DNA of 64,000 nucleotides from an uncultured Gemmatimonadaceae bacterium. GTDB lineage: Bacteria > Gemmatimonadota > Gemmatimonadetes > Gemmatimonadales > GWC2-71-9. The translations under genes and the position numbers were made by a program. How positions within the stretch are numbered: position 1 is the first letter of the stretch; every line of letters starts with the position of its first letter. The DNA is taken from the NCBI GenBank assembly GCA_964465315.1, contig CAYXIK010000007.1, positions 18,840 through 82,839 of the forward strand, in the 5' to 3' direction. Of this stretch, positions 1 through 64,000 are shown piece after piece. The notes beneath the pieces were generated by a model. That model searched no databases. It was given only the letters and a program-made list of their open reading frames with translations, and was not told where the DNA came from.

Positions 1-681
1 GTTCTCGAGGATCTTTACGAGCTCGGCCGCCTCCGTGGACGAGACCGGGACGAGCCTCTCGATGGCCGGCTCATAGACGGCCGTCGCCACCCGGCGGCAC
101 GCCTCGGTGATCCCGCCCACGACCTTCGGCGTGTTTCGCGTGTTCCATTGGGGGTTGCCGGGGTCGACGCGCTCCGGAGAGAACGCGAGGAAGAAGTCCT
201 CACCTACCTTGAGACCGGTCGCTTCGAGCGCCGGCAACATCAGCTCCCGCGTGGTGCCCGGATAGGTGGTCGACTCGAGGACGATCAGCTGCCCGCGGCG
301 CAGGGCCTGCTTGACGGAATTCGTCGCGGCGAGCACGTAGCTCACATCCGGATCCTTCGTCTTCGACAGCGGCGTCGGCACGCAGATGGACACGACGTCC
401 GGCTCGCGCAGGCGGGCTAGATCGGTGGTCGCCGCGAACATCCCGGCCTTGACGAATCCGGCGAGCTGCGCGCTCGGGGCGTCCTGCACGTGCGACCGCC
501 CCTGGTTCAGGCCGTCGACGACGTTCTTGCTGACGTCGAAGCCCAGGACGTGGAACCCGACCCGCGCGAACTCCATGGCCAGCGGCAGGCCCACGTACCC
601 CAGGCCAACGATCCCGATGCGCGCCGAGCGGTCGTTGGCCTTTGCGACGAGAACGTCGGCGGCGGAGAGGGTGGTTGTCAT
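1..681 (-). CDS. nucleotide-sugar dehydrogenase, N-terminal part (WbpA-like UDP-N-acetyl-D-glucosamine/mannosamine 6-dehydrogenase). The 3' end runs off the window.
   Basis: My own minus-strand translation from the ATG at 679-681 gives MTTTLSAADVLVAKANDRSARIGIVGLGYVGLPLAMEFARVGFHVLGFDV...VSICVPTPL...LESTTYPGTT. This has a Rossmann GxGxxG and UDPG/MGDP-dehydrogenase N-domain motifs. It is absent from the ORF track because it has no stop in the window. Its ATG overlaps the upstream stop (ATGA). Confidence 0.8.
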   Translation of the reverse strand, partial: MTTTLSAADVLVAKANDRSARIGIVGLGYVGLPLAMEFARVGFHVLGFDVSKNVVDGLNQGRSHVQDAPSAQLAGFVKAGMFAATTDLARLREPDVVSICVPTPLSKTKDPDVSYVLAATNSVKQALRRGQLIVLESTTYPGTTRELMLPALEATGLKVGEDFFLAFSPERVDPGNPQWNTRNTPKVVGGITEACRRVATAVYEPAIERLVPVSSTEAAELVKILEN

Positions 682-1682
682 AGGGCGACGGGCGCGCCGC
701 CGGCGAACAGGGAACGCGTGGCCGCGTCGAGCACTCGGACAACGGCGACGCCGTCGGCGGCACCCGCGCGTGGGGACTCGGTGCGCCGAGCCACGCGCAC
801 GAAATGGCCGAGCTCCGCGGCGAGCGGCTCCACGTTGGGAATCTTGGGAATGAAGATGTCCCCTTCCCGGATCGACAGCGCTTCGCCGTACGAAGCGTAT
901 TCGGGCGGTCGCTCCACGCCCTTGTCGTAAATCCGGAGCTTCTCGCGCGCCTCCATATCGTCGAACACGACCATCTTTGTCGCTCCCACCACCGTGAGTT
1001 TTCGCTCTTTGTGGGGGTCGAGCCAGGACAGCTGCACGTGCGCGAGCACGCCGCTCCCGAACTCCATGGTCAGGAACACGACGTCCTCGACTTTCGGCTG
1101 CAGGTAGCTCTTCCCGTGCGCGGCGACGCGCACCGGAGCCTCCCCAAGCAAGTACAATGCCACCGACACGTCGTGCGGCCCGAAGCTCCAAAGCGCGTTT
1201 TCGTCGGCGCGAACCTGCCCCAGGTTGACGCGCAGGCCGTACAGGTAATAGATGCGGCCCAGGTCCCCGGCCTGCACCAGCGCGCGGAGCCGCTCGACGG
1301 CCGGGTGGAAGACGAGGAGGTGACCCGCGAGCACGGGCACATCGTGCTGGGCGGCTGCCCGGGCGACCGCCTCCGCGTCACCGGTGCTCAAGGCGAACGG
1401 CTTCTCGACCAGGCACGGTTTGCCGGCCTCCACGCACTGCAGCGCGACCCGGGCGTGGGTGGCGGCGGGAGACGCGATGACCACCGCGTCCACGCGGCTC
1501 AGGAGATCCCTCACCTCGCCGGTGATGTGGACGGCCGGGTACTGCCGGGTCAGCCGCTCCCGCGTCTTTGGGTCAGCGTCACACACAACCGCTAGCTCGG
1601 CATCGGCGAGCGTCGCCACCGTGCGCACGTGATTCTTCCCCCAGGCCCCGGCGCCGATCACCCCTACCCGGAGGCGGCTCAC
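678..1682 (-). CDS. Gfo/Idh/MocA family NAD-dependent oxidoreductase (WbpB-like sugar-nucleotide 3-dehydrogenase by context)
   Basis: 334 aa. The N-terminus is MSRLRVGVIGAGAWGKNHV, a Rossmann fold, and the protein has Gfo/Idh/MocA architecture. It lies between the aminotransferase and the dehydrogenase. Confidence 0.8.
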   Translation of the reverse strand: MSRLRVGVIGAGAWGKNHVRTVATLADAELAVVCDADPKTRERLTRQYPAVHITGEVRDLLSRVDAVVIASPAATHARVALQCVEAGKPCLVEKPFALSTGDAEAVARAAAQHDVPVLAGHLLVFHPAVERLRALVQAGDLGRIYYLYGLRVNLGQVRADENALWSFGPHDVSVALYLLGEAPVRVAAHGKSYLQPKVEDVVFLTMEFGSGVLAHVQLSWLDPHKERKLTVVGATKMVVFDDMEAREKLRIYDKGVERPPEYASYGEALSIREGDIFIPKIPNVEPLAAELGHFVRVARRTESPRAGAADGVAVVRVLDAATRSLFAGGAPVAL

Positions 1683-2794
1683 CGATAGAACCCGCGGATC
1701 GTCTCCGCCACGAATCCGATCTGGTCGGGGGTGAGCTCGGGATAGATGGGAAGCGAAATCACCTCCGTCGCCGCTCGCTCGGCCTCCGGAAGCCGGCCCC
1801 GCTTGTAGCCCAAGTGGCGGAAGCAGTTCTGGAGGTGGAGGGGCACGGGGTAGTAGACGGCGTTACCGATCCCATGGCTCTTCAAGTGTGGCTGCAGCTC
1901 GTCCCGGCGCTCCACCCGCAGCGTGTATTGATGGAAGATCGGCTCGTTGCAGCTGTCCACGACGGGCGTTTGGACGGCGGGCAGGCCGTCGAGCGCCTTC
2001 GTGTAGGACGCGGCGTGGTCGCGTCGCTTGCTCGACCAGGCGGCGAGGTGCGGCAGCTTCGCGAGCAGGACCGCCGCCTGCACCGAGTCGAGTCGTGAGT
2101 TTGTACCAATCTCATCGTGATGGTACTGCTTCGCCCCGCCGTGCAGCCGCAGCTTGCGGAGCCGCTCGGCCGCCGCGTCGTCGGAGGTGACCATCATCCC
2201 CCCATCGCCCCACGCGCCCAGGTTCTTGCTCGGAAAGAAGGAATACCCCGTGGCCCAGCCCAGCTCGCCCGCCATCCGCCATTCGCCATCGATGCGGCGG
2301 CGTGCCCCGATCGCCTGGGCCGCGTCCTCGACGATCTTGAGACCGTGCGCGCGGGCGATGGGGATCAGCCGCTCGATGGCGGCCATCTGGCCATATAGAT
2401 GAACGGGAAGGAGGGCGCGGGTGCGTGGCGTGACGGCCGCCTCCACCGCCCCCGGGTCGATGTTGAACGTGCCCGGCTCGATGTCCACGAAGACCGGAGT
2501 CCCGCCGGCGTTGTGAATCGCGCCAGCGGTCGCGAAGAACGTGAATGGCGTCGTGATGACCTCGTCCCCGGGCTCGAGCCCGAGGGCCTTGAGCGGCAGC
2601 AGGAGCGCGTCGGTCCCGCTGGCGCACGCGATGCCGTGCTTCGCTCGAGCGAGCTGCGCCACCGCACTCTCGAGCTGCGGCACCGACGGACCCATCACGA
2701 ATTGCTGCGATTCGATGACCGCCTGGAGGGCTGGCAGGACCTCGTCCTTGATCGCGCGATATTGCGCCACGAGGTCCAATAACGGCACGTTCAC
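1679..2794 (-). CDS. DegT/DnrJ/EryC1/StrS family PLP-dependent sugar aminotransferase (WbpE-like)
   Basis: 371 aa, beginning MNVPLLDLVAQYRAIKDEV...FVMGP. Also contains SFFPSKNLGAWGDGG, the typical PLP-lysine region. Confidence 0.85.
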   Translation of the reverse strand: MNVPLLDLVAQYRAIKDEVLPALQAVIESQQFVMGPSVPQLESAVAQLARAKHGIACASGTDALLLPLKALGLEPGDEVITTPFTFFATAGAIHNAGGTPVFVDIEPGTFNIDPGAVEAAVTPRTRALLPVHLYGQMAAIERLIPIARAHGLKIVEDAAQAIGARRRIDGEWRMAGELGWATGYSFFPSKNLGAWGDGGMMVTSDDAAAERLRKLRLHGGAKQYHHDEIGTNSRLDSVQAAVLLAKLPHLAAWSSKRRDHAASYTKALDGLPAVQTPVVDSCNEPIFHQYTLRVERRDELQPHLKSHGIGNAVYYPVPLHLQNCFRHLGYKRGRLPEAERAATEVISLPIYPELTPDQIGFVAETIRGFYR

Positions 2795-2830
2795 AGTGTC
2801 AGGGATCCGAAGGGAAGAAGGGGAAGGAAA

Positions 2831-3421
2831 TTACCCGACCCGACCGGGCTGGGCAATGCGATCCAACGCGCCGTCCGACTCTTTGTACGTTGCACCGCAG
2901 GTGGCGCACACCGCGGCCCCGCGCGCTACGGCGAGCCGCTCGCCGCACCGGCACATCCAGCCCACCCGGCGGGCGGGGACGCCGACCATCAGAGCGTAGG
3001 CCGGGACGTCGGACGTGACGACGGCGCCGGCGCCGATGAAAGCATACTCGCCGAGCGTCACGCCGCAGACGATCGTCGCATTGGCTCCGATCGAAGAGCC
3101 GCGCTTCACGAGGGTAGCGCGATACTCGTGCTTGCGCGACACGTGGCTGCGGGGGTTCAGGACGTTTGTGAACACGCAGGACGGCCCGCAGAACACGTCG
3201 TCCTCGAGGGTGACGCCCTCGTAGATCGAGACGTTGTTCTGGATCTTCACGTTGGTCCCGATCCGCGTGCCGGGCATCACGACCACGTTCTGCCCCAGGC
3301 TGCAGCGCTCGCCGATCACCGCGCCGGGCATCACGTGGCAGAAGTGCCAGATCTTCGTGCCGCGACCAATCTGGGCGCCCTCGTCGACGTAGCTGGACGC
3401 GTGGACGAAGTAGTCGGGCAT
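2831..3421 (-). CDS. left-handed beta-helix (hexapeptide-repeat) N-acetyltransferase (WbpD-like)
   Basis: 196 aa with repeated [LIV]G hexapeptide pattern ([31 protein letters not shown]...). It lies in the Wbp-like gene set. Confidence 0.8.
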
Positions 3422-4371
3422 CTACGCTCCGATCACTTTGATCTCGAGCTCCAGCTCGACGCCGGTCTTCTTCGCGACCGTCTTTCGCACGTGGTCGATG
3501 ACCTTCAGGACGTCGCTCGCCGTCGCAGTACCGGTATTGACGGTGTAATTCGCGTGCAGTGACGACACCTGGGCGCCGCCAATGGTGAAGCCCTTGAGCC
3601 CGCACTCGTCGATCAGCACGCCCGCCGAGCGCGGTCCCCCCGGATTCTTGAAGACCGATCCGGCGCAGGGTTGATCGAATGGCGTCCCAGCTTTACGCCA
3701 GCGGATCAACCGGGCCTGCAGCTCCTTAAGTTTGGCCGGCGGCTCCTCGATCAGGGCCAACTTGGCTTCGAGCACGACCACGTTGCCGAGGTTCGACGAG
3801 CGGTACTTGAACGAGATCTGCTTGCGTGACACAGGCCGCACTTTGCCCTTGGCATCCATGACCGTGGCTTCGGTGAGCACCTCGGCGAACTCCGCGCCGT
3901 GCGCGCCGGCGTTCATGTACACGCCGCCCCCAACGGTGCCCGGAATGCCGATGAACCGCTCCACGCCCGCAAACCCAGCCTCTGCCGTCCGGCGCGCGAG
4001 CAAGGGCGTCGCCAGCCCGGCCCCGACGATGGCGGTAGCGCCCTTCATCTCGAAGCGGTCGAGCCCCTTGCCGATGCGGATCACGACCCCCGGAAAGCCC
4101 GCGTCCTTCACCAGGACGTTCGAGCCGAGGCCGAGCGCAACCCAGGGGAGCCCGCGCTCCTGTGCGAGATCGAGGGCCTTGACGACATCTTCCGCGTCGG
4201 CCGGCTGCACGAGAAAGCGCGCGGGGCCGCCGATCCGAAACGTGGTATGGCGTGCCAGCGGCTCGTTCTCGAGCACCCGGCCGCGAAGCTTGGGCTTCGG
4301 AGCCGGGGCTGGCGTGGGCGGCTTGACCGCGGGCTTGCCGGCCTTGCCCGTCGCTTTGGCGGGCGGCTTCG

Positions 4372-10251
<5,880 letters not shown>

Positions 10252-10252
<1 letters not shown>

Positions 10253-11310
10253 TACTCCTCGGCTCCTTCGCTCACCTGCGCCTGCGGCGCCACGCCGGGC
10301 TCGAGCACCTTCCACTCGTCTCCGGTCTCTTCGAACTTCATCCCGAAGTTGAGTCCCTCGCGCCGGAGCAGCTCGGCGATTTCCCCGAGCGCCTTTTCGC
10401 CCACGTTCTTGACCTTGAGGAGATCCTCCTCGCGATACTGCACGAGGTCCCCCAGGGTGCGGATGTTCGAGTTCTTGAGCGAATTGACCGACCGGACGGA
10501 CAAGCCCACGTCATCGATCGAGCGCGCCAGCAGTTCCCGGAGCCGGGTGGTCGGCCGGTCGCCGTTGTCCGGAGCTGCGGCCGCGACCATCGGCACCTTG
10601 CCGAAGTCCACGAAGAAGCGGAAATGCTCCTGGGCGAGGGCCGCGGCGTACGCGACCGCGTCCTCGGGCGAGATGGTCCCGTTGGTCTCGACCGTGAGTG
10701 TGAGGCGGTCGTAGTCGGTGCGCTGTCCGACGCGGGTCTCCGCCACCGTGAAGTTGGCGCGGCGCACCGGGTTGTAGATCGAGTCCACGCGCACGACGTC
10801 GACGGGCATGGTACGGTCGATCGGGTGCTGCTCGGCCTCGACGTAGCCCCGCCCCTTGTTCACGTACAGCTCACCGCCGATCTCGCGGTCGTCCTGAACG
10901 GTGAAGAGCAGTTGGTCGGGATTCACGATGGTCACCGCGCTGTGCGCCTCGATGTCGCGCGCGTACACCGGCCCCGCCTTTTCGTGCTTGATGTGCAGCA
11001 CGGCCTCGTCGACATCGGGCGCGAGGACGAGGGTGAGGGCTTTGAGCCGCTGGATGATCTGGTGCACGTCCTCGACCACCCCGGGGATAGTCTGGTGCTC
11101 GTGGACCACGCCATCGAGACGGAAAGCCCATACGGCGGCCCCGCGGAGCGAAGAGAGCAGCATCCGGCGAAGCGAATTGCCCAGCGTGTAGCCGTAACCC
11201 CGCTCGAGCGGCTGGAGGCGGAACTCGGCGGCATTGGCGTTGTCCTCCCGCTTGGTCATCTCGACCAGGTGCGGGCGAACCAGCCCCGTCAAATCAAGAG
11301 TCGTCATCAC
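10252..11310 (-). CDS. rpoA: DNA-directed RNA polymerase subunit alpha
   Basis: 352 aa, containing [21 protein letters not shown], with an alpha C-terminal domain containing [20 protein letters not shown]. Confidence 0.95.
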
Positions 11311-11942
11311 TTGGAATAGAGCTCGACGATTAACTGTTCTTGCGCGGCGATCGGGATGGCGTCGCGGGTGGGCCGCTGCGTCATCTTACCGAGCGCCTTG
11401 TCGGTATCGACCTGGATCCAGGACACCGGTTGCTGCCGGCCGAACTGCTCGAGCGCCAGCTTCACCTGCACCAGCTCGCGGCTCGCATCGGCGAGTTTGA
11501 CTTCCTCGCCCAGGCGCACCCGGAACGAGGGCACGTTCACCGTCCGACCGTTCACCTGCACGTGGCGGTGCCTGACGAGCTGGCGCGCCTGCCGTCGGGA
11601 CACGGCGAACCCCATCCGATAGACGAGGTTGTCGAGCCGGCTTTCGAGCGCCACGAGGAGCGCCTCACCGGTGACGCCGGGCTCCTTCAGCACGCGGTCG
11701 AAGATGTTGCGGAACTGACGCTCCGAGAGTCCGTAGATCCGCTTGACCTTCTGCTTTTCCCGCAGCTGCCGCGCGTAGTCGGAGGCCTTGCGGCGCCGTC
11801 CCGACGACTGGCCGTGCTGGCCGGGCGCATAGGCCCGGCGCTCGATGGCACATTTCTCCGTCAGACAGCGCGTGCCTTTGAGGAACAGCTTCGTTCCCTC
11901 GCGGCGGCAGAGCTTGCAGGCGGGGCCCGTGTAGCGCGCCAT
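11307..11942 (-). CDS. rpsD: 30S ribosomal protein S4
   Basis: 211 aa, beginning MARYTGPACKLCRREGTKLFLKGTRC. Confidence 0.95.
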   Translation of the reverse strand: MARYTGPACKLCRREGTKLFLKGTRCLTEKCAIERRAYAPGQHGQSSGRRRKASDYARQLREKQKVKRIYGLSERQFRNIFDRVLKEPGVTGEALLVALESRLDNLVYRMGFAVSRRQARQLVRHRHVQVNGRTVNVPSFRVRLGEEVKLADASRELVQVKLALEQFGRQQPVSWIQVDTDKALGKMTQRPTRDAIPIAAQEQLIVELYSK

Positions 11943-11945
11943 TGC

Positions 11946-12338
11946 TCAGACCCGCCGCTTCTTGGGCGGCCGACAGCCGTTGTGAGGAATCGGCGTCACG
12001 TCGCGAATCGAGCGGATCTGCAGTCCGGCGGTGGCCAGGGCTTGAATCGCGGATTCCCGGCCCGACCCCGGTCCCTGCACGCGCACATGCACGCGCCGCA
12101 CGCCGAGGTTGAGGGCCTCGCGCGCCGCCTGCTCCGCCGCCACCGTGGCGGCGAATGGCGTCGACTTCTTCGAACCCTGGAACCCGGCCTTGCCCGAGGA
12201 GCCCCACGTGATGGCGTTCCCCTGCATGTCGGTGATGGTGATGAGGGTGTTGTTGAACGTCGCCGTGATATGGGCGATGCCCTCGGCCTCCACCACCTTC
12301 TTGACGCGCTTCGCGCCCGCTGCTTTCGCCTGTGCCAT
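11946..12338 (-). CDS. rpsK: 30S ribosomal protein S11
   Basis: 130 aa, containing [18 protein letters not shown]...[16 protein letters not shown]. Confidence 0.95.
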
Positions 12339-12722
12339 TTACTTTTTCAGCAAGGGCTTCTTCTTGCCCGCGATGGCGCGCCGCGGCCCCTTCTTGGTGC
12401 GCGCGTTGGTGTGCGTGCGCTGGCCGCGTACCGGAAGGTTTTTCCGATGACGCGAGCCGCGATACGTGCCGATGTCCATCAGCCGCTTGATGTTCATCGC
12501 GACTTCGGTGCGCAACGCGCCCTCGACCTTGTAGTCGCGCTCGATCACCTGGCGCAGGCGCGCGACCTCCGCATCCCGGAGGTCGCGCACGCGCGCGTCC
12601 GAATTCACCCCGGTCTCCGCGAGAATCTTCTTCGCGTTCCGAGGTCCGATGCCGTAGATGTACGGGAGGGCGTACAGGATTTTCTTGTCGCGCGGCAGGT
12701 CGACCCCAGCAATACGTGCCAT
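12339..12722 (-). CDS. rpsM: 30S ribosomal protein S13
   Basis: 127 aa, beginning [26 protein letters not shown]. Confidence 0.95.
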
Positions 12723-12725
12723 CCG

Positions 12726-12842
12726 CTACCCCTGCCGCTGCTTGTGCTTGGGGCTGCGCTTGCAGATGACGCGGATGACTCCCCGCCGCTTGATCACCCT
12801 GCAATGCTCACAGATGGGCTTTACGCTAGTCCGGACCTTCAA
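12726..12842 (-). CDS. rpmJ: 50S ribosomal protein L36
   Basis: 38 aa: (TTG)[37 protein letters not shown]. The TTG start is at 12840-12842, inside track ORF 12726..12911, with GGGAG upstream. Confidence 0.85.
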
Positions 12843-12882
12843 GACGGGCGCTCCCGGGAAAAAATTTCCAATTGAATCTTGA

Positions 12883-12911
12883 ATTGTAGACGGCGCTGTA
12901 AGTTCGCGCAA
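12883..12911 (-). promoter_or_regulatory. sigma70-like promoter upstream of rpmJ (TTGCGC-17 nt-TACAAT)
   Basis: On the minus strand, TTGCGC is at 12906-12911, followed by a 17-nt spacer and TACAAT at 12883-12888. This is about 40 nt upstream of the rpmJ TTG. Confidence 0.45.
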
Positions 12912-12920
12912 GGGGCGAGA

Positions 12921-13340
12921 TTACGGCGCACTCCGCAACTCGGTCAGGAGCCATTCGTCACTCGATTTCCGAAAGCCGAGAAACAGCGTTTCGCGGCGCT
13001 CGTCACTCGTCCCTGCCACGACATACCGCCGTTCCAGCTCGGCGTAGCCGCGTTCCGGCTCCAGCTCGCGTACCGCGCTCACCGTGAGCCGGCGCTCGAC
13101 GCCTCCTCGCAAATGACGGCGGAGCAGCTCGAGCGCCTGAGCCCGATCGACCGGCGCCGACGGGTCAGCGCCTGGAATCTGAAGCACGAGGCTAGGGCCT
13201 TGACCTACAATCGCTTCCACGTTGTGTGCCAGCCACGCCTGGCGCACGCGCTCGGCTGCCTCCGCGAGCGACCCTTGGGCCTGCACATCGGCGACGAGGA
13301 CGAGACTGCCCAGCAGGACCGCTGCCAGCGGGCGACGCAT
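12921..13340 (-). CDS. hypothetical secreted protein (139 aa, signal peptide)
   Basis: Begins MRRPLAAVLLGSLVLVADVQAQG. The start ATG at 13338-13340 overlaps the pyrF stop (TAATG). I recognised no family. The rest of track ORF 12921..13838 overlaps pyrF out of frame. Confidence 0.5.
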   Translation of the reverse strand: MRRPLAAVLLGSLVLVADVQAQGSLAEAAERVRQAWLAHNVEAIVGQGPSLVLQIPGADPSAPVDRAQALELLRRHLRGGVERRLTVSAVRELEPERGYAELERRYVVAGTSDERRETLFLGFRKSSDEWLLTELRSAP

Positions 13341-14014
13341 TAGAGGCTCTCCATCAACCGCTGGTACACCCCAGCCGGGTCCGCGGCCTGCGTGATCGGC
13401 CGGCCGACCACGATGTGGGTCGCCCCGCGTCGGATGGCCTCCCCCGCCGTCACGGTCCGAGCCTGGTCGCCGCTCGCGTCCCCGGGGGCCCGGATGCCGG
13501 GCACCACGATCCAGGGCGCGGGCCCCAGGGCGGAGCGCAGCAACGTCACCTCGCGCCCCGACGCCACGACGCCGCGCAGACCCGCCGTCACCGCCAGCCG
13601 AGCCAGTCGCTCCGTTTCGACGCCGAGATCGGGCACACCGCGGCCCACCACCTGCTCGAACTCGCCGGCGTCGTGCGAGGTGAGCACCGTGACTCCCACG
13701 AGCGCCAGCTCCCCAGCCGCCCCAGCCGCCGCCGCGAGGGCCGTCGGCCCACCCAGCGTGTGCACGGTCGCCATCGCGACCCCCTGCCCCCGAGCGGCCT
13801 CGACCGCGCCGGCGATGACACTGGGGATGTCGTGCCACTTGAGATCGAGGAAGACACGAATGCCGCGCGCCGCGAACTCACGGATGAGTGCCGGTCCCTC
13901 GCGCACGTGCAGCAGCGGGCCGATTTTCGCCCAGCTGAGCCCCGGCAGCCGCGCCGCGAGGGTCAACGCCTCCGACCCGCTCGGCAGATCGAACGCCACG
14001 ATGAGCTCAGCCAT
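13340..14014 (-). CDS. pyrF: orotidine 5'-phosphate decarboxylase
   Basis: 224 aa with the FLDLKWHDIP motif. Confidence 0.9.
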   Translation of the reverse strand: MAELIVAFDLPSGSEALTLAARLPGLSWAKIGPLLHVREGPALIREFAARGIRVFLDLKWHDIPSVIAGAVEAARGQGVAMATVHTLGGPTALAAAAGAAGELALVGVTVLTSHDAGEFEQVVGRGVPDLGVETERLARLAVTAGLRGVVASGREVTLLRSALGPAPWIVVPGIRAPGDASGDQARTVTAGEAIRRGATHIVVGRPITQAADPAGVYQRLMESL

Positions 14015-14846
14015 GCCCGAGCTCCCGCGCGACGCGCTCCGGTAAACGCGGGTCGGCGAGCGCCGCGGTCCCGATGCCCACGAGCGACGCCCCCGCCATC
14101 AAATACTCGCGCGCGTCTCCGGCGGTCCGGATTCCCCCGACCCCCATGATCGGGATGTCGACGGCGTCGTGCACTCTCCGGGTCGCCAGGACGCCGATGG
14201 GGAGGAGCGCGGGTCCGCTCACGCCTCCTGATCCGTTTCCGAGGCGCTCATGGAGCGCCCCGGGTATCGTGTTCACGAGCGTCACCGCGGCCGCGCCTTC
14301 CTGCCGCGCCACTTCGGCCATGCCGACGATGTCCGGGAGCACGGGAGAAAGCTTGACGGCGATCGGTCGCGTTGCCACCGCGCGGCACCGCCGCACGAGG
14401 TCGCGCAGGCCGTCGGGCGTCGCGCCAAACTCGAGCCCTCCCGCACGCGTGTTGGGACACGACGCGTTTACCTCGAAGGCCGTGATGATGGCGAGCTGGG
14501 TGAGACTCTCGATCACACGCACGTAGTCCTCAACCGTCGCGCCCGCGACGTTCACCAGCACCAGCGCGCGCTGGAGGTTGGTCGCGAGCCACGGGAGGTC
14601 GTGTTCGCGCACCGCCTGGAGCCCGGGGTTCGCAAGGCCGACGGCGTTGAGCATACCGCCCGGGAACTCGGCCACGCGCGGCGCGGGGTGCCCTTGGCGG
14701 GGCTCCGGGGTGACCGCCTTGGTCACGATCCCCCCGAGCGCGTCCACGTCGATCACACGGTGCACCTCGTGGCCGAAGCCGGCGGTGCCGGAAGCGAGTA
14801 GGACTGGGTTTTGGAAAGTCGCGTCGAACAGTCGAACCGACCTCAC
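14007..14846 (-). CDS. pyrD: dihydroorotate dehydrogenase (class 1 type)
   Basis: Contains VRSVRLFDATFQNPVLLASGTAGFG...NASCPNT...KLSP...GVGGI. The GTG start at 14844-14846 overlaps the amidase stop (GTGA). The upstream 169 aa of the track ORF are an out-of-frame overlap with the amidase gene. Confidence 0.8.
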   Translation of the reverse strand: MRSVRLFDATFQNPVLLASGTAGFGHEVHRVIDVDALGGIVTKAVTPEPRQGHPAPRVAEFPGGMLNAVGLANPGLQAVREHDLPWLATNLQRALVLVNVAGATVEDYVRVIESLTQLAIITAFEVNASCPNTRAGGLEFGATPDGLRDLVRRCRAVATRPIAVKLSPVLPDIVGMAEVARQEGAAAVTLVNTIPGALHERLGNGSGGVSGPALLPIGVLATRRVHDAVDIPIMGVGGIRTAGDAREYLMAGASLVGIGTAALADPRLPERVARELGHG

Positions 14847-16099
14847 CGCCCCCTCGCAGGGGCGGCGACCGCGAGCTTGCGCTCGAACTCGACGAGGTAC
14901 GCGACGATCCCGTCCGCGATCGCGCTCGCGATCTTGTGCTGACCAAGGCTCGAGGCCAAGAAGGCTCCATCCGCACGATTCGTCGCGAATCCCGTCTCGA
15001 CGAGGATGGCTGGCCGGCGAGCGGTGGTGAGCACCATGAACCCGGCCTGCTGCACACCGTGACCGCCTCCAGGATGAATGCGTGCCACGGAGTCTTGCAC
15101 GAGGGCGGCGAGCTGAGCGGACTCGCGCAGATACTCGTTCACCTGGAGGTCCCGTAGGATGAAGCCCAGCGGGCCCGTCGCCGCGCTCGACGTACCCATC
15201 TCGAACCGGATCGCATCGTTTTCTGTCTGGGCGACACGCTGCTGGTCCTCGGTCTTGGCATCGGACAGGAAGTACGTCTCCACGCCGCTCGCTCGATCGG
15301 CGCGCCGGCCCTCGGGCATCGCGTTCACATGGATGCTCACGAAGAGGTCGCACTCGGCTTTGCAGAACGCCCCGCGATCAGCGAGGTCAATGAGCGTGTC
15401 GCCCGAGCGCGTGAGCGACGCGCCGATGCCGCGGCGCACGAGTTCGGCCCGGAGCAGGCGTCCGATGGCGAGCGTGATGTCCTTCTCGACCAGACCATCC
15501 GGGAAATACCGGCCCGGGTTGCCGGGATCAGCGCCGCCGTGGCCCGGGTCGACCACAATCGTGTGATGCAGGCGCAACCCGGTCATCGGGTTCGGCACAG
15601 TCACAGGCGCGGGGGTGGGGGCGGGAGCGGCGCGCCCCGGAGTTGCGGGAGGTGGGGCTGTGACTCCAGGCGGAGGAGCGGCAGCCACGGCACCGGCCAC
15701 GGGCAGCTCGACGAGACGCGCGCCCGGGCCGGACGCATCCCACCGATAGCGGCCCCCGAGCGCCCGCGGCACGCAGTCGGCCAGCCAGCTCAGCGGCAGG
15801 AAGACGGTGTCGCGGGCCAGGTACGGCTCACCGACGAGCCCGTACACCACGCCGCCGGCGTGCACGAACGGTGCGCCCAGCTGGAATATGAACTCGGTAC
15901 CCGAAAGGGCCACCGCCACCCGCGAGCCTTCGAGCGCCACGGTCAGGCCGAGCGGCGGCCCGAGGAGCGGCGCCGCGATGGCGGCGCTCCCGCGCTCGCT
16001 CGTCACGGGCACGCTCGTCTCTCCCCGTGGCGTGGCGATCACGACGGCTTGCGGCGCCGGCGTCGCGGTCACGAGCGCCAGCCACAGCAGTGCGCTCAC
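14843..16099 (-). CDS. N-acetylmuramoyl-L-alanine amidase (Amidase_3 family)
   Basis: 418 aa with a signal peptide. Contains IVVDPGHGGADPG...FVSIHVNA...GVETYFLS. Confidence 0.85.
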   Translation of the reverse strand: MSALLWLALVTATPAPQAVVIATPRGETSVPVTSERGSAAIAAPLLGPPLGLTVALEGSRVAVALSGTEFIFQLGAPFVHAGGVVYGLVGEPYLARDTVFLPLSWLADCVPRALGGRYRWDASGPGARLVELPVAGAVAAAPPPGVTAPPPATPGRAAPAPTPAPVTVPNPMTGLRLHHTIVVDPGHGGADPGNPGRYFPDGLVEKDITLAIGRLLRAELVRRGIGASLTRSGDTLIDLADRGAFCKAECDLFVSIHVNAMPEGRRADRASGVETYFLSDAKTEDQQRVAQTENDAIRFEMGTSSAATGPLGFILRDLQVNEYLRESAQLAALVQDSVARIHPGGGHGVQQAGFMVLTTARRPAILVETGFATNRADGAFLASSLGQHKIASAIADGIVAYLVEFERKLAVAAPARGR

Positions 16100-16551
16100 G
16101 AGCGCGTGCCCTTGACGCCGCGCGCCAGCTCCCGCTCCGCTACGCGCCGCTTCAGCTCTTCACGTTTGTCGTGCAGTTTCTTGGCCTTCGCCAGCGCGAT
16201 CGCGACCTTCGCGATGCCGTCCTTGAAGTAGAGTTCGAGCGGGACGATCGTGAGTCCCTTCCGGCTGGTTCCGCCGATGAGCTTGCGAATCTCCTGGCCA
16301 TGGAGAAGCAGCTTGCGAGAGCGCGCGGGCGGCGGGTTGTTGTAGCTCCCGGGTCGATACGCCGCGATGGTCATGCCCTCGAGCCACACCTCGCCGCGGC
16401 GGACGTGCGCGTAGGCTTCACCGAGGCTCGCCTTGCCCGCACGGAGCGACTTGACCTCCGTGCCCGTGAGCACCAAGCCTGCCTCCCACGTCTCCAGGAG
16501 ATGGTAGTCATGTCGCGCCCGCGGATTACGGGCGATGGAGACTTTGTCCAC
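16096..16551 (-). CDS. smpB: SsrA-binding protein SmpB
   Basis: 151 aa with a GTG start. Contains IARNPRARHDYHLLETWEAGLVLTGTEVKSLR. Confidence 0.9.
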   Translation of the reverse strand: MDKVSIARNPRARHDYHLLETWEAGLVLTGTEVKSLRAGKASLGEAYAHVRRGEVWLEGMTIAAYRPGSYNNPPPARSRKLLLHGQEIRKLIGGTSRKGLTIVPLELYFKDGIAKVAIALAKAKKLHDKREELKRRVAERELARGVKGTRS

Positions 16552-16562
16552 CGGGCCAGCGC

Positions 16563-16591
16563 AAGATAGAAATGGCGATGACAGCGGTCAA
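16563..16591 (-). promoter_or_regulatory. sigma70-like promoter for smpB (TTGACC-17-TATCTT), 11 nt before the GTG start
   Basis: On the minus strand, TTGACC is at 16586-16591, followed by a 17-nt spacer and TATCTT at 16563-16568. This implies a 5' UTR of only a few nucleotides. Confidence 0.45.
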
Positions 16592-16599
16592 GCCAAGAG

Positions 16600-16629
16600 T
16601 TGACTTGGGGTTATACCGCCGTCTAATAT
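16600..16629 (+). promoter_or_regulatory. sigma70-like promoter for tRNA-Leu (TTGACT-18-TAATAT)
   Basis: TTGACT is at 16600-16605 and TAATAT at 16624-16629. It ends 18 nt upstream of the tRNA 5' end and sits back-to-back with the smpB promoter. Confidence 0.5.
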
Positions 16630-16647
16630 TCGCCGTTCCGCGAACCC

Positions 16648-16732
<85 letters not shown>

Positions 16733-16754
16733 CAAGTCGGCACGCCTTCGAACG

Positions 16755-18191
16755 TCAATACCGCGGCAGCGATCGGTCCACGTTCACGGCCCACGCGTCG
16801 ATGCCGCCGCGCAGACTACGCACCTTCGAAAAGCCCGCGGCCTTCAGGATCTCCAGCGCCTTGAGCGAGCGCGACCCGTGATGGCAGTGGGTCACGATGT
16901 CCTGGTGACCGTCCAGCTCGCCGAGCCGGTCCGGTAGCTCGCTCAGCGGGATGAGCCGCGCACCATCGATGTGCGCGATCGCGTGCTCGTGCGGATCGCG
17001 TACGTCGATCACGAGCAAGTTCGGGTTGCGTTGCCATTCGTCCTTCAGCTGCTCGGCGCTGATCTCCACCCCTTCGTAGGACGGCTCGGCGCCGATGCCG
17101 CAGAACGCCTCATAATCAATCAGCTCGGTGATCGTGGGGCGACGGCCGCAGACCGGGCAGTCGGGATCCTTCTCGAGCCGCAGCTCACGGAATTGCAGCT
17201 TGAGGGCGTCGAACAACACCAGGCGTCCGATGAGCGGCTCGCCCGCGCCGAGGATCAGCTTGATAGTCTCCATCGCCTGGATCGAGCCGATGATGCCGGG
17301 TAGGACGCCAAGGACGCCCCCTTCCGCGCACGACGGGACCAGACCCGGCGGCGGGGGCTCCGCGTAGAGACAGCGGTAGCAGGGACCTCGCTTCGCGTGA
17401 AACACCGATGCCTGTCCCTCGAAGCGGAAAATGGAGCCGTAGACATTCGGCTTGTCGAGCAGGACGCACGCGTCATTCACGAGGTAGCGGGTCGGGAAGT
17501 TGTCCGTCCCGTCCGCCACGACGTCGAACTCACGGATGATGTCGAGAGCGTTCTCGGACGTCAGCCGGGTGTCGAACGGCTCGACCCGCACGTTCGGATT
17601 CAGATCGTGGATGCGCGCCGCCGCGGACTCGAGCTTGGACGTACCGACCGTGGAGGTGCCGTGCAGGATCTGCCGCTGCAGGTTGGTCTTGTCCACGACA
17701 TCGAAATCCACGATGCCGATGGTACCGACGCCAGCGGCCGCCAGATACAGGGCGGCCGGTGATCCCAGTCCCCCTGCCCCTACGAGCAGCACGCGCGCCG
17801 CCTTGAGCTTCTTTTGCCCTTCGACGCCCACGTCCGGGAGGATGAGATGGCGCGAGTAGCGCAGGATCTCTTCGTGCGACAATACGGGCGCCGCAGGCTG
17901 CGCCCCTACGGTAGCCGTCCCTCCCGCGATGCTTGGGATGATCGAGACCGTGTCGCCCGCTTTGACCGGCGTGTCGCGCTGGGCGAGCTGCCGGATATCG
18001 CGGTCGTTCACATACACATTGACAAAGCTGCGCAACCGGCCGTCCTCAGCAAAAAGATGCTGCTTCAACGTCGTGTGCTCACCGGTCAGCCGCTCGAGTA
18101 ACTCTCCCACGCTCCCGGCTTCGACCTGGAGGGCGTCGCGCCCGCCTACGAAGGGACGCAACGGCGTGGGGATCAGGACCGTCACCGCCAT
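16755..18191 (-). CDS. three-domain fusion: MoaD/ThiS/CysO-like beta-grasp sulfur carrier (ends ..IAGG), MoeB/ThiF/MoeZ-type E1-like adenylyltransferase, and a C-terminal rhodanese
   Basis: 478 aa. Residues 1-91 read MAVTVLIPTPLRPFVGG...GDTVSIIPSIAGG, with the Gly-Gly encoded at 17919-17924. Then LRYSRHLILPDVG...VLLVGAGGLGSPAALYLAAAG and CxxC pairs (CYRC, CPVC). The C-terminal rhodanese has the active-site loop THCHHGSRS. Confidence 0.85.
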   Translation of the reverse strand: MAVTVLIPTPLRPFVGGRDALQVEAGSVGELLERLTGEHTTLKQHLFAEDGRLRSFVNVYVNDRDIRQLAQRDTPVKAGDTVSIIPSIAGGTATVGAQPAAPVLSHEEILRYSRHLILPDVGVEGQKKLKAARVLLVGAGGLGSPAALYLAAAGVGTIGIVDFDVVDKTNLQRQILHGTSTVGTSKLESAAARIHDLNPNVRVEPFDTRLTSENALDIIREFDVVADGTDNFPTRYLVNDACVLLDKPNVYGSIFRFEGQASVFHAKRGPCYRCLYAEPPPPGLVPSCAEGGVLGVLPGIIGSIQAMETIKLILGAGEPLIGRLVLFDALKLQFRELRLEKDPDCPVCGRRPTITELIDYEAFCGIGAEPSYEGVEISAEQLKDEWQRNPNLLVIDVRDPHEHAIAHIDGARLIPLSELPDRLGELDGHQDIVTHCHHGSRSLKALEILKAAGFSKVRSLRGGIDAWAVNVDRSLPRY

Positions 18192-18625
18192 ACGACCTTC
18201 CGTTCCTCGTTGGTGATCTCCTCTTCCTCGAATATCCCACGATCGTCCGCGAGAACCCAGCTCTTCAGGTCGGCCGCCCTACCGCGTTCCACGCCAACGA
18301 TGACGTAGGAAAACCTGGGCCAGGCCTGCTCCCGGTCGAACGCCGAGGGCACCGGTGGATGATCGGGATGGGAATGATACACGCCGATCACGTCGAGACC
18401 GTCACGTTCCAGCCGCTCCTCGCCGCGCCTGAACGATTCCGGGTCGATCAAGTAACGATTGCGCGCCGAGTCGGTCCGCCGGTTCACGAGCGGCACCAGC
18501 TGAACCGCGACCTTGTCGTGCCCCTCGACACTCCCGCCGATCAAGCCACAGGCCTCCGCCGGGTAGTCCGCCTCGCCGTGCCGACGAATCGCCGATGCGT
18601 GTCTTGGATCGAGCACGAGTGTCAC
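18182..18625 (-). CDS. JAMM/MPN+ family metallopeptidase (Mec/CysO-peptidase-like)
   Basis: 147 aa. Carries the E (AEACGLIGG) and HSHPDHPPVPSAFD elements, which fit the JAMM motif E-x(n)-H-S-H-x7-S-x2-D. Confidence 0.85.
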   Translation of the reverse strand: MTLVLDPRHASAIRRHGEADYPAEACGLIGGSVEGHDKVAVQLVPLVNRRTDSARNRYLIDPESFRRGEERLERDGLDVIGVYHSHPDHPPVPSAFDREQAWPRFSYVIVGVERGRAADLKSWVLADDRGIFEEEEITNEERKVVWR

Positions 18626-19590
18626 GCGATCTCTCTCTCCCCCGTAAGCCTTCGGGGCTCGCTCAGGTAGCGGGTCCCCGAGTCCGGCGCCACGACGACG
18701 ACGACGTCGGACGATCGGACAGTCGCATGGTCGGACAGGACACGCTCCGCGGCCACGAGTGCCGCCCCCGTGGACCAGCCTACCAACAGTCCAGCTTCCC
18801 TGGCCAGCCGTCTGACGGCGTCCTCGCCGTCCTCCGTCGCCACGAACTCTGTCTGGTCCGCCAGTGCTGGATCGTAAATGCCGGGCACGATCGCGGTCGC
18901 CAGGTGCTTCAGTCCTTCGAGGCCGTGGAACGGCCCGTCGGGCTGCACGGCGACCAGCTCAATCTCTGGCTTCAATTCCTTTAACCGCCGACCGGCGCCC
19001 ATCATCGTGCCGGTGGTACCCAGCCCCGCCACGAAGTGCGTGACCCGGCCCGCCGTCTGGCGCCAGATCTCCTCGGCGGTCGTCACGTAGTGCGACCGGA
19101 CGTTGGCTGGATGGTTGTATTGATCCGCATACCAGTACCGCTCCGGCTCCGCAACCGCGAGCGCGCGAGCCGCCCGGATCGCTCCGTCCGACCCCTCGAG
19201 TGGATCCGTGAAAATGACCTCGGCTCCGTGCGCCTCGAGCAGTGCCTTCCGCTCGGCGCTCGCGTTGCGGGGGACACACACCGTCACGCCGATTCCCGCC
19301 GCGACCCCGAGGGTCGCGTACCCGATGGCGGTATTGCCGCTGGACGCGTCGAGGAGGCGCTTGCGGGGCAACTCGCCCCGCGCGATGCCGTCGCGAAGGA
19401 TGAACAACGCTGGACGGTCCTTGACGGAGCCGCTCGGGTTGAACCATTCACATTTCAGCAGGACGGTCCGACCGTGAGACAGTCGGACGGGCGTGAGCGG
19501 CGTATTACCGACCAGCGCCCAGAGCGCCGGCTCGGCAAACGTCTTGCTGCTCGCACATCCGACCGTTCGACGGTCCGCGGCCGTCTTCAT
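18622..19590 (-). CDS. cysM: PLP-dependent cysteine synthase (CysM/CysK family; by context a sulfur-carrier-thiocarboxylate-dependent CysM)
   Basis: Begins MKTAADRR and contains LVGNTPLTPV...KCEWFNPSGSVKDRPA...SSGNTAIG...GLGTTGTMMG. The ATG at 19588-19590 overlaps the rhodanese stop (ATGA). The upstream 166 aa of the track ORF are out of frame with the rhodanese gene. Confidence 0.85.
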   Translation of the reverse strand: MKTAADRRTVGCASSKTFAEPALWALVGNTPLTPVRLSHGRTVLLKCEWFNPSGSVKDRPALFILRDGIARGELPRKRLLDASSGNTAIGYATLGVAAGIGVTVCVPRNASAERKALLEAHGAEVIFTDPLEGSDGAIRAARALAVAEPERYWYADQYNHPANVRSHYVTTAEEIWRQTAGRVTHFVAGLGTTGTMMGAGRRLKELKPEIELVAVQPDGPFHGLEGLKHLATAIVPGIYDPALADQTEFVATEDGEDAVRRLAREAGLLVGWSTGAALVAAERVLSDHATVRSSDVVVVVAPDSGTRYLSEPRRLTGEREIA

Positions 19591-20438
19591 TCCGCTCCCT
19601 TCACAATCGGCGCACCGACCAGGTTCCCCCACTCCGTCCACGAGCCGTCGTAGTTGCGCACCTTCTTCACGCCCAACAGGTACTTGAGCGCGAACCACGT
19701 GTGGCTCGACCGCTCCCCGATGCGGCAATACGCGATCACTTCGTCCTTGCCATCGATCACCTTCGCGCCTTTGTACAGCTGCATCAGGTCCTCGTACGGC
19801 TTGAAGGTGCCGTCTTGAGCCACCGCCTGACTCCACGGAATGTTCTTCGCGCCCGGAATGTGTCCGGCCCGTTGCGCCGTCTCCGTCATGCCCGGCGGCG
19901 CAATGATTTCGCCGACGAATTCTGGTTTGGAGCGCACGTCGACGAGCGCCGTCTTCTTGGCTTTGAGCGCCTTTTCCACCTCCTGCCGCTTGGCGCGGAT
20001 CGACGCGTTCGCCTTCTTCGGGACCGGGTAGGTGGACCGCCGGACGGTCGCGCGGTCGGACACGAGCGGTCGACCTTCCGCGACCCACTTGGCCCGCCCG
20101 CCGTTCATGAGTTTCGCGTTCGTGTGCCCGTACAATTGCAGCAGCCAGAAGGCGAACGCCGCAAACCAGTTGTTATTGTCGCCGTAGAGAACCACCGTCG
20201 TCTTAGAAGTCACCCCGGCCTCGGAGAGCAGCTTGGCGAAGGCCGTTTTGTCCGGGATGTCCCGGCGCACAGGGTCGTTGAGCTGGGATTGCCAGTTCCA
20301 GCCCACAGCGCCGGCGACGTGGCCGGCATCGTACGCCGTCGTGTCCACGTCGACCTCGATCAGTCGGATGGCCGGATCGCTGAGGTGGGCAGCCACCCAG
20401 TCGGTCGACACGAGCGCCTCGGGATGCGCGTATGGCAC
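19587..20438 (-). CDS. two-domain rhodanese (thiosulfate/3-mercaptopyruvate sulfurtransferase)
   Basis: Contains LVSTDWVAAHL and the active-site loop YCRIGERSSHTWF. The track start is a TTG at 20450. A GTG at 20436-20438 has GGAGG 5 nt upstream and is preferred. Confidence 0.85.
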   Translation of the reverse strand: MPYAHPEALVSTDWVAAHLSDPAIRLIEVDVDTTAYDAGHVAGAVGWNWQSQLNDPVRRDIPDKTAFAKLLSEAGVTSKTTVVLYGDNNNWFAAFAFWLLQLYGHTNAKLMNGGRAKWVAEGRPLVSDRATVRRSTYPVPKKANASIRAKRQEVEKALKAKKTALVDVRSKPEFVGEIIAPPGMTETAQRAGHIPGAKNIPWSQAVAQDGTFKPYEDLMQLYKGAKVIDGKDEVIAYCRIGERSSHTWFALKYLLGVKKVRNYDGSWTEWGNLVGAPIVKGAE

Positions 20439-20513
20439 GGTTGCCTCCAATTCGGTTAAACCCGACAGTGCCAGTCGGGTTTCAGTTGAAAAAAAACAAT
20501 CGGGACGGCCGAA

Positions 20514-20966
20514 CTAGTTCCCGGCCAGAACCCCGGCGATTTGGTACAGCTCGGGTTCGTCGTGCGTGAGATCGGCGAGCGAAATGCCGGCCAGCAAATT
20601 GTTGATCCGCTGCTCGAGCATTCGCCAGACCGGCCGGATGCTACACGACGCATCCGGACTACATCGCTGAGGATCGACGGGATGGAGATCGCAGTTGACT
20701 TCGAAGGTGACGTGCTCGGAGGCCTCGACCACGTCCTTGACGCTGATGGCTTGCGGCTCACGGGCGAGGTGATAGCCACCCTTTGCCCCGCGGACCGACT
20801 CGACCAGCCCGCCACGCCGCAAACGGAGGAGAATCTGCTCCACGTAATCGTGCGGCAACCGCTCCTGCTCGGCAAGCTCACGCGCCGCAACCGGCCCCTG
20901 CCCCGCGCGCTTGGCGAGGTTCAGCGACACGATCAACCCGTACTCGGCCCAGGTGGTGACGCGCAT
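20514..20966 (-). CDS. Rrf2 family transcriptional regulator (IscR/CymR-like)
   Basis: 150 aa, beginning MRVTTWAEYGLIVSLNLAKRAG, and containing GLVESVRGAKGGYHLAR. The C-terminal half has Cys residues (NCDL...RCSPDASC), possibly Fe-S ligands. Confidence 0.85.
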   Translation of the reverse strand: MRVTTWAEYGLIVSLNLAKRAGQGPVAARELAEQERLPHDYVEQILLRLRRGGLVESVRGAKGGYHLAREPQAISVKDVVEASEHVTFEVNCDLHPVDPQRCSPDASCSIRPVWRMLEQRINNLLAGISLADLTHDEPELYQIAGVLAGN

Positions 20967-20972
20967 GGAGGG

Positions 20973-21001
20973 AATATGGGAGTTTGGTTTGCGGGATTCA
21001 A
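20973..21001 (-). promoter_or_regulatory. sigma70-like promoter (TTGAAT-17-CATATT) ending 6 nt before the Rrf2 ATG; predicts a leaderless mRNA
   Basis: The minus strand reads TTGAAT (20996-21001), a 17-nt spacer, CATATT (20973-20978), CCCTCC, then ATG (20964-20966). There is no Shine-Dalgarno sequence. Confidence 0.45.
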
Positions 21002-22032
21002 TGGGACCGCCCGCCGCCCATGCGCGGGCTGACGGAGCCCCCCACCTGCACTCCGAAGACGTTTTCCCCGGAATTGCGCTGCAGCCACAGCAGACGCCCG
21101 TTCAGGTTCCACATGATGCGGCTGCCGTAGAAGTCAGCTCCGATCCCCCCGTGCAGTCCCTGAGCCATACCGCGGTCGGGACCTTGGGAGTACACGCCCG
21201 CTAGGAGGAACCCGGCCTCGCCGTATAGCCGCCCCCAGGGAGGACGGACCGACGTCTCGTAGCCCGGGGCGAAGAGGATCGCGTTCGGCTGGCAGCCGGG
21301 CGCGCAGCTTCCGGCCGTGACCTCCAGGGGCGCGAAGTCGACTTGCAATCCCAGGGTGCCCGATTTCTTCGTATCCCGACGAAACCGGACGCCAACGAAC
21401 GGACCGCGGCCGCGGAGGGGACCGGAGATCGGAATCAAGACGCTCGCGACCGGCCCCAGGGTGCCCTCCAAGAACTCACCCTTGCGCGGAGGCCCCAGGG
21501 CGACCGACGCACTGGCAACGGCCTCGAGCGCCTGAATGTCGCTCCCCGGGACCTGGAGGAACCGGCCTTCGAGTGTGGCCACAGCGGCGTTTCCAGCGTT
21601 GAGCCGCACGCCCAGGCCGAACGCCAGCGCGAGCTGGCTCGTGGTGGAGACGGTGTCGCCGCATAGCAACAGGCACCCCGGCTTCGCTTCGGCCACGCGC
21701 GCGAGGCCGAGGGTCGTGCCGGCAAACGGGGCGAGGACGCCCCGCGCGCCCACGGGATAATAGTAGGAGTCGAGACCGAACAGCGTGAGGCGCCGCGTCC
21801 GGCCGTCGGTCGACAGGTCGTGATACCGGGAGATCGTGAGCCCCGTCTCGCCATCGTCGCCAGTGATGAGGGCGACCGAGCCACCGAACGACGAGAACGT
21901 GTGGCTCACGCCGGAGAGATCTTCCAGGGTCAGCGACGAGTACACCGGGCCGAGGCGGAACCGCCGCTGTGCCTGCGCGGCGCCGACTGCGATTACCGAA
22001 AGGGCCGCCGCGGCAAAGAAGATCTTGCGCAT
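20998..22032 (-). CDS. hypothetical secreted/outer-membrane protein
   Basis: 344 aa with signal peptide MRKIFFAAAALSVIAVGAAQAQ. It is Gly/aromatic-rich with an alternating pattern suggestive of a beta-barrel. I recognised no family. Confidence 0.5.
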   Translation of the reverse strand: MRKIFFAAAALSVIAVGAAQAQRRFRLGPVYSSLTLEDLSGVSHTFSSFGGSVALITGDDGETGLTISRYHDLSTDGRTRRLTLFGLDSYYYPVGARGVLAPFAGTTLGLARVAEAKPGCLLLCGDTVSTTSQLALAFGLGVRLNAGNAAVATLEGRFLQVPGSDIQALEAVASASVALGPPRKGEFLEGTLGPVASVLIPISGPLRGRGPFVGVRFRRDTKKSGTLGLQVDFAPLEVTAGSCAPGCQPNAILFAPGYETSVRPPWGRLYGEAGFLLAGVYSQGPDRGMAQGLHGGIGADFYGSRIMWNLNGRLLWLQRNSGENVFGVQVGGSVSPRMGGGRSH

Positions 22033-22111
22033 GCGACCACGAATAACGAGCGCGGGGGGTCGCGTTCGGTGACTCGAATCACGACTCCCCCAACGCCCCG
22101 CGTGACGCCGG

Positions 22112-22534
22112 TTACTTCATCAGCAATCCGACCAGAAGCCCCGCGACGTTCATGCGCACGAGCCAGGACACCGCCGTTGCTTTGAGCAACGGCCGCACCT
22201 TGTCGTACCACACGCCGCTCCCGAGGGTCGAAAGGAGAATAGTCGGAAGCCAGAGGACGGTGGCGAACTCCATGCCCGCGAGCAAGCCGCCGCTCTTCAC
22301 CCAGAGCGCGCCGCGGAACTGTCCGTAGAACCACGCGAACAGCACGCCGAAGACGAGCGCCAGCGCGGCGGACTTGGGCATGTTGGCGGCCATCATCTTC
22401 TTTCCTTCCTCCGGCGTCGGAGGGAACGTCCCGAAGGCCATCATCTCGGGACCGGTGAAGACCTTTCCCCACATCACCCAATCGGCGAGAAACGCGCCCA
22501 CGCCACCAATCAGTCCAGCGACGATCCAGCTCAT
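22112..22534 (-). CDS. small integral membrane protein (DUF1761-like, tentative)
   Basis: 140 aa with about four hydrophobic segments. AAGGAGG lies upstream of the ATG. Confidence 0.5.
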   Translation of the reverse strand: MSWIVAGLIGGVGAFLADWVMWGKVFTGPEMMAFGTFPPTPEEGKKMMAANMPKSAALALVFGVLFAWFYGQFRGALWVKSGGLLAGMEFATVLWLPTILLSTLGSGVWYDKVRPLLKATAVSWLVRMNVAGLLVGLLMK

Positions 22535-22590
22535 GCGGTTCCTCCTTCTGGAGTATGGGACTGCAGACGGCCGTCCTCGCTACGCAATCC

Positions 22591-23997
22591 TCACCTGCGT
22601 TGTCCCGGGACTCCCAACTCGGTCATGGCCAGCAGATCGAGCACTTCTTCGAGGTCCTTTCCCTTCAGCAGGCCTTTCTCGACGACTAGCTGCCGCACCG
22701 TAACGTTCTTTGCCACGGCCTCCTTGGCGAGCTTTGCCGCTTCCGCGTAACCGATCTTGGGAGCCAGCGCCGTGACGAGCGCAGGGCTGCGCTCGAGCCA
22801 GTGCTCGCACTGTGCGCGGTCCGCCTCCACCCCTTCGACGGAACGCTCCGACAGCACGCGGGAAGCGTTCGTAATCAGGAGCATCGTGAACAACAGGTTG
22901 TGCGCGATCACCGGCATCATGACGTTGAGCTCGAGCTGGCCCGCTTCGCTCGCGGTGGCGACGGTGACGTCGTTCCCCAGAGCCTGATAGCAGACCATGT
23001 TCACCATCTCGGCGATCGACGGGTTCACCTTTCCGGGCATGATGCTCGAGCCCGGCTGGACCGGCGGCAGCGTGATCTCGGCAACGCCGGTGCGCGGGCC
23101 CGACGCGAGCAGGCGAAGGTCGCTGGCGATCTTCCCGAGGTCCATGGCGTACGTGCGGAGCGCGCCCGAGAACGCGGCCGCGTCCCCCATCGACTGCATC
23201 AGCTGGACGCGGTCCCTCCCTTCGCGGAGCGCGATCCCGGTGATGGCCCCCAGGTGCTTCACCATGAGTGCGGGGTACGCCGGCTCGGCGTTCAGCCCGG
23301 TTCCTACCGCCGTGCCACCGATCCCGAGCTCGCGCAGCGCATCCGCCGCTCCGGCCACGCGGTCCCGGTTGCGCTCGACAGTGTGGCCGTAGGCGCTGAA
23401 CTCCTGGCCGAGCCGGATCGGTGTGGCGTCCTGCAAATGCGTGCGCCCGGACTTGAGAATGCGGTCGAACGCCTTCCCCTTGGCGAGGAGGGCGGCGGCC
23501 AGCCGTCCCATGGCGTCGAGCAGCAGGGGCAGCTCGGCGAGGGCGGCCAAGCGGATGGCTGTGGGGATCACGTCGTTGGTGGACTGCGCCATGTTGACGT
23601 GGTCGTTCGGGTGCACCGGCGCGTAGGCGCCGCGCTCGGCGCCGAGCAGCTCATTGGCGCGATTGGCAAGGACCTCGTTCGCGTTCATGTTGTGTGAGGT
23701 CCCCGCCCCTGCCTGATAGGGGTCCACGACGAACTGGTCCCGGTGCTGACCGCCCAACACTTCGTCGGCCGCCCGCACGATCGCGTCGGCGAGCTTCGGG
23801 TCGAGGCGACCGGTTTCCTTGTGCGTGAGGGCGGCGGCCTTCTTTATTCGGACGACCGCATCGACGAATGCGGCGAGGGGCCGCAGGTGGGAGATCGGGA
23901 AATTGCGGCGGGCCCGCTCGGTCTGAATCCCGTACAGCGCGTCGGCGGGAACGGCCAGCTCACCCAGGGAGTCACGCTCGACGCGGGTCGCGCTCAT
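22591..23997 (-). CDS. aspA: aspartate ammonia-lyase (class II fumarase/aspartase family)
   Basis: Begins MSATRVERDSLGELAVPADALYGIQTERARRNF. Contains QAGAGTSHNMNANEVLANR, HPNDHVNMAQSTND and GSSIMPGKVNP. The QAGAGTS motif favours aspartase over FumC. The start at 23997 has GGAGG upstream. The track ORF extends to 24198. Confidence 0.85.
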   Translation of the reverse strand: MSATRVERDSLGELAVPADALYGIQTERARRNFPISHLRPLAAFVDAVVRIKKAAALTHKETGRLDPKLADAIVRAADEVLGGQHRDQFVVDPYQAGAGTSHNMNANEVLANRANELLGAERGAYAPVHPNDHVNMAQSTNDVIPTAIRLAALAELPLLLDAMGRLAAALLAKGKAFDRILKSGRTHLQDATPIRLGQEFSAYGHTVERNRDRVAGAADALRELGIGGTAVGTGLNAEPAYPALMVKHLGAITGIALREGRDRVQLMQSMGDAAAFSGALRTYAMDLGKIASDLRLLASGPRTGVAEITLPPVQPGSSIMPGKVNPSIAEMVNMVCYQALGNDVTVATASEAGQLELNVMMPVIAHNLLFTMLLITNASRVLSERSVEGVEADRAQCEHWLERSPALVTALAPKIGYAEAAKLAKEAVAKNVTVRQLVVEKGLLKGKDLEEVLDLLAMTELGVPGQRR

Positions 23998-24052
23998 CGC
24001 CTCCGTCCGTCGTTCGGTCACGGCGCCGTCGGTCTCAAACCAGGAATCGCCC

Positions 24053-24385
24053 ATGGATGCCCAGGATCTCTCGCAGCATCTCGCCGCACGCGCGCGTTTC
24101 TCGGCGACCAAGATGACCAAGATCGACTGCTTCCGCTCCTCGCGGCTCCTGGTCGGTCTCAACTGCTTCGAGCCAGGACAGGAGCAGACGGTGCACACTC
24201 ATCCGGGCGCCGACAAATTCTATTTCGTTGTCAGTGGAAAGGCGAGGTTCGTCGTGGGCAACACGACGCTCGAGGCGGCCTCCGGGGACCTCATCCTCGC
24301 GCCTGAGGGTGTCCGGCACGGGGTGGAGCGCGCGCTCGAGCGAACGATCGTCCTGGTCGGCATCGCGCCCCCGCCGTCCGCATAG
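24053..24385 (+). CDS. cupin domain protein
   Basis: 110 aa, containing GQEQTVHTHPGADKFYFVVSGKARF...ILAPEGVRHGV (cupin motifs 1 and 2). An alternative ATG lies at 24113. Confidence 0.65.
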   Translation: MDAQDLSQHLAARARFSATKMTKIDCFRSSRLLVGLNCFEPGQEQTVHTHPGADKFYFVVSGKARFVVGNTTLEAASGDLILAPEGVRHGVERALERTIVLVGIAPPPSA

Positions 24386-24386
24386 A

Positions 24387-24929
24387 TCACTTCGTCGGCT
24401 CCACGCGCAGGCTGTCGTTGAAGCGATTGAAGTATTCGGTCATCCCGATGACCAGCGTGATCTCGACGATCTGCCCGTCGTCCCAGGCCGACCGGAGCCG
24501 ACCGTACAGCTCGTCCGTGACGTCGTGTCCCGACCGATGCATAACCTCCGCATACTCGAGCGCCGCCCGCCACCCGGGCTCGAGGGCCCCGATCGCTTGT
24601 CGTTTCCCGCGATCTTGGATCGCCTCGAGCAAGTCGGCGCTCGCACCCTTCTGTCCTGCCAGGACAGTGTGGGAATTGAGTCAGTAGCGGCACCTATTCA
24701 GGTGCGAGATCCGCACCCAGAGCAGCTCTTTGAGGAGCGGCGGCACCGTTCCCTCGTTCATCACCGTGCGGAAGTGCGCGATCAGGGTCCGCAGGTGCGG
24801 CGGGCGGAGCGCCACGGTGCGGAACATGTTCGGGATGTTCCCCCGCTCCTTGAGATACGTCTCGAAGATGGGTCGCACCGCTGGCGCCGCTTGCTCGGGC
24901 GTCAGTGGCGCGATGCGTGGCTTGGTCAT
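24387..24929 (-). CDS. AhpD-like/carboxymuconolactone decarboxylase (CMD) family protein with an in-frame TGA at 24681-24683. Candidate selenoprotein (C-x-x-U); alternatively a Cys-to-stop pseudogene.
   Basis: Track ORFs 24681..24929 and 24387..24632 are in the same frame. They are separated only by the TGA plus 16 sense codons. Read-through gives 180 aa: ...LLWVRISHLNRCRY-[TGA]-LNSHTVLAGQKGASADLLEAIQD... The TGA sits at the second Cys of the family motif C-x-x-C-x-x-x-H. Confidence 0.65.
24651..24667 (-). promoter_or_regulatory. hairpin 13 nt downstream of the in-frame UGA (SECIS-like candidate)
   Basis: The RNA reads UGA-CUCAAUUCCCACA-CUGUCCU-GGC-AGGACAG. This is a 7-bp stem with a G-containing apical loop, which can be widened to a 6-bp stem with loop UGGCA. 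Confidence 0.4.
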
Positions 24930-25801
24930 GTCGCCTCACCTCTCCGCTTGCCCCAGCCGATCTTGAAGACCTGCACCGCGGCCCGATAGCCGAGGTAGCG
25001 TACCATGGCGTAGACGCCGAGCACGGTGAGGAGCACCGCGGTATAGAACCGCCAGAGCAGCAGCATCGTGACTTGGCGCGATCCGAAATCGCCGGCGAAC
25101 CCGTTCAAGAACACCACCTCGAGCCCTCCGCCTCCTGAGGGAAGCGGCACGATGAGGGGCGCGTGGAGCAGCGCGAGTGCACCGAAGAACATTTGCCCGA
25201 ACGGCGGAGCGTGTGGCAGGCCCCAGGCGAGCGCCGGGAGGATGAGCGCCCGTGCGATCACACTGACCATGGTGAGCGCCGCCCCCGCGGCGAGCGCCCA
25301 CCGCGGAGCGCGGCGTACGTGCGCCCAAGCCACCCGCCACTGGCGGCGGACGCGATGGCGCACGAACCCCGCGCGGGCCAACCGTTGGAGCAGGTATACG
25401 ACGATCAGCACGAGCAGTGCGACGACCTCGACACTCACCAGCTCTCCCGCGCGATGGCGGTGGAGCCAGGCGGCCGCGGCATCCCGCCAATCGGGCACGT
25501 AGTAGACGAAGAGCGCCGCTGCGGCGATCAAGAAGACGGGCCATTCGGATGCCACCTCCACGCCGATCGCCACGATGGCCGTCACCGGTCGCAGCCCCGC
25601 CTCGGTGAGGCCCAGGAAGCGCGCCGGCTCACCCCCCAGACGGTTGGGAGTCAGCTGTGATGCAGCTTCGCCGTAAAGATTGAGCCGAAACGCGTCGTCG
25701 AAGGAAAGCCGGCCTCCCGCGGTCCACACGGCGAGCTGGATCCGCCAGGCGCGGACCACGCAGTCGATGGCAAGCAGCACCAGGGAGAAGAGGTGGCCCA
25801 C
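24926..25801 (-). CDS. polytopic membrane protein, lysylphosphatidylglycerol-synthase-TM/UPF0104 (flippase-like) family, tentative
   Basis: 291 aa with multiple transmembrane segments. Contains AFRLNLYGEAASQLTPNRLGGEPARF, typical of the family. Confidence 0.55.
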   Translation of the reverse strand: MGHLFSLVLLAIDCVVRAWRIQLAVWTAGGRLSFDDAFRLNLYGEAASQLTPNRLGGEPARFLGLTEAGLRPVTAIVAIGVEVASEWPVFLIAAAALFVYYVPDWRDAAAAWLHRHRAGELVSVEVVALLVLIVVYLLQRLARAGFVRHRVRRQWRVAWAHVRRAPRWALAAGAALTMVSVIARALILPALAWGLPHAPPFGQMFFGALALLHAPLIVPLPSGGGGLEVVFLNGFAGDFGSRQVTMLLLWRFYTAVLLTVLGVYAMVRYLGYRAAVQVFKIGWGKRRGEAT

Positions 25802-25807
25802 GCCGGA

Positions 25808-25996
25808 TCAGTCGGAGCAGTCACCCAAGGGGTAAATGAAGCCGCAGTTCGGGCAGGGGTTCTTGCAGCCCCACAGCCGCGGCAGCACCTCGGCGCCGCA
25901 CCGTAAGCACGTCGCCCGTGGCCTAGCCGAGCCGGTAGGCGCCGGTGAGGAAGGGATTGGTGTGGCGCTCTCGGCCCACCGTGGTTTCGGGTCCAT
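25808..25996 (-). CDS. small four-Cys zinc-ribbon-like ORF (hypothetical)
   Basis: 62 aa, ending CLRCGAEV...CKNPCPNCGFIYPLGDCSD. Its first 74 nt overlap the 3' end of the MBL gene. No alternative start exists after the MBL stop. Confidence 0.3.
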   Translation of the reverse strand: MDPKPRWAESATPIPSSPAPTGSARPRATCLRCGAEVLPRLWGCKNPCPNCGFIYPLGDCSD

Positions 25997-26561
25997 GACC
26001 GCTGTACACGATGGTCGAATCGGGGAGCGTAAGCAACTCGCGCTCGATGCTCCGGATCAGCGTCTCCAGGTCGCCCCCGGGCAGGTCTGTGCGACCGATC
26101 GAACCCTGGAACAGGACGTCGCCAGTAAACACGACGCCCTGGCCCTCGAACACGACACTTCCGGGCGAATGTCCCGGCGCGTGGCGCACCCGAAACTCGA
26201 GGTTCCCGACCGAGAGGACATCTCCGTGCTCCAGGGCGCGGTCGGGTTCGGGCAACGCCTCAGCGCGCAGGCCGAACGCAAAGGCTTGCTCGAGAACGTG
26301 ATCGTAGAGGACGCGATCGGCGGGATGCACGCACACGGGAGCCCGCGTGTCCGCCTTGAGACGGGGAACGCCGAGCACATGATCGATGTGCGCGTGCGTC
26401 AGCCAGATTCCGACGGGCTGGACGCCAGCGGCCGCGAGCTTGTGCGCGATCAAGCCGGCTTCCTCACCCGGGTCGATGATCGCACAGGCGCCGCTCGGCT
26501 CGTCGATCACAAAGTAACAGTTCTCCGCGAACTGCCCATTCGGGATCTGCACCACGCGCAT
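25923..26561 (-). CDS. MBL-fold metallo-hydrolase (glyoxalase II-like)
   Basis: 212 aa with THAHIDHVLG (the HxHxDH motif). Also contains HAPGHSPGS and the GD...GR motif. Confidence 0.85.
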   Translation of the reverse strand: MRVVQIPNGQFAENCYFVIDEPSGACAIIDPGEEAGLIAHKLAAAGVQPVGIWLTHAHIDHVLGVPRLKADTRAPVCVHPADRVLYDHVLEQAFAFGLRAEALPEPDRALEHGDVLSVGNLEFRVRHAPGHSPGSVVFEGQGVVFTGDVLFQGSIGRTDLPGGDLETLIRSIERELLTLPDSTIVYSGHGPETTVGRERHTNPFLTGAYRLG

Positions 26562-26574
26562 GGTGGCGAGCCGC

Positions 26575-27552
26575 CTAGTCCGTTTGCCGCATGGCGGTGA
26601 GGTACTTCTCCACCGCGATCGCCGCGGTGGTCGCGTCGCCGACGGCGGTGGTGATCTGGCGGGTGAGCTGGCTGCGCACGTCGCCCGCCGCGAACAAGCC
26701 GGGGATCGAGGTCATCATGCGGTCGTCAGTCACGAAATAGCCATTCGCGTCGTGCTTCGCATGGCCCTCGACGAGACCGGAGTTAGGCTGGAAGCCGATG
26801 AAGATGAAAACGCCCCCCACCGTTAGCGTCGAGTGTTCGCCCGACACCGTGTCCTCGAGGACGAGGCCGTCGGTGCCCTTCGCCGTCCCGGTGATTTCTA
26901 GCACCTTCTTGTTCCAGATGACCTCGATCTTAGGATTTGCAAAGGCCCGCTGCTGCAAAATCTTCGATGCGCGGAAACGATCGCGGCGGTGCACGATGTA
27001 GACCTTCGCGGCGTATCGCGTCAGGTAATCGGCCTCTTCCACGGCGGCGTCCCCGCCCCCGATGACGGCCAGAATCTCACCCTTGAAGAAAGCCCCATCG
27101 CACACGGCACAGTACGACACGCCCTTCCCCGCGTGCTCCTTCTCGCCCGGCACGCCGAGCTTCACCGGCGTGCCGCCAGCGGTGAGGATAACGGCCGGCG
27201 CGCGGTACATGTGCCCATGGGCGGTCGCGACATCGAACCAGCCGTCCGATGCCTGGCGGACCTTCTCCACCGTATCGGTGACGAGCTGGGCGCCGAACTT
27301 CTTCGCGTGCTCCGCCATTTTTTGCGCGAGCTCCCACCCCTTGATGCTCTCGAACCCGATGTAGTCTTCGATGAGATCGGTGTTCAAGAGCTCGCCACCG
27401 GGTGCACCCCGCTCGATCGTGAGCCCCTTGAGCATGCCCCGGCCTACGTACATCGCCGCGCAGAGGCCCGCCGGCCCTGCTCCAACGATGATCACATCGT
27501 AGCCGTTGGTCGCGCGATCAGTCATTCGCTCGCCATTCCAGTCGTGGGGCAT
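26575..27552 (-). CDS. trxB: thioredoxin-disulfide reductase
   Basis: Contains YDVIIVGAGPAGLCAAMY, the redox centre CAVCDG, and GGGDAAVEEA. An alternative start at 27525 (MTDRATNGYD) would remove the overlap with the DUF309 gene. Confidence 0.9.
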   Translation of the reverse strand: MPHDWNGERMTDRATNGYDVIIVGAGPAGLCAAMYVGRGMLKGLTIERGAPGGELLNTDLIEDYIGFESIKGWELAQKMAEHAKKFGAQLVTDTVEKVRQASDGWFDVATAHGHMYRAPAVILTAGGTPVKLGVPGEKEHAGKGVSYCAVCDGAFFKGEILAVIGGGDAAVEEADYLTRYAAKVYIVHRRDRFRASKILQQRAFANPKIEVIWNKKVLEITGTAKGTDGLVLEDTVSGEHSTLTVGGVFIFIGFQPNSGLVEGHAKHDANGYFVTDDRMMTSIPGLFAAGDVRSQLTRQITTAVGDATTAAIAVEKYLTAMRQTD

Positions 27553-27874
27553 CTTCCTGCCCCGCCAGAGCGCTCGCCAGGCGCGCGCGAAATGTCACGG
27601 TCTCGAATGCCACATCGGGGCGCTGCGGGCCCTCGAGCTTCTCCAACGCGCCAGCCCCGACGACCGCGACGCCGTGACGGTTCCCCCGCTCCCGATGCAG
27701 CAGCGCGGCCGCGCCCTGGATCAATCCCTGCCACACGCGAGCCGCGTCCTCGTCGCCGTCGCTAATAATAGAACGCCAGACGGTTTCCAGCGCTTCGTGG
27801 GCGAGCCAGTACTCACCGGAGTTGAACCAGGCGCGGGCGCTGGAGAGCGTTGCGTGGCGCTCGTCAGGGGTCAC
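27518..27874 (-). CDS. DUF309 domain protein
   Basis: GTG start at 27872-27874, overlapping the upstream stop (GTGA). Contains ARAWFNSGEYWLAHEALETVW...WQGLIQGAAALLHRERGN, the DUF309 signature. Confidence 0.6.
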   Translation of the reverse strand: MTPDERHATLSSARAWFNSGEYWLAHEALETVWRSIISDGDEDAARVWQGLIQGAAALLHRERGNRHGVAVVGAGALEKLEGPQRPDVAFETVTFRARLASALAGQEDAPRLEWRAND

Positions 27875-28650
27875 GCGGCCCCGATCCTCAGCAAGTTCAG
27901 CGCGCCATGGCAGGCACTGATGGTCCCCACCAGCACGGCGGTGGCCGCGCCACTCTCGCCCGCCTCTTGCACCAACGCATCGCCCTCGAGCACCGCGTCG
28001 ACCGCGAACGTGCCGACGCCGAAGACGTGATGACGGCACACGAACAGGGCCGGCCCGTGCACCGCCTCCCCTGCCCCGCGCAACTGAGCTGCCAGCGCGC
28101 GCACCGCGTCCCCCATCTCCCAGGTGCGCGTGCTGCCGATGGCCGGGCACACCGCGGGCTCGATGCAGTGGGTCGGACAGATCCAGTCGGCGAATGACAC
28201 GTAGCGCGTTCCGTCCGGAAGCGCGGCGGTCCGGTCATACGGCGTGTCCAACGTCCCCGGCACCTCCGCAACCTCGACCGACCGTCCCGGCCACCGCGCG
28301 CGCGCACGCGCGAGCACCCACTGAAACATGAGGTGCGGCATATGAGGTGATGGCACGATGTAATCGCGTGGGGCCGCCGCATCCGCGCCGCTCGCGCCGG
28401 CTCCGCCGAGAAACTCGTGAAAGAATTCGGTCCAGTCACGCGTGACGAACGCGCGGTCGGACGCCTCACCCAGCTCGACGCGCGCTCGGCAGGCGGCGTC
28501 GCGGTCGACGACGATGACCCGGCGATACCGGGCCTTGCGCCGGTCCCGCGCCTTCGCGAGCTGTCTGGCGTAAAACGTCCCGTAGCACCCACCCCCGACG
28601 ATGATCACGTCGCGCATCACGACGCCGTCGGACGGCCCGGTGTTAGACAT
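27871..28650 (-). CDS. uncharacterised Rossmann (FAD/NAD(P)-binding-like) protein with a Cys-rich CPTHCIEPAVCP motif
   Basis: 259 aa. The N-terminus VIIVGGGCYGTFYARQL is a dinucleotide-binding fingerprint. I recognised no family for the remainder. Confidence 0.5.
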   Translation of the reverse strand: MSNTGPSDGVVMRDVIIVGGGCYGTFYARQLAKARDRRKARYRRVIVVDRDAACRARVELGEASDRAFVTRDWTEFFHEFLGGAGASGADAAAPRDYIVPSPHMPHLMFQWVLARARARWPGRSVEVAEVPGTLDTPYDRTAALPDGTRYVSFADWICPTHCIEPAVCPAIGSTRTWEMGDAVRALAAQLRGAGEAVHGPALFVCRHHVFGVGTFAVDAVLEGDALVQEAGESGAATAVLVGTISACHGALNLLRIGAA

Positions 28651-29410
28651 CGCCCCCGGTGACAGGTAGGATCTCGCCGGTCACGGCTCGCGCTTCGTCG
28701 CTCGCGAGGTAGAGGACCGCCGCCACCAACTCGTCGAGCTCGACCCACCGGACCTTCGCGCCCGTCATCTGGGCGAGGTTGTCGCTCGTTTTCATGGTGC
28801 CGGGCGCGACCGCGTTGACCCGTATCCCGTCGTCGCGGAGCTCGCGCGCGAGCGCGCGCGTAAGGCCGGCCACCGCCGCCTTGGCGGCCGTGTAGATCGC
28901 CATCTGGTTCTGTGGCTTCAAGACGGCGACCGAAGCGAAGTTGACGATGGCCCCGCCTCCCCGCGCGCGCAGCGCCGGGATCGCCGCCTGGGACACGTAG
29001 AACGTGGTCTTTACGTTGATCGCCAGCTCGCGCTCGAGCCGGTCGGGGGTCAGATCGGTCGCGGGGCCGAAGCTCACGAGTCCGCCCGCGACGTTCACCA
29101 CCACATCCAACCCACCGTAGCGCTCGCCCGCGGCGGCCACTGCCCGACGAGCCACATCGGGGGTGGTGAGGTCACCCGCCACCGGATGGACCACGAAGCC
29201 CACGGACCCGAACTCCTTCGCCCGCTCCGCAAGCCCCCCTTCGTTCACGTCCGCGATCACGAGCCGCGCGCCCGCCCGCCCGAAGCCCTGGGCGACCGCA
29301 TGCCCGATCTGACCGACCCTGCCCACGCCGGTGACGAGGGCGACCTTGCCGCGGTAGTCAGGAGGCACGCGCGACGATCTCATCGACCGGTGGGGCGCCA
29401 CGGCGTGCAA
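28643..29410 (-). CDS. short-chain dehydrogenase/reductase (SDR)
   Basis: 255 aa. Contains KVALVTGVGRVGQIG, NVAGG and the catalytic YTAAKAAV motif. Confidence 0.85.
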   Translation of the reverse strand: MHAVAPHRSMRSSRVPPDYRGKVALVTGVGRVGQIGHAVAQGFGRAGARLVIADVNEGGLAERAKEFGSVGFVVHPVAGDLTTPDVARRAVAAAGERYGGLDVVVNVAGGLVSFGPATDLTPDRLERELAINVKTTFYVSQAAIPALRARGGGAIVNFASVAVLKPQNQMAIYTAAKAAVAGLTRALARELRDDGIRVNAVAPGTMKTSDNLAQMTGAKVRWVELDELVAAVLYLASDEARAVTGEILPVTGGDV

Positions 29411-29798
29411 AGGCGACCATGCCGTCTCGGTTCACGACGTAGACGGAGCGCTGGATGCCCCGGTCGTCGTCCTTCAAGGCATGGTACGCACGCGCGATCG
29501 TCCGGTCCGGGTCGGACAGCAGTGGGAAATTGAAGTGCAGCTTCCGTACGTAGCCGGCATGGCTGTCGATGCCGGCCGGGTTCACGCCGAAGGGCTGGAT
29601 GCCCGCTCGCTGGAACTTTGCCATCTCGTCGCGCACGGCGGAGAGTTGGCGGTTTCACCCAGGCGTGTTGTTGCCCGGATAGAACACCAGGGCGACGGCG
29701 GTGGTCTTCAAGAGGTCGGCAAGACGGTACATATTTCCGTCAGATGCTTGTGCGGCGAAGCCTGGCGCCTTGCTGCCGATCTCCAACAGATCGCTCAT
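29358..29798 (-). CDS. Bcp-type peroxiredoxin (AhpC/TSA family) with an in-frame TGA at 29655-29657 in place of the peroxidatic Cys. Candidate selenoprotein; alternatively a pseudogene.
   Basis: My own translation from the ATG at 29796-29798 gives MSDLLEIGSKAPGFAAQASDGNMYRLADLLKTTAVALVFYPGNNTPG-[TGA]-NRQLSAVRDEMAKFQRAGIQPFGVN...LLSDPDR... This aligns with the Bcp motif FYPKxxTPGCTxQ. The ATG overlaps the PHP gene stop (ATGA). The track shows only the 92-aa C-terminal ORF. Confidence 0.7.
29624..29644 (-). promoter_or_regulatory. hairpin starting 11 nt downstream of the peroxiredoxin UGA (SECIS-like candidate)
   Basis: The RNA reads UGA-AACCGCCAAC-UCUC-CGC-[CGUGC]-GCG-AC-GAGA. It has a 4-bp lower stem, a 2-nt bulge, a 3-bp upper stem and an apical loop containing GU. 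Confidence 0.35.
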
Positions 29799-30751
29799 GA
29801 CGGACCCTGACGATCCTGTGTGACGGGTTCACGCAACACCGCGGCGCGACGGTGCTCGAGCTGCTCGAGCCATGCCATCGGAATGTCTAGTCCGCCGAGC
29901 GCCGCGTGGGATTCTCCGAGCTCGGCGTCTCCGTGCCAATCGGAGCCGCCGCTGATGCTGAGAGAGAGACGGTCGGCGATCGCCGTGAGCCGACGCTCGA
30001 TGCCGGGCGAGTGGCTCGGGTGCCGGACCTCGAGACCGTCGAGACCCTGCGCCTGAAACTGTCGAATCTGGGCTTCGGTCCCGTGGTCCCCCAAGTGCGC
30101 GGCAACGGCGATCCCCCCGACTTCGTGGACCAGCGCTGTCACCTGCTGCAGCGTCGGCAGGGGCTTCTCGACGTAGGCGGGCCGGCCCCGACCCAGGTAG
30201 CGCACAAAGGCCTCGTTCATGTCGGCGCTCACGCCCTGCTCGATCAGCACTCGGGCTACGTGCGGACGGCCAAGAGCCCCGCCGTCCGCGGCGCGTTCGA
30301 CGTCCGCGAGCTCGATGTCGATGCCCAAGCGCTGCAGGTGTCCCACGATCTGCTCCGCGCGGCGCCGGCGCGCCGCCCGAGTGCCGGTCAGGAACTCCTC
30401 GAGGCGCGCCGACCCCGGCGGCAGGAAGTACCCCAGGAGATGCAGCTCACCCCAGGGTGCCCGCACGCTGAACTCAGACCCCGAAACAACGCGAACCCCG
30501 AGCGCCTCACCCGCGCGAGTGGCTTCGGGAACGCCGTCGGTCGTGTCGTGATCGGTGAGGGCGATGGCCGCGAGTCCGGCCGCTCGGGCCAGCCTGACTA
30601 CCTCGGCCGGCGGGTACTCGCCGTCCGAGGCGGTCGAATGGCAATGCAGATCAACGCGCGCCGTATTCTCCCTCCGGCGCTGTCCATGCCGGCTGTGACT
30701 CGTGGAACAACCGCACCACCGTTTGCTCGGGCATCTCCGCGAACGCGGCAT
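29795..30751 (-). CDS. PHP-domain metal-dependent phosphoesterase (start uncertain)
   Basis: Contains ARVDLHCHSTASDGEYPPAEVV...ALTDHDT... The conserved N-terminus begins near 30653, where there is no ATG, GTG or TTG. The nearest in-frame ATG is at 30751, inside the upstream gene. Confidence 0.7.
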   Translation of the reverse strand: MPRSRRCPSKRWCGCSTSHSRHGQRRRENTARVDLHCHSTASDGEYPPAEVVRLARAAGLAAIALTDHDTTDGVPEATRAGEALGVRVVSGSEFSVRAPWGELHLLGYFLPPGSARLEEFLTGTRAARRRRAEQIVGHLQRLGIDIELADVERAADGGALGRPHVARVLIEQGVSADMNEAFVRYLGRGRPAYVEKPLPTLQQVTALVHEVGGIAVAAHLGDHGTEAQIRQFQAQGLDGLEVRHPSHSPGIERRLTAIADRLSLSISGGSDWHGDAELGESHAALGGLDIPMAWLEQLEHRRAAVLREPVTQDRQGPS

Positions 30752-30920
30752 CCGGACTGCGGTTCCCGACCGGCGAGTAACGCGTGAAACGGCGCCGCCG
30801 TTCGGGCCCGGTACCCTGCTCGAACACCAGGCCGAACTCATCGCGCCCGTACACCGTCACGCGACCCGAGGGGAACACCCGCCACGGGGCCCCGTCCACG
30901 ACGATCGTCCGTCGCGCCAT
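30651..30920 (-). CDS. hypothetical protein (89 aa)
   Basis: Very high third-position GC in this frame, unlike the overlapping PHP-frame extension. I recognised no family. Confidence 0.5.
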   Translation of the reverse strand: MARRTIVVDGAPWRVFPSGRVTVYGRDEFGLVFEQGTGPERRRRFTRYSPVGNRSPDAAFAEMPEQTVVRLFHESQPAWTAPEGEYGAR

Positions 30921-30927
30921 GGTCTCT

Positions 30928-31242
30928 CTACGCCTCGCTGCCGGCCGCGAGCGACACTTCGGTCCACAGCTCCCACGCGTCGGGCGCGTAGGTGCCGAGG
31001 CTCTGCAACCGTCTCTCGAGCTTGATCTCTTCGGGCAGACGCGACGCCTGCGCCCGGTGCGACATCTCGGTCTGGCTCTCCGAGAATTCCGTGAACAGCT
31101 GGGGATCCTTGGCGTTGCGGAAGATCCAGATGCGCTGACCGCGCGCCTCGGCGAACTGACACAGCTCCCGGAGGGTGGCGAGGTAGTCGGCCTCGTTGGT
31201 GGGGGGCACCCGCACCCGTGCTGCCGTGAGCACCTTGGCCAT
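30928..31242 (-). CDS. hypothetical protein (104 aa)
   Basis: Begins MAKVLTAARVRVPPTNEADYLATLRELCQF. It follows the E2 gene after 2 nt. I recognised no family. Confidence 0.5.
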   Translation of the reverse strand: MAKVLTAARVRVPPTNEADYLATLRELCQFAEARGQRIWIFRNAKDPQLFTEFSESQTEMSHRAQASRLPEEIKLERRLQSLGTYAPDAWELWTEVSLAAGSEA

Positions 31243-31244
31243 GG

Positions 31245-32606
31245 CTAGATCGCTCCCTCGGGGAAGTCCTCGAGCGCGCGCTTCACGTCGGCGAGGAACC
31301 GGTCGGCGTCCGCACCGTCCACGACGCGGTGGTCGTACGACATCGACAGCATCCCCATCGTCCGTATCGCGATCGTGTCCGTGCCGTCGGGGAGCGTCAC
31401 GACCTTGGGGCGCTTCTCGATCGCGCCGACGCCTAAGATCGCCACCTGCGGCTGGTTGATGATCGGCGCGCCCGCGTACGACCCGAACACGCCCGGGTTC
31501 GTAATCGTGAACGTGCCGCGCTGGATCTCGTCGGGCGACAGCTTCTTGCTGCGGGCCCGTTCGCCGAGATCGTTGATCGCGCGGGCCAACCCGGACAGCG
31601 AGAGCTCGTCCGCGCGCTTCACCACGGGAACGATCAGCCCCCAGTCGAGGGCCACGGCGATCCCGATGTTCACGTCGCGGCGGTAGATGATATTGTCGCC
31701 GGAAACGGCGGCGTTCACCACGGCGTGCTTCCGGAGGTTCTCAGCAGCGATCTTCGCGATGAACGCGAGGTACGTCAGGCTCACTCCGCGCTCGGCATAT
31801 GCGGCCTTATGCTTGCGGCGCAGCTCCGCCACCCGGCTGTAGTCGACCTCGAAGAAGCTCGTCACGTGCGCCGACGTGCGGCGCGACATGATCATGTGAT
31901 CCGCGGTGATCTTGCGGATCTTCGAGAACGGCTCGACCCGGTCGCCGGGCCAGGGTTCGACGATCGGATGTGCGACGGGGCCGGACGGCGCGGGAGCGGG
32001 GAGCCGGGAGCCGGGAGCGGTCGGGGCGGGCACGCCGCGCTCGATGAACCCCAGAATGTCCTGCTTGGTGACCCGCCCGGCGAAACCGCTTCCCGGAATC
32101 GTCGAGATATCCACCTGATGCTCGGCGGCGATCTTCCGGACCAGGGGTGTGGACTTGCGCCGCAGGCGCTCCTCGGCGGTCTCAACGCCCCCGTCCCCCT
32201 TCGGGGGAACGGGGGAGGACGGAGAAGGACGGGGGAGGACGGGGGAGGTTGCCGCCGGTGTCGGCGCCGGCTTCGGAGCTGGCGGCGACGACGCAACCGC
32301 AGCCCCCGAAGCCGCGGGCGCCCGCTGGGCTGCTGCGGAGGGGGCTGCGGTCGAGGCGGCGCCCTTGTCGGTCTCGATCACCGCCACGAGCGTCTGTACC
32401 GGGACGGTCTGTCCCTCCTGGACCTTGATCTCGGCCAGAACGCCGGCGGTGGGCGCGGGGATCTCCGCGTCCACCTTATCGGTCGAGATCTCGAACAGCG
32501 GCTCGTCCCGCTTCACGTCGTCGCCGAGCTTCTTGAGCCACTTGCTCAACGTACCTTCGGCGATCGACTCGCCCATTTGGGGCATTAACACGTCAACGCG
32601 CGCCAT
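31245..32606 (-). CDS. 2-oxoacid dehydrogenase E2 component (dihydrolipoamide acyltransferase)
   Basis: 453 aa. Lipoyl domain contains MPQMGESIAEGTLSKW...ISTDKVDAEIPAP. It also has Ala/Pro linkers, a peripheral subunit-binding domain, and a catalytic region with SYDHRVVDGA. Confidence 0.9.
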   Translation of the reverse strand: MARVDVLMPQMGESIAEGTLSKWLKKLGDDVKRDEPLFEISTDKVDAEIPAPTAGVLAEIKVQEGQTVPVQTLVAVIETDKGAASTAAPSAAAQRAPAASGAAVASSPPAPKPAPTPAATSPVLPRPSPSSPVPPKGDGGVETAEERLRRKSTPLVRKIAAEHQVDISTIPGSGFAGRVTKQDILGFIERGVPAPTAPGSRLPAPAPSGPVAHPIVEPWPGDRVEPFSKIRKITADHMIMSRRTSAHVTSFFEVDYSRVAELRRKHKAAYAERGVSLTYLAFIAKIAAENLRKHAVVNAAVSGDNIIYRRDVNIGIAVALDWGLIVPVVKRADELSLSGLARAINDLGERARSKKLSPDEIQRGTFTITNPGVFGSYAGAPIINQPQVAILGVGAIEKRPKVVTLPDGTDTIAIRTMGMLSMSYDHRVVDGADADRFLADVKRALEDFPEGAI

Positions 32607-32615
32607 GACCGCTCC

Positions 32616-33596
32616 TCAATACGCCGCGAGCCATCTCGCAGCTTTCACAATGTCTTCCGTCTGCGGCAGCACGAAGTCCTCGAGCGTCGGTGCATACGGG
32701 AGCGGCACGTCGTGCGCCGTCACCCGCATGATCGGGCCGTCGAGCCAGGCGAACGCCTGCTCGTTGATGCGCGCCGCGATCTCGCCCGCAACGCCGCCGG
32801 TCCGCGTGTCCTCGTGCACGATCAAGACTTTGTTCGTCTTCTGCACCGTCCGCATGATCGCCGCGTCGTCCATCGGCAGGAGGGTGCGCAAGTCGAGCAC
32901 CTCGACGGACAGGCCGTCGTCCTTGGCCAGCTGCTCGGCGGCCTCGAGCGACTTCCACACCGTGGCCCCGTAGGTGACGACGGACAGGTCCTTCCCCTCG
33001 CGGGCGAGGCGCGCCTCGCCGATCGGCGTGAGGACCTCCTCCCCGTCCGGGAGCGCCTCCTTGATGCGACGGTACAACCACTTATGCTCGAGGTAGATCA
33101 CCGGATCGTCGTCGCGAATAGACGCCTTGATCAACCCCTTCGCGTCCCGCGCCGTGGCGGGATAGACGATCTTCAGGCCGGGCGTGTGAAAGAAGGCGGC
33201 CTCGGGATTCTGCGAGTGAAACGGTCCACCCCGTACGTAGCCGCCACACGGTCCGCGCACCACGATCGGCGTCGCGAGGCCCGCCCGGTAGCGCGCCGTC
33301 GCCACGTAGTTGGTGAGCATGTCGTAGGCGCAGGAGATGAAGTCGATGAACTGCATCTCCGCGACGGGTCGCATGCCCATGTGGGCCGCACCGGCCGCCG
33401 CGCCGACGATCGCCGCCTCCGATATCGGCGTGTCGATGACCCGCTGCTCCCCAAACTTCTTTGCGAACCCCTCGGTAACCTTGAAGGCGCCGCCGTATGG
33501 TCCCACGTCCTCGCCCAGGATGAACACGCGGGGGTCGCGCTCCATTTCCTCCCAGAGCCCCTGGCGCAGCGCCTCGAGGTAGGTGACGTCCGCCAT
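32616..33596 (-). CDS. 2-oxoacid dehydrogenase E1 component beta subunit
   Basis: Begins MADVTYLEALRQGLWEEMERDPRVFILGEDVG. The start ATG at 33594-33596 overlaps the E1-alpha stop by 1 nt. Confidence 0.9.
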   Translation of the reverse strand: MADVTYLEALRQGLWEEMERDPRVFILGEDVGPYGGAFKVTEGFAKKFGEQRVIDTPISEAAIVGAAAGAAHMGMRPVAEMQFIDFISCAYDMLTNYVATARYRAGLATPIVVRGPCGGYVRGGPFHSQNPEAAFFHTPGLKIVYPATARDAKGLIKASIRDDDPVIYLEHKWLYRRIKEALPDGEEVLTPIGEARLAREGKDLSVVTYGATVWKSLEAAEQLAKDDGLSVEVLDLRTLLPMDDAAIMRTVQKTNKVLIVHEDTRTGGVAGEIAARINEQAFAWLDGPIMRVTAHDVPLPYAPTLEDFVLPQTEDIVKAARWLAAY

Positions 33597-34651
33597 CACA
33601 GGCCCCGATACCAGTGCCGGGGGGCTGCCGGCGGATCGACGTACACGCCGTCCAGCGCGGACTCGGGCGGCGGGAGCGCGTCGTCCACGCACGCGTCGGT
33701 CGCCTCGTCGATCTCCGCCGTGACCCGTTCGTCGATCTCCTTGAGCTCACGGCCCTCCGCCCATTCGTTTTGCACCAGCTGCCTCACGTAGCGGTCCACC
33801 GGATCGTTTTCCTTCGCCCACCAGTCGAGCTCGTCCTTGGGCACGTAATGCTGGTCGTCGTGCTCGGCGTGACCTCTGCGCCGATAGGTCTTCACCTCGA
33901 TCAAGTGCACGCCGTGCCCGCGACGCGCGCGCTCCACGGCGAACTTCGTCGCCTCGTAGACCGCGAGCACGTCGTTCCCGTCGACGGTGGTCCCCGGAAT
34001 CCCGTAGCCTTTGGCCTTCTCGGCCAGATCCTTGACGGCGAACTGCTTCTCGGGCGGCGTCGAATAGGCCCAGCGGTTGTACTCCGCGATCACGACGAGC
34101 GGCACCTTCTGCACCGCGGCGAAGTTCAGACCCTCGTGGAACGTGCCCGTGGAGGTCGCCCCGTCTCCGATGTACACGAGGCCTACACGCGGCTCACCCC
34201 GCAGCTTGAACGTGAGCGCAATCCCCGCCATCACCGGGACCATGTCGCCCAGGTGGGAGATCTGTCCCAAGTAGCCCTTCTCTAAGTCGTTGAAGTGCAC
34301 ATTGAGCTCGCGACCCTGCGTGGGGCTCCCGGCCTTGGCCATGTACTGGCGTAAGATCTCGATCGGCTGTGCGCCCATGACGAGCATCGAGCCCAGGTTG
34401 CGGATCAGCGGCGAAAGGATGTCCTGGTTACGCCCCCGCTCGAGGGCGTACGCCGTCGCGACGGACTCCCCCTCCTGACCCAGGGAGCGAAACAAGCCGC
34501 CGATCACCTTGCTTTGGCGGTACAACGCCGTCAGCCGCTCCTCGAGGGTCCGCGTGAGCCGGAGGTAGCGATAGATTTCGAGCAGGTGGTCGCGGGCGAG
34601 GCCCGCCGGGATGGGCGGCGACTGTCGGGCGGGAGCGGCGCGCGATACCAT
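33596..34651 (-). CDS. 2-oxoacid dehydrogenase E1 component alpha subunit (TPP-dependent)
   Basis: 351 aa. Contains YIGDGATSTGTFHEGLNFAA, the TPP-binding motif region. Confidence 0.9.
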   Translation of the reverse strand: MVSRAAPARQSPPIPAGLARDHLLEIYRYLRLTRTLEERLTALYRQSKVIGGLFRSLGQEGESVATAYALERGRNQDILSPLIRNLGSMLVMGAQPIEILRQYMAKAGSPTQGRELNVHFNDLEKGYLGQISHLGDMVPVMAGIALTFKLRGEPRVGLVYIGDGATSTGTFHEGLNFAAVQKVPLVVIAEYNRWAYSTPPEKQFAVKDLAEKAKGYGIPGTTVDGNDVLAVYEATKFAVERARRGHGVHLIEVKTYRRRGHAEHDDQHYVPKDELDWWAKENDPVDRYVRQLVQNEWAEGRELKEIDERVTAEIDEATDACVDDALPPPESALDGVYVDPPAAPRHWYRGL

Positions 34652-34658
34652 GACGTAA

Positions 34659-34664
34659 ATTATA
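34659..34664 (-). promoter_or_regulatory. perfect TATAAT hexamer 7 nt upstream of the E1-alpha ATG (leaderless-type -10 element)
   Basis: The minus strand reads ...CGC-TATAAT-TTACGTC-ATG. There is no Shine-Dalgarno sequence, and I found no convincing -35. Confidence 0.4.
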
Positions 34665-34724
34665 GCGGGCGTGAAACTTGGCGGGACGGGGCGGCCAAAG
34701 CAAGCTCCTGGTGGAGGAGGAACG

Positions 34725-34940
34725 ATGGCGACGTTGAAGTTGCGCGTGACGGGGATGACGTGCGGTCACTGCCGGATGAAGGTCGAGCACGCGTTGAAGG
34801 GAGCAAGCGGCGTCTACTCCGCGATCGTCGACCTGCAGGCGGGAGAGGCGGAGGTGGACTTCAATGACGACGCGGCGACCGCTCAGGAGCTCATCGCGGC
34901 GGTCGAGCAAGCCGGATACGGCGCGCGCGTCGCGGGCTAG
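34725..34940 (+). CDS. copZ: heavy-metal-associated (HMA) copper chaperone
   Basis: Begins MATLKLRVTGMTCGHCRMKVEHAL. GGAGGAGG lies upstream of the ATG at 34725. Confidence 0.8.
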   Translation: MATLKLRVTGMTCGHCRMKVEHALKGASGVYSAIVDLQAGEAEVDFNDDAATAQELIAAVEQAGYGARVAG

Positions 34941-35239
34941 TACGCTCCGCGGAGCTCGTGACCCGGCTCCGCCTGCTTGTGCACCTCCGCGAGAAACCGC
35001 TTGGCCAACCGGTCCAGCTCCGATTCGCCCACCTGATCGGTCGTAACCTCGACGAGCGTGTAGTGTCCCCCCTCCGCCCGCGCGGCGATCGTCACCTTGC
35101 CCAGCCCGCCGGCGTACGTGCGGCGTCGTGGCACCTCGTCCGCGGGCGCGAGGCGCGTGCCGAAGAAAGCCTTGGCGGACCGCAGCACATCGTCCGGGCT
35201 CAACGTAGTCCGATGGAAGTACCGCATTCGCTCCTTCAC
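34937..35239 (-). CDS. hypothetical protein (100 aa)
   Basis: It lies downstream of copA. Its stop overlaps the copZ stop in a CTAG tetranucleotide. I recognised no family. Confidence 0.4.
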   Translation of the reverse strand: MKERMRYFHRTTLSPDDVLRSAKAFFGTRLAPADEVPRRRTYAGGLGKVTIAARAEGGHYTLVEVTTDQVGESELDRLAKRFLAEVHKQAEPGHELRGAY

Positions 35240-35252
35240 TCCCTCCCGCGGG

Positions 35253-37794
<2,542 letters not shown>

Positions 37795-37802
<8 letters not shown>

Positions 37803-38226
37803 GGAACTTGTGCGGCGAAGCGGAGGGCCGCCGGTCCGACGTCGCCGGCTCCACCACGAGGAGTCCCTTCAACATGTTCATACCGCAGCGGAAGCGAAAC
37901 TCGCCCGCCTCCTCCGGCGTGAATTCGACAGCCGTGGTCTGGAACGCCGGAAGGGCCGCGTCGATCCCGAAATCCTCGAACACCACACGCTCCGAGCAGT
38001 CGGCGGTCTCGTCGCGATAAAACTGGAGCCGGACGGGCTGACCAGCGCGCACAACGATCGTGTCGGGCGTGTACCCGCCCTTCACCGTGATGTGCACCTC
38101 CTGCACGCCGTCAACGGTCGTCGCGGCGGCGGCAGGTTCCCCTCCACGTGACCAGAGGAAGTACCACAGCACCCAGACGATTGCGGCGAGACCGGCGGCC
38201 GTGACGACGTACTGCGCGAGGCTCAC
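37795..38226 (-). CDS. membrane-anchored cupredoxin-like domain protein
   Basis: 143 aa with an N-terminal transmembrane segment. Contains [26 protein letters not shown]...[10 protein letters not shown]. It overlaps both neighbouring genes. Confidence 0.6.
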
Positions 38227-39554
38227 GCCTTTTCGTAGTACTCGATGCCGAGGTGAGTGATCTGCTCCTCACCCATCAGCCAGCGCAGTGTGTTCTTGAG
38301 CTTGGTCTGCTGAATGAACAGATCGTGCTCCGGGTAAAGGCCGGGAGCGGTCTGCGGACTCTTGAAGTAGAACGACAGCCACTCCTGGATGCCGGCCAGC
38401 CCGGCCCGCTGCGCGAGATCGAAGAACAGGGCGAGGTCGAGGACGATCGGCGCCGCCAGGATCGAGTCCCGGCAGAGGAAATCGACCTTGATCTGCATCG
38501 GGTAGCCGAGCCAACCGAAGATATCGATGTTGTCCCAGCCCTCCTTGTTGTCGCCCCGTGGAGGGTAGTAGTTGATGCGAACCTTGTGAAACACATTGCC
38601 GTACAGCTCGGGGTATTGGTCCGGCTGGAGGATGTACTCGAGCACGCCGAGCTTCGACTCCTCCTTGGTCTTGAACGACTCGGGGTCGTCCAGCACCTCA
38701 CCGTCGCGGTTGCCGAGGATGTTCGTCGAGTACCACCCTGCCAGGCCCAGCATGCGAGCCTTGAACGCGGGCGCTAGGACCGTCTTCATCATGGTCTGAC
38801 CGGTCTTGAAATCCTTGCCCCCGATCGGGAGCCTGCGGTCGTCGGCCAGGCGCTGCAGCGCCGGCACGTCCACCGTGAGGTTCGGGGCTCCGTTCGCGAA
38901 AGGCACATTCTCCATCAACGCGGCGTAGGCATACAACATCGAGGGAGCGATCGCCGGGTCGTTCTGCTCCATCGCCTTTTCGAACGCCTGCAGGCTCTGG
39001 TGGGCGGGGCCCGCGGTGAGAAAGACCTCGGTGGAAGCCGCCCAGATCATCACTAGGCGGTCCGTGCCCGCGCGCTTCTTCACGTCCCGGATGTCCTGCC
39101 GCAGCTGCTCGGCCAGGTCGCGCTTGGTCTTGCCACGCTTCACGTTGGTCCCGTTCAGGCGTTTGACGTAGTTCTGGTCGAAGGCCGCCGCCATGGGCTT
39201 GATGCTCTTCAAGAAGTCGGCGATCGGCTCGAGGTGCGGCGCCTCCAGCACGCCCGCCTTCTTTGCCGCGCTGTAGGCGTCGTCCGGGATCGGGTCCCAT
39301 GCGGCGAACACGAGATCCTCGAGTCGGGCGAGCGGGACGAAGTCCTTGATTTTCGGCGCGCGCTTCTCGGTCCGCTTCCCCAGCCGGATCGTCCCCATCT
39401 GCGACAGAGACCCGATCGGGAGTGCGGTCCCGCGTCGCACATTCTCCACGCCGGCGATGAAGGTGGTGGAGACGGCGCCCAACCCCACGAGCATCACGCC
39501 CAGCCGCCCTTTGGCGGGCGCGACGTCCCGACCATCCTGCTGTGCCACGATCAC
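38223..39554 (-). CDS. ino1: myo-inositol-1-phosphate synthase
   Basis: Begins (GTG)IVAQQDGRDVAPAKGRLGVMLVGLGAVSTTFIAG and has a conserved C-terminal region (...KSPQTAPG...). The GTG at 39552-39554 overlaps the upstream stop (GTGA). The 107 aa upstream in the track ORF are out of frame with the neighbour. Confidence 0.85.
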   Translation of the reverse strand: MIVAQQDGRDVAPAKGRLGVMLVGLGAVSTTFIAGVENVRRGTALPIGSLSQMGTIRLGKRTEKRAPKIKDFVPLARLEDLVFAAWDPIPDDAYSAAKKAGVLEAPHLEPIADFLKSIKPMAAAFDQNYVKRLNGTNVKRGKTKRDLAEQLRQDIRDVKKRAGTDRLVMIWAASTEVFLTAGPAHQSLQAFEKAMEQNDPAIAPSMLYAYAALMENVPFANGAPNLTVDVPALQRLADDRRLPIGGKDFKTGQTMMKTVLAPAFKARMLGLAGWYSTNILGNRDGEVLDDPESFKTKEESKLGVLEYILQPDQYPELYGNVFHKVRINYYPPRGDNKEGWDNIDIFGWLGYPMQIKVDFLCRDSILAAPIVLDLALFFDLAQRAGLAGIQEWLSFYFKSPQTAPGLYPEHDLFIQQTKLKNTLRWLMGEEQITHLGIEYYEKA

Positions 39555-40243
39555 TGTCCTTTCCGAGATTGCAGCGCGGGCGCATGCCCGGGCAGCGTGT
39601 CCCGCTGCGGCCGCCGCACCAGCGGTCCGCCCGCGGCGTGCGCGACGTAGAGAATGCGCTGGATCACGGTCACCGACGTCGCGAGCGCCAGCACTACGAC
39701 GATCCAGAACAGCAACATCCCACGGTTCCCGGGGCCGAGGAACATGGTCGGGGCACCCAGCAGCAACACCCGTTCCGCTCGCTGGGCGATCCCCACTTTG
39801 GCGGTGAGCCCCAGCCCTTCCGCCCGAGCCCGAGTGTAGGAGACCAGGAGCGACGCCGAGAGGGCGACGAGGCACGCGACCACGGCCGACGTCACCCGAT
39901 CCGCCGGCACGCCTCCCCGCAGGAAGTACACGGCGATCCCACTGAACAACGCAGCCTCGCCGACGCGGTCGAGTGTCGAATCGTAAAAGGCCCCAAAGGT
40001 GGTGGTCATGTCGCCCTGGCGCGCCACCCGGCCATCCACCATGTCGAACAGGCCGGAAAAGAGGAGCAGGAATCCGCCCCAGCGGACGCGCCCCACGGCG
40101 AATGCCGTCGCGGACGCGATCACGACCAGCGTGCCGACCGTAGTGATCAGGTTGGGCCGAACGTGCAGTCGGATGAGGGCCAGGGCCAGCGGATCGAGCA
40201 ACTTCCCGAAGCCGTCTCGCAGCCGCTGGGGAATCACGTTCAT
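39551..40243 (-). CDS. CDP-alcohol phosphatidyltransferase (by context a phosphatidylinositol-phosphate synthase type)
   Basis: 230 aa and polytopic. Carries the motif DMVDGRVAR-x8-G-x3-DSTLDRVGE, which fits D-x2-D-G-x2-A-R...G-x3-D-x3-D. Confidence 0.8.
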   Translation of the reverse strand: MNVIPQRLRDGFGKLLDPLALALIRLHVRPNLITTVGTLVVIASATAFAVGRVRWGGFLLLFSGLFDMVDGRVARQGDMTTTFGAFYDSTLDRVGEAALFSGIAVYFLRGGVPADRVTSAVVACLVALSASLLVSYTRARAEGLGLTAKVGIAQRAERVLLLGAPTMFLGPGNRGMLLFWIVVVLALATSVTVIQRILYVAHAAGGPLVRRPQRDTLPGHAPALQSRKGQ

Positions 40244-40252
40244 AGCGGGGGG

Positions 40253-40281
40253 AAGCTAGCCGCGGGCGAACAAACTCTCAA
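40253..40281 (-). promoter_or_regulatory. sigma70-like promoter (TTGAGA-17-TAGCTT) ending 9 nt before the transferase ATG
   Basis: On the minus strand, TTGAGA is at 40276-40281, followed by a 17-nt spacer and TAGCTT at 40253-40258, then CCCCCCGCT-ATG. Confidence 0.35.
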
Positions 40282-40401
40282 TAGAGCAAGCGGTTGTCCA
40301 CCCGCCATTGGTCGCGCGTTGCTCGGGCATGTCCGCTGCACAGGACCAACCAACAACAAGGCCCTCAAGCAGGCTTCAAGGGGATTTTGGACCGCAGAAG
40401 G

Positions 40402-41637
40402 TTAGTACAGCAGGTACTTCGCTCGCAGACGCCGAAACGCCGCCAGCGGCCCGTCCCACGCCCGCCAGATCGATTCCGGCGCGCGTCCCGTGAGCACCCC
40501 GCGCTCGAGCTCGGGACTGCCGGCCAGCCGGTCGAACCGCGCGGTATCGAACCGCAGCGAGTCGGGATGCGCCCCCCGGATCGCCGACAGCAAGAGCACC
40601 GCCAGCTTCGTAGGGTCGTAGCGGCGCCGTTCCACAACGCGCAGCCGGATGCCGTTGATCGTCATGCCGTCATACTTGCCGTCCGTCGGGGCTCGCGGCG
40701 TGAACGTCACACCGGAGACCTCGACGCCGGTCAGGCCTTCCTCGGCCCACCGCCCGCCGCCGCGGAGGCGCGGCAGCACGGCACCGGTGTCGAGCCAGGG
40801 CGCGCCGACGACCTGGAACGCCATGACGGTCCCGCGCCCGACCGAGAGGTTGGTAGCTTCAAACAAACAGATGCCGGGATAGTGCTCGGCGCTCTCAAGA
40901 TTTGGGAGGTTGGGCGATGGGCGAACCCACGGGAGGCCTGTGTCGTCGTAGTACATGGCGCGTCGCCACCCCACGGCGGGAACGACGGTCAATCGGGCGT
41001 GAATGCCGAGCGCGTCATTCTCGAGTCGTAGCAACTCGCCGATGGTCATGCCGTGACGCATCGGAATTGGTAGGAGATCCCCGACGCGCTCGACCGTCCG
41101 TGTCGTCCCGACATTGCCCTGGACCGCGACGCCCCCGATGGGATTCGGCCGGTCGAGGACGACCACCTGCTTCCCCCGCCGCGCGGCCTCCTGCATGACC
41201 AGGACGGCCGTTGGGGGGTAGCTGTAGTACCGGGCGCCGACATCCTGGAGGTCCACAAGGATCATGTCCACGGAATCGAGCGCCGAGATCGCGGACAGCG
41301 GCGTGCCCCCGTAGAGGCTGTAGATTGGGAGGCCGGTCGCCGAATCGGCGGTATCGGGCAGGCCGGGACGGTCTTCAACGCCGCGCAGCCCGTGCTCGGG
41401 GCTGAGGACCAGGGCCACCTGGACCCCCGGGGTGCCGCGTAACAGATCGATATCTCGGCGGCCCAGACGGTCCACGCCGGACTGGTTGGTCAGCAGCGCG
41501 ACGCGCTTGCCGGTGACGACCCCGATCGAGTCCGACACGACGACCTCGATCCCCGGCCGCACTTGTGCCGCGGCGGGAAGAGACGTGGCAACCGCACCGG
41601 CGAGCACCACCAACAGCGAGAGAGAATGCGGGCGCAT
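40402..41637 (-). CDS. DUF1343 family protein (NamZ-like exo-beta-N-acetylmuramidase), secreted
   Basis: 411 aa with signal peptide MRPHSLSLLVVLAGAVATSLPAAAQ. Contains GIEVVVSD...GKRVALLTNQSGVD, typical of DUF1343. Confidence 0.8.
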   Translation of the reverse strand: MRPHSLSLLVVLAGAVATSLPAAAQVRPGIEVVVSDSIGVVTGKRVALLTNQSGVDRLGRRDIDLLRGTPGVQVALVLSPEHGLRGVEDRPGLPDTADSATGLPIYSLYGGTPLSAISALDSVDMILVDLQDVGARYYSYPPTAVLVMQEAARRGKQVVVLDRPNPIGGVAVQGNVGTTRTVERVGDLLPIPMRHGMTIGELLRLENDALGIHARLTVVPAVGWRRAMYYDDTGLPWVRPSPNLPNLESAEHYPGICLFEATNLSVGRGTVMAFQVVGAPWLDTGAVLPRLRGGGRWAEEGLTGVEVSGVTFTPRAPTDGKYDGMTINGIRLRVVERRRYDPTKLAVLLLSAIRGAHPDSLRFDTARFDRLAGSPELERGVLTGRAPESIWRAWDGPLAAFRRLRAKYLLY

Positions 41638-43401
41638 AGACTCCTGGTCGTTGCCTTGGTGTTCGGATGTGCCGGCGGTCGAGCGGTGCCACCAGCCCCA
41701 GAGCCGGTCACCACCGCTCCAGCGCCCGCCCCTGCTCCGCCTCCCCCCCCCGCCCCATCCGACTCCGTTTCGTCACTGCTCGCCACGCTCTCCGTCCGTC
41801 AGCGGGTCGGACAGCTGGTCGTCCCATGGCTCTCCGGAAACTACACCGCTCTGGACGATTCGCTCTTTCAGACGGCAGCGCGTTGGGTCGACTCGCTCGA
41901 GGTGGGCGGTCTAATCATCTCCGTCGGGTCGCCGTTCGACATCGCCGCGAAGCTGAACGCGCTGCAGCGCCGCTCCCGGCTGCCGCTCCTGGTCGCGGCG
42001 GACCTGGAGTGGGGCGCCGGGATGCGGGTGGTGGGGGCTACCGCGTTTCCGCAAATCATGGCCGTGGGCGCCACGGGCGATCCGAGGGACGCCTACGAGA
42101 TCGGCACGGCCGCGGCCGTCGAAGGGCGAGCCGTCGGCATCCACGTGAATTTCGCGCCCGACGCAGACGTCAACAACAACCCGGCGAATCCAATCATCAA
42201 CGTACGCTCCTTCGGGGAGGACCCGCGGACCGTCTCGCGTCTCGTGACCGAGTACGTACGCGGGCTCCACGAGCACGGCATGCTCGCCACGCTGAAGCAT
42301 TTCCCCGGGCACGGTGACACGCAGACCGACTCGCACCTCGGTCTCCCCGTGATCACCGCCGGGTACGCCCGGCTCGACTCGCTCGAGCTCGTACCGTTCC
42401 GCGCCGGGATCGCGGCAGGTGCGGACGTCGTCATGAGCGCCCATATCGCCTTTCCCGCGCTCACCGGCTCGGACGATCCCGGCACGCTCTCCCCCGCGGT
42501 CCTCACGGGTCTGTTACGCGACTCCTTGAGGTTCGGTGGCCTGGTAGTGACGGACGCCCTCACGATGGGTGGTATCGTGACGAAATACGGCGCCGGGGAA
42601 GCGACCGTGCGCGCGTTCCTTGCGGGGTCGGACTTGCTGCTCATGCCCACCGATCCCGACTCCGCCGTGGACGCGATGGCGGCCGCCGTTGCGTCCGGTC
42701 GGATCACCCGAGAGCGGCTCGTGTCGTCCGTACGGCGTGTGCTCGAAATCAAGCGGCGATTGGGCCTGTTCCAGCATCGGACGGTGCCCCTCGACTCGAT
42801 GATGCAGGTGGTCGGCAGCCGGCGGTTTCAGGACGCGGCCACCGATCTCGCGGTTCGATCGCTCACGCTGGTCCGGGACATCGGAGGCCGCCTGCACGCG
42901 CTCCGGGCACATCCCGGCCGGCTGGCCCTGATCGCGTACGCGGACGAAGCGAACGGCACCGTCGGTCAGTTCCTCACTGACCTGCTGCGCCAGGGTGGCG
43001 ATACGGTCGAGTACTTCCGGCTCTGGCCGATGTCGGGCACGCTGTCCTACGATTCGGCACGAGCGGTCATCGCGCGCGCGCCCTCCACCGTTTTCGTCGC
43101 GAACGTACGGCCGATCTCGTGGAAGGGAAACATCGCGCTCCCCGATTCGCTGGCCCAGCTCGTGACGGCTACCGACAATGCCCGGCGCGCCGTGCTCGTG
43201 TCGCTCGGAAGCCCCTACCTCCTGAATCAAGTGTCGGGCATCAGGTCGTACCTCATCGCCTGGAGCGGCGTGCGAGCCTCGGAGCGCGCCGTGGCGCTCG
43301 CCCTGCTCGGCCGCGTGCCGATCGCGGGTCACCTGCCGATCCGGATTCCTCCGGACTACGCCGTCGGCTGGGGCGTGAGCATCCCGGCCGTCCACCCGTG
43401 A
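41626..43401 (+). CDS. nagZ: glycoside hydrolase family 3 beta-N-acetylhexosaminidase (NagZ-like) lipoprotein
   Basis: Begins MRAHRLLVVALVFGCAGG (lipobox), followed by an Ala/Pro linker. Contains KHFPGHGDT. The start is at the internal ATG at 41626. Confidence 0.85.
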   Translation: MRAHRLLVVALVFGCAGGRAVPPAPEPVTTAPAPAPAPPPPPAPSDSVSSLLATLSVRQRVGQLVVPWLSGNYTALDDSLFQTAARWVDSLEVGGLIISVGSPFDIAAKLNALQRRSRLPLLVAADLEWGAGMRVVGATAFPQIMAVGATGDPRDAYEIGTAAAVEGRAVGIHVNFAPDADVNNNPANPIINVRSFGEDPRTVSRLVTEYVRGLHEHGMLATLKHFPGHGDTQTDSHLGLPVITAGYARLDSLELVPFRAGIAAGADVVMSAHIAFPALTGSDDPGTLSPAVLTGLLRDSLRFGGLVVTDALTMGGIVTKYGAGEATVRAFLAGSDLLLMPTDPDSAVDAMAAAVASGRITRERLVSSVRRVLEIKRRLGLFQHRTVPLDSMMQVVGSRRFQDAATDLAVRSLTLVRDIGGRLHALRAHPGRLALIAYADEANGTVGQFLTDLLRQGGDTVEYFRLWPMSGTLSYDSARAVIARAPSTVFVANVRPISWKGNIALPDSLAQLVTATDNARRAVLVSLGSPYLLNQVSGIRSYLIAWSGVRASERAVALALLGRVPIAGHLPIRIPPDYAVGWGVSIPAVHP

Positions 43402-44594
43402 AGGCAGGGGTCGGCGTCGCGCTGACGGCCCTGGTCGTGGCGTGCCGGTCGTCGATGCCGCCGCTCCCCGTGAGCGTCGGGATCCCGCCCGCTCCCGCGA
43501 CGGCTCTCGGGTTCGACAGCGCGCGGCTCGCGCTAGTGCCGAGTTACTTGCACGCCGAAGTGGACGGCGGGGCTTTTCCCGGCGCCGTGGTCGCGGTGGG
43601 ACGCCACGGTCGTCTCGCGCTGCTCGCGCCCGTGGGACACTATGGCGTAGACGATCCCCGCCCGGTCGAGGCCGGCACGATTTACGATATCGCCTCCCTC
43701 ACGAAGGTCGTGGGACTCACCACCGCGTGCATGCTGCTGGTGGACGAGGGCAAGCTGGCGCTCGACGCGCCGGTCGACTACTACGTGCCCGAGTTCCGCG
43801 GCGCCATGAAGGATCAGGTGACGGTCCGCCACCTGTTGACGCACTCGGCAGGGTTGGTCGCGGATCTCCCGTTATTCGACTCCACGAGGAGCCGCGCCGC
43901 AGCACTCGCGGCGGTGGACACGAACACGCTGTTCGCGCCGCCCGGGAGGAGCTACCGCTACTCGGATCTGTCCGCAATCGTGCTGATGCAGGCCGTGGAG
44001 CGCATCACGGGCGAGCCGCTCGACCGGTTTCTCGACGATCGCGTGTTCCATCCGCTGGGGATGCCGGCGACGCGGTTCCTCCCACCCCCGGCGTGGCGCG
44101 ACCGGATCGCACCCACCGAGCACGACACCGTTTTCCGGCACCGGTGGCTGCGCGGCGAAGTACATGACCAAAGCGCGGCGCGTCTGGGCGGCGTGTCGGG
44201 CAACGCCGGACTGTTCTCCAACGTGCTCGACCTCTCGCGGCTGGCGGCGATGCTCCTGAACGGCGGCGCGTGGGACTCGCTGCAGCTGATCCGGGCGGAA
44301 ACGGTGGCGGAGTTCGTGGCCCGCCAGAACTCACCGCCGGGGTCGACGCGAGCACTCGGGTGGGATACGCCGTCCGATTCGGGCTACTCGAGCGCGGGCG
44401 CGCTGCTCTCGCGCCGTGCGTTCGGCCACACGGGCTTCACCGGGACATCCATGTGGATGGACCCCGACCGCGACCTGTTCATCATCCTGCTCACGAATCG
44501 CGTCCATCCCACGACGGCCAACACCGCGATCCTGCGGGTTCGCGCGCGGGTGGCAGACCTCGTGGCCGAGGCTCTGACCCACCCCGAGCTCTAG
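43398..44594 (+). CDS. serine hydrolase of the beta-lactamase/penicillin-binding (class C-like) family, lipoprotein
   Basis: GTG start at 43398-43400, overlapping the nagZ stop (GTGA). Has signal and lipobox LTALVVAC and the S-x-x-K motif IASLTKVVG. Also contains a YSD motif and HTGFTG. Confidence 0.8.
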   Translation: MKAGVGVALTALVVACRSSMPPLPVSVGIPPAPATALGFDSARLALVPSYLHAEVDGGAFPGAVVAVGRHGRLALLAPVGHYGVDDPRPVEAGTIYDIASLTKVVGLTTACMLLVDEGKLALDAPVDYYVPEFRGAMKDQVTVRHLLTHSAGLVADLPLFDSTRSRAAALAAVDTNTLFAPPGRSYRYSDLSAIVLMQAVERITGEPLDRFLDDRVFHPLGMPATRFLPPPAWRDRIAPTEHDTVFRHRWLRGEVHDQSAARLGGVSGNAGLFSNVLDLSRLAAMLLNGGAWDSLQLIRAETVAEFVARQNSPPGSTRALGWDTPSDSGYSSAGALLSRRAFGHTGFTGTSMWMDPDRDLFIILLTNRVHPTTANTAILRVRARVADLVAEALTHPEL

Positions 44595-44603
44595 CCGTCG
44601 ACT

Positions 44604-46385
44604 CTATTCGACCACCGTCCGCCAGCCGCGCCGCGATAGATCACGGTAAATGACGACGCCGGCGACGGCCGCGACGACGATCAACAGCACGCCCGGCAGG
44701 GTCTCATGCAACAGGAGCTTTCCGACTCCGAAGAGCGCGCCGTAAACCAGTACGCAGCCGGCGACCCAGTCGAGCAGGTTTGCCAGGCCATCCGCCGAGG
44801 GTTGCACGTCCGGAGCCCGCGCCGCCACCGGGCCCCACCCCGTTCGGGACGGTCGCGTGCGCCGGTAAAACGCGTCCAGCGTCGCTCCGGACTCCGGGCG
44901 TGTCAGGTACGTGACGGCGAGCCACACCGCGGTCGTAACGGCCACGGTGATCAGCACGATCTTGGCGAAGTCCACCGGCCGATCGGTATCGAGTCCCCAA
45001 ACGGTCTGCAAGAGGACGGACACGACGAACGCGGTAATCATCGCCGAGACTTCGCTCCAGGCATTGATGCGCCACCAGTACCAACGCAAGAGCAGCACCC
45101 CACCAGTACCGGCGCCCGTGATGATCAACAGTTTCCAGGCACCGCCGATCGACTCGATGCGGAAGGCCACCGCGGCGGAGATCACGGTCAGCACGCCCGT
45201 CGCCAGCCGCGACATCAGGACATAGTGTGACTCGCTGTCGAGCCGACGCACGAAGCGTCGGTAGAAATCGTTCACGAGGTAGCTCGCGCCCCAGTTGAGG
45301 TGGGTCGCGACCGTCGACATGAAGGCGGCCGCGAACGCCGCGACCATGAGCCCGCGCAGGGACGACGGTAGGTGATCGATCATCACGCGGACGTAGCCCG
45401 TCTCGGGGTCGGCGAGCCCGGGATAGAGGATGAGCGAGGCCAGGGCCACGAGAATCCACGGCCACGGGCGAATGGCGTAGTGCGCGATGTTGAACCACAA
45501 GGTGGCGAGCAGCGAGTGTTTCTCGTCTTTAGCGCTCAGCATGCGCTGCGCGACGTATCCCCCGCCCCCGGGCTCGGCCCCGGGGTACCAGGTCGCCCAC
45601 CAGTTGACGGCGATGTACACGAAGAACGCGATCAGCGGCATCCACGCCGAGCCGACGTCGGGCACAAAGCTGAGCACGGACCCTTGGCCGCCGGTCGTGG
45701 CCCTGTGCACTTGATCGATGGCGGCGAGCTTCACCCGCATGGCATCGATCCCGCCCACTGCCTGCACCGCGACCACGGCCAGGACGATCACCATCCCCAT
45801 CTTGATCACGAACTGGAACAGATCGGTCACCAGCACGCCCCACAGCCCCGAGAGAGTCGAGATCGCCGAGGTGAGGAGGATGAGCCCGACCACGATCCAC
45901 AGGGCTTCGCCCTTGGAGATCGAGAACACCAGCTCGAGGATTTTCGCCATCGCGAGGTTCACCCAGCCGAGGATGATGCAGTTGATGAGCAGGCCCAGGT
46001 ACAGCGCCCGGAACCCGCGCAGGAAGGCGGCCGGCGGACCGGCATAGCGGATCTCGGCGAATTCGATGTCGGTCATGACGCCGGAGCGGCGCCACAAGCG
46101 CGCGTAGAAGAACACGGTCAGCATGCCGCTGGCAAGCATGTTCCACCACAGCCAGTTCCCCGCTATGCCGTTGCGCGCGACGAACCCCGTGACCGCGAGC
46201 GGCGTATCGGCGGCGAACGTCGTCGCCACCATGGACGTGCCGGCGAGCCACCAGGGGACATTTCTCCCGGAGAGAAAAAACTCTGCCGTGTCGCGGCTCG
46301 CGCGGCGTTTGTAATACAAACCGACGGCGACGTTGAACAGGAAGTACAGCGCGACGACCATCCAGTCGGCGAGCGTAAGTCGCAT
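44604..46385 (-). CDS. sodium:solute symporter (SSS) family transporter
   Basis: Begins MRLTLADWMVVALYFLFNVAVGLYYKRRASRDTAEFFLSGRNVPWW and has about 13 transmembrane segments. The start is at the internal ATG at 46385. Confidence 0.8.
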   Translation of the reverse strand: MRLTLADWMVVALYFLFNVAVGLYYKRRASRDTAEFFLSGRNVPWWLAGTSMVATTFAADTPLAVTGFVARNGIAGNWLWWNMLASGMLTVFFYARLWRRSGVMTDIEFAEIRYAGPPAAFLRGFRALYLGLLINCIILGWVNLAMAKILELVFSISKGEALWIVVGLILLTSAISTLSGLWGVLVTDLFQFVIKMGMVIVLAVVAVQAVGGIDAMRVKLAAIDQVHRATTGGQGSVLSFVPDVGSAWMPLIAFFVYIAVNWWATWYPGAEPGGGGYVAQRMLSAKDEKHSLLATLWFNIAHYAIRPWPWILVALASLILYPGLADPETGYVRVMIDHLPSSLRGLMVAAFAAAFMSTVATHLNWGASYLVNDFYRRFVRRLDSESHYVLMSRLATGVLTVISAAVAFRIESIGGAWKLLIITGAGTGGVLLLRWYWWRINAWSEVSAMITAFVVSVLLQTVWGLDTDRPVDFAKIVLITVAVTTAVWLAVTYLTRPESGATLDAFYRRTRPSRTGWGPVAARAPDVQPSADGLANLLDWVAGCVLVYGALFGVGKLLLHETLPGVLLIVVAAVAGVVIYRDLSRRGWRTVVE

Positions 46386-46412
46386 GGCTGTGGCAGCCCT
46401 CGCGTCGGAGAG

Positions 46413-46441
46413 TTGACTTGGTCGACGGAACTGTCTAAGTT
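46413..46441 (+). promoter_or_regulatory. sigma70-like promoter for erpA (TTGACT-17-TAAGTT)
   Basis: TTGACT is at 46413-46418 and TAAGTT at 46436-46441. A GGAGG Shine-Dalgarno sequence lies further downstream, before the ATG at 46464. Confidence 0.45.
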
Positions 46442-46463
46442 CGCATCTGACTGGAGGATCGCA

Positions 46464-46823
46464 ATGGCTACGACGCAGCACACCACCCCCGTGACTCTGA
46501 TCCTGACCGAGAAGGCGGCTGCCGAGGTCCGCAAGTTCATGGCGGAGGAGAAGGTTTCGCCCGAGACCGCGGGGCTACGGATCGCGGTGCTTCCCGGGGG
46601 ATGCTCGGGATTCCGCTACAGCCTGAACATCGAGGACAAGCCCGGGGACGACGACGTCGTGATCGAAACCGCGGGCGTGCGGTGCTTTGTCGACGGCTTT
46701 AGCGCCCAGTATTTGAACGGCGTCACCCTGGACTACAAGAGCAACTTCCAGGAGTCGGGGTTCGCCTTCGAGAACCCGAACGCCACGGGCGGCTGCGGCT
46801 GCGGATCGTCCTTCACGGTCTAG
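46464..46823 (+). CDS. erpA: iron-sulfur cluster insertion protein (HesB/IscA/ErpA family)
   Basis: 119 aa, containing GLRIAVLPGGCSGFRYSL and ending GCGCGSSFTV. It is the C-terminal part of a long spurious track ORF. Confidence 0.85.
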   Translation: MATTQHTTPVTLILTEKAAAEVRKFMAEEKVSPETAGLRIAVLPGGCSGFRYSLNIEDKPGDDDVVIETAGVRCFVDGFSAQYLNGVTLDYKSNFQESGFAFENPNATGGCGCGSSFTV

Positions 46824-46853
46824 GCCGTTGTCCCCGCTTCGGTCGGCCTTCCC

Positions 46854-46884
46854 AGCCCGCGCACGTCGCGGGCTTTTTGTTTTG
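46854..46884 (+). terminator. intrinsic terminator after erpA
   Basis: AGCCCGCG-CACGT-CGCGGGCT followed by TTTTTGTTTT. Confidence 0.6.
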
Positions 46885-46892
46885 CCCCCCCG

Positions 46893-48380
46893 GTGCACGC
46901 GCTCGACGTAGCGGTCATCGCGGCCTACTGCGCCGCGGTCGTGGTGTTCGGGCTGGTGCTCTCGGGACGCCAGCGGGATGCCAGTGATTACTTTCTCGGA
47001 CACCGGGGGCTGCCGTGGTGGGCCCTCATGCTCTCCATCGTCGCGACCGAAACCTCCGCCCTAACAGTGATCTCGATCCCCGGCATCGCGGCACGCGGCG
47101 ACCTGACGTTCCTGCAGCTGGCACTCGGATACCTCGCCGGCCGGATCGGCGTCGCGGCGCTGCTCCTGCCCGGCTACTTCGAAGGGACGCAGGACACGGC
47201 CTACCAGCGGCTGGAGCGACGGTTTGGGCCGACCGCCCGGCGCGCGGCGTCCGGCTTGTTTCTGGTCACGCGCGCCCTCGCCGATTGCGTCCGCATCTTC
47301 GCGACGGCGATTCCGCTCGCGATCGTCACGCGCTGGAACCTCGCCGCCGGCATTCTCGCTATCGGGATCGTGACCGTCATCTACACGTGGGTGGGTGGCT
47401 TGCGGGCCGTCGTGTGGGTAGACGTGATCCAGCTGGGGGTCTATCTCCTCGGCGGGGTCGCCACCCTGATCGTCGCGACGCACCTCTCGGGCGGGGTGGG
47501 CGCGTTCGCCCGGGCGTGGGACCAAGGGAAGCTCGTCGCGTTCGACTTCCGACCGTCGTTCGCCGTGCTGTACACGTTTTGGGGCGGCCTCGTCGGCGGT
47601 GCGCTCATCGCCGGCGCCTCCCACGGCACCGATCATCTCATCGTGCAACGGCTGCTCGCCGCGCGTGGTCTCAAGGACGCGCAGCGCGCGCTGGTTGGAT
47701 CCGGCGTGTTCATCATCCTGCAGTTCGCCCTCTTCCTCCTCGTCGGCACGAGCTTGTGGCTGGCTGGGGCCGATCAAGCCGGCATGCGCAGTGATGCGAT
47801 CTATCCCACGTTCATCGTGACGCAGCTCCCGACGGGCCTCGCGGGGCTCGTGGTCGCGGGCATTCTGGCCGCGGCCATGAGCAGCCACGCCTCGGCCGTG
47901 AATTCGCTGGCATCCGCGTCGACGCACGACTTCTACGCCCCGCTTACGGGGCGGCAAGACCCGACCCACCTGCTCTGGGTCGGTCGCTGGCTTACGCTGC
48001 TGTGGACTGCGGTCCTCGTCGCGGGCGCCATGGCGTTCCGCGACCAAAACACGCCCGTCGTCCAACTGGCACTCAGCATCACGTCCCTCACCTACGGCAG
48101 CCTCCTGGGGACGTACCTGCTGGGCGGGTTCTGGCGGCGTGCCCGCGAGCGCGATGTGATCGTCGCCATGGTGGTAGGCGTGCTCATGATGGCACCGATC
48201 GTCCTCGGCGCGGTGATCCCCCGGTTCCCGCTCCGCTGGCTCCCAGGGCTTGCCTGGCCTTGGTACGTGCCACTGGGGACGGCGGTGACTGTGGGGGTGG
48301 GGATGATATCGTCGGCCGTACGGGCGCCGTTTAGAACTGCGACGGAGGGTGGGAGTGGTGACCGGAGAGTCGCTCCGTGA
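46893..48380 (+). CDS. sodium:solute symporter (SSS) family transporter
   Basis: 495 aa with a GTG start. Begins (GTG)HALDVAVIAAYCAAVVVFGLV and contains DYFLGHRGLPWWALMLSIVATETSALT. Has multiple transmembrane segments. Confidence 0.75.
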   Translation: MHALDVAVIAAYCAAVVVFGLVLSGRQRDASDYFLGHRGLPWWALMLSIVATETSALTVISIPGIAARGDLTFLQLALGYLAGRIGVAALLLPGYFEGTQDTAYQRLERRFGPTARRAASGLFLVTRALADCVRIFATAIPLAIVTRWNLAAGILAIGIVTVIYTWVGGLRAVVWVDVIQLGVYLLGGVATLIVATHLSGGVGAFARAWDQGKLVAFDFRPSFAVLYTFWGGLVGGALIAGASHGTDHLIVQRLLAARGLKDAQRALVGSGVFIILQFALFLLVGTSLWLAGADQAGMRSDAIYPTFIVTQLPTGLAGLVVAGILAAAMSSHASAVNSLASASTHDFYAPLTGRQDPTHLLWVGRWLTLLWTAVLVAGAMAFRDQNTPVVQLALSITSLTYGSLLGTYLLGGFWRRARERDVIVAMVVGVLMMAPIVLGAVIPRFPLRWLPGLAWPWYVPLGTAVTVGVGMISSAVRAPFRTATEGGSGDRRVAP

Positions 48381-49309
48381 CTCCCCCAAAAACCGTCGCT
48401 TCACCGTCCGTCGCCTTTCTTGGCGCCGATGCCGGCGGCTCACACTCGACCGTCGTGATCGGTACGCCCGGCACCATCCTCGGCCGCGCCGACGGGCCCG
48501 GCGCCGCCGTGCGTCCGGGCGGCGCGACGGCGTCCGCCGCGGTGCTGGCCGAGACGGCGCGTCGGGCGACGACGCAGGCCGGGGTTGCGCTACCGGTCGA
48601 GCGCGCCGTGGTGGGGGCGGCGGGCGCGGGCCGCGAGCAGGAGCAGAGGGAGCTGGCCGCGGCGCTTCTGGCGGCCGGCGTGGCCCGTCATGTGCGCGTG
48701 CTGGCGGATGGCGAGGTGGCACTTGCCACCGCGTTCGGCGGCGGCCCAGGCATCCTCGTCAATGCCGGAACGGGATCGGTCGCGTACGCGCGGGACCCTA
48801 GCGGCCTGCTACATCGAGCGGGCGGGTACGGCTGGCAGCTCGGCGACGAGGGCGGAGGTTACTGGCTGGGGCGCCGGGCGCTCGACGTGGCGGCGCGGGC
48901 GCAGGATGGTCGGGGCGAAGGCTCGACGCTGCTCGCGCGCCTTCTGGGCGCCCTTGGCTTGCAGCAGTTCGACGACCTGGTCCGATGGACCGCAACCGCG
49001 ACGCCGTCTCAAGTTGCGGCGCTTGCGCCGCATGTGTTGAACGCCGCTCGCGAGGGCGAGGTGGTGGCGCGGCGCGCGGTGGACGAGGCCGCGTCCGAGC
49101 TCGTCGAGCTGGTCGAAGCGCTCGTCCGACACTTCCCAGCTACGGGAACGGTGGCTGTCGCCGTCGCGGGCGGCCTGCTCCTGCCCCAGTCACCCCTCGC
49201 GGCAGCGTTCCGCGAGCGCCTCGCCTTGGGCCTGAAGCGGGCTCGGATCGTGGCCGACCGGATCGATCCGGCGATCGGAGCGTTGAAACTGGCGGCGGAG
49301 CTGGAATAG
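48377..49309 (+). CDS. BadF/BadG/BcrA/BcrD-type ATPase, N-acetylglucosamine (or MurNAc/GlcNAc) kinase-like
   Basis: 310 aa. Contains FLGADAGGSHS, NAGTGSVAYA and GGYGWQLGDEGGGYWLGRRAL. The GTG start overlaps the transporter stop (GTGA). Confidence 0.75.
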   Translation: MTPPKTVASPSVAFLGADAGGSHSTVVIGTPGTILGRADGPGAAVRPGGATASAAVLAETARRATTQAGVALPVERAVVGAAGAGREQEQRELAAALLAAGVARHVRVLADGEVALATAFGGGPGILVNAGTGSVAYARDPSGLLHRAGGYGWQLGDEGGGYWLGRRALDVAARAQDGRGEGSTLLARLLGALGLQQFDDLVRWTATATPSQVAALAPHVLNAAREGEVVARRAVDEAASELVELVEALVRHFPATGTVAVAVAGGLLLPQSPLAAAFRERLALGLKRARIVADRIDPAIGALKLAAELE

Positions 49310-49414
49310 AGCCGTACGTGGTGGTGGTGAGTGGTGCGTGGTTGCTCCCGATGGTGTGCTAGGCGAGGCGGAGGATGAGCGAGCGCCACCATCGGCAACC
49401 AGTTCGACGCACCA

Positions 49415-50710
49415 TCACGCCGCCTGAGCGAGCTTCGCGCCCCCGTCTACGAGTTTCGGATCCCACTCGCTTTCCGTCCGCGCCACGTACACCGCCGCCG
49501 TCAGGTCGCCACACACATTGAGCGTCGTCCGGCTCATGTCGAGGATGCGTTCCACCCCGTAGACAACGCCGACCACTTCAGGCGGGACACCGACGGTTGC
49601 ACACACGACCATCAGCAGCGGCAGCGACCCGCCGGGCACGCCCGCGGTGCCCACCGCCGTGATGACGCTCAACACCATCGCGATCACCTGCTGGCCGAGC
49701 GTGAGGTTCACGCCGAACAGTTGGGCAAGAAACAACACAGTCACGCCTTCGTACAGGGCGGTCCCGTTGTGGCACATGGTGGAGCCGAGCGGGAGGACGA
49801 AGCCGGCGATCCTGGTCGGGATCTTCAGTTCTTCCTCGGCCACGGCGATGTTCGTGGGAAGCGTGGCGTTGCTCGAGCTCGTGGTGAAGGCGGTGACGAT
49901 GCTCGGCGTGATCCGGCGCCAGAAGACGAGCGGGTTCAGCTCCCCAACGTAGCGGACCAGGAGCGACAGGCTCACCGCACCGTGTATCAACAGGCCGGCC
50001 AGTACGACGAGCATGTAGGCGAGCAACTTTCGCAGGATATCCCACCCGAGGAGCGACGTGACGACAAAGATCAATCCGAACACACCGTAGGGTGCAAGCT
50101 TCATCGCCATCCCAATGATCTTGGCGATCGTTTCGCCAACGGCGTCGAGCACCTGGATAAGGGGCCGCGCTTTCGCCTCCGGGATCAGCGTCAAGGCCGC
50201 GCCGAACACCAATGCGAAAAAGATGATGCCGAGCATGTCAAGGTTGGCGGCGGCCTGAATCGGATTACGCGGCACGATGTTCACAAACAGATCCACGCCG
50301 AACGTCGTGGTGCCGCCCGCCTGCAGACCGGCGACCTGTCCGCGATAGGCGTCGAGGAGCTGCTGCCGCACCTCCACGGGCACGCCGACCCCGGGACGCA
50401 CGAGATTGACGAGCAGAATGCCGATCACGGCGGAGATCACCGTGGACACGAGGAAGTACGCAAGCGAACGCGCCCCCACGCGACCCACTTTGCGGATGTC
50501 CCCGATTTGTGCGACGCCGAGCGTGATGGACGTGAAGACGAGCGGTACGACCGTCATGAGGAGGAGGCGCAGGAAGATCTGGCCCACGGGACCGGCGACG
50601 TTGGTGTCCACCCAGCGCACCCACGCCGCGCCGCCAGCCCACACGTTGACCGCCAGGCCGCAGAGCCCGCCGGCCAGGAGACCAACGAAGATCTTGGTGT
50701 GGAGCTTCAC
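49415..50710 (-). CDS. dicarboxylate/amino acid:cation symporter (DAACS family)
   Basis: 431 aa with family-typical regions: SSSNATLP, TMCHNGTALYEG and GVPGGSLPLL. Confidence 0.85.
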   Translation of the reverse strand: MKLHTKIFVGLLAGGLCGLAVNVWAGGAAWVRWVDTNVAGPVGQIFLRLLLMTVVPLVFTSITLGVAQIGDIRKVGRVGARSLAYFLVSTVISAVIGILLVNLVRPGVGVPVEVRQQLLDAYRGQVAGLQAGGTTTFGVDLFVNIVPRNPIQAAANLDMLGIIFFALVFGAALTLIPEAKARPLIQVLDAVGETIAKIIGMAMKLAPYGVFGLIFVVTSLLGWDILRKLLAYMLVVLAGLLIHGAVSLSLLVRYVGELNPLVFWRRITPSIVTAFTTSSSNATLPTNIAVAEEELKIPTRIAGFVLPLGSTMCHNGTALYEGVTVLFLAQLFGVNLTLGQQVIAMVLSVITAVGTAGVPGGSLPLLMVVCATVGVPPEVVGVVYGVERILDMSRTTLNVCGDLTAAVYVARTESEWDPKLVDGGAKLAQAA

Positions 50711-52185
50711 TCCCGGTCGAGCCCGAGCCGCCGCACCCGACTATGGCGCACGCTGTACAGGAAGTAGATCGAGGCGCCGATCGCCATCCAAAGACCGAAC
50801 CGCAGCCAGGTGAGGAGGGGCAGGTTCACCATCAGATACAGGCAGAACAGGGCCGACACGATGGGCAACACCGGCACCCACGGCGTCCGGAACGGCCGGG
50901 GCCGGTCGGGCTCGCGACGCCGAAGGACCACGATCCCGAGCGCCACGAGCACGAACGCGAACAGCGTGCCGATGTTCGTGAGCTCGAGGACCCAGCCGAT
51001 CGGGGCGAACGCCGCCGAGACCGCGACGAACACGCCCGTGATGATCGTGGTGAGGTGCGGCGTCTTGTACTTCGGGTGCAGGCGGGCTGCCCAAGGCGGC
51101 AGGAGGCCGTCCCGCGCCATCGACATGAAGATCCGCGCCTGGCCCAGCTGGAAGACCAGCAACACGGACGTCATCGCGGCCACGGCCCCGAGGGCGAGGA
51201 TCCCCGCCGCCCAGTCGGCGTGAATGTATTGCAGCGCCACCGCAAGGGGGTCCGCCACGTTGAGCTTGTCCCAGGGAATGAGTCCCGTGAGCACGAGCGC
51301 GATCGCTACGTACAGTACCGTGCACACGATCAGCGAGGTGATGATCCCGAACGGGATGTCTTTCTGCGGATGCTTCGCCTCTTCCGAGGCCGTGCTCACC
51401 GCGTCGAATCCGATATACGAGAAAAAGATGATTGCGGCGCCGACACTGATGCCCTTGAGGCCGTTGGGCGCGAAACTCGGCGTGGTCCACTCCGCCGGCT
51501 GGATGTACTTGAGTCCGACGAACAGGAACAGCCCGATGATCCCCACCTTGATCGCGACCATGGTGGTGTTCACCCGGGCCGACTCCTTGGTCCCGATCAC
51601 GAGCAGCCAGGTGATGATCGCGACGATCGCCAGGGCGGGAAAGTTGAAGATGATGGGTATCGGCCCGATGTGCGGCGCGGCGGCCACGAGGGCCGGGTCG
51701 GCGAGGGCTGACCGCAGGTCGGTGACGAGCCACCGAGGCATCGTCACCCCCAGACCCCGAAGCAACGAATCGAAGTAGCCCGCCCACCCGATCGCCACCG
51801 CGATGTTCCCGACTGCGTACTCGAGGATCAGGTCCCAGCCGATGATCCAGGCGACGAGCTCGCCGAGCGTCGCGTAGGCATACGTGTACGCGCTCCCCGA
51901 GATCGGGATCAGCGCGGCGAACTCGGAGTACGTGATTGCGGCGAGGGCGCTCGTCGCGCCCGCGAGCAGGATGGAAACGACGATCGCTGGCCCCGCCCCC
52001 ACGTGGCCGGCGTCCCCGCTGATGGCCGTGCCGATCGCGGCGAAGATCCCCGCCCCGATGACCGCGCCGATCCCGAGAGCGGTGAGCTGCAGCGGCCCGA
52101 GCGAGCGCTTCAGGCCGCCGCCGGCCTCCCCGTCGGCGATGCACTGGTCGACGGTCTTCCGACTGAACAGCTGGTTTCTAGACAA
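50707..52185 (-). CDS. amino acid permease (APC superfamily)
   Basis: 492 aa, containing LKRSLGPLQLTALGIGAVIGAGIF, with about 12 transmembrane segments. Confidence 0.85.
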   Translation of the reverse strand: MSRNQLFSRKTVDQCIADGEAGGGLKRSLGPLQLTALGIGAVIGAGIFAAIGTAISGDAGHVGAGPAIVVSILLAGATSALAAITYSEFAALIPISGSAYTYAYATLGELVAWIIGWDLILEYAVGNIAVAIGWAGYFDSLLRGLGVTMPRWLVTDLRSALADPALVAAAPHIGPIPIIFNFPALAIVAIITWLLVIGTKESARVNTTMVAIKVGIIGLFLFVGLKYIQPAEWTTPSFAPNGLKGISVGAAIIFFSYIGFDAVSTASEEAKHPQKDIPFGIITSLIVCTVLYVAIALVLTGLIPWDKLNVADPLAVALQYIHADWAAGILALGAVAAMTSVLLVFQLGQARIFMSMARDGLLPPWAARLHPKYKTPHLTTIITGVFVAVSAAFAPIGWVLELTNIGTLFAFVLVALGIVVLRRREPDRPRPFRTPWVPVLPIVSALFCLYLMVNLPLLTWLRFGLWMAIGASIYFLYSVRHSRVRRLGLDRE

Positions 52186-54313
52186 AGAGCGGCGCCAGCA
52201 CCAGCGTCACCGTGCTCAGCAGCTTGATGAGCACGTGCAACGACGGACCCGCGGTGTCCTTGAAGGGATCACCTACCGTATCGCCCACGACGCCGGCCTT
52301 GTGGGCCGGGCTGCCCTTGCCACCGTACTCCCCCGTCTCAATGAATTTCTTGGCGTTGTCCCAAGCCCCGCCCCCGTTGTTCAAGAGCGTCGCCATCAGG
52401 ATCCCGCCGATCGTGCCGACCATGAGGAACGACGCCACAGTCTCGGCGCCGACATGGAACAGCACCTTGAACACGAGCCCCACCGCGATCGGCATCCCGA
52501 CGGCGAGCAGGCCGGGCGCGACCATCGCCTTGAGAGCACCGATCGTCACGATGTCGACGGCCCGCCCGTAGTCCGGGCGCGACGTGCCCTTCAGGATCCC
52601 GGGGTCGGACTGAAATTGCCGACGCACCTCCTGGATCACGCTCACGGCCGCCTTGGTCACCGCGCTGATGGCGAGGGCGGAGAACCAGAATACCAGCATG
52701 GCGCCGAGCAGGCCGCCCACGAACACTTCGGGCTTCGAGATGTCCACCGCCGCGAGCGGCGAGCCGAGCGCCGCGACCTCGTCCAGAAAAGCGGAGAAGA
52801 GCAGGAACGCCGCGAGCGCCGCCGAGCCGATGGCGTATCCCTTGGTCAGGGCCTTGGTCGTGTTGCCAACAGCGTCGAGGCGGTCGGTGCGCTTGCGAAT
52901 GTCCTCCGGCTGATGAGACATCTCGATGATCCCGCCGGCGTTGTCCGTGATCGGACCGAACGTGTCCATCGCCAGGATGTAGGCCGCCGTTCCGAGCATG
53001 CCCATGGTCGCAACGGCAGTCCCGAACAACCCTGAATGGGCGAGCCCGCTCGACGCGCCCAGCTTGTACGACGCAATGATGGCCGCCGAGATCGTGAAGG
53101 TCGGTAGCGCCGTGCATTCGAGCGCCACGGCGAACCCCGCGATGATGTTCGTCGCCGGCCCCGTGACTGAGGCGGCGGCGATCGATTTGACGGGGCGGTA
53201 GCGGTACTCGGTGTAGTACTGGGTGATGTAGACGAACGCGATGGAGGTGACGATGCCGATGACGCCGCATAGCGCGAAATGCCACCACGCATCGGGGTGG
53301 CTGGGCGGATTGAGCAGCCAGTAGGTGCCGCCCGCGAATCCGAGAGCCGCGAGCACGGCTGTCCACATGTAGCCGCGATTCAACGCGTGCATGGGGTCTT
53401 CGTCCTCGCGGGCCTTGACGACCAGCACCCCGACGATGGACGCCACCAACCCGAACGCGCGCGCCACCAAGGGGAACAGCATCAGGCCCACGACCTGCAC
53501 CGGGGTGAACACGCCGGGGTTGGCGAGGGCGAGGCCAGAGCCGAGAATCATAGCGCCGATGTTCTCCGCGGCGGTCGACTCGAACAGGTCGGCGCCACGT
53601 CCCGCGCAATCTCCCACGTTGTCGCCCACCAGGTCCGCGATTACCGCCGGGTTGCGCGGATCGTCCTCCGGGATCCCCGCTTCCACCTTGCCCACGAGGT
53701 CGGCGCCCACGTCGGCGGCTTTGGTGTAAATCCCGCCGCCCAGTTGTGCGAACAGCGCCACGAACGACGCGCCGAAGCCGTATCCCACGATCATCAGCGG
53801 AATCTTGGTCGGCTCGAACTGCAGCAGGTCCAGGATCGTGTACAACAGCCCCACGCCGAACAGGCTCATCGCGACGACGAACAGCCCGCTGACCGCGCCG
53901 CCCCGAAGTGCGATCTGAAGGGCCTTGTTCAGGCTCGAGCGGGCCGCGCTCGCCGTGCGGATGTTGGCCCGCACAGCGACGTACATGCCGATCACGCCGG
54001 CCACGCCCGAGCACAGCGCGCCGAACAGGAACGACAGCGTCGTCGTGAGCGCCAAGGTCGCCGCGGCCGGCTCCCCCGGGTGCGGCTTCCGGAAGAACGC
54101 ATAGAGGACGTAGATGAGCACGCCCAGGGCGATACTCAGGGCCCCGATCGTGCGGTACTGACGCCGCAGGAACGCTTCCGCGCCCTCCTGGATCGCGTCG
54201 GAAATCTTCCGCATGTCGGGGGTGCCGTTGTCCTGCCGCAGGACGTAGCCTCGCAGACTCCAGGCGACGACCAGGGCCAGGACTGAGAGCCCCAGGACGA
54301 GAGCAATGAGCAT
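52178..54313 (-). CDS. hppA: membrane-bound proton-translocating pyrophosphatase
   Basis: 711 aa. Contains GDNVGDCAGRGADLFES, AAGNTTKA-like GNTTKALTKGYAIGSA, and DTVGDPFKDTAGPSL. Confidence 0.95.
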   Translation of the reverse strand: MLIALVLGLSVLALVVAWSLRGYVLRQDNGTPDMRKISDAIQEGAEAFLRRQYRTIGALSIALGVLIYVLYAFFRKPHPGEPAAATLALTTTLSFLFGALCSGVAGVIGMYVAVRANIRTASAARSSLNKALQIALRGGAVSGLFVVAMSLFGVGLLYTILDLLQFEPTKIPLMIVGYGFGASFVALFAQLGGGIYTKAADVGADLVGKVEAGIPEDDPRNPAVIADLVGDNVGDCAGRGADLFESTAAENIGAMILGSGLALANPGVFTPVQVVGLMLFPLVARAFGLVASIVGVLVVKAREDEDPMHALNRGYMWTAVLAALGFAGGTYWLLNPPSHPDAWWHFALCGVIGIVTSIAFVYITQYYTEYRYRPVKSIAAASVTGPATNIIAGFAVALECTALPTFTISAAIIASYKLGASSGLAHSGLFGTAVATMGMLGTAAYILAMDTFGPITDNAGGIIEMSHQPEDIRKRTDRLDAVGNTTKALTKGYAIGSAALAAFLLFSAFLDEVAALGSPLAAVDISKPEVFVGGLLGAMLVFWFSALAISAVTKAAVSVIQEVRRQFQSDPGILKGTSRPDYGRAVDIVTIGALKAMVAPGLLAVGMPIAVGLVFKVLFHVGAETVASFLMVGTIGGILMATLLNNGGGAWDNAKKFIETGEYGGKGSPAHKAGVVGDTVGDPFKDTAGPSLHVLIKLLSTVTLVLAPLFV

Positions 54314-54367
54314 AGTGGGCTGTAGCTCCTTGGAGCCCGCCTCGGGCGGGGGCGGGCGTCGACGAGT

Positions 54368-55123
54368 CTAGTTGCTGCGCGTGTAGCGGATGGAGAAGAC
54401 GCTCGCCACCGGCTGCCCGCGCTGCGTGGCTGGAACGAACCGGGTCTCCATCATCAGGGCCACGAACGCTCGCCGGCACTCCTCGTCCGTCGGCGGTGGG
54501 TCGACCTCGACCCGTGTGGGCTGTCCGTCGGCGGCTACCCAAAACGAAACTTCAATCCGCCCTCGAGAAACGGAGTTGAGAATGCACTCCGGGGGCCGAG
54601 GGATTACTCGGCGAGGTTGGGCGGAGACAATGTAACCACCTTCGCCTCCCGTTCCAGACCCCGGACCGACCCCGCCCCCCGCCCCCCGCTCCGCGCCCTG
54701 CCCGCCCGCGGTGCTTCCACCCCCGCCTCCCAGCCCAACAGTGGGGGGCGCGAGCGTGGTCCGCGGGATGTCGAGTGGCGGCAGGTCCACCGGGATTCGT
54801 CGCAACACGGACAAGTCCGAAGGCACGATTCGCGGCGCGGCCGCGACATCTACCGCCGTGGGCCCTCCCTTTGGCAGCGTGAAGAAATTGATCTGTCGCC
54901 CAGCCGGGCTGGCGCCGCCAGCCGTCTGCCCCGAGTGCCGTGCCGGCCGCCCCAGGAGCAACCCGATGACCGCGGCGTGCGTCAGCACCGCCAGCGCGGT
55001 GCCCGAGCCGAGGTGCCGGCGGCCCAGCGGTAAGCGGAGGCCAGGGAGCGGGGAAGGCAGCGCGGTCACGGCAATAGCATACCCCGCCAAAACGAAAGTA
55101 GGGACGCCAGGAGGCGCCCCCAC
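54368..55123 (-). CDS. TonB-like protein (Gly-rich linker, C-terminal TonB_C-like domain)
   Basis: 251 aa with one transmembrane segment (ALAVLTHAAVIGLLLG) and a Gly-rich spacer. The C-terminus reads ...RIEVSFWVAADGQPTRVEV...RFVPATQRGQPVASVFSIRYT. Confidence 0.65.
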   Translation of the reverse strand: MGAPPGVPTFVLAGYAIAVTALPSPLPGLRLPLGRRHLGSGTALAVLTHAAVIGLLLGRPARHSGQTAGGASPAGRQINFFTLPKGGPTAVDVAAAPRIVPSDLSVLRRIPVDLPPLDIPRTTLAPPTVGLGGGGGSTAGGQGAERGAGGGVGPGSGTGGEGGYIVSAQPRRVIPRPPECILNSVSRGRIEVSFWVAADGQPTRVEVDPPPTDEECRRAFVALMMETRFVPATQRGQPVASVFSIRYTRSN

Positions 55124-55146
55124 GGTACCGGTGCGCGACAGGCCGG

Positions 55147-55566
55147 CTACTTCTTGGCCTGCTCCGGCGGTGTGAAACCGATCACCTGGACGCCCGCTCC
55201 GTGGGCGATGTCCATGGCCTGCATGACGTCGATGTACTTGCGGTTCGGCGCCGCCTTGATGAACAGCAGCTTGGCCGGGCGCGGGTCGTAAATCTGATGG
55301 AAGGCCTGCTCGAGCTGACTGACGGCGTACGGCTGCCCGTTGATGGCGTAGGACCCATCAGCCTTGAGCTCCAGTACGATCTGGCTCTGCGGCGGCGACT
55401 TCTGCTTCGTCTGTTGCTCGGGCGGCACTTGCACGTCGAACGCCTTCCGGGACATCGGCTGAGTGATCATGAAGATGATCAGCAGCACCAGCAGCACGTC
55501 GATCAGCGGCGTGACGTTGATTTCGGAGCTGAGCCCCTCACCGCCGCCCGTGGACCCCATTGCCAT
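55147..55566 (-). CDS. exbD: ExbD/TolR family biopolymer transport protein
   Basis: 139 aa, containing EINVTPLIDVLLVLLIIFMI. Confidence 0.85.
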   Translation of the reverse strand: MAMGSTGGGEGLSSEINVTPLIDVLLVLLIIFMITQPMSRKAFDVQVPPEQQTKQKSPPQSQIVLELKADGSYAINGQPYAVSQLEQAFHQIYDPRPAKLLFIKAAPNRKYIDVMQAMDIAHGAGVQVIGFTPPEQAKK

Positions 55567-55569
55567 GGG

Positions 55570-56022
55570 TTACGACCCTTTCTTCTTGACGAGCGACTGC
55601 TTCTGCTCGGTGATGGCGCCCACCACGCGAACGCCCGCCTTCCGCGCGATCTCGATCGCCTGTTGGACGCGCGCGAAGGCGATATCCTGATCCGCCTTCA
55701 GGAACAAAATCTTGTCCGTCGTGCGAGTGGCGTAGAGGGCCTCCAGCCGTCCCGGCAGCTCCTCGTCGGAAATAGGCTTTGGCCCGCCCCCCAGGTCGAG
55801 AAAGAACTTCCCGTTCTGGTCGATCCCGAGCCGGATCTCGTCCGACCCTTCCGGACGGTTCTCGGGGTTCTCCGAGCGTGGGATGGTCGCCTGAAAGCCC
55901 TTCGCGATCAGGGGCGTGACGATCATGAAGATGATCAGCAGCACCAGCATCACGTCGATGAGCGGCGTGACGTTGATGTCGGCCTTAACCGCCGCCCGGG
56001 CGCTAGTGGCTGACAGGGCCAC
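55570..56022 (-). CDS. exbD: ExbD/TolR family biopolymer transport protein
   Basis: 150 aa, containing DINVTPLIDVMLVLLIIFMI. Confidence 0.85.
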   Translation of the reverse strand: MALSATSARAAVKADINVTPLIDVMLVLLIIFMIVTPLIAKGFQATIPRSENPENRPEGSDEIRLGIDQNGKFFLDLGGGPKPISDEELPGRLEALYATRTTDKILFLKADQDIAFARVQQAIEIARKAGVRVVGAITEQKQSLVKKKGS

Positions 56023-56752
56023 TGGTCTGCGACGCCTTCTGCGTCTGGAATTCCTTGGTGAAGATCGAACGGCCGAATTCCGACCCGACGCTCTTGATCA
56101 GGTAGTCGATCAACTCCTTCGAGGTGTACGTCATCTCGACGGAGAGGAAGTCGATCTTCGTCGTGAAGTAGTTGTAGAGCCACACCGCCGGAATCGCGAC
56201 GATGAGGCCGAATGCCGTCGTAATCAACGCCTCGGCGATACCCGAGGAGACCGACGCCAACGACCCGCCACCACCCGAGGCCGCCATGCCGGTGAACGCG
56301 TTGACGATACCCATCACCGTTCCGAGCAGCCCGACGAACGGCGCCGTGGAGCCGGTCGTCGCGAGGATGCCCAGGCCGCGCTTCAGCTCGGCCGACACGA
56401 TAAGGATCTCGCGCTCCACCGCCCGCTCCACCGAGTTGATGTCGGCGGCGGTGATCGTGGCGCGGTCGCGGAGCAGCGGCTTCACCTCGGAGAGGGCTTC
56501 ACCCACCACGCGAGCCACGTGGCTCTTCTTCTGCTTCTCGGCGAGTCGGATCGCTCCGTCGAGCTGCTCCTCTTGCAGGAAGCGGGAGAACTCCGGAGCG
56601 AACTTTCGCGTCTCGCGTTGGGACCGGACGATCTGGACCAACTTTTGGACCGCGTTCGCCCACGAAATGATCGACATGATCAACAGAATGATCACGATCG
56701 CTTTGGCGAACGGACCCATCGAGACGAACAGGTCGTAAAGCGAGAGGCTCAT
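56003..56752 (-). CDS. exbB: MotA/TolQ/ExbB proton-channel protein
   Basis: 249 aa, containing LATTGSTAPFVGLLGTVMGI...ALITTAFGLIVAIPA. Confidence 0.85.
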   Translation of the reverse strand: MSLSLYDLFVSMGPFAKAIVIILLIMSIISWANAVQKLVQIVRSQRETRKFAPEFSRFLQEEQLDGAIRLAEKQKKSHVARVVGEALSEVKPLLRDRATITAADINSVERAVEREILIVSAELKRGLGILATTGSTAPFVGLLGTVMGIVNAFTGMAASGGGGSLASVSSGIAEALITTAFGLIVAIPAVWLYNYFTTKIDFLSVEMTYTSKELIDYLIKSVGSEFGRSIFTKEFQTQKASQTSGPVSH

Positions 56753-56771
56753 GTGGGGAGGCTCCTTGGTG

Positions 56772-57449
56772 TTATTGCTTGATCCGGAAGTCGATCGGGA
56801 GCTGAATCAGCACCCGCACCGCCCGGCCGTGGACCCGCGCGGGTCGGAATAAGGCCTTGAGCAGATAGTTCCTGGCGGACTGGTCAAACCCGGGGTTGGG
56901 GCTTTGCAGCACCTTGACGGAGTTCGGCTCCGCCCGCCCCAGCGTGTCGACGATCGCCTGGGCGAGCACGCGACCCGATATCCCGGCCTGCCGCAGCAGG
57001 TCCGGATACTGGAGCGTGGGGCCCGACAATACGGCGGGTTTCTCCTCGACGATCGCTTCCATGAACACTTCGTTGCCCGTCGGCACCATGCCCGTGGCGA
57101 GCCCGCCCTCCACACCCGTGCCCGAGTAGTCCTTCGGATCGAAGTGCTCCTGGAGGTTCACCGGCGGAATATTGGTCGGGATCACATCCGGTGCCACGAC
57201 GGTCTGGAAGCCCTTGAGGGGCACGTCGAGCTGGACCGGCTGCTGCTCGGGCGGCTTTTCCTGCTTCGGTTGATCGACGAACACCATCGCCGTGTCCACC
57301 TTGACGCTGTTGTCCGTCTGACCGGCGTTCAGAGTCGCGTACACGGCGGCTCCGATCACCACCGTGTGGATCACGAGCGACGCCGCGCTCAAGCCGAACC
57401 CGCGACGCCGATTCTTCCTGCGCCTCGATTCGATCAGATTGTCGAACAC
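56772..57449 (-). CDS. tonB: energy transducer TonB
   Basis: 225 aa with a GTG start and an N-terminal transmembrane segment. Has a Pro/Gln-rich spacer (KQEKPPEQQPVQ). The TonB_C domain contains YPDLLRQAGISGRVLAQAIVD...RPARVHGRAVRVLIQLPIDF. Confidence 0.8.
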   Translation of the reverse strand: MFDNLIESRRRKNRRRGFGLSAASLVIHTVVIGAAVYATLNAGQTDNSVKVDTAMVFVDQPKQEKPPEQQPVQLDVPLKGFQTVVAPDVIPTNIPPVNLQEHFDPKDYSGTGVEGGLATGMVPTGNEVFMEAIVEEKPAVLSGPTLQYPDLLRQAGISGRVLAQAIVDTLGRAEPNSVKVLQSPNPGFDQSARNYLLKALFRPARVHGRAVRVLIQLPIDFRIKQ

Positions 57450-57597
57450 GGGCTATTTGACCTCCGGTCAAGTCCGTAACTACCTAGAGAAATAGTGTCA
57501 GATTTCGGCCGCCCGCTAGTGGACCCCCCATTACAAAACGATGACAGCTGGGTGAGGGGTCGCCCACCATCCTGCTGGCCCCCTGCGGCCGACGGCC

Positions 57598-58347
57598 CTA
57601 GCCGCGAAGATTGAGGCGCCATTGCAGTAGCACCCGGACGGTCCTCCCCTGCGCCCGGCCCGGCGCGAATCGCAAGCGACGCACGTGATCGATCAGCGGC
57701 CCCGCCAGACTAGGGCTGGGTGACGACACGACGGTGGCCGATTCCGGCTCGACCGCCCCGGACGTGTCGACCACGAAGCGGACCACGGCGACGCCGCCCA
57801 TTACGGGCGCGCCCGTCGCCCCGCTCACGATTACCGTCCGTGCCTCGGGCGAGAGGGCGCGTGGCGTCTGATCGAGACCGTGGCATTCGGGGAGGCAGCT
57901 ATAGGTAGTGTCCTGACGGGGCGCCGCCGCGAGCCTGCCCAGTGCCGCCGACGGGTGCGCCAAGGCCGGGGGTTGGACGCTCCGCCGGATGGCTTCGAAC
58001 TCGATCGCGAGGGTCGAGTCGATCTGCGCGAGACCCGCCACCTCGAGCCGGGGGTCGATCAGCAGCGCTTCCCGAAACGATTCACGCGCCAGGCTGTCGC
58101 GTCCTTTGAAAAACTGAAGGACGCCCCGCCACACGAACGCGTTCATGCGGTCGGTGCTCGTGCCCGCGGTGCTCGAGTCGAGCGCAACCCGCACCAGCGC
58201 GAGCCCGGAGTCCACGTTGCCCGCGCGGAGCTGGACCCGCGCGGCCGTCACGAGGTCGGCCGCGCGTGTCTGTGCGCTCAACTGCCCCGGCACTCCGAAC
58301 CAGCTGGCGGCGACCATGCCGACGAGCACCATGCTCACCACTCGCAT
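57598..58347 (-). CDS. secreted protein with a TPR-like N-terminal region and a TonB_C-like C-terminal domain
   Basis: 249 aa with a signal peptide. The C-terminus reads GGVAVVRFVVDTSGAVEPESATVV...RFAPGRAQGRTVRVLLQWRLNL. Confidence 0.5.
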   Translation of the reverse strand: MRVVSMVLVGMVAASWFGVPGQLSAQTRAADLVTAARVQLRAGNVDSGLALVRVALDSSTAGTSTDRMNAFVWRGVLQFFKGRDSLARESFREALLIDPRLEVAGLAQIDSTLAIEFEAIRRSVQPPALAHPSAALGRLAAAPRQDTTYSCLPECHGLDQTPRALSPEARTVIVSGATGAPVMGGVAVVRFVVDTSGAVEPESATVVSSPSPSLAGPLIDHVRRLRFAPGRAQGRTVRVLLQWRLNLRG

Positions 58348-58420
58348 CGGGCGCTTAACGTACGGCTGGGTCCTGCCCGCGTCGAGTCAACGATTGGCCC
58401 TCCGCGAAAAAGCGATGACG

Positions 58421-59899
58421 TTACGGTCGCGCCGCGGGCGGCGAAGGCGGGGAGGACGAGGGCGTCCAGGGCAGGACGACGGTGAATGTGGTGCCGCGCC
58501 CCGGCCGGCTGATGACGCCGATTTGGCCACCATGCGCTTCAGCGATCCACTTGCAGATCGCCAGGCCGAGGCCCGCGCCTGGCCGCTCGCCCGTGCGAGT
58601 CCGGGCGGAGTCCGCGCGCCAGAAGCGGTCGAAGATGTGCGGCAGGTCGCCCGGCGCGATGCCGATGCCGGTGTCGGCGACGCTCAGGGCCACGCGCCCG
58701 TTCGCCGGACCGAGCTGCATGCGCACGCTGCCGCCCGCGGGCGTGTACTTCACGGCGTTGGTCACCAGGTTCAGGATCAACTGGCGGATGCGGCTCGCGT
58801 CCACCGAGACGATCACGGGCTCGGCGGGGGTCGCGACCTCCATCGTGACCCCCGCTTCCTCCGCTAGGAGCTCACCGGTCTCCTGAACCTCGGTGACGAT
58901 GCCCCGCAAGTCCACCGGCTCTCGATGGAGCGACGCGATCCCCTCGTCGGCGCGCGCGAGCATGAGCAGCGCGTCCACGAGCTCGGACATCCGCTTGATC
59001 TCCTGCAGCGTCTCCTCCAGCGTCACGAGCGTTTCTTGCGAGAGATTTGGCGTGGTGATCGCGCGCTCGACCCCCGCGCGCAGCACGGTGAGCGGCGTCT
59101 TGAGCTCGTGGCTTGCGTCCGCCGTGAAGCGCCGCAGCGCGGCGAAGTTGCGCTCCAGCCGCGTCAGCATCTGGTTGAGCGTCTCTATGAGCCGTCCCAC
59201 CTCGTCCTTCACCACGGGCACCGCCAGACGACGATGCAGGCTGCGCCCGTCCGTAATCTCCCGTACCTCGGTGATGATCTGATCGACGGCCGTGAGGGCG
59301 CGGCTGGCGATCCAGCTTCCCAGCAGCACGGCGGCGATCAAGCCCAACGGCAGAACGAGGGCGAGGGTCGAGAGCAGCTGCTCGGGACCGACCTCGGCCA
59401 GGCGAACATTCGCGCCGGCGAGGATCGCGCCAAACTGAGGTCCGGCATCGCTGACGTAATGCACCGCGTAGCGGATCGTGGGACCGTCGGGCCCGAGCTG
59501 GAGCGTGCCGGAGGCCCGACCGGAGATGGGCGCGCTCGTCAACCCGCGCAACTGCTCGACCTGCTGAAACGTGAGCGCCCGGGCGTCCGACGAGGCGAAC
59601 AGGAGGCTGCCGTCGCGGGCCGTGATGACCAGGAACTCGGGAACCGCCTCGAGCAGGGCGGAGAGGTCGGGGATGAGCACCGGATGAGCCGCGCTGTCGG
59701 CTCGCACCAGGACGCCACGGGCGCGGTAGCTCTCGGCCAGGATGCCCGCGGTGAGGGACGCCTCCGACTGGATGCGGCGGTCCAGATCCCGATAGGAGGC
59801 GTTGCGGCGATCTAGGTAGAGGACGGTGGCAAAGGCGGCGAGCGTCAGGGCGAGGGCCACCGAGTACCACGCGGTGAGACGCCCGCGGATCGTCTGCAT
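58421..59899 (-). CDS. sensor histidine kinase (two transmembrane segments, HAMP, HisKA, HATPase_c)
   Basis: 492 aa with the H-box FTADASHELKTPL. Also has an N box, G1 (DTGIGI) and G2 (GAGLGLAI). Confidence 0.85.
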   Translation of the reverse strand: MQTIRGRLTAWYSVALALTLAAFATVLYLDRRNASYRDLDRRIQSEASLTAGILAESYRARGVLVRADSAAHPVLIPDLSALLEAVPEFLVITARDGSLLFASSDARALTFQQVEQLRGLTSAPISGRASGTLQLGPDGPTIRYAVHYVSDAGPQFGAILAGANVRLAEVGPEQLLSTLALVLPLGLIAAVLLGSWIASRALTAVDQIITEVREITDGRSLHRRLAVPVVKDEVGRLIETLNQMLTRLERNFAALRRFTADASHELKTPLTVLRAGVERAITTPNLSQETLVTLEETLQEIKRMSELVDALLMLARADEGIASLHREPVDLRGIVTEVQETGELLAEEAGVTMEVATPAEPVIVSVDASRIRQLILNLVTNAVKYTPAGGSVRMQLGPANGRVALSVADTGIGIAPGDLPHIFDRFWRADSARTRTGERPGAGLGLAICKWIAEAHGGQIGVISRPGRGTTFTVVLPWTPSSSPPSPPAARP

Positions 59900-59900
59900 G

Positions 59901-60569
59901 TCAGGCCTTCACGACGTAACCCACACCACGCACCGTGTGGATCAGCTTCGGCTCGTGCCCGTGATCGATCTTCTTGCGCAATCGCGTGATCACCACGTCC
60001 ACGATATTGGTCCCGGGGTCGAAGTGGTAGTCCCAGGCGTACTCGGTGATCAGGGTACGCGGCATGACGCGCCCGTGGTGGCGCATGAGATACTCGAGCA
60101 CCGCGTATTCCTTTGGTGTCAGCTCGATGCGCTTGGGGCCGCGCCGCACGTCGCGGCTTCCCGTATCGAGCGTCAGGTCCGCGACGTGGAGGACCGGCGG
60201 GGCGATCGCCTTGGGCCGGCGCCCAAGCGCTTCCACCCGAGCGAGCAGCTCCTCCAACGAAAACGGCTTCGTGACGTAGTCGTCGGCGCCCATCTTGAGC
60301 GCCTGGACCTTGAAGTCCACCGCGTCCTGCGCGGTGAGGACGAGGACGGGAATACCGTCGCCCCGGTCCCGCAGCGTACGCAGCACGTCGAGGCCGGAGA
60401 GCGCCGGGAGTCGCAGGTCGAGCACCAGCATGTCGTAATGCCCGCCCGCCGCGAGGCGCAGCCCCTCCGCGCCGTCGCCCACGAGATCGGCATGGAAGCC
60501 AGCCTCGGTCAACCCCCGCTTCACGTACTGTCCGACCGTCTTGTCGTCCTCGACGACGAGGATCTTCAT
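59901..60569 (-). CDS. OmpR/PhoB family response regulator
   Basis: 222 aa, beginning MKILVVEDDKTVGQ and containing DMLVLDLRLP and a winged-helix C-terminal domain ending ..IHTVRGVGYVVKA. The ATG at 60567-60569 overlaps the upstream kinase stop (ATGA). The rest of the 658-aa track ORF is an out-of-frame artefact. Confidence 0.9.
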   Translation of the reverse strand: MKILVVEDDKTVGQYVKRGLTEAGFHADLVGDGAEGLRLAAGGHYDMLVLDLRLPALSGLDVLRTLRDRGDGIPVLVLTAQDAVDFKVQALKMGADDYVTKPFSLEELLARVEALGRRPKAIAPPVLHVADLTLDTGSRDVRRGPKRIELTPKEYAVLEYLMRHHGRVMPRTLITEYAWDYHFDPGTNIVDVVITRLRKKIDHGHEPKLIHTVRGVGYVVKA

Positions 60570-62122
60570 CCGATGGGGAGGTACACCTTGAAGTTGGACC
60601 CCACGCCGACCTGCGACTCGACATCGATCCGCCCCCGGTGCTCGGCGATGATGCCGTAGCAGATGGACAGACCCAACCCCGTCCCCCGCCCCTGCGGCTT
60701 GGTGGTGAAGAACGGCTCGAAGATCTTCGGCAGGTCCTCCCGCTTGATCCCGCTGCCGGTATCGATGAACTCGAGGAGGATCTCGTCCCGCCGGTCGGGA
60801 TTGATGCGGCTGCGGACCGTGAGCGTGCCCCGCGAATCCATCGCATCCATGGCGTTCAGCATCAGCGCCATGAAGCTCTGGATCAACCGCTCCTGGTCCG
60901 CGAGCACCACCGGCAGGTCCGCCGCCAGCTCGCGGATCACGGTCAGCCGCTTGAAGCGCGCGTGGAGCTTGAGGAGAAACAGTGTGCGTTCCACGACACT
61001 GTTCACGTCCAGCGGCTTCATGTCGCCCCCCCTCGGGCGCGAGAAGTCGAGCAGGCTCTCGACGATGCGACGACAGCGCTGGACCTCGGTGTCGATGATC
61101 TTCAGATATTCGTCGTACCCGTGGCGGTCTGTAGGCTCCAGGTCTGCCGCGCGGAGCGCGAGCGCCTCGCAGCAGGCCAGGATCGTCGCGAGCGGGTTGT
61201 TGATCTCGTGCATCACGCCGGCCGCAAGCTGACCCATGGCGGCCAGTTTCTCCGTCTCCGTCAGCCGTTGCTGGGCCTGACGCCACTCGGTGATGTCCTC
61301 GCCGATGGTGATGACGTGCGAGATGGTACGGCCGTCCTGCCGCATCGGAATCTTCGTGATCCGGTAATACCGGGCTTCGCCACTCGCCTGCGACTCCATC
61401 TCCACCTGCTGCAGCTCGCCCGTATCGAATACTCGATCGAACTCGCGCTTCAACAAGTCGCGGGGTTGCCGGTCGAGGACCTCGAAGATCTCGCGGCCGA
61501 CCGCATCGTCGCGCGATACGCCCTGGGTGCCGGTTTCGCGCTTGCGGTTCCAGGCACGGATGCGGTAGGTCCGATCGATCACATAGAGCCCGACGGGAAG
61601 GGAGTCGACGATCTGCGCGGCGAAGTTGCGCTGCGCCTCCATTTCGTGCGTCCGCAGCGCCACCTCGGACGCGAGGTCCTGCGACAGCTCGGTCGCGGCG
61701 ATCATGGGCGCGAGGATCCGCCCGACGACCACCATGACGTCGTGCGCGACGCCCTCGTAGCGGCCGGTGGGAATGATCACCTCGAGCGCGCCGAGCGCTT
61801 CGTCCTCGTGGATCAGGGGGAGCCGCATGATCGAGCCCCCGGGCACCTCTTCCCGCTGGGGCCCGTGGTGGACCCATTCCGCCACGGGAGGCGCGTAGCC
61901 GGGGAGCTCGGCTTCGTCACCCGGGGGGGTGACCGGCGCGAACTGAGTGCCGTCCGGCGTGCGCAGCCAGAGCCGGCAGCGGCGCAGATTGAGCCCGCGT
62001 CGTAGCGCGCTGACCACGCCGTGCAAGGCCTCCCCCGACGCGAGGCCGGCCTGCAGCACGGACGCCACCTCGGCGATCACCCGGATACCGGGATGCTCGG
62101 TATCGAGGGAGGGAGCGACCAT
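60566..62122 (-). CDS. cytoplasmic sensor histidine kinase with GAF-like and PAS domains
   Basis: The H-box region reads AAGVMHEINNPLATI, and the HATPase_c domain contains DTGSGI and GTGLGLSI. The start is taken at MVAPSLDTEHPG (ATG at 62122), 26 nt after the upstream gene. Confidence 0.8.
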   Translation of the reverse strand: MVAPSLDTEHPGIRVIAEVASVLQAGLASGEALHGVVSALRRGLNLRRCRLWLRTPDGTQFAPVTPPGDEAELPGYAPPVAEWVHHGPQREEVPGGSIMRLPLIHEDEALGALEVIIPTGRYEGVAHDVMVVVGRILAPMIAATELSQDLASEVALRTHEMEAQRNFAAQIVDSLPVGLYVIDRTYRIRAWNRKRETGTQGVSRDDAVGREIFEVLDRQPRDLLKREFDRVFDTGELQQVEMESQASGEARYYRITKIPMRQDGRTISHVITIGEDITEWRQAQQRLTETEKLAAMGQLAAGVMHEINNPLATILACCEALALRAADLEPTDRHGYDEYLKIIDTEVQRCRRIVESLLDFSRPRGGDMKPLDVNSVVERTLFLLKLHARFKRLTVIRELAADLPVVLADQERLIQSFMALMLNAMDAMDSRGTLTVRSRINPDRRDEILLEFIDTGSGIKREDLPKIFEPFFTTKPQGRGTGLGLSICYGIIAEHRGRIDVESQVGVGSNFKVYLPIG

Positions 62123-62148
62123 CGGTGGCAAAGCTAGGGATGCCGCTC

Positions 62149-62694
62149 CTAGCGCGCCAGCGCCGCCTCGAACCGCACGCCCAGGAACGGGCGCACCTGC
62201 GTCACGTTCCCGAAGAACACGGTCGGCCCGAACAGCAGCCCGAACTGGTCGCCGAACCGGATCCCGGGCAGCAGCGACACCGCTCCCCATGGCGACCCGA
62301 CGGGCAGCGGTGAGTTAGAGCCGGCGTACCCAGTGGTCTCTACGGTGACATCGACACCCACGCGAGTGGCGCTCGTGTCGGCCCCGAGCTCGGCGAGCCT
62401 CAGCGCGCGGGTGTGTGTCCCCAGCGTGACGCCGAACACGAAGCCGCGCGTCCCGCCGACGATCGCTCCCTCGTCGACGAACGAGCCAACGCGCCCCATG
62501 AGCGAGAACGCCGCGATCGGCCCACCCTGGACTCGCCGCATGTACCCCACGTCCAACCCCTCGATCTGCCACCCTCCACCGACGGTGAACGCGAGACCGC
62601 CCGTGAACCCGCCCCTTCCTCCACCCGCGCTCCCACCGCCCTGACTCGCCAGCGGCGTAGACAAAGCCGCCAGTGCTACCAACATTGTTCCCAT
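62149..62694 (-). CDS. hypothetical secreted Gly-rich protein
   Basis: Begins MGTMLVALAALSTPLASQGGG (signal peptide). Candidate starts are at 62694 or 62685. I recognised no family. Confidence 0.45.
   Translation of the reverse strand: MGTMLVALAALSTPLASQGGGSAGGGRGGFTGGLAFTVGGGWQIEGLDVGYMRRVQGGPIAAFSLMGRVGSFVDEGAIVGGTRGFVFGVTLGTHTRALRLAELGADTSATRVGVDVTVETTGYAGSNSPLPVGSPWGAVSLLPGIRFGDQFGLLFGPTVFFGNVTQVRPFLGVRFEAALAR
62658..62686 (+). promoter_or_regulatory. sigma70-like promoter (TAGACA-17-AACATT) ending 6 nt before the GH36-like ATG; predicts a leaderless mRNA
   Basis: TAGACA is at 62658-62663, followed by a 17-nt spacer and AACATT at 62681-62686, then GTTCCC-ATG (62693). There is no Shine-Dalgarno sequence. 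Confidence 0.35.
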
Positions 62695-64000
62695 GGACCG
62701 ACGCACGTTTGTTCTCCTCACTGGTGCCGCGGCCACCGCACCGTTCCACACCGCCCGGTCGATCGGACGATCCGGGAGAGGGGCGGTCGGCAGATTGCAG
62801 TTCGAGCTCGACGATCGCCGCCGTTGGTCGTTGTGGTACTACGGCGAAGGCTCCCCCGTTCCGCTCGTTCGGGGGGCCGACATCGTCGCGTGGGTCGGTG
62901 AGCAACCCATCACCCTCGCGGAGCTGGAAGATAGTACCGTGGGAAGCCGGCGCCCGCCGGGCGGAAACGCCGTCGTCGTGCGCGGCCGGGCGGCCGGCGT
63001 GTGGGTCGAGGCGGAGTTCCTCACCGACACCGACCGGTTCCAGGCCACGGTCACGGTGACGCTGTTCCCCGATCGCTTTCTGCCGACCGTGACCGCGGTC
63101 CGGTTCCTGAAGGTGTCGCACGCCGAGACGTTGGCGGGCGACGGACCACTCGAAGCGCTGATCAATGGCCAGACGTCCAACGATCCCTGCCGCGTGGTCA
63201 CGGTCGGAGCCCCCGAGACGGGCCAGATCGAAAGCCACGGCGCGCTCGGGCTCACACGAGGCCGCCGCGGCCTGGCCATCGCGTTCGACGGCGGGGAGCC
63301 CGGCCAGGCACGCGTCAAGCTCTCGTCGGACGGCCTCGAAGCGATCAGCGATTGGCGTCCGCCGCGGCCCTTGCGGCCGGAGGGCGATTCGTCGCGCATG
63401 CATCTGGGCTTCGATCCGGACGGAGACGGCCTGGAGGCCCTGACCGCGCTCTTCGTGCCTTCGTCCCGCGTGGATCAGGAGCGCCTGGCGCAAGCCGTCG
63501 TCCCCGCGGGATGGTGCTCACGGTCGGAGCTCTCGGGGTCCGTGGGTGAGGCGGACGTGATCGCGAACCTGGAGTTCTGCGCCGCGCACTTCGACCGTCG
63601 ATTCTTCCGTTATGTCGAGCTCGACGACGGCTATCAAACGGCAGTCGGCACGTGGGAGCCGAACGACCGGTTCCCGCACGGCCACCGCTGGCTCACGGAC
63701 CAGATCCACGCCAAGGGATTCAAAGCGGGTCTCTGGCTCGCACCGTTCGCCGTGTCCGAAGGGTCAGGGCTGCCCGCGGCCCATCCGGACTGGCTGTTGC
63801 GCGATGCCACCGGCCCCGTCGTGTGCGACACCCGAGAATCGTGGGGCGGCGCGATGTACGCGCTCGACGGCGCCAACCCGAAGGTCCAACAGTGGCTGTT
63901 CGACCTGGCCCGCCGGGTCGTGCAGGTCTGGGGTTACGACCATCTCCGCGTCGATCTGCTGCGCTGGGCGACCGCGGGCACGGCCCACTATGGCGGGTTG
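62693..64000 (+). CDS. alpha-galactosidase-like glycoside hydrolase (GH36 TmGalA-like subgroup, tentative) with a twin-arginine signal. The 3' end runs off the window.
   Basis: My own translation gives MDRRTFVLLTGAAATAPF... (Tat-like RRxFxL), then ...FFRYVELDDGYQTAVGTWEPNDRFPHGHRWLTDQIHAKGFKAGLWLAPF...GYDHLRVDLLRW... It is absent from the track because it has no stop in the window. Track ORFs in this region are in other frames. Confidence 0.6.
   Translation, partial: MDRRTFVLLTGAAATAPFHTARSIGRSGRGAVGRLQFELDDRRRWSLWYYGEGSPVPLVRGADIVAWVGEQPITLAELEDSTVGSRRPPGGNAVVVRGRAAGVWVEAEFLTDTDRFQATVTVTLFPDRFLPTVTAVRFLKVSHAETLAGDGPLEALINGQTSNDPCRVVTVGAPETGQIESHGALGLTRGRRGLAIAFDGGEPGQARVKLSSDGLEAISDWRPPRPLRPEGDSSRMHLGFDPDGDGLEALTALFVPSSRVDQERLAQAVVPAGWCSRSELSGSVGEADVIANLEFCAAHFDRRFFRYVELDDGYQTAVGTWEPNDRFPHGHRWLTDQIHAKGFKAGLWLAPFAVSEGSGLPAAHPDWLLRDATGPVVCDTRESWGGAMYALDGANPKVQQWLFDLARRVVQVWGYDHLRVDLLRWATAGTAHYGGL

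Follow-up and report, generated by a model that had tools for sequence, protein, structure and literature searches.

The 478-aa protein encoded by ORF 18191..16755 (minus strand) is probably the pro-protein of a protein-thiocarboxylate cysteine pathway, with its sulfur carrier freed by a JAMM peptidase. Positions 16755 to 20966 (minus strand) of the window, the whole 64-kb stretch of DNA that was analyzed, contain its gene together with genes for an Rrf2 regulator, a two-domain rhodanese, a CysM-like PLP enzyme, and the JAMM peptidase. The source organism is a soil/rock Gemmatimonadales bacterium, and the archived runs containing the sequence are rock metagenome DNA runs only. The protein comprises a CysO-type beta-grasp domain (residues 1–91, ending in IAGG), a disordered linker of 12 residues, a MoeB/MoeZ-type E1, and a rhodanese. 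The grounds for this reading, namely the domains, catalytic residues, conservation pattern, synteny, and natural variants, are directly present. An ORF check found the ORFs and coordinates of the earlier note correct throughout. The stop and start codons of the rhodanese and CysM genes overlap in ATGA (CysM start, ATG 19590), those of the CysM and JAMM genes overlap in GTGA, and the end of the JAMM ORF reaches 10 nt into the fusion ORF. ORF 20088..18622 was dismissed as a GC-rich artefact, the true CysM ORF being 19590..18622.

An assembly accident was ruled out as the source of the fused frame, since the same three-domain protein was found in 120/120 best database matches (85–100% identity) and in 120/120 matches at 60–65% identity, and the fusion is an unbroken ORF in 56 independent genome loci. 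The carrier domain (17919..18191, minus strand; residues 1–91, ending in SIIPSIAGG) was delimited by Pfam, alignment, and a fold model. The Pfam ThiS match spans residues 5–91 with 46.6 bits (cut-off 22.5). AlphaFold gave a pLDDT of 90–94 for residues 1–88, and the best PDB fold matches of the model were CysO proteins (4n6e_B, TM 0.90; 3dwg_C and 3dwm_A of M. tuberculosis, TM 0.86–0.87), so that the beta-grasp fold claimed in the earlier note was recovered by structure prediction. Residues 1–91 aligned over the full length with the CysO chains from A. orientalis (4n6e_B, 1.5e-17) and M. tuberculosis (3dwg_C, 2e-15), with Gly90-Gly91 placed onto the C-terminal Gly-Gly of the CysO chains. The codons of Gly90 (17922–17924) and Gly91 (17919–17921) stand where they had been placed, at 17919–17924. 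Pro86, Ala89, Gly90, and Gly91 are invariant in alignment A2, whose sequences are 42–82% identical, and ...[AS]GG is present in 56/56 true fusions. The linker (residues 92–103, TATVGAQPAAPV; 17883..17918, minus strand) was defined by pLDDT, which is below 50 for residues 90–100, and by the fusion alignment, in which it is Ala/Pro/Val/Thr-rich and hypervariable in both length (6–31 residues) and sequence. The proposed scissile bond is Gly91/Thr92, between nucleotides 17919 and 17918.

It is very unlikely that the N-terminal domain is never released and serves permanently in docking or regulation, for example as a tether of the E1-rhodanese to CysM or as an occupant of the E1 carrier site, with the true carrier elsewhere in the genome. 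Iyer et al. 2006 (PMC1779556) suggested a different role for the fused domain in Ubl-ThiF fusions with a separate ThiS in the operon, and a distant carrier gene is possible, as the search in this genome covered the 64-kb window. However, both sequence and fold mark the domain as an orthologue of CysO and not a divergent Ubl. Its Gly-Gly and the tail before it show no variation in any phylum or across three independent domain orders, a constancy that a non-carrier would not need, and the same domain is a separate small protein in close relatives. Furthermore, an HMM of the carrier domain found no second CysO/ThiS/MoaD-like ORF in the window and no second carrier ORF within 6 kb of the gene at any of 79 loci.

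The carrier is followed, as previously claimed, by a complete E1 adenylation domain and an active-site rhodanese. The MoeB/MoeZ-type E1 domain (residues 104–350; 17142..17882, minus strand) has a Pfam ThiF match (PF00899, 287 bits) over residues 112–347 and aligns with residues 4–249 of E. coli MoeB (1jw9_B, 5e-63); the second-best PDB match is 6yub (Uba4/MOCS3). Its GAGGLG, NLQRQ, and DGTDN motifs, Cys288, and the CxxC zinc pairs C271/C274 and C345/C348 are all invariant in alignment A1. The C-terminal rhodanese (residues 379–478 plus the stop codon; 16755..17057, minus strand) matches PF00581 over residues 379–468 (69.7 bits), and its catalytic Cys436, in HCHHGSRS, is invariant in alignments A1 and A2.

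The comparison of loci showed that the CysM-JAMM-carrier/E1 arrangement is syntenic in at least 10 phyla. The loci come from Gemmatimonadota, Acidobacteriota, Verrucomicrobiota, Ignavibacteria, Bacteroidetes, Kryptoniota, Armatimonadota, Betaproteobacteria, Dormibacterota, Eisenbacteria, and Thermoplasmata. A JAMM gene is directly upstream in 52/55 fused and 22/22 split loci, with CysM before JAMM in most; about 70 loci, spread over many phyla, have a CysM-like gene directly before JAMM. In the 22 split loci, the carrier ORF ends at a stop codon (TAA, TGA, or TAG) 1–17 codons past GG and never right at GG, so that the free-standing carriers of the clade would need trimming too; a Shine-Dalgarno sequence and a start codon for the E1 follow. 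The E1 tree requires at least five changes from fused to split or from split to fused. Domain order varies as well (JAB-ThiS-Rhodanese-ThiF in P0143, JAB-(Ubl)-ThiF-Rhodanese in P0148, and ThiS-Rhodanese-ThiF in P0129), and [AS]GG is kept at the end of the Ubl in all three. The survey of Ubl-E1 fusions proposed in the earlier note thus found them widespread, with the 56 unbroken fused loci, and the rarity that it implied was overstated, as the architecture is common and already catalogued.

The JAMM/MPN+ zinc peptidase (147 aa; 18182..18625, minus strand; PF14464, Prok-JAB, 90.7 bits) contains HSHPDHPPVPSAFD. The HxH...S..D motif is present in 76/76 orthologues, with the Glu in EACGL. In the PDB it matches 2kcq (1e-28) and P. 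furiosus JAMM1 (5lda) best, and the NCBIfam desampylase model matches with E = 2.7e-23, under its cut-off. This peptidase very probably cuts the carrier free. It is proposed to cut after Gly91 and later to free cysteine from the carrier. Precedents exist among linear fusions. HvJAMM1 cuts an engineered SAMP1-MoaE fusion exactly after Gly-Gly, in vivo as well as in vitro (PMC4443979), MoaX of M. tuberculosis is active only once cut after Gly82 (PMC4326299), and a MoaD-MoaE fusion is a substrate of DR0402, a JAMM enzyme of D. radiodurans (Yang 2018, as related in PMC11237513). Of the earlier claim that the JAMM enzyme is the releasing peptidase, the choice of enzyme is the one best supported by the comparative data and the MoaD-MoaE precedent (PMC4443979, PMC4326299); the cleavage itself we infer.

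Another protease or self-processing may instead cut the fusion after Gly-Gly, leaving JAMM only to recycle carrier-Cys or to strip the carrier from modified proteins. The presence of JAMM alone is no proof of fusion maturation, since the known pathway needs a JAMM enzyme anyway for cysteine release, reportedly the role of the Mec-type enzyme (Burns et al. 2005 are said to have described it). Three fused loci are without an adjoining JAMM gene: in L048 and L054 it is 5 kb off, and in L060 none was found within 6 kb. Moreover, the cutting of M. tuberculosis MoaX has not yet been assigned to any particular protease (PMC4326299). Nevertheless, we consider this alternative unlikely. The chemistry, hydrolysis of a peptide bond after the carrier Gly-Gly, is identical in both tasks; linear fusions are cut by JAMM enzymes (PMC4443979); JAMM adjoins the gene in 74/77 loci and is itself fused to carrier-E1 in P0143 and P0148.

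The CysM-like PLP-dependent cysteine synthase (322 aa; 18622..19590, minus strand; PF00291, 216 bits) has a conserved PLP lysine and carries FHGLEGLKH, with Lys at the position of M. tuberculosis Arg220, in 73/73 orthologues. It falls under the NCBIfam cysM/cysK cut-offs (TIGR01138 cysM, 288 bits against 394) and its sequence matches with M. tuberculosis CysK1 and E. coli CysM (about 1e-55) are stronger than the one with CysM of M. tuberculosis (5e-45), so its substrates are drawn from context only. The two-domain rhodanese (19587..20438, minus strand) is a CysA/SseA-type thiosulfate sulfurtransferase with PF00581 in two stretches and the active-site loop CRIGERS, conserved as C[RK]xGxR[ST] in 26/26 orthologues. 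It aligns end to end with the T. thermophilus rhodanese 1uar (6e-100) and with a putative M. tuberculosis thiosulfate sulfurtransferase (3aax/3hwi, 1e-94) and is the probable sulfur supplier. Its start is most likely GTG 20438 rather than the TTG at 20450; the GTG has GGAGG-N5-GTG, and from it the alignment with 1uar begins at residue 1.

It is quite unlikely that the main role of the locus is molybdopterin or thiamine synthesis or protein tagging (sampylation/TtuB-like) rather than cysteine synthesis. Database names for the protein are MoeB or MoeZ, MoaD-MoeBR fusions are filed under molybdenum cofactor biosynthesis (PMC11237513), MoeZR of M. tuberculosis works for MoaD as well as CysO (PMC3227635), and the JAMM enzyme resembles the haloarchaeal desampylase. 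A sister genome suggests a cofactor role too: its locus L029 has the same neighbors and retains a bare E1-rhodanese (83% identical, beginning at the linker), with Rrf2, rhodanese, CysM, JAMM, and the carrier domain all absent. The joint absence of these parts as one block was also counted in favor of the pro-protein reading. However, the operon is without moaE, moaA, moaC, thiG, and thiH, a cysteine-synthase-family enzyme is the conserved partner in nearly all loci, and the carrier domain is nearest to CysO, with MoaD and ThiS far down its sequence and fold match lists. A pro-protein in a cysteine pathway would leave room for a dual role of the released E1. The JAMM, E1, rhodanese, and PLP enzymes are all predicted to be catalytically competent, which was counted in support of the pathway reading.

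For the pro-protein in the cysteine pathway, cleavage, the responsible peptidase, sulfur source, amino-acid acceptor, and regulation would be as follows. The rhodanese, CysM, JAMM, and fusion would be produced from genes whose stop and start codons overlap. JAMM would hydrolyze Gly91-Thr92 in the disordered linker, yielding a 91-residue carrier with a free Gly-Gly and a complete E1-rhodanese. The E1 domain would adenylate the C-terminal glycine of the carrier, and the fused rhodanese, with a persulfide on Cys436, would turn the adenylate into a thiocarboxylate. The sulfur of this persulfide would probably be delivered by the CysA-type thiosulfate sulfurtransferase encoded upstream or by a cysteine desulfurase. 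The CysM-like enzyme would join the thiocarboxylate sulfur to the PLP-bound aminoacrylate from O-phosphoserine or O-acetylserine, and an S-to-N shift would give carrier-Gly-Gly-Cys. A second JAMM cut after Gly-Gly would free cysteine and regenerate the carrier. Rrf2, from a leaderless mRNA, would control the gene set and probably sense Fe-S or redox status.

The Rrf2-family transcription regulator (150 aa; 20514..20966, minus strand) scored above cut-off with TIGR00738 (116 bits; PF02082, 115 bits), and the IscR, CymR, and SufR-type models tried on it all fell under their cut-offs. Cys92, Cys102, and Cys108 are kept in 24/24 orthologues, and the protein probably binds an Fe-S cluster. Sequence reading and a 21-locus alignment revealed a promoter-like element (20973..21001, minus strand), with a –35 TTGAAT (20996–21001) that overlaps the upstream gene's stop codon and, after a spacer of 17 nt, a –10 CATATT (20973–20978). 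It matches the consensus at 8/12 positions and is therefore missing from the 9/12 scan listing. Between the –10 element and the ATG are 6 nt (CCCTCC) without a Shine-Dalgarno sequence, and in the 21 aligned Gemmatimonadales loci ATATT is invariantly 6 nt (once 7) from the ATG, with unrelated upstream flanks. This conserved geometry, TTGAAT-17-[C/T]ATATT-6-ATG, supports a putative leaderless start, as the earlier note had supposed. A palindrome, AAACCCGAC-N7-GTCGGGTTT, preceded by a T8 tract, lies between the Rrf2 stop and the rhodanese start (20458..20482, minus strand). It is the sole perfect copy in the window; its arms are conserved in 20 loci with a variable 7-nt center and no compensatory changes, and it does not stand out as an RNA hairpin (z = –1.67). 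It is a candidate Rrf2 operator and presumably resembles the IscR type-1 site.

Burns et al. are said to have described the M. tuberculosis CysO-CysM-Mec+ cysteine pathway in 2005. The locus shares with CysO-CysM-Mec+-MoeZR (PMC3227635) a CysO-type carrier, an E1 with a C-terminal rhodanese, a JAMM enzyme, a CysK/CysM-family PLP enzyme, and redox or Fe-S-linked regulation, the last inferred here from Rrf2. The likeness to the mycobacterial CysO/CysM/Mec/MoeZ set drawn earlier is thus valid part by part; orthology of the PLP enzyme with M. tuberculosis CysM was rejected on 37% identity, Lys for Arg220, and a score below the NCBIfam cysM cut-off. Furthermore, CysO of M. tuberculosis is encoded on its own and ends at Gly-Gly, while here the carrier forms the N-terminal domain of the E1; moeZ is unlinked in M. 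tuberculosis, and the present operon includes a CysA-type rhodanese and Rrf2 but no ClpS or helical-protein genes.

Other tailed and fused carriers offer further comparisons. QbsE/QbsD (quinolobactin) and HcyS/HcyD (Wolinella methionine pathway) are reportedly tailed carriers trimmed by JAMM enzymes. They share with this locus a JAMM gene beside a carrier whose Gly-Gly is non-terminal when translated, and the 22 split relatives (GG plus 1–17 residues) are exactly of this kind. However, the tail here is a 387-residue enzyme rather than one or two residues, and the pathway product differs. Eukaryotic ubiquitin precursors (polyubiquitin, ubiquitin-ribosomal protein) likewise hold a fused beta-grasp modifier freed by a peptidase cutting after Gly-Gly; their processing enzymes are mostly cysteine proteases, and to our knowledge an E1 is never the fusion partner. 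Uba4/MOCS3 shares the E1-rhodanese layout. MoaX, SAMP1-MoaE, and the DR0402 substrate have a beta-grasp carrier fused upstream of an enzyme and are inactive until cut after Gly-Gly. A JAMM enzyme is the cutter of MoaD-MoaE fusions where one has been identified, but their partner is the sulfur acceptor MoaE in molybdopterin synthesis, not an activating E1.

Operon type 4c of Iyer, Burroughs, and Aravind 2006 (ThiS/MoaD, E1-rhodanese, JAB, and cysteine synthase; PMC1779556), found in Acidobacteria, Chloroflexi, Bacteroidetes, and others, consists of the same genes and was likewise predicted to couple sulfur transfer of the Ubl type to cysteine synthesis. There, the carrier is given as an operon component and is not described as fused to the E1-rhodanese; the Ubl-ThiF fusion of that work has another kind of Ubl, not of the ThiS type, and is accompanied by an additional free ThiS. 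The domain order Ubl-E1(-rhodanese) is shared with MoaD-MoeB and MoaD-MoeBR fusions catalogued in Archaea in 2024 (PMC11237513) and with Ubl-E1-TBP in Thaumarchaeota (PMC2948915). The archaeal MoeBR fusions are reported to share more than 55% identity with acidobacterial proteins (PMC11237513), matching the Thermoplasmata loci L048 and L054. However, these surveys (PMC11237513, PMC2948915) treat the fusions under molybdenum cofactor synthesis and draw no link to CysM, JAMM, or processing of this fusion.

The operon type (2006), the MoaD-MoeB(R) fusions (2024), and the experimental JAMM cleavage of linear MoaD-MoaE fusions were thus already known. Collectively, the sequence comparisons suggest that the fused-carrier cysteine locus is a widespread variant of a known pathway, with the workings of the variant as a prediction.

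The five-gene set described in the earlier note is present on the reverse strand of the window between 16755 and 20966. It starts with an Rrf2 regulator (20966..20514; PF02082), which is followed by a two-domain rhodanese recognized by end-to-end alignment with rhodaneses (20438..19587, the most likely start), a CysM-like PLP enzyme (19590..18622; PF00291), a JAMM/MPN+ peptidase (18625..18182; PF14464), and the 478-aa fusion (18191..16755), in which Pfam assigns ThiS to residues 5–91, ThiF to 112–347, and Rhodanese to 379–468. The last four genes are joined by stop/start overlaps (ATGA, GTGA, and ATGGCGGTGA). A beta-grasp carrier domain (Ubl), an E1-rhodanese, a JAMM peptidase domain (JAB), and a cysteine synthase are found together without thiamine or molybdopterin genes, and the set corresponds to operon type 4c described in 2006 by Iyer, Burroughs and Aravind (PMC1779556), with the difference that the Ubl is here a domain and not a separate gene.

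For the two-domain rhodanese, the mechanically called start TTG 20450 is less likely than GTG 20438, which has GGAGG-N5 before it and gives a protein (MPYAHPE...) that aligns from residue 1 with 1uar (MGYAHPE...). An extension of the CysM ORF over 19591–20088 (166 codons 5′ of ATG 19590) is spurious; it runs into the rhodanese gene in a different frame and is of a kind typical of DNA with 67% GC. Past the fusion gene lie tRNA-Leu(CAG) (16648–16731, forward strand) and then smpB, and an Rfam search returned only the tRNA-Leu and no riboswitch. Judged by eye from translations only, the flanks at 13340–16551 and 22112–24198 look housekeeping, with pyrF-/pyrD-like genes, an N-acetylmuramoyl-L-alanine amidase-like gene, smpB, a 140-aa membrane protein, and an aspartase/fumarase-class lyase. 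The best database matches assign the window to a Gemmatimonadales bacterium. The sequencing runs in which its DNA was found are DNA runs from rock metagenomes, with no RNA run among them.

The doubt that the N-terminal domain of the fusion might not fold as a beta-grasp is answered by an AlphaFold model and its Foldseek comparison against the PDB, which place it with carriers of the CysO kind. A whole-protein model built on 23 sequences (85–100% identical) was poor (mean pLDDT 50) and was left out of the fold comparison; therefore, diverse relatives were gathered and residues 1–125 were predicted instead on 53 diverse sequences. In this model, pLDDT is 90–94 over residues 1–88 and below 50 over 90–100, after which the first E1 helix begins. 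The top Foldseek matches are CysO structures 4n6e_B (TM 0.90), 3dwg_C, and 3dwm_A (0.86–0.87), followed by SAMP1, a Thermus MoaD-related protein, Urm1, and MoaD, with ThiS far lower. In agreement, the PF02597 ThiS profile is covered whole (1–76) at 46.6 bits against a cut-off of 22.5, and residues 1–91 align end to end with CysO of Amycolatopsis orientalis (4n6e_B, E = 1.5e-17) and Mycobacterium tuberculosis (3dwg_C, E = 2e-15), and the Gly-Gly of the fusion superposes in the sequence alignment on the C-terminal Gly-Gly of both. The codons of Gly90-Gly91 lie at 17919–17924, as stated previously. This pair is invariant across the relatives, yet it is internal in the translated fusion, and only a cut in the chain would free it. 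Another natural internal Gly-Gly is found in a solved structure, that of the Thermus thermophilus "MoaD related protein" (1v8c; 168 aa), whose match to the carrier extends as far as a Gly-Gly (residue 87), with a further domain beyond it.

The remaining parts of the fusion have the features of an activating enzyme. The E1 adenylation domain is complete (PF00899, 287 bits), and residues 104–350 align with residues 4–249 of Escherichia coli MoeB with GAGGLG, NLQRQ, DGTDN, CYRC, and CPVC in register. The nucleotide-binding glycines, the catalytic Asp motif, the conserved cysteine, and both CxxC zinc pairs are present and are invariant in one alignment of fusion relatives (A1). Among NCBIfam models, the fusion scores 508 bits with NF005902 MoeZ (cut-off 647), 526 with NF005646 MoeB (cut-off 633), and 482 with NF006444 MoeB (cut-off 449). 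The fused rhodanese domain (PF00581, 69.7 bits) carries its catalytic Cys436 in HCHHGSRS, which is invariant both in A1 and in a second alignment (A2).

The JAMM peptidase (PF14464, 90.7 bits against a cut-off of 25) has a complete E...HxH...S..D motif, formed by EACGL and HSHPDHPPVPSAFD and kept in all 76 orthologues. Its closest resemblance is to the MPN protein 2kcq, with Pyrococcus furiosus JAMM1 and the haloarchaeal desampylase as more distant relatives. The upstream rhodanese aligns end to end with a T. thermophilus rhodanese and with the CysA-type thiosulfate sulfurtransferases of M. tuberculosis.

The likeness to the mycobacterial cysteine pathway, proposed in the earlier note, holds at the level of the components. 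The parts of the block match the CysO/CysM/Mec/MoeZR pathway of M. tuberculosis, but the PLP enzyme lacks Arg220 and falls under the cysM equivalog cut-off. It belongs to the CysK/CysM family (PF00291, 216 bits), with the PLP-binding Lys (Lys51 in M. tuberculosis) in 75 of 76 aligned sequences, and it scores below the equivalog cut-offs of both TIGR01138 cysM (288 against 394) and TIGR01139 cysK (231 against 351). Both CysK1 of M. tuberculosis (2.6e-55) and CysM of E. coli are closer to the enzyme than CysM of M. tuberculosis is (5.5e-45); the sequence of the latter was checked against 3dwg_A before alignment. Agren et al. reportedly credited Arg220 of M. tuberculosis CysM in 2008 with O-phosphoserine recognition. 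At this position, the window enzyme and all 73 orthologues have Lys (FHGLEGLKH), whereas M. tuberculosis CysK1 has Gln; since a basic residue is retained, the substrate may still be anionic. The uncertain substrate of the PLP enzyme is one of the main weaknesses of the proposed pathway.

How widespread the Ubl–E1–rhodanese fusion is, a matter raised in the earlier note, was addressed by a domain-architecture survey, and the three-domain protein is not rare. The layout is found in 120 of the 120 best matches to the window protein (85–100% identity) and likewise in 120 of the 120 best matches to a profile of diverse members (60–65% identity). Where such relatives are named in databases, they are called MoeB or MoeZ, and these names hide the carrier and a likely role in cysteine synthesis. 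Among the nearest 150 clusters at 50% identity, about one in ten has the N-terminal domain and the others are ordinary E1-rhodaneses of about 380 aa.

At the genome level, one genome per species was scanned by tblastn and the best-scoring 80 loci were kept. These belong to Gemmatimonadota, Acidobacteriota, Verrucomicrobiota, Ignavibacteria, Bacteroidetes, Kryptoniota, Armatimonadota, Omnitrophota, Betaproteobacteria, Dormibacterota, Eisenbacteria, and Thermoplasmata archaea. Almost every one of these loci has CysM and JAMM immediately upstream in the same orientation. Within this set, only Gemmatimonadales have Rrf2 and the CysA-type rhodanese upstream; in a few Acidobacteriota and one betaproteobacterium, these two are downstream.

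Several observations favor release of the carrier with a free Gly-Gly end. First, the carrier tail ...SI[IV]PS[IV]AGG is kept in every phylum compared, and Pro86, Ala89, Gly90, and Gly91 are invariant at 42–82% overall identity. The 6 to 31 residues that follow, among which Ala, Pro, Val, and Thr are frequent, have no common length or sequence. Second, an HMM of the carrier domain detected no further carrier-like ORF, either across the 64-kb window or in the neighborhood of any locus. An unlikely alternative, that the carrier domain is a permanent docking module, has to be set against this conservation up to Gly-Gly and against the loci in which carrier and E1 are encoded separately.

Such loci provide the third observation. 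Because tblastn reads across stops, its "full-length" matches overstate true fusions; 22 of the 78 such matches among the best 80 loci span an in-frame stop codon shortly past Gly-Gly and were reclassified as split, and the resulting ratio of 56 fused to 22 split is itself biased since the set was restricted to the 80 loci with the best (in-frame) scores. The split loci (L041–L047, L051–L053, L057, L062, L065, L068, L070–L073, and L075–L079) are real two-gene arrangements, with both genes in the same frame and a junction about 270–330 nt into each match. TAA, TGA, and TAG all occur as stops, and past each of them comes a Shine-Dalgarno-like sequence and then the ATG or GTG of the E1. In all 22, the carrier gene reaches 1–17 codons past Gly-Gly (for example, GG-R, GG-AKA, GG-CCC, and GG-SCENR) and in none does it end at Gly-Gly. 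Thus, the free-standing carriers of this clade are also precursors that need trimming, and the fusion takes this to its limit, with the whole E1 as the tail. On a tree built from the E1 part, fused and split loci are intermingled, and the state changes at least five times.

Fourth, the same four modules have been joined in other ways. P0143 (634 aa; JAB-ThiS-Rhodanese-ThiF), P0148 (619 aa; JAB-(Ubl)-ThiF-Rhodanese), and P0129 (486 aa; ThiS-Rhodanese-ThiF, in permuted order) are independent fusions or permutations that retain [AS]GG at the carrier end. Fifth, a Gemmatimonadetes locus (L029:4927-7741) with the same neighbors as the window (OMP-like gene, tRNA-Leu, smpB, and amidase) is missing Rrf2, rhodanese, CysM, JAMM, and the carrier domain, and it retains a 382-aa E1-rhodanese that is 83% identical and begins at the linker with MHEDLPQLSHEE. 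The locus and the window differ cleanly in the presence or absence of the entire block. The deletion variant indicates that carrier, JAMM, and CysM come and go together and that the E1-rhodanese is able to stand alone. A separate E1 made by internal translation initiation was rejected, because the linker DNA has no Shine-Dalgarno sequence paired with a start codon and because such initiation could not create a free Gly-Gly.

Collectively, these results support the interpretation of the earlier note, and the cleavage itself we infer. The JAMM peptidase probably releases the carrier from the fusion, with cysteine then made via the carrier thiocarboxylate. In the proposed sequence, JAMM would cut at Gly91|Thr92 and the E1 would adenylate the freed carrier; a rhodanese persulfide would then thiocarboxylate it, with sulfur probably supplied by the upstream thiosulfate sulfurtransferase. 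The CysM-like enzyme would form carrier-Cys, and a second JAMM cut past Gly-Gly would free cysteine. As both JAMM steps would be one chemical reaction, the fusion would be cheap to evolve.

Tail trimming by an adjoining JAMM is known for QbsE and HcyS. Cutting past Gly-Gly has also been shown experimentally for carrier-enzyme fusions, in M. tuberculosis MoaX, which E. coli did not process (PMC4326299), and, by HvJAMM1, in SAMP1-MoaE (PMC4443979), and a passage in PMC11237513 cites experimental cleavage of a Deinococcus radiodurans MoaD-MoaE fusion by DR0402. The principle is not new, since JAMM cutting of carrier-enzyme fusions is already established for molybdopterin synthase. The predicted hydrolysis by JAMM after the carrier Gly-Gly is supported by locus context together with the SAMP1-MoaE precedent (PMC4443979).

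The other main weakness of the release model is that three fused loci have no adjacent JAMM. The two from Thermoplasmata (L048 and L054) are true fusions with CysM directly upstream and JAMM 5 kb downstream; the one from Omnitrophota (L060) is also a true fusion with CysM directly upstream, and JAMM was not found within 6 kb. A less likely alternative, a different protease making the first cut, would account for these loci, while the fusion of the peptidase to carrier and E1 in P0143 and P0148 and the general adjacency of JAMM favor JAMM. Another less likely alternative is that the system serves mainly molybdopterin or thiamine synthesis or protein tagging. MoaD-MoeB and MoaD-MoeBR fusions (MoeBR being E1 with a C-terminal rhodanese) were catalogued in Archaea in 2024 under molybdenum cofactor synthesis and were remarked to resemble acidobacterial proteins (PMC11237513), and the block has a cysteine synthase and no molybdopterin or thiamine genes. 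This alternative is partly compatible with carrier release for cysteine synthesis, since the E1, once released, may act on more than one carrier; M. tuberculosis MoeZR does so (PMC3227635).

The Rrf2 regulator at the head of the block was said in the earlier note to appear leaderless. Its ATG is preceded by TTGAAT-17 nt-CATATT-6 nt and no Shine-Dalgarno sequence, and this promoter geometry is consistent with that expected for a leaderless Rrf2 transcript. ATATT is invariant at this distance from the ATG in 21 Gemmatimonadales loci ([C/T]ATATT), with unrelated flanks upstream, and the −35 spacing and the lack of a Shine-Dalgarno sequence are likewise conserved there. The putative −35 element TTGAAT (20996–21001) contains the TGA stop of the upstream 344-aa gene (20998..22032), which has a signal-peptide-like N-terminus and possibly encodes an outer-membrane protein. 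A sigma-70 scan with a threshold of 9/12 did not list the Rrf2 promoter, which scores 8/12, and no terminators were found.

The winged helix of the regulator is clear (PF02082, 115 bits), and no specific equivalog cut-off was reached. Cys92, Cys102, and Cys108 are kept in 24 of 24 orthologues and are predicted ligands, clustered as in Fe-S-binding Rrf2 proteins of the IscR/NsrR/RirA type. In the gap that separates the Rrf2 stop from the start of the rhodanese gene, a palindrome, AAACCCGAC-N7-GTCGGGTTT (20458–20482, reverse strand), lies just downstream of a T8 tract. In 20 loci its arms are conserved and its center is variable; it occurs only once in the window and is unremarkable as an RNA hairpin. 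On these features, we regard it as a candidate Rrf2 operator and take it to resemble an IscR type-1 site.

A bolder and improbable extension of the release model is that the fusion may be an obligate zymogen both ways, in which one JAMM cut would create the carrier and an open E1 and so gate sulfur flux. The carrier of the uncut fusion would occupy the carrier-binding site of its own E1, and the opened E1 would also serve MoaD and ThiS, like M. tuberculosis MoeZR. If this were true, one zinc peptidase, itself controlled by an Fe-S-sensing Rrf2 regulator, would gate all of the sulfur flux that depends on thiocarboxylates in these bacteria, to cysteine, molybdopterin, and thiamine.

To our knowledge, nearly all work on protein-thiocarboxylate cysteine synthesis has been done in mycobacteria. 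The related gene set is common in rarely cultured soil phyla, including Gemmatimonadota, Acidobacteriota, Verrucomicrobiota, Armatimonadota, and others, and in most of these phyla the carrier and the enzyme that activates it are made as one polypeptide. Fusions between Ubl and E1 were reported in 2010 (PMC2948915). In the literature searched, which was not exhaustive, no paper connects the Ubl–E1–rhodanese fusion with the CysM/JAMM set or puts its processing to the test, and no explicit CysO-MoeZ fusion was found. The natural series, which leads from a carrier with a tail of 1–17 residues to the carrier-E1 fusion and on to peptidase, carrier, and E1 in a single chain, is a ready-made test of how JAMM peptidases recognize a Gly-Gly tail, and it may shed light on a pre-eukaryotic origin of ubiquitin-style precursor processing.

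Follow-up and report, generated by a model that had tools for sequence, protein, structure and literature searches.

A conserved in-frame TGA in an AhpD-like gene of Gemmatimonadota is almost certainly a selenocysteine codon

We report that the gene at 24387..24929 of the window (by which we mean the whole 64-kb stretch of DNA that was analysed) very probably encodes an AhpD-like thiol/selenol oxidoreductase with selenocysteine (Sec) in the second redox position of a C-x-x-C-x3-H motif. Judged from the sequence comparisons laid out below, the in-frame TGA at this position is almost certainly a real Sec codon. In silico, we observed the TGA itself, its conservation across species, translation of the region downstream of it, a covarying hairpin and an AhpD-like fold. 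The conserved TGA, the selection acting downstream of it and the covarying hairpin support the preliminary description of this locus as a candidate C-x-x-U selenoprotein of the AhpD/carboxymuconolactone decarboxylase (CMD) family.

An ATG at 24929 opens a minus-strand frame whose sole interruption before its TGA terminator is the TGA at codon 83 (Table 1). Two open reading frames had been listed separately in this region, 24681..24929 and 24387..24632, and the preliminary description had proposed that they belong to one frame and are split only by the TGA and 16 sense codons. Sequence and translation agreed with this proposal; the second open reading frame begins at a TTG 16 codons past the TGA because the ORF lister requires a start codon. 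Reading through the TGA gives a product of 180 aa (...VRISHLNRCRY-[TGA]-LNSHTVLAGQKG...; in a longer excerpt, ...LLWVRISHLNRCRY-U-LNSHTVLAGQKGAS...) with the active-site motif C80-R-Y-U83-L-N-S-H87, in which the TGA takes the place of the second Cys of C-x-x-C-x3-H. The third-position GC bias claimed for both halves was likewise found, with GC1/GC2/GC3 values of 0.63/0.46/0.89 and 0.68/0.42/0.82, respectively, as is typical of genuine genes in this genome of 67% GC. TGA is an ordinary terminator here, since the selenoprotein gene, the gene upstream of it and many other genes in the window end in TGA, and recoding would therefore be specific to the site at 24681-24683.

Table 1. Positions of the AhpD-like gene, its recoding elements and neighbouring genes in the window.
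Feature	Position	Strand	Remarks
AhpD-like/CMD-family gene, very probably a selenoprotein gene	24387..24929	minus	180 codons + TGA terminator (24387-24389); sequence, translation, Pfam CMD, TIGR00778
In-frame TGA, almost certainly read as selenocysteine (U83)	24681..24683	minus	second Cys of CxxC; 63/66 genomes
Putative bSECIS upper stem, 7 bp, invariant GGC apical loop	24651..24667	minus	covariation, RNAalifold, bSECIS consensus
Possible 3-bp lower stem, CCC (24671-24673) with GGG (24646-24648)	24646..24673	minus	minimum-energy fold; weakly supported
Membrane protein, LPG_synthase_TM / flippase-like	24926..25801	minus	upstream gene; its TGA overlaps the selenoprotein ATG (ATGA)
MBL-fold hydrolase, GloB-like but under family cut-off	25923..26561	minus	conserved neighbour
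Thioredoxin-disulfide reductase TrxB	26575..27552	minus	conserved neighbour; TIGR01292 358.9 bits vs cut-off 343.45
Prx/BCP-like peroxiredoxin, FYPGNNTPG-U-NRQL (TxxU)	29358..29798	minus	TGA 29655-29657; SECIS-like hairpin 29625-29645

When one genome per species was scanned, 66 loci were recovered, all from Gemmatimonadota MAGs except one from Anaerolineae. TGA was present at exactly this codon in 63 of the 66 species-representative genomes, and all 63 are Gemmatimonadota MAGs, with proteins that share 49-89% identity with the window protein. The frame was open to a normal stop in every TGA form except L055, which contains one additional in-frame stop. The only Cys forms in the scan were L034 (TGC), L041 (TGT) and L066 (TGC). 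At the aligned column, which the preliminary description had singled out for checking, Cys codons (TGC/TGT) are thus the minority state among homologues, and 63 orthologues of different species have TGA. Among the matches of a protein search were full-length, 180-aa Cys-type homologues (69-80% identity), whose motif N(Q)CRYCLNSH places the second Cys in the TGA column. Closer to the window protein, at 82-95% identity, were at least nine different fragments, each terminating in ...VRISHLNRCRY, and two C-terminal fragments, P0086 and P0091, begin just past the TGA at LARQKG.... Disabling mutations accompanying the TGA would have spoken against recoding according to the preliminary description; the window copy carries none, though close TGC relatives exist, and the TGA form is in the majority.

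Selection on the two halves of the gene was compared in 33 length-matched Sec forms. At a dS near saturation (about 0.9), the median dN/dS came to 0.109 before the TGA and 0.155 beyond it, indicating purifying selection on both sides and hence translation of the downstream half.

The hairpin CUGUCCU-GGC-AGGACAG begins 13 nt after the UGA and presents its loop 20 nt after it. The preliminary description had placed a 7-bp hairpin at this distance, as expected of a bacterial SECIS, and the comparative data confirmed it as a covarying element. Single-sequence folding of the 71-nt region was unremarkable for GC-rich DNA (z = -1.22). An alignment of 64 Sec-form sequences contained zero indels, and when pairing was counted across 63 distinct sequences, 99.5% of the cells of the 7-bp stem were paired. 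Three of the seven pairs (21-35, 23-33 and 25-31) switch from U-A to C-G, in 24, 27 and 12 sequences, respectively. Because the switches combine differently across clades and a U-G intermediate is found in L030, they represent repeated events rather than one inherited change. The GGC loop was invariant across the aligned Sec forms, and RNAalifold recovered the same 7-bp stem de novo. As a control, sliding the 3' arm by 1-3 nt left pairing at only 35-61%. The 3-bp lower stem was paired in only 86% of cells and showed no compensatory change, and it may be optional. Taken together, the conservation of the TGA in 63 of 66 genomes and the compensatory changes in the stem put the finding, at the level of sequence, far beyond chance.

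The bSECIS consensus specifies a loop of 3-9 nt with G at its first two positions, an upper stem of 4-16 bp, a distance of 16-37 nt from the UGA to the loop, and an MFE <= -7.5 kcal/mol (PMC13188914). All of these constraints are satisfied by the window hairpin, with its 3-nt GGC loop opening with GG, its 7-bp stem, its spacing of 20 nt and an MFE of -8.3 kcal/mol for the stem alone (-13.0 kcal/mol with the possible lower stem). Like the E. coli fdhF-type SECIS and the bSECISearch consensus, it is a stem-loop within the ORF, 3' of the UGA, with a small G-G loop at 20 nt. Unlike the fdhF-type element, it has a minimal loop of 3 nt, which would widen to 5 nt were the closing U-A/U-G pair to open, a conserved bulged U was not seen in it, and it has no primary-sequence similarity to a known element or Rfam model. 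Rfam searches at the gathering threshold, and around the site at permissive E-values, returned no SECIS family and only a noise miRNA match. Since bacterial SECIS elements are short and lineage-specific, we give this null result little weight.

The stem of the Sec forms is built from codons seldom used in this genome (ACT, TTG/CTG, GCA, AGA/GGA and CAG). In Cys-form relatives, GC-rich codons specify a similar peptide (TVLARR / TALAQR), and only 4 of the 7 pairs survive in the homologous 17-mer. Pair counts at homologous positions were used for this comparison instead of energies because statistics from folding one sequence told little in this GC-rich DNA and the Cys forms also fold into strong but non-homologous structures.

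These data bear directly on whether the TGA could instead reflect a pseudogene, or an assembly or sequencing error of TGC to TGA, in an ordinary Cys-type AhpD-like gene. One base separates TGA from TGC, and Cys-type relatives are found at 69-80% identity. However, independent assemblies of 63 genomes share this TGA, as do several metagenome fragments, which effectively refutes this reading, whose probability we consider practically nil: the window copy is free of other stops and frameshifts, the region past the TGA is under purifying selection, and only the TGA forms have the covarying hairpin. It is also extremely unlikely that the gene is truly split into an 82-aa peptide and a re-initiated C-terminal peptide that assemble non-covalently, even though gene callers annotate two pieces (as in P0086 and P0091) and both halves are conserved. 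We rejected this arrangement because no restart codon is conserved past the TGA, the TTG that lies 16 codons on in the window being CTG, ATG or TGG elsewhere, and the TTG that lies inside the hairpin of many relatives being CTG in the window. Moreover, conservation across the 16 intervening codons, among them that of the catalytic His87, matches that of the remainder, and the Cys forms are single 180-aa chains. A split gene would separate Cys80 and His87 on two chains and remove the reactive residue.

Recoding of the UGA through the SECIS-like hairpin with insertion of a residue other than Sec calls for a different argument, since the hairpin and the conserved TGA demonstrate recoding and are silent on which amino acid enters. 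Cys could be delivered by a SelB-like factor with a Cys-charged, tRNA(Sec)-like tRNA, or the hairpin could stimulate near-cognate read-through. Systems that deliver Cys in the former way are known. If Cys were inserted here, however, selection would have nothing to gain from maintaining an expensive recoding signal across 63 species, since one TGA-to-TGC change yields the identical protein, and changes of this type do occur among the relatives. In addition, Sec at the CxxU of AhpD-like proteins and the TxxU of Prx is a documented pattern (PMC2398784). We regard insertion of a non-Sec residue as very unlikely and proceed with Sec as the preferred reading.

Domain searches used the sequence with Cys in place of the TGA. 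The protein passed the cut-offs of Pfam CMD (PF02627; 37 bits against 23) and of the AhpD core domain TIGR00778 (40.4 bits against 27.8). Its best NCBIfam matches, 'YciW-related (seleno)protein' and 'peroxidase-related enzyme', both fell under cut-off: NF053654 (YciW-related (seleno)protein) scored 77.9 against 310, and TIGR01926 (peroxidase-related enzyme) gave a whole-protein score of 63.5 against 81.8. NF041238 (AhpD_rel_CFYUT) likewise scored 30.8 against 175. By these sequence scores, the window protein is related to TIGR01926, NF053654 and NF041238 but lies outside them as currently defined.

The C-x-x-C-x3-H motif of the PDB relatives 2ijc, 7xw1, 2oyo and 6k40 aligns exactly with the window motif, with the TGA on the second Cys. 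Together with the Cys homologues, these CMD/AhpD alignments confirmed that the TGA occupies the second redox Cys of the C-x-x-C with its accompanying His, which the preliminary description had proposed. The Cys orthologue P0001, which is 80% identical to the window protein and was modelled in its stead, gave a model with a pLDDT of 96 and TM values of 0.85-0.88 against 2pfx, 6k40, 3c1l, 2prr and 2oyo. The protein is of a single-domain, 180-aa 'peroxidase-related' type, with 2pfx, 6k40, 3c1l and 2oyo as its closest structures, and the AhpD-like 'peroxidase-related' structures that the model matched include Deinococcus radiodurans AhpD. The modelled fold is all-helical and AhpD-like, and its helix 81-93 starts at the CxxC/U motif. 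Other chemistries are known in the same fold, namely those of the Bmp8 debrominase and gamma-CMD.

A further TGA-for-Cys gene had been described 5 kb away in the same gene string. This gene proved to be real and Prx-like: it belongs to the AhpC-TSA family (106.6 bits), its TGA lies at the peroxidatic Cys, and a stop occupies the same residue in 43 of the 43 orthologues found in related loci. It is of the BCP/PrxQ-like type (NF006960, 64.7 bits), scoring 39 bits against a cut-off of 272 for AhpC (TIGR03137). Its hairpin, at columns 16-36 past the TGA, was identical in 44 sequences, synonymous sites included, except for one bulged base. Genomes with a Cys-form CMD gene still carry the TGA-type Prx, and those organisms therefore keep the recoding system. 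GC-frame scans of the window for additional in-frame TGA genes detected only adjacent-gene boundaries or antisense frames; these scans are insensitive (the Prx gene escaped two of them and the CMD gene one), and more selenoprotein genes may be present.

With respect to the Sec-decoding machinery, ARAGORN found tRNA-Leu and no tRNA-Sec in the window and 60 related loci, and none of the 20 large window ORFs scanned against NCBIfam or Pfam was selA, selB or selD. A tblastn search with approximate sequences of E. coli SelA, SelB and SelD gave no match in the 1.08 Mb of the window and related loci. This absence is expected because the window is a 64-kb slice of a multi-megabase genome. The Prx gene, with its own conserved TGA and hairpin, lends indirect support to a Sec-decoding apparatus in the genome.

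The order of genes around the locus is kept across the loci compared. It runs from E1alpha/E1beta/E2 through a PHP phosphatase, Prx(U), (SDR and AF_1314_C-like) and TrxB to the MBL-fold hydrolase, (LPG_synthase_TM-like), AhpD-like(U), (cupin) and aspartate ammonia-lyase. TrxB lies upstream of the CMD gene in most loci with a long enough flank, in both clades, and is a candidate source of reducing power. The LPG_synthase_TM-like gene is absent from the distant clade, in which Prx(U), TrxB, MBL and AhpD-like(U) follow one another directly. The 4-nt ATGA overlap between the membrane-protein gene and the selenoprotein gene suggests that the two are co-transcribed and translationally coupled, and L067 and L069 share this overlap.

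From these observations and established bacterial Sec biology, on which the SelB/Sec-tRNA decoding step is modelled, we infer Sec insertion itself, its dependence on SelB and the biochemical role of the product. In the proposed mechanism, UGA codon 83 would not be read as a stop, and the mRNA hairpin 13 nt downstream would serve as a bacterial SECIS. With the UGA in the ribosomal A site, SelB loaded with GTP and Sec-tRNA(Sec) would be bound by the hairpin and so brought to the ribosome, and Sec would enter at residue 83. Cys80 and Sec83 could then form a selenenylsulfide couple that, with His87 nearby, moves reducing equivalents or reduces peroxides. Fold and neighbourhood point to this biochemical function for AhpD-like(U), which most plausibly acts together with the Sec-peroxiredoxin and TrxB conserved beside the gene. 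Their proximity suggests, as guilt by association, a partnership in a shared peroxide-reducing pathway.

The AhpD of Mycobacterium tuberculosis offers a point of comparison. It serves as the reductant of AhpC and is regenerated by lipoamide carried on DlaT, the E2 protein, together with Lpd. The second Cys of its motif, which we take to be the attacking nucleophile activated via a nearby His, corresponds to the Sec of the window protein. Sec usually replaces the catalytic redox Cys, and its presence at this presumed nucleophile position therefore fits that rule. The window protein shares the fold family and the CxxCxxxH motif with the mycobacterial protein, and Prx and 2-oxoacid dehydrogenase E2 genes are present in the window gene string. 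In contrast with the mycobacterial system, the Prx is BCP/PrxQ-like rather than AhpC and is separated from the AhpD-like gene in the window, the reductase conserved alongside is TrxB, and no lpd was identified at the window locus. The mycobacterial AhpC-AhpD-DlaT-Lpd arrangement, with AhpD beside an AhpC-type Prx and with lipoamide/Lpd, was thus not found at the window locus, and the likeness is a functional analogy only.

The preliminary description had also referred to a family precedent from metagenomes, and the literature contains one. AhpD-like 1 (COG2128) and AhpD-like 2 (pfam02627) selenoproteins with CxxU and Prx selenoproteins with TxxU come from Sargasso Sea/GOS metagenomes (PMC1088965, PMC2398784, PMC13188914), and both AhpD-like families and the Prx selenoproteins are listed with these respective motifs (PMC2398784). 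One GOS read even carries a Prx-like 1 gene beside an AhpD-like 2 gene (PMC2398784; PMC13188914). Like the metagenomic AhpD-like selenoproteins (of COG2128, PF02627 and TIGR01926 type), the window gene is a PF02627 member with Sec for the second Cys in a CxxU motif, has Sec/Cys pairs among its close homologues, and carries its SECIS inside the ORF directly downstream. Unlike them, this Gemmatimonadota lineage scores under the TIGR01926, NF053654 and NF041238 cut-offs, and the trait is clade-wide, apparently ancestral in soil/sediment Gemmatimonadota, and in fixed synteny with the Sec-peroxiredoxin and TrxB.

AhpD-like CxxU and Prx TxxU selenoproteins are thus established families. A literature search for selenoproteins in Gemmatimonadetes/Gemmatimonadota found no substantive report, and three aspects appear undescribed in the literature searched: the clade-wide presence in Gemmatimonadota, the association with the Sec-peroxiredoxin and TrxB, and the covariation series of a minimal SECIS. 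The result corrects annotation in a soil phylum and leaves knowledge of how selenoproteins work unchanged. In every Gemmatimonadota genome examined, gene callers split the AhpD-like and Prx genes in two, so that annotation of this major soil phylum misnames or lacks two conserved redox enzymes. The largest selenoprotein catalogue to date left out unnamed 'bacterium' genomes and therefore likely misses most of these MAGs (PMC13326102). A widespread and old Sec-decoding trait in Gemmatimonadota would be implied.

The conserved gene order also raises the idea of an ancient, fixed two-selenoprotein module for peroxide defence, composed of Prx(U), TrxB, the MBL hydrolase and AhpD-like(U) beside the 2-oxoacid dehydrogenase E1/E2 genes, which we put forward as a doubtful proposal. 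If it were true, the peroxidase and its AhpD-like partner would both be selenium-dependent, with the AhpD-like selenoprotein acting as an electron adaptor from TrxB or lipoamide to the Sec-peroxiredoxin. A largely aerobic, high-GC soil phylum would then be an unrecognised, systematic user of Sec against oxidative stress.

In a rough NJ tree, the close Cys forms fell into two or three groups nested within the Sec-form clade, and the next outgroup was all Cys. This topology, from an approximate tree, suggests an early gain of Sec in the Gemmatimonadota orthologue group followed by several reversions to Cys, the hairpin being lost on each occasion; which way the Sec/Cys changes went is inferred from the branching. 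The TGA form is apparently the ancestral state on the same sequence comparison, and a pattern of Sec-to-Cys reversion has been described in general terms (PMC1794560). The locus may accordingly provide a natural series of Sec-to-Cys replacements with simultaneous loss of the SECIS hairpin, useful for studying selenoprotein loss, and the compact 17-nt SECIS with its natural compensatory variants could be of use in engineering.

The second TGA-containing gene in the window encodes a Prx/BCP-like peroxiredoxin, Prx(U), in which the peroxidatic Cys position is occupied by the TGA (TPG-U). The stop at this position was kept in 43 of the 43 orthologues found, and the hairpin, which spans columns 16-36 3' of the TGA, was invariant across 44 sequences except for one bulged base. 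The ATG of the peroxiredoxin gene overlaps the TGA of the PHP gene upstream (ATGA).

Both TGA genes belong to a string that keeps its order in loci L001-L064 from our scan of one genome per species (E1a/E1b/E2 - PHP - Prx(U) - SDR - AF_1314_C-like - TrxB - MBL - LPG_synthase_TM - AhpD-like(U)), and in a distant Gemmatimonadota clade Prx(U), TrxB, MBL and AhpD-like(U) are immediate neighbours in that order. At three loci (L016, L030 and L031), every neighbouring gene has both its strand and its side reversed with respect to the AhpD-like gene, and the selenoprotein gene alone appears to have been inverted in place between the membrane-protein and aspartase genes. In other loci, the distance from the selenoprotein gene to the aspartate ammonia-lyase gene falls into two classes, ~920-1080 or ~545-750 nt, and therefore the small cupin gene found here may be carried by only a subset of loci.

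Features of the window discussed in this part
Feature	Position	Strand	Details
Prx/BCP-like peroxiredoxin gene	29358-29798	-	TGA 29655-29657; hairpin 29625-29645
Conserved gene string	24387-34765	-	Compared with loci L001-L064
Small cupin gene	24053-24385	+	Between selenoprotein and aspartate ammonia-lyase genes, on the strand opposite to the selenoprotein gene
Possible sulfur-related cluster	16755-20450	-	ThiS-ThiF/MoeB-rhodanese fusion, PALP enzyme, tandem-rhodanese protein

Six loci (L034, L041 and L067-L070) carry the AhpD-like gene in a Cys form, with TGC or TGT and without the hairpin, while the peroxiredoxin gene in the same genomes is still of the TGA type. These cases look like Sec-to-Cys replacement of a single gene in Sec-decoding organisms. 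In the Cys form from an Anaerolineae genome (L066), a strong GC-rich hairpin (CGCGCC-GCUG-GGCGCG), different from that of the Sec forms, was observed at a comparable distance 3' of the TGC; it is possibly a chance product of GC-rich DNA.

The motif is degenerate in three more distant family members, reading C-E-Y-E in P0070, T-Q-Y-C in P0092 and S-R-Y-C in P0116. Two of these three proteins retain the second Cys alone, at the position that is Sec in the window protein.

The NCBI protein P0035 (103 aa) has its first ~60 residues fused directly to its last ~43, with the TGA region missing, and looks like a gene model from which the in-frame stop was "spliced out". The AhpD-like gene of L055 (497-1054), from a MAG at 5x coverage, has one additional in-frame stop in its C-terminal half, which is probably an assembly error or the mark of a decaying copy.

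Elsewhere in the window, the ThiS-ThiF/MoeB-rhodanese fusion protein (16755-18191) adjoins the PLP-dependent (PALP) enzyme and the tandem-rhodanese protein; the group resembles a cluster for cysteine synthesis or for thiolation of the sulfur-carrier type.

Follow-up and report, generated by a model that had tools for sequence, protein, structure and literature searches.

The locus considered here raises the question of whether a TGA codon inside a peroxiredoxin (Prx) gene ends translation or is decoded as selenocysteine (Sec). The codon lies on the minus strand of a 64 kb stretch of DNA (hereafter the window), in a reading frame of 146 sense codons running from 29798 to 29358 that contains this single internal TGA as codon 48 (translation of window:29358-29798, minus: MSDLLEIGSKAPGF...VALVFYPGNNTPG*NRQLSAVRDEMAKF...ARAS*). 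A preliminary description of the locus had proposed a 146-residue candidate selenoprotein starting at the ATG at 29796-29798, with the TGA at 29655-29657 in place of the peroxidatic Cys of a Bcp-type active site. Translation of the minus strand bears out this frame, and the start codon is seen to overlap, within the tetranucleotide ATGA, the TGA that terminates the PHP-domain ORF upstream (29795-30841), as had also been noted. On the analyses below, the gene very probably encodes one continuous Bcp/PrxQ-like peroxiredoxin of 146 residues in which the UGA at codon 48 is read as Sec. Its principal features are as follows.

29358 to 29798, minus strand: predicted complete selenoprotein gene for a Bcp/PrxQ-like peroxiredoxin of 146 residues with Sec48 (translation; Pfam AhpC-TSA match; Bcp structures as nearest; 152 unique TGA-form orthologues without another stop)
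29655 to 29657, minus strand: putative Sec codon UGA (codon 48), which occupies the peroxidatic site in P41-x-x-x-T45-x-x-U48 (aligned to the TPGC Cys; TGA in 80/80 genome and 78/80 metagenome loci)
29664 to 29666, minus strand: Thr45 codon, part of the catalytic Prx motif (no variation in alignment A2 or among the 80 species)
29448 to 29450, minus strand: codon for Arg117, the conserved peroxiredoxin active-site arginine (invariant in A2; lines up with the Arg of 'ERSTF' in PDB 5enu)

About half of the called ORFs in the window end in TGA as their normal stop, as does the Prx gene itself (29358-29360), showing that the genetic code has not been reassigned. In public gene calls the gene appears as two ORFs, one of 47 aa and the other of 88 or 92 aa, whose products carry the names 'hypothetical protein' or 'redoxin domain-containing protein, partial', and many database matches (82-97% identity) span only the C-terminal 60-63% of the query. 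An identical C-terminal ORF is also found on contigs of 1.6 kb and 0.6 kb.

With Cys substituted for Sec, the protein matches the Pfam family AhpC-TSA (PF00578) over positions 1-123 of the 124-position profile (106.6 bits against a cut-off of 26; E=1.1e-30). Among solved structures, Bcp proteins come closest (5enu, at 3.7e-19, 3drn and 2cx3), and the best NCBIfam model is also that of Bcp (PRK09437), at 64.7 bits compared with an equivalog cut-off of 140. The active-site motif is P41-G-N-N-T45-P-G-U48, in which P41 and T45 are invariant, and residue 48 falls on the Cys of TPGC in every Cys homologue aligned, the PDB matches included, as the Bcp-type assignment had anticipated. The protein contains no cysteine at all. 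Ser53 occupies the +5 position at which many Bcp proteins carry the resolving Cys, so that the pattern of an atypical 2-Cys enzyme is absent; a +5 Cys does occur in some distant Cys homologues (P0045 and P0068, CNKQLC / CNRQLC). On the basis of Ser53 at +5 and of its lack of Cys, the protein would be a 1-Cys-type peroxiredoxin in its working mode, that is, a 1-Sec enzyme, with predicted peroxidase activity.

The internal TGA is strongly conserved. It is present at the peroxidatic codon in 80 of 80 Gemmatimonadales loci fetched from GTDB species-representative genomes (70-92% amino-acid identity) and in 78 of 80 metagenome contigs, even though the latter were fetched with a Cys-form query alignment. 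Altogether, of 178 related copies of the gene in independent assemblies, 168 carry the same TGA. The 152 unique TGA-form genes contain no additional stop and no frameshift, and within this set pN/pS is 0.289 over the 47 codons that precede the TGA and 0.286 over codons +11 to +89, indicating that both halves are translated and selected as protein. Two objections raised at the outset are thereby excluded: a sequencing or assembly error, because more than 160 independent assemblies share the TGA, and a lack of conservation downstream of it, because pN/pS is 0.29 before and after the codon alike.

Orthologues in the same neighbourhood have TGC or TGT at the position of the TGA. The conserved gene order around these Cys forms is 2-oxoacid dehydrogenase E2, two small ORFs, PHP, Prx, SDR, AF_1314_C, [DUF309], TrxR and MBL, and the thioredoxin reductase (TrxR) gene keeps the same position in Sec-form and Cys-form loci. 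In the window it is located as follows.

26575 to 27552, minus strand: thioredoxin-disulfide reductase, four genes downstream of Prx and on the same strand (NCBIfam TIGR01292 equivalog, 358.9 bits, above the 343.45 cut-off)

One locus (L173) has a TGC codon and a hairpin sequence (described below) that is still intact, and its sister (L093) has TGA. The distribution of the two forms on a rough tree makes it probable that a single Cys-to-Sec switch took place at the base of a large Gemmatimonadales clade and that a small sub-clade later reverted from Sec to Cys.

The preliminary description had also noted a hairpin that begins 11 nt after the UGA and has GU in its apical loop. This hairpin is present at 29644->29624 with the sequence UCUC-CGC-[CGUGC]-GCG-AC-GAGA; 10 spacer nucleotides separate it from the UGA, making its first base the eleventh nucleotide. 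We distinguish three overlapping elements.

29625 to 29654, minus strand: nucleotide-constrained block, codons +1 to +10, AAC CGC CAA CUC UCC GCC GUG CGC GAY GAG, the putative footprint of a selenocysteine insertion sequence (SECIS) (third-position entropy; pS)
29624 to 29644, minus strand: candidate core SECIS hairpin UCUC-CGC-[CGUGC]-GCG-A(C/U)-GAGA, with 7 bp, a 2-nt bulge and a 5-nt apical loop that has G/U at loop positions 2/3, 17 nt after the UGA (sequence; energy; fit to bSECIS)
29620 to 29650, minus strand: extended stem GCCA...UGGC closing the core hairpin, in this window only and not kept in relatives (MFE -12.7 kcal/mol; the flank at codons 11-12 varies among relatives)

Constraint on this block acts at the level of nucleotides. 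Among 80 unique sequences, codons +1, +4 to +8 and +10 have a third-position entropy of 0, compared with about 1-1.5 bits elsewhere, and in the 152 unique TGA-form genes pS is 0.095 in codons +1 to +10, compared with 0.56-0.59 over the rest of the gene. The sole variable base inside the hairpin (C/U) sits in the predicted bulge. By contrast, Cys-form orthologues vary synonymously at the same ten codons and lose the hairpin: the energy of the core structure is -4.8 kcal/mol in Sec forms and between +0.4 and +9.3 kcal/mol in Cys forms, with the exception of the 'fossil' L173 at -3.9 kcal/mol. The amino-acid string that follows the active site, NRQLSAVRD, is conserved in Cys forms too, so only the synonymous-site signal is specific to an RNA element. 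Together with the alignment of Sec with Cys, the conservation of the TGA and the equal selection on both halves, this constraint confined to Sec forms supports the candidate selenoprotein proposed for the locus.

The published bSECIS model calls for a loop of 3-9 nt with G then U early in the loop, a spacing of 16-37 nt and an MFE of at most -7.5 kcal/mol (PMC13188914). The hairpin agrees with it in its loop (CGUGC, with G2 and U3), its stem (7 bp plus a 2-nt bulge) and its spacing (17 nt); the energy lies below the limit in the window (-12.7 kcal/mol) and in 90% of 96 unique relatives when folded over +1 to +42, and is -4.8 kcal/mol for the core alone. In this 67.5% GC sequence the folding energy is no better than that of shuffles (z = +0.46 and -1.5), so support for the hairpin comes from its conservation and not from its energy; moreover, because the hairpin is identical in 168 copies, there is no compensatory covariation of the kind that could prove pairing. 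In the comparison with SECIS models suggested in the preliminary description, the loop, the position of the G, the spacing and the energy in the window agree with bSECIS. No Rfam SECIS family matched either the whole window at the gathering threshold or positions 29560-29720 at E<=10, a null result that says little because bacterial SECIS elements are short and family-specific. The hairpin fits as a candidate bacterial SECIS element that is predicted to bind SelB.

Several other explanations of the interrupted gene have to be weighed against Sec insertion. That the TGA is a nonsense mutation, the mark of a pseudogene or a sequencing or assembly error in the window is scarcely credible: although a single window cannot by itself separate a genuine TGA from an error, and GC3 of the N-terminal ORF is slightly low (0.74), the codon recurs in copies obtained by independent projects and assemblers, in genes that are otherwise free of stops and frameshifts and equally constrained on both sides. 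It is also very unlikely that the gene is genuinely split, with translation stopping at the UGA to give a 47-residue peptide and re-initiating at a GTG seven codons on to give a 92-residue product, the two pieces acting jointly or apart. Public gene callers do predict two ORFs, and the GTG at codon +7 is found in all 152 unique sequences; however, this GTG belongs to the invariant hairpin loop, which accounts for its conservation, and no Shine-Dalgarno-like sequence precedes it. A split gene would also leave neither fragment with a redox-active residue, there being no Cys in either, and yet Thr45 and Arg117 are invariant. The break falls exactly at the catalytic codon, which is TGC or TGT in orthologues, and the synonymous constraint is limited to TGA forms.

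Comparably improbable is read-through of the UGA that does not insert Sec, for instance through a near-cognate Trp-tRNA, a suppressor tRNA or delivery of Cys by the Sec pathway, with the conserved hairpin as its stimulus. Conservation of the TGA and of the structure downstream shows that the codon is decoded and not which residue it specifies. Searches of the 64 kb window and the fetched loci (ARAGORN for the window and all 180 loci; Pfam/NCBIfam for about 40 window ORFs) returned no selA, selB, selD or tRNA-Sec, which would suit such read-through; this absence is uninformative because the 64 kb searched belong to a genome of several Mb. Against it, the site is that of the family's catalytic Cys, at which only Sec or Cys would keep the chemistry, and the hairpin, with G-U in a small apical loop 17 nt downstream of the UGA, has the geometry of a bacterial SECIS element. 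Furthermore, Prx TxxU selenoproteins are experimentally established elsewhere, TGA is an ordinary stop in this genome, and another gene nearby encodes a CxxU motif.

If codon 48 is decoded as Sec, the hairpin that starts 11 nt past the UGA, with its apical loop CGUGC 17 nt from that codon, would act as a bacterial SECIS element and recruit SelB-GTP-Sec-tRNASec, leading to insertion of Sec in place of termination. The peroxidatic centre would then consist of Sec48, Thr45 and Arg117, and its selenolate would reduce a hydroperoxide, being itself converted to a selenenic acid. Because the protein lacks cysteine, the Sec enzyme would be recycled by an external thiol, as 1-Cys peroxiredoxins are. 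The most plausible route for this would be thioredoxin, itself maintained in reduced form by the product of the TrxR gene that lies four genes downstream.

The protein adds a new member or lineage to a known selenoprotein family and represents neither a new mechanism nor a new protein family, since Prx TxxU proteins have already been catalogued and experimentally verified (PMC13188914, PMC1794560). Prx (TxxU), PF00578, is listed among the experimentally verified prokaryotic selenoprotein families in Table 1 of PMC13188914, with known hosts that include Deltaproteobacteria and Clostridia, and published counts stand at 12 for Sec-Prx and at 5 for Cys-to-Sec events (PMC1794560). The present gene shares with that family its Pfam family, a T-x-x-U within PxxxTxxU, the replacement of the peroxidatic Cys by Sec, the existence of Cys orthologues and signs of switching in both directions between Cys and Sec; this likeness is one of family, motif and published description, the reference sequence being WP_011365628.1. 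It differs in its soil Gemmatimonadales host, in having no resolving Cys and indeed no Cys at all, and in the fixation of the Sec form, with an invariant SECIS candidate, across a whole large clade.

PrxU of Eubacterium acidaminophilum (NCBIfam NF040737), a thioredoxin-dependent Sec peroxiredoxin, likewise has Sec at the peroxidatic position. PrxU belongs to an AhpC/Prx1-like branch, whereas the protein studied here is closest to Bcp/PrxQ. We rejected orthology with PrxU: the protein scores 41.6 bits against NF040737, for which the cut-off is 270, and the model spans 233 positions compared with 146 residues here. With the Cys-containing Bcp/PrxQ proteins compared, namely E. coli Bcp (PRK09437), Xanthomonas campestris Bcp (3gkk/5iiz), Sulfolobus Bcp1 (3drn), Aeropyrum Bcp (2cx3) and a Burkholderia protein (5enu), it shares a length of about 150 aa, an FYPxxxTPGC-type active site and the conserved Arg, and they are its best sequence matches among solved structures. 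It departs from them in having Sec for Cys and Ser at +5, and in scoring below the NCBIfam Bcp equivalog cut-off.

The hairpin resembles the SECIS element of E. coli fdhF and the bSECIS model (bSECISearch) in lying within the coding sequence directly after the UGA, in its small apical loop with G then U and in its unpaired 3'-side bulge. The loop G and U are 22-23 nt from the U of the UGA, compared with G23/U24 in the numbering of the fdhF element. Unlike the fdhF element, to which it has no sequence similarity, its stem is much shorter and weaker (7 bp; core -4.8 kcal/mol), and it has no Rfam match.

We found no report of a selenoprotein from the Gemmatimonadales, Gemmatimonadetes or Gemmatimonadota in the searchable literature, and the main text of the BSepDB paper does not mention the phylum. 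Our tentative proposal, which we hold with a little less than even confidence, is that a cysteine-free 1-Sec peroxiredoxin with a nucleotide-invariant SECIS element has become fixed across a large clade of the Gemmatimonadales, one of the most abundant lineages of soil bacteria and a largely aerobic one. If so, selenium-dependent peroxide defence would be a lineage-wide trait in oxic soils, which would run counter to the generalisation that aerobes rarely retain selenoproteins (PMC13188914). The lineage would also be an unreported user of Sec that is systematically mis-annotated, since public records divide the gene between an ORF of 47 aa and one of 88 or 92 aa, and recognition of the Sec codon would correct a systematic error in public assemblies. 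Use of Sec by a dominant soil order in its defence against oxidative stress, as these data indicate, would tie soil selenium availability to bacterial fitness. For evolutionary work, one locus in conserved synteny offers a natural experiment that combines an apparent Cys-to-Sec gain, an invariant SECIS candidate and a nested Sec-to-Cys reversal that left a fossil SECIS, and the family could serve studies of why Sec is gained and lost.

The window also yielded further in-frame TGAs. Other read-through candidates from a crude scan based on GC3 only were mostly antisense-frame artefacts and were discarded, and in a stricter scan only Prx, an AhpD-like gene and trivial gene junctions remained. The AhpD-like gene, 4.7 kb downstream, is a second selenoprotein candidate, with a CxxU motif and a hairpin of its own.

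The peroxiredoxin gene is a single reading frame interrupted by one in-frame TGA, and the following elements define the locus:

29798–29358, minus strand: peroxiredoxin ORF of 146 codons (ATG 29798–29796, terminal TGA 29360–29358)
29657–29655, minus strand: candidate Sec codon, TGA at codon 48, the sole internal stop of the frame
29644–29624, minus strand: hairpin UCUC-CGC-[CGUGC]-GCG-AC-GAGA, separated from the UGA by 10 nt

Translation across the TGA reads ...VALVFYPGNNTPG-[TGA]-NRQLSAVRDEMAKF..., and the ATG shares the four bases ATGA with the stop codon of the PHP-domain ORF upstream, giving an overlap. The frame, the single TGA, this overlap and the hairpin position, checked by translation and coordinates, are all as the preliminary description reported them. 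The gene end is overlapped by the start of the downstream SDR gene, and the terminator at 29358–29360 is itself TGA, so that within one mRNA the same codon would specify Sec at position 48 and termination at 147.

With codon 48 read as Cys, the protein matches Pfam AhpC-TSA over profile positions 1–123 of 124 (E=1.1e-30), and the solved structures that match it best are of Bcp/PrxQ type: 5enu (3.7e-19), 3drn, 2cx3 and the Xanthomonas Bcp series. In these structures position 48 aligns with the Cys of TPGC, bearing out the initial proposal that the TGA occupies the peroxidatic Cys of a Bcp-type active site. The defining residues P41, T45, position 48 and R117 are all present and invariant. No NCBIfam model reaches its cut-off for the protein; the Bcp model PRK09437 scores 64.7 bits (cut-off 140), and that of PrxU, a known selenoperoxiredoxin, 41.6 bits (cut-off 270). 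The protein contains no cysteine and, unlike many Bcp proteins, which carry a resolving Cys at +5, has Ser53 at that position, so that, if active, it would be a 1-Sec enzyme needing an external thiol reductant.

A protein search returned Cys-carrying full-length homologues (147–152 aa, 57–78% identity) together with many further matches of 88 or 92 aa, at 82–97% identity, that cover only the C-terminal 60–63% of the query. These short matches are the signature of gene callers halting at a conserved TGA. With each GTDB species represented by a single genome, all 80 best-matching loci kept from the scan have TGA at codon 48; all of them are Gemmatimonadales or Gemmatimonadota MAGs with 70–92% amino-acid identity. 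TGA loci dominated even a metagenome scan whose query was an alignment of Cys forms: among the best 80 loci, 78 have TGA and 2 have TGC.

The 152 unique TGA-form genes contain no other stops, and their pN/pS is 0.289 upstream of the TGA (47 codons) and 0.286 downstream of it (codons +11 to +89), so both halves are under the same protein-level purifying selection. Together with the conservation of the TGA, these results rule out a sequencing error, an assembly error or a pseudogene. A reassigned genetic code is likewise ruled out, because TGA is the ordinary stop of about half of the ORFs in the window, including that of the peroxiredoxin gene.

On public contigs (for example loci L001–L010; 2827–2970 and 3001–3267) the annotation divides the gene into one ORF of 47 aa and another of 88 (or 92) aa, which appear at NCBI as 'hypothetical protein' or 'redoxin domain-containing protein, partial' (for example the homologues P0057 and P0091). 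These split calls are a systematic mis-annotation across many MAGs. One database homologue (P0037, 123 aa, source 'src'), whose N terminus is garbled, has Ser in place of the peroxidatic residue (...FYPGNNTPGSNRQLSAVRDE...); the Ser may be genuine or may stem from the way in which that source translates TGA.

The codons that follow the TGA are constrained at the nucleotide level. Across 80 unique sequences, codons +1, +4, +5, +6, +7, +8 and +10 are invariant at their third position (zero entropy), against 1–1.5 bits at fourfold-degenerate sites elsewhere in the gene, and codons +1 to +10 show a synonymous difference of 0.095 per site versus 0.56–0.59 elsewhere. The sole variable base in the hairpin (GAC/GAU) lies within the predicted 2-nt bulge. 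In the Cys forms, which serve as a control, the same codons vary synonymously (CTG, TCG, GTC, GTA, CGG, CGT), and the energy of the hairpin structure, –4.8 kcal/mol in Sec forms, is +0.4 to +9.3 in all Cys forms except L173. The bacterial SECIS model has an apical loop of 3–9 nt with a G at loop position 1 or 2 and, in most cases, G or U as the next base, an upper stem of 4–16 bp, a UGA-to-loop distance of 16–37 nt and an MFE ≤ –7.5 kcal/mol (PMC13188914). The hairpin of this gene has a CGUGC loop at a distance of 17 nt from the UGA and a bulged stem of 7 bp. Its MFE in the window, where GCCA/UGGC adds a further closure, is –12.7 kcal/mol; among relatives, 90% reach ≤ –7.5 kcal/mol when +1 to +42 is folded. 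The stem shows no covariation because it is invariant, its stability is no better than that of shuffled sequence, and an Rfam search gave no family matching it.

The 64-kb window and about 180 related loci yielded neither tRNA-Sec nor selA, selB or selD; a search of this scope neither supports nor refutes Sec use. Indirect support is offered by a second candidate selenoprotein, encoded on the same strand 4.7 kb further downstream:

24929–24387, minus strand: AhpD/CMD-family ORF of 180 codons
24683–24681, minus strand: its TGA, in the motif C-R-Y-U-LNSH (CxxU)

A 7-bp hairpin (CUGUCCU-GGC-AGGACAG) stands 13 nt after this UGA. The ORF scores above the NCBIfam cut-off for ahpD_dom and below those for 'YciW-related (seleno)protein' and TIGR01926. 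AhpD-like CxxU proteins are a catalogued selenoprotein family (PMC13188914). Relatives are mostly CRYC forms (69–80% identity), but some database fragments end at ...NRCRY or begin just after it, which shows that further TGA forms exist.

Gene order around the Cys forms of the peroxiredoxin matches that of the Sec-form loci:

25923–34651, minus strand: neighbourhood common to Sec-form and Cys-form genomes

It runs 2-oxoacid dehydrogenase E1 alpha, E1 beta and E2, two small ORFs (104 and 89 aa, neither with a family match), PHP-domain phosphoesterase, peroxiredoxin, SDR, AF_1314_C-domain protein, DUF309 (in the window and only some of the loci), thioredoxin reductase and metallo-beta-lactamase-fold protein. 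In a rough neighbour-joining tree of 132 residues, the distant Cys forms L179, L177 and L176 fall outside one large all-Sec clade containing the window gene. A small Cys sub-clade (L173, L094, L174 and L095) is nested within the Sec clade beside the TGA form L093, which is 92% identical to L173. The hairpin nucleotides are intact and identical throughout in L173 (TGC; 395–853), and L174 (TGT; 3001–3459) has lost one pair through its sole difference, GAG to GAA. This simple tree fits a history in which, after a single Cys-to-Sec gain, a recent reversal from Sec to Cys would have left a fossil SECIS behind; comparable Cys/Sec switching has been described for peroxiredoxins (PMC1794560).

We infer the decoding factor, selenium content, activity and reductant of the protein from sequence. 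The in-frame hairpin would direct SelB-dependent Sec insertion at UGA48, and the peroxidatic site would consist of Sec48, Thr45 and Arg117. An external thiol would then reduce the selenenic acid intermediate; the most plausible candidate is thioredoxin, itself presumably kept reduced by the thioredoxin reductase encoded at 26575–27552 (TIGR01292, 358.9 bits, cut-off 343.45), whose position is kept in Sec-form and Cys-form loci alike.

Peroxiredoxins with TxxU (PF00578) are an experimentally verified prokaryotic selenoprotein family (PMC13188914); a 2006 study counted 12 Sec-peroxiredoxins and inferred five Cys-to-Sec events (PMC1794560). The protein described here has all of the defining features of the TxxU family that can be tested from sequence, and differs from the known members in lineage and in the extent of the Sec form. 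It is best regarded as the product of a genuine selenoprotein gene, a new lineage within that family. Aerobic bacteria seldom keep selenoproteins (PMC13188914); in contrast, the Sec form occurs in 80 of the 80 best-matching species-level soil Gemmatimonadales genomes kept. We found no literature report on selenoproteins of Gemmatimonadetes/Gemmatimonadota, and BSepDB, a large 2026 database of 64,762 species genomes, may already include these genes. The finding is of use for annotation and for soil selenium ecology, and would not surprise a specialist.

The window also holds a cluster that resembles cysteine or thiocarboxylate biosynthesis:

16755–20450, minus strand: sulfur-carrier-like (CysO/MoeZ-type) cluster

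Its members are a ThiS-ThiF-rhodanese fusion (478 aa), a JAB-domain protease, a PLP-dependent (PALP) enzyme and a tandem rhodanese, and an Rrf2 regulator follows at 20514–20966.
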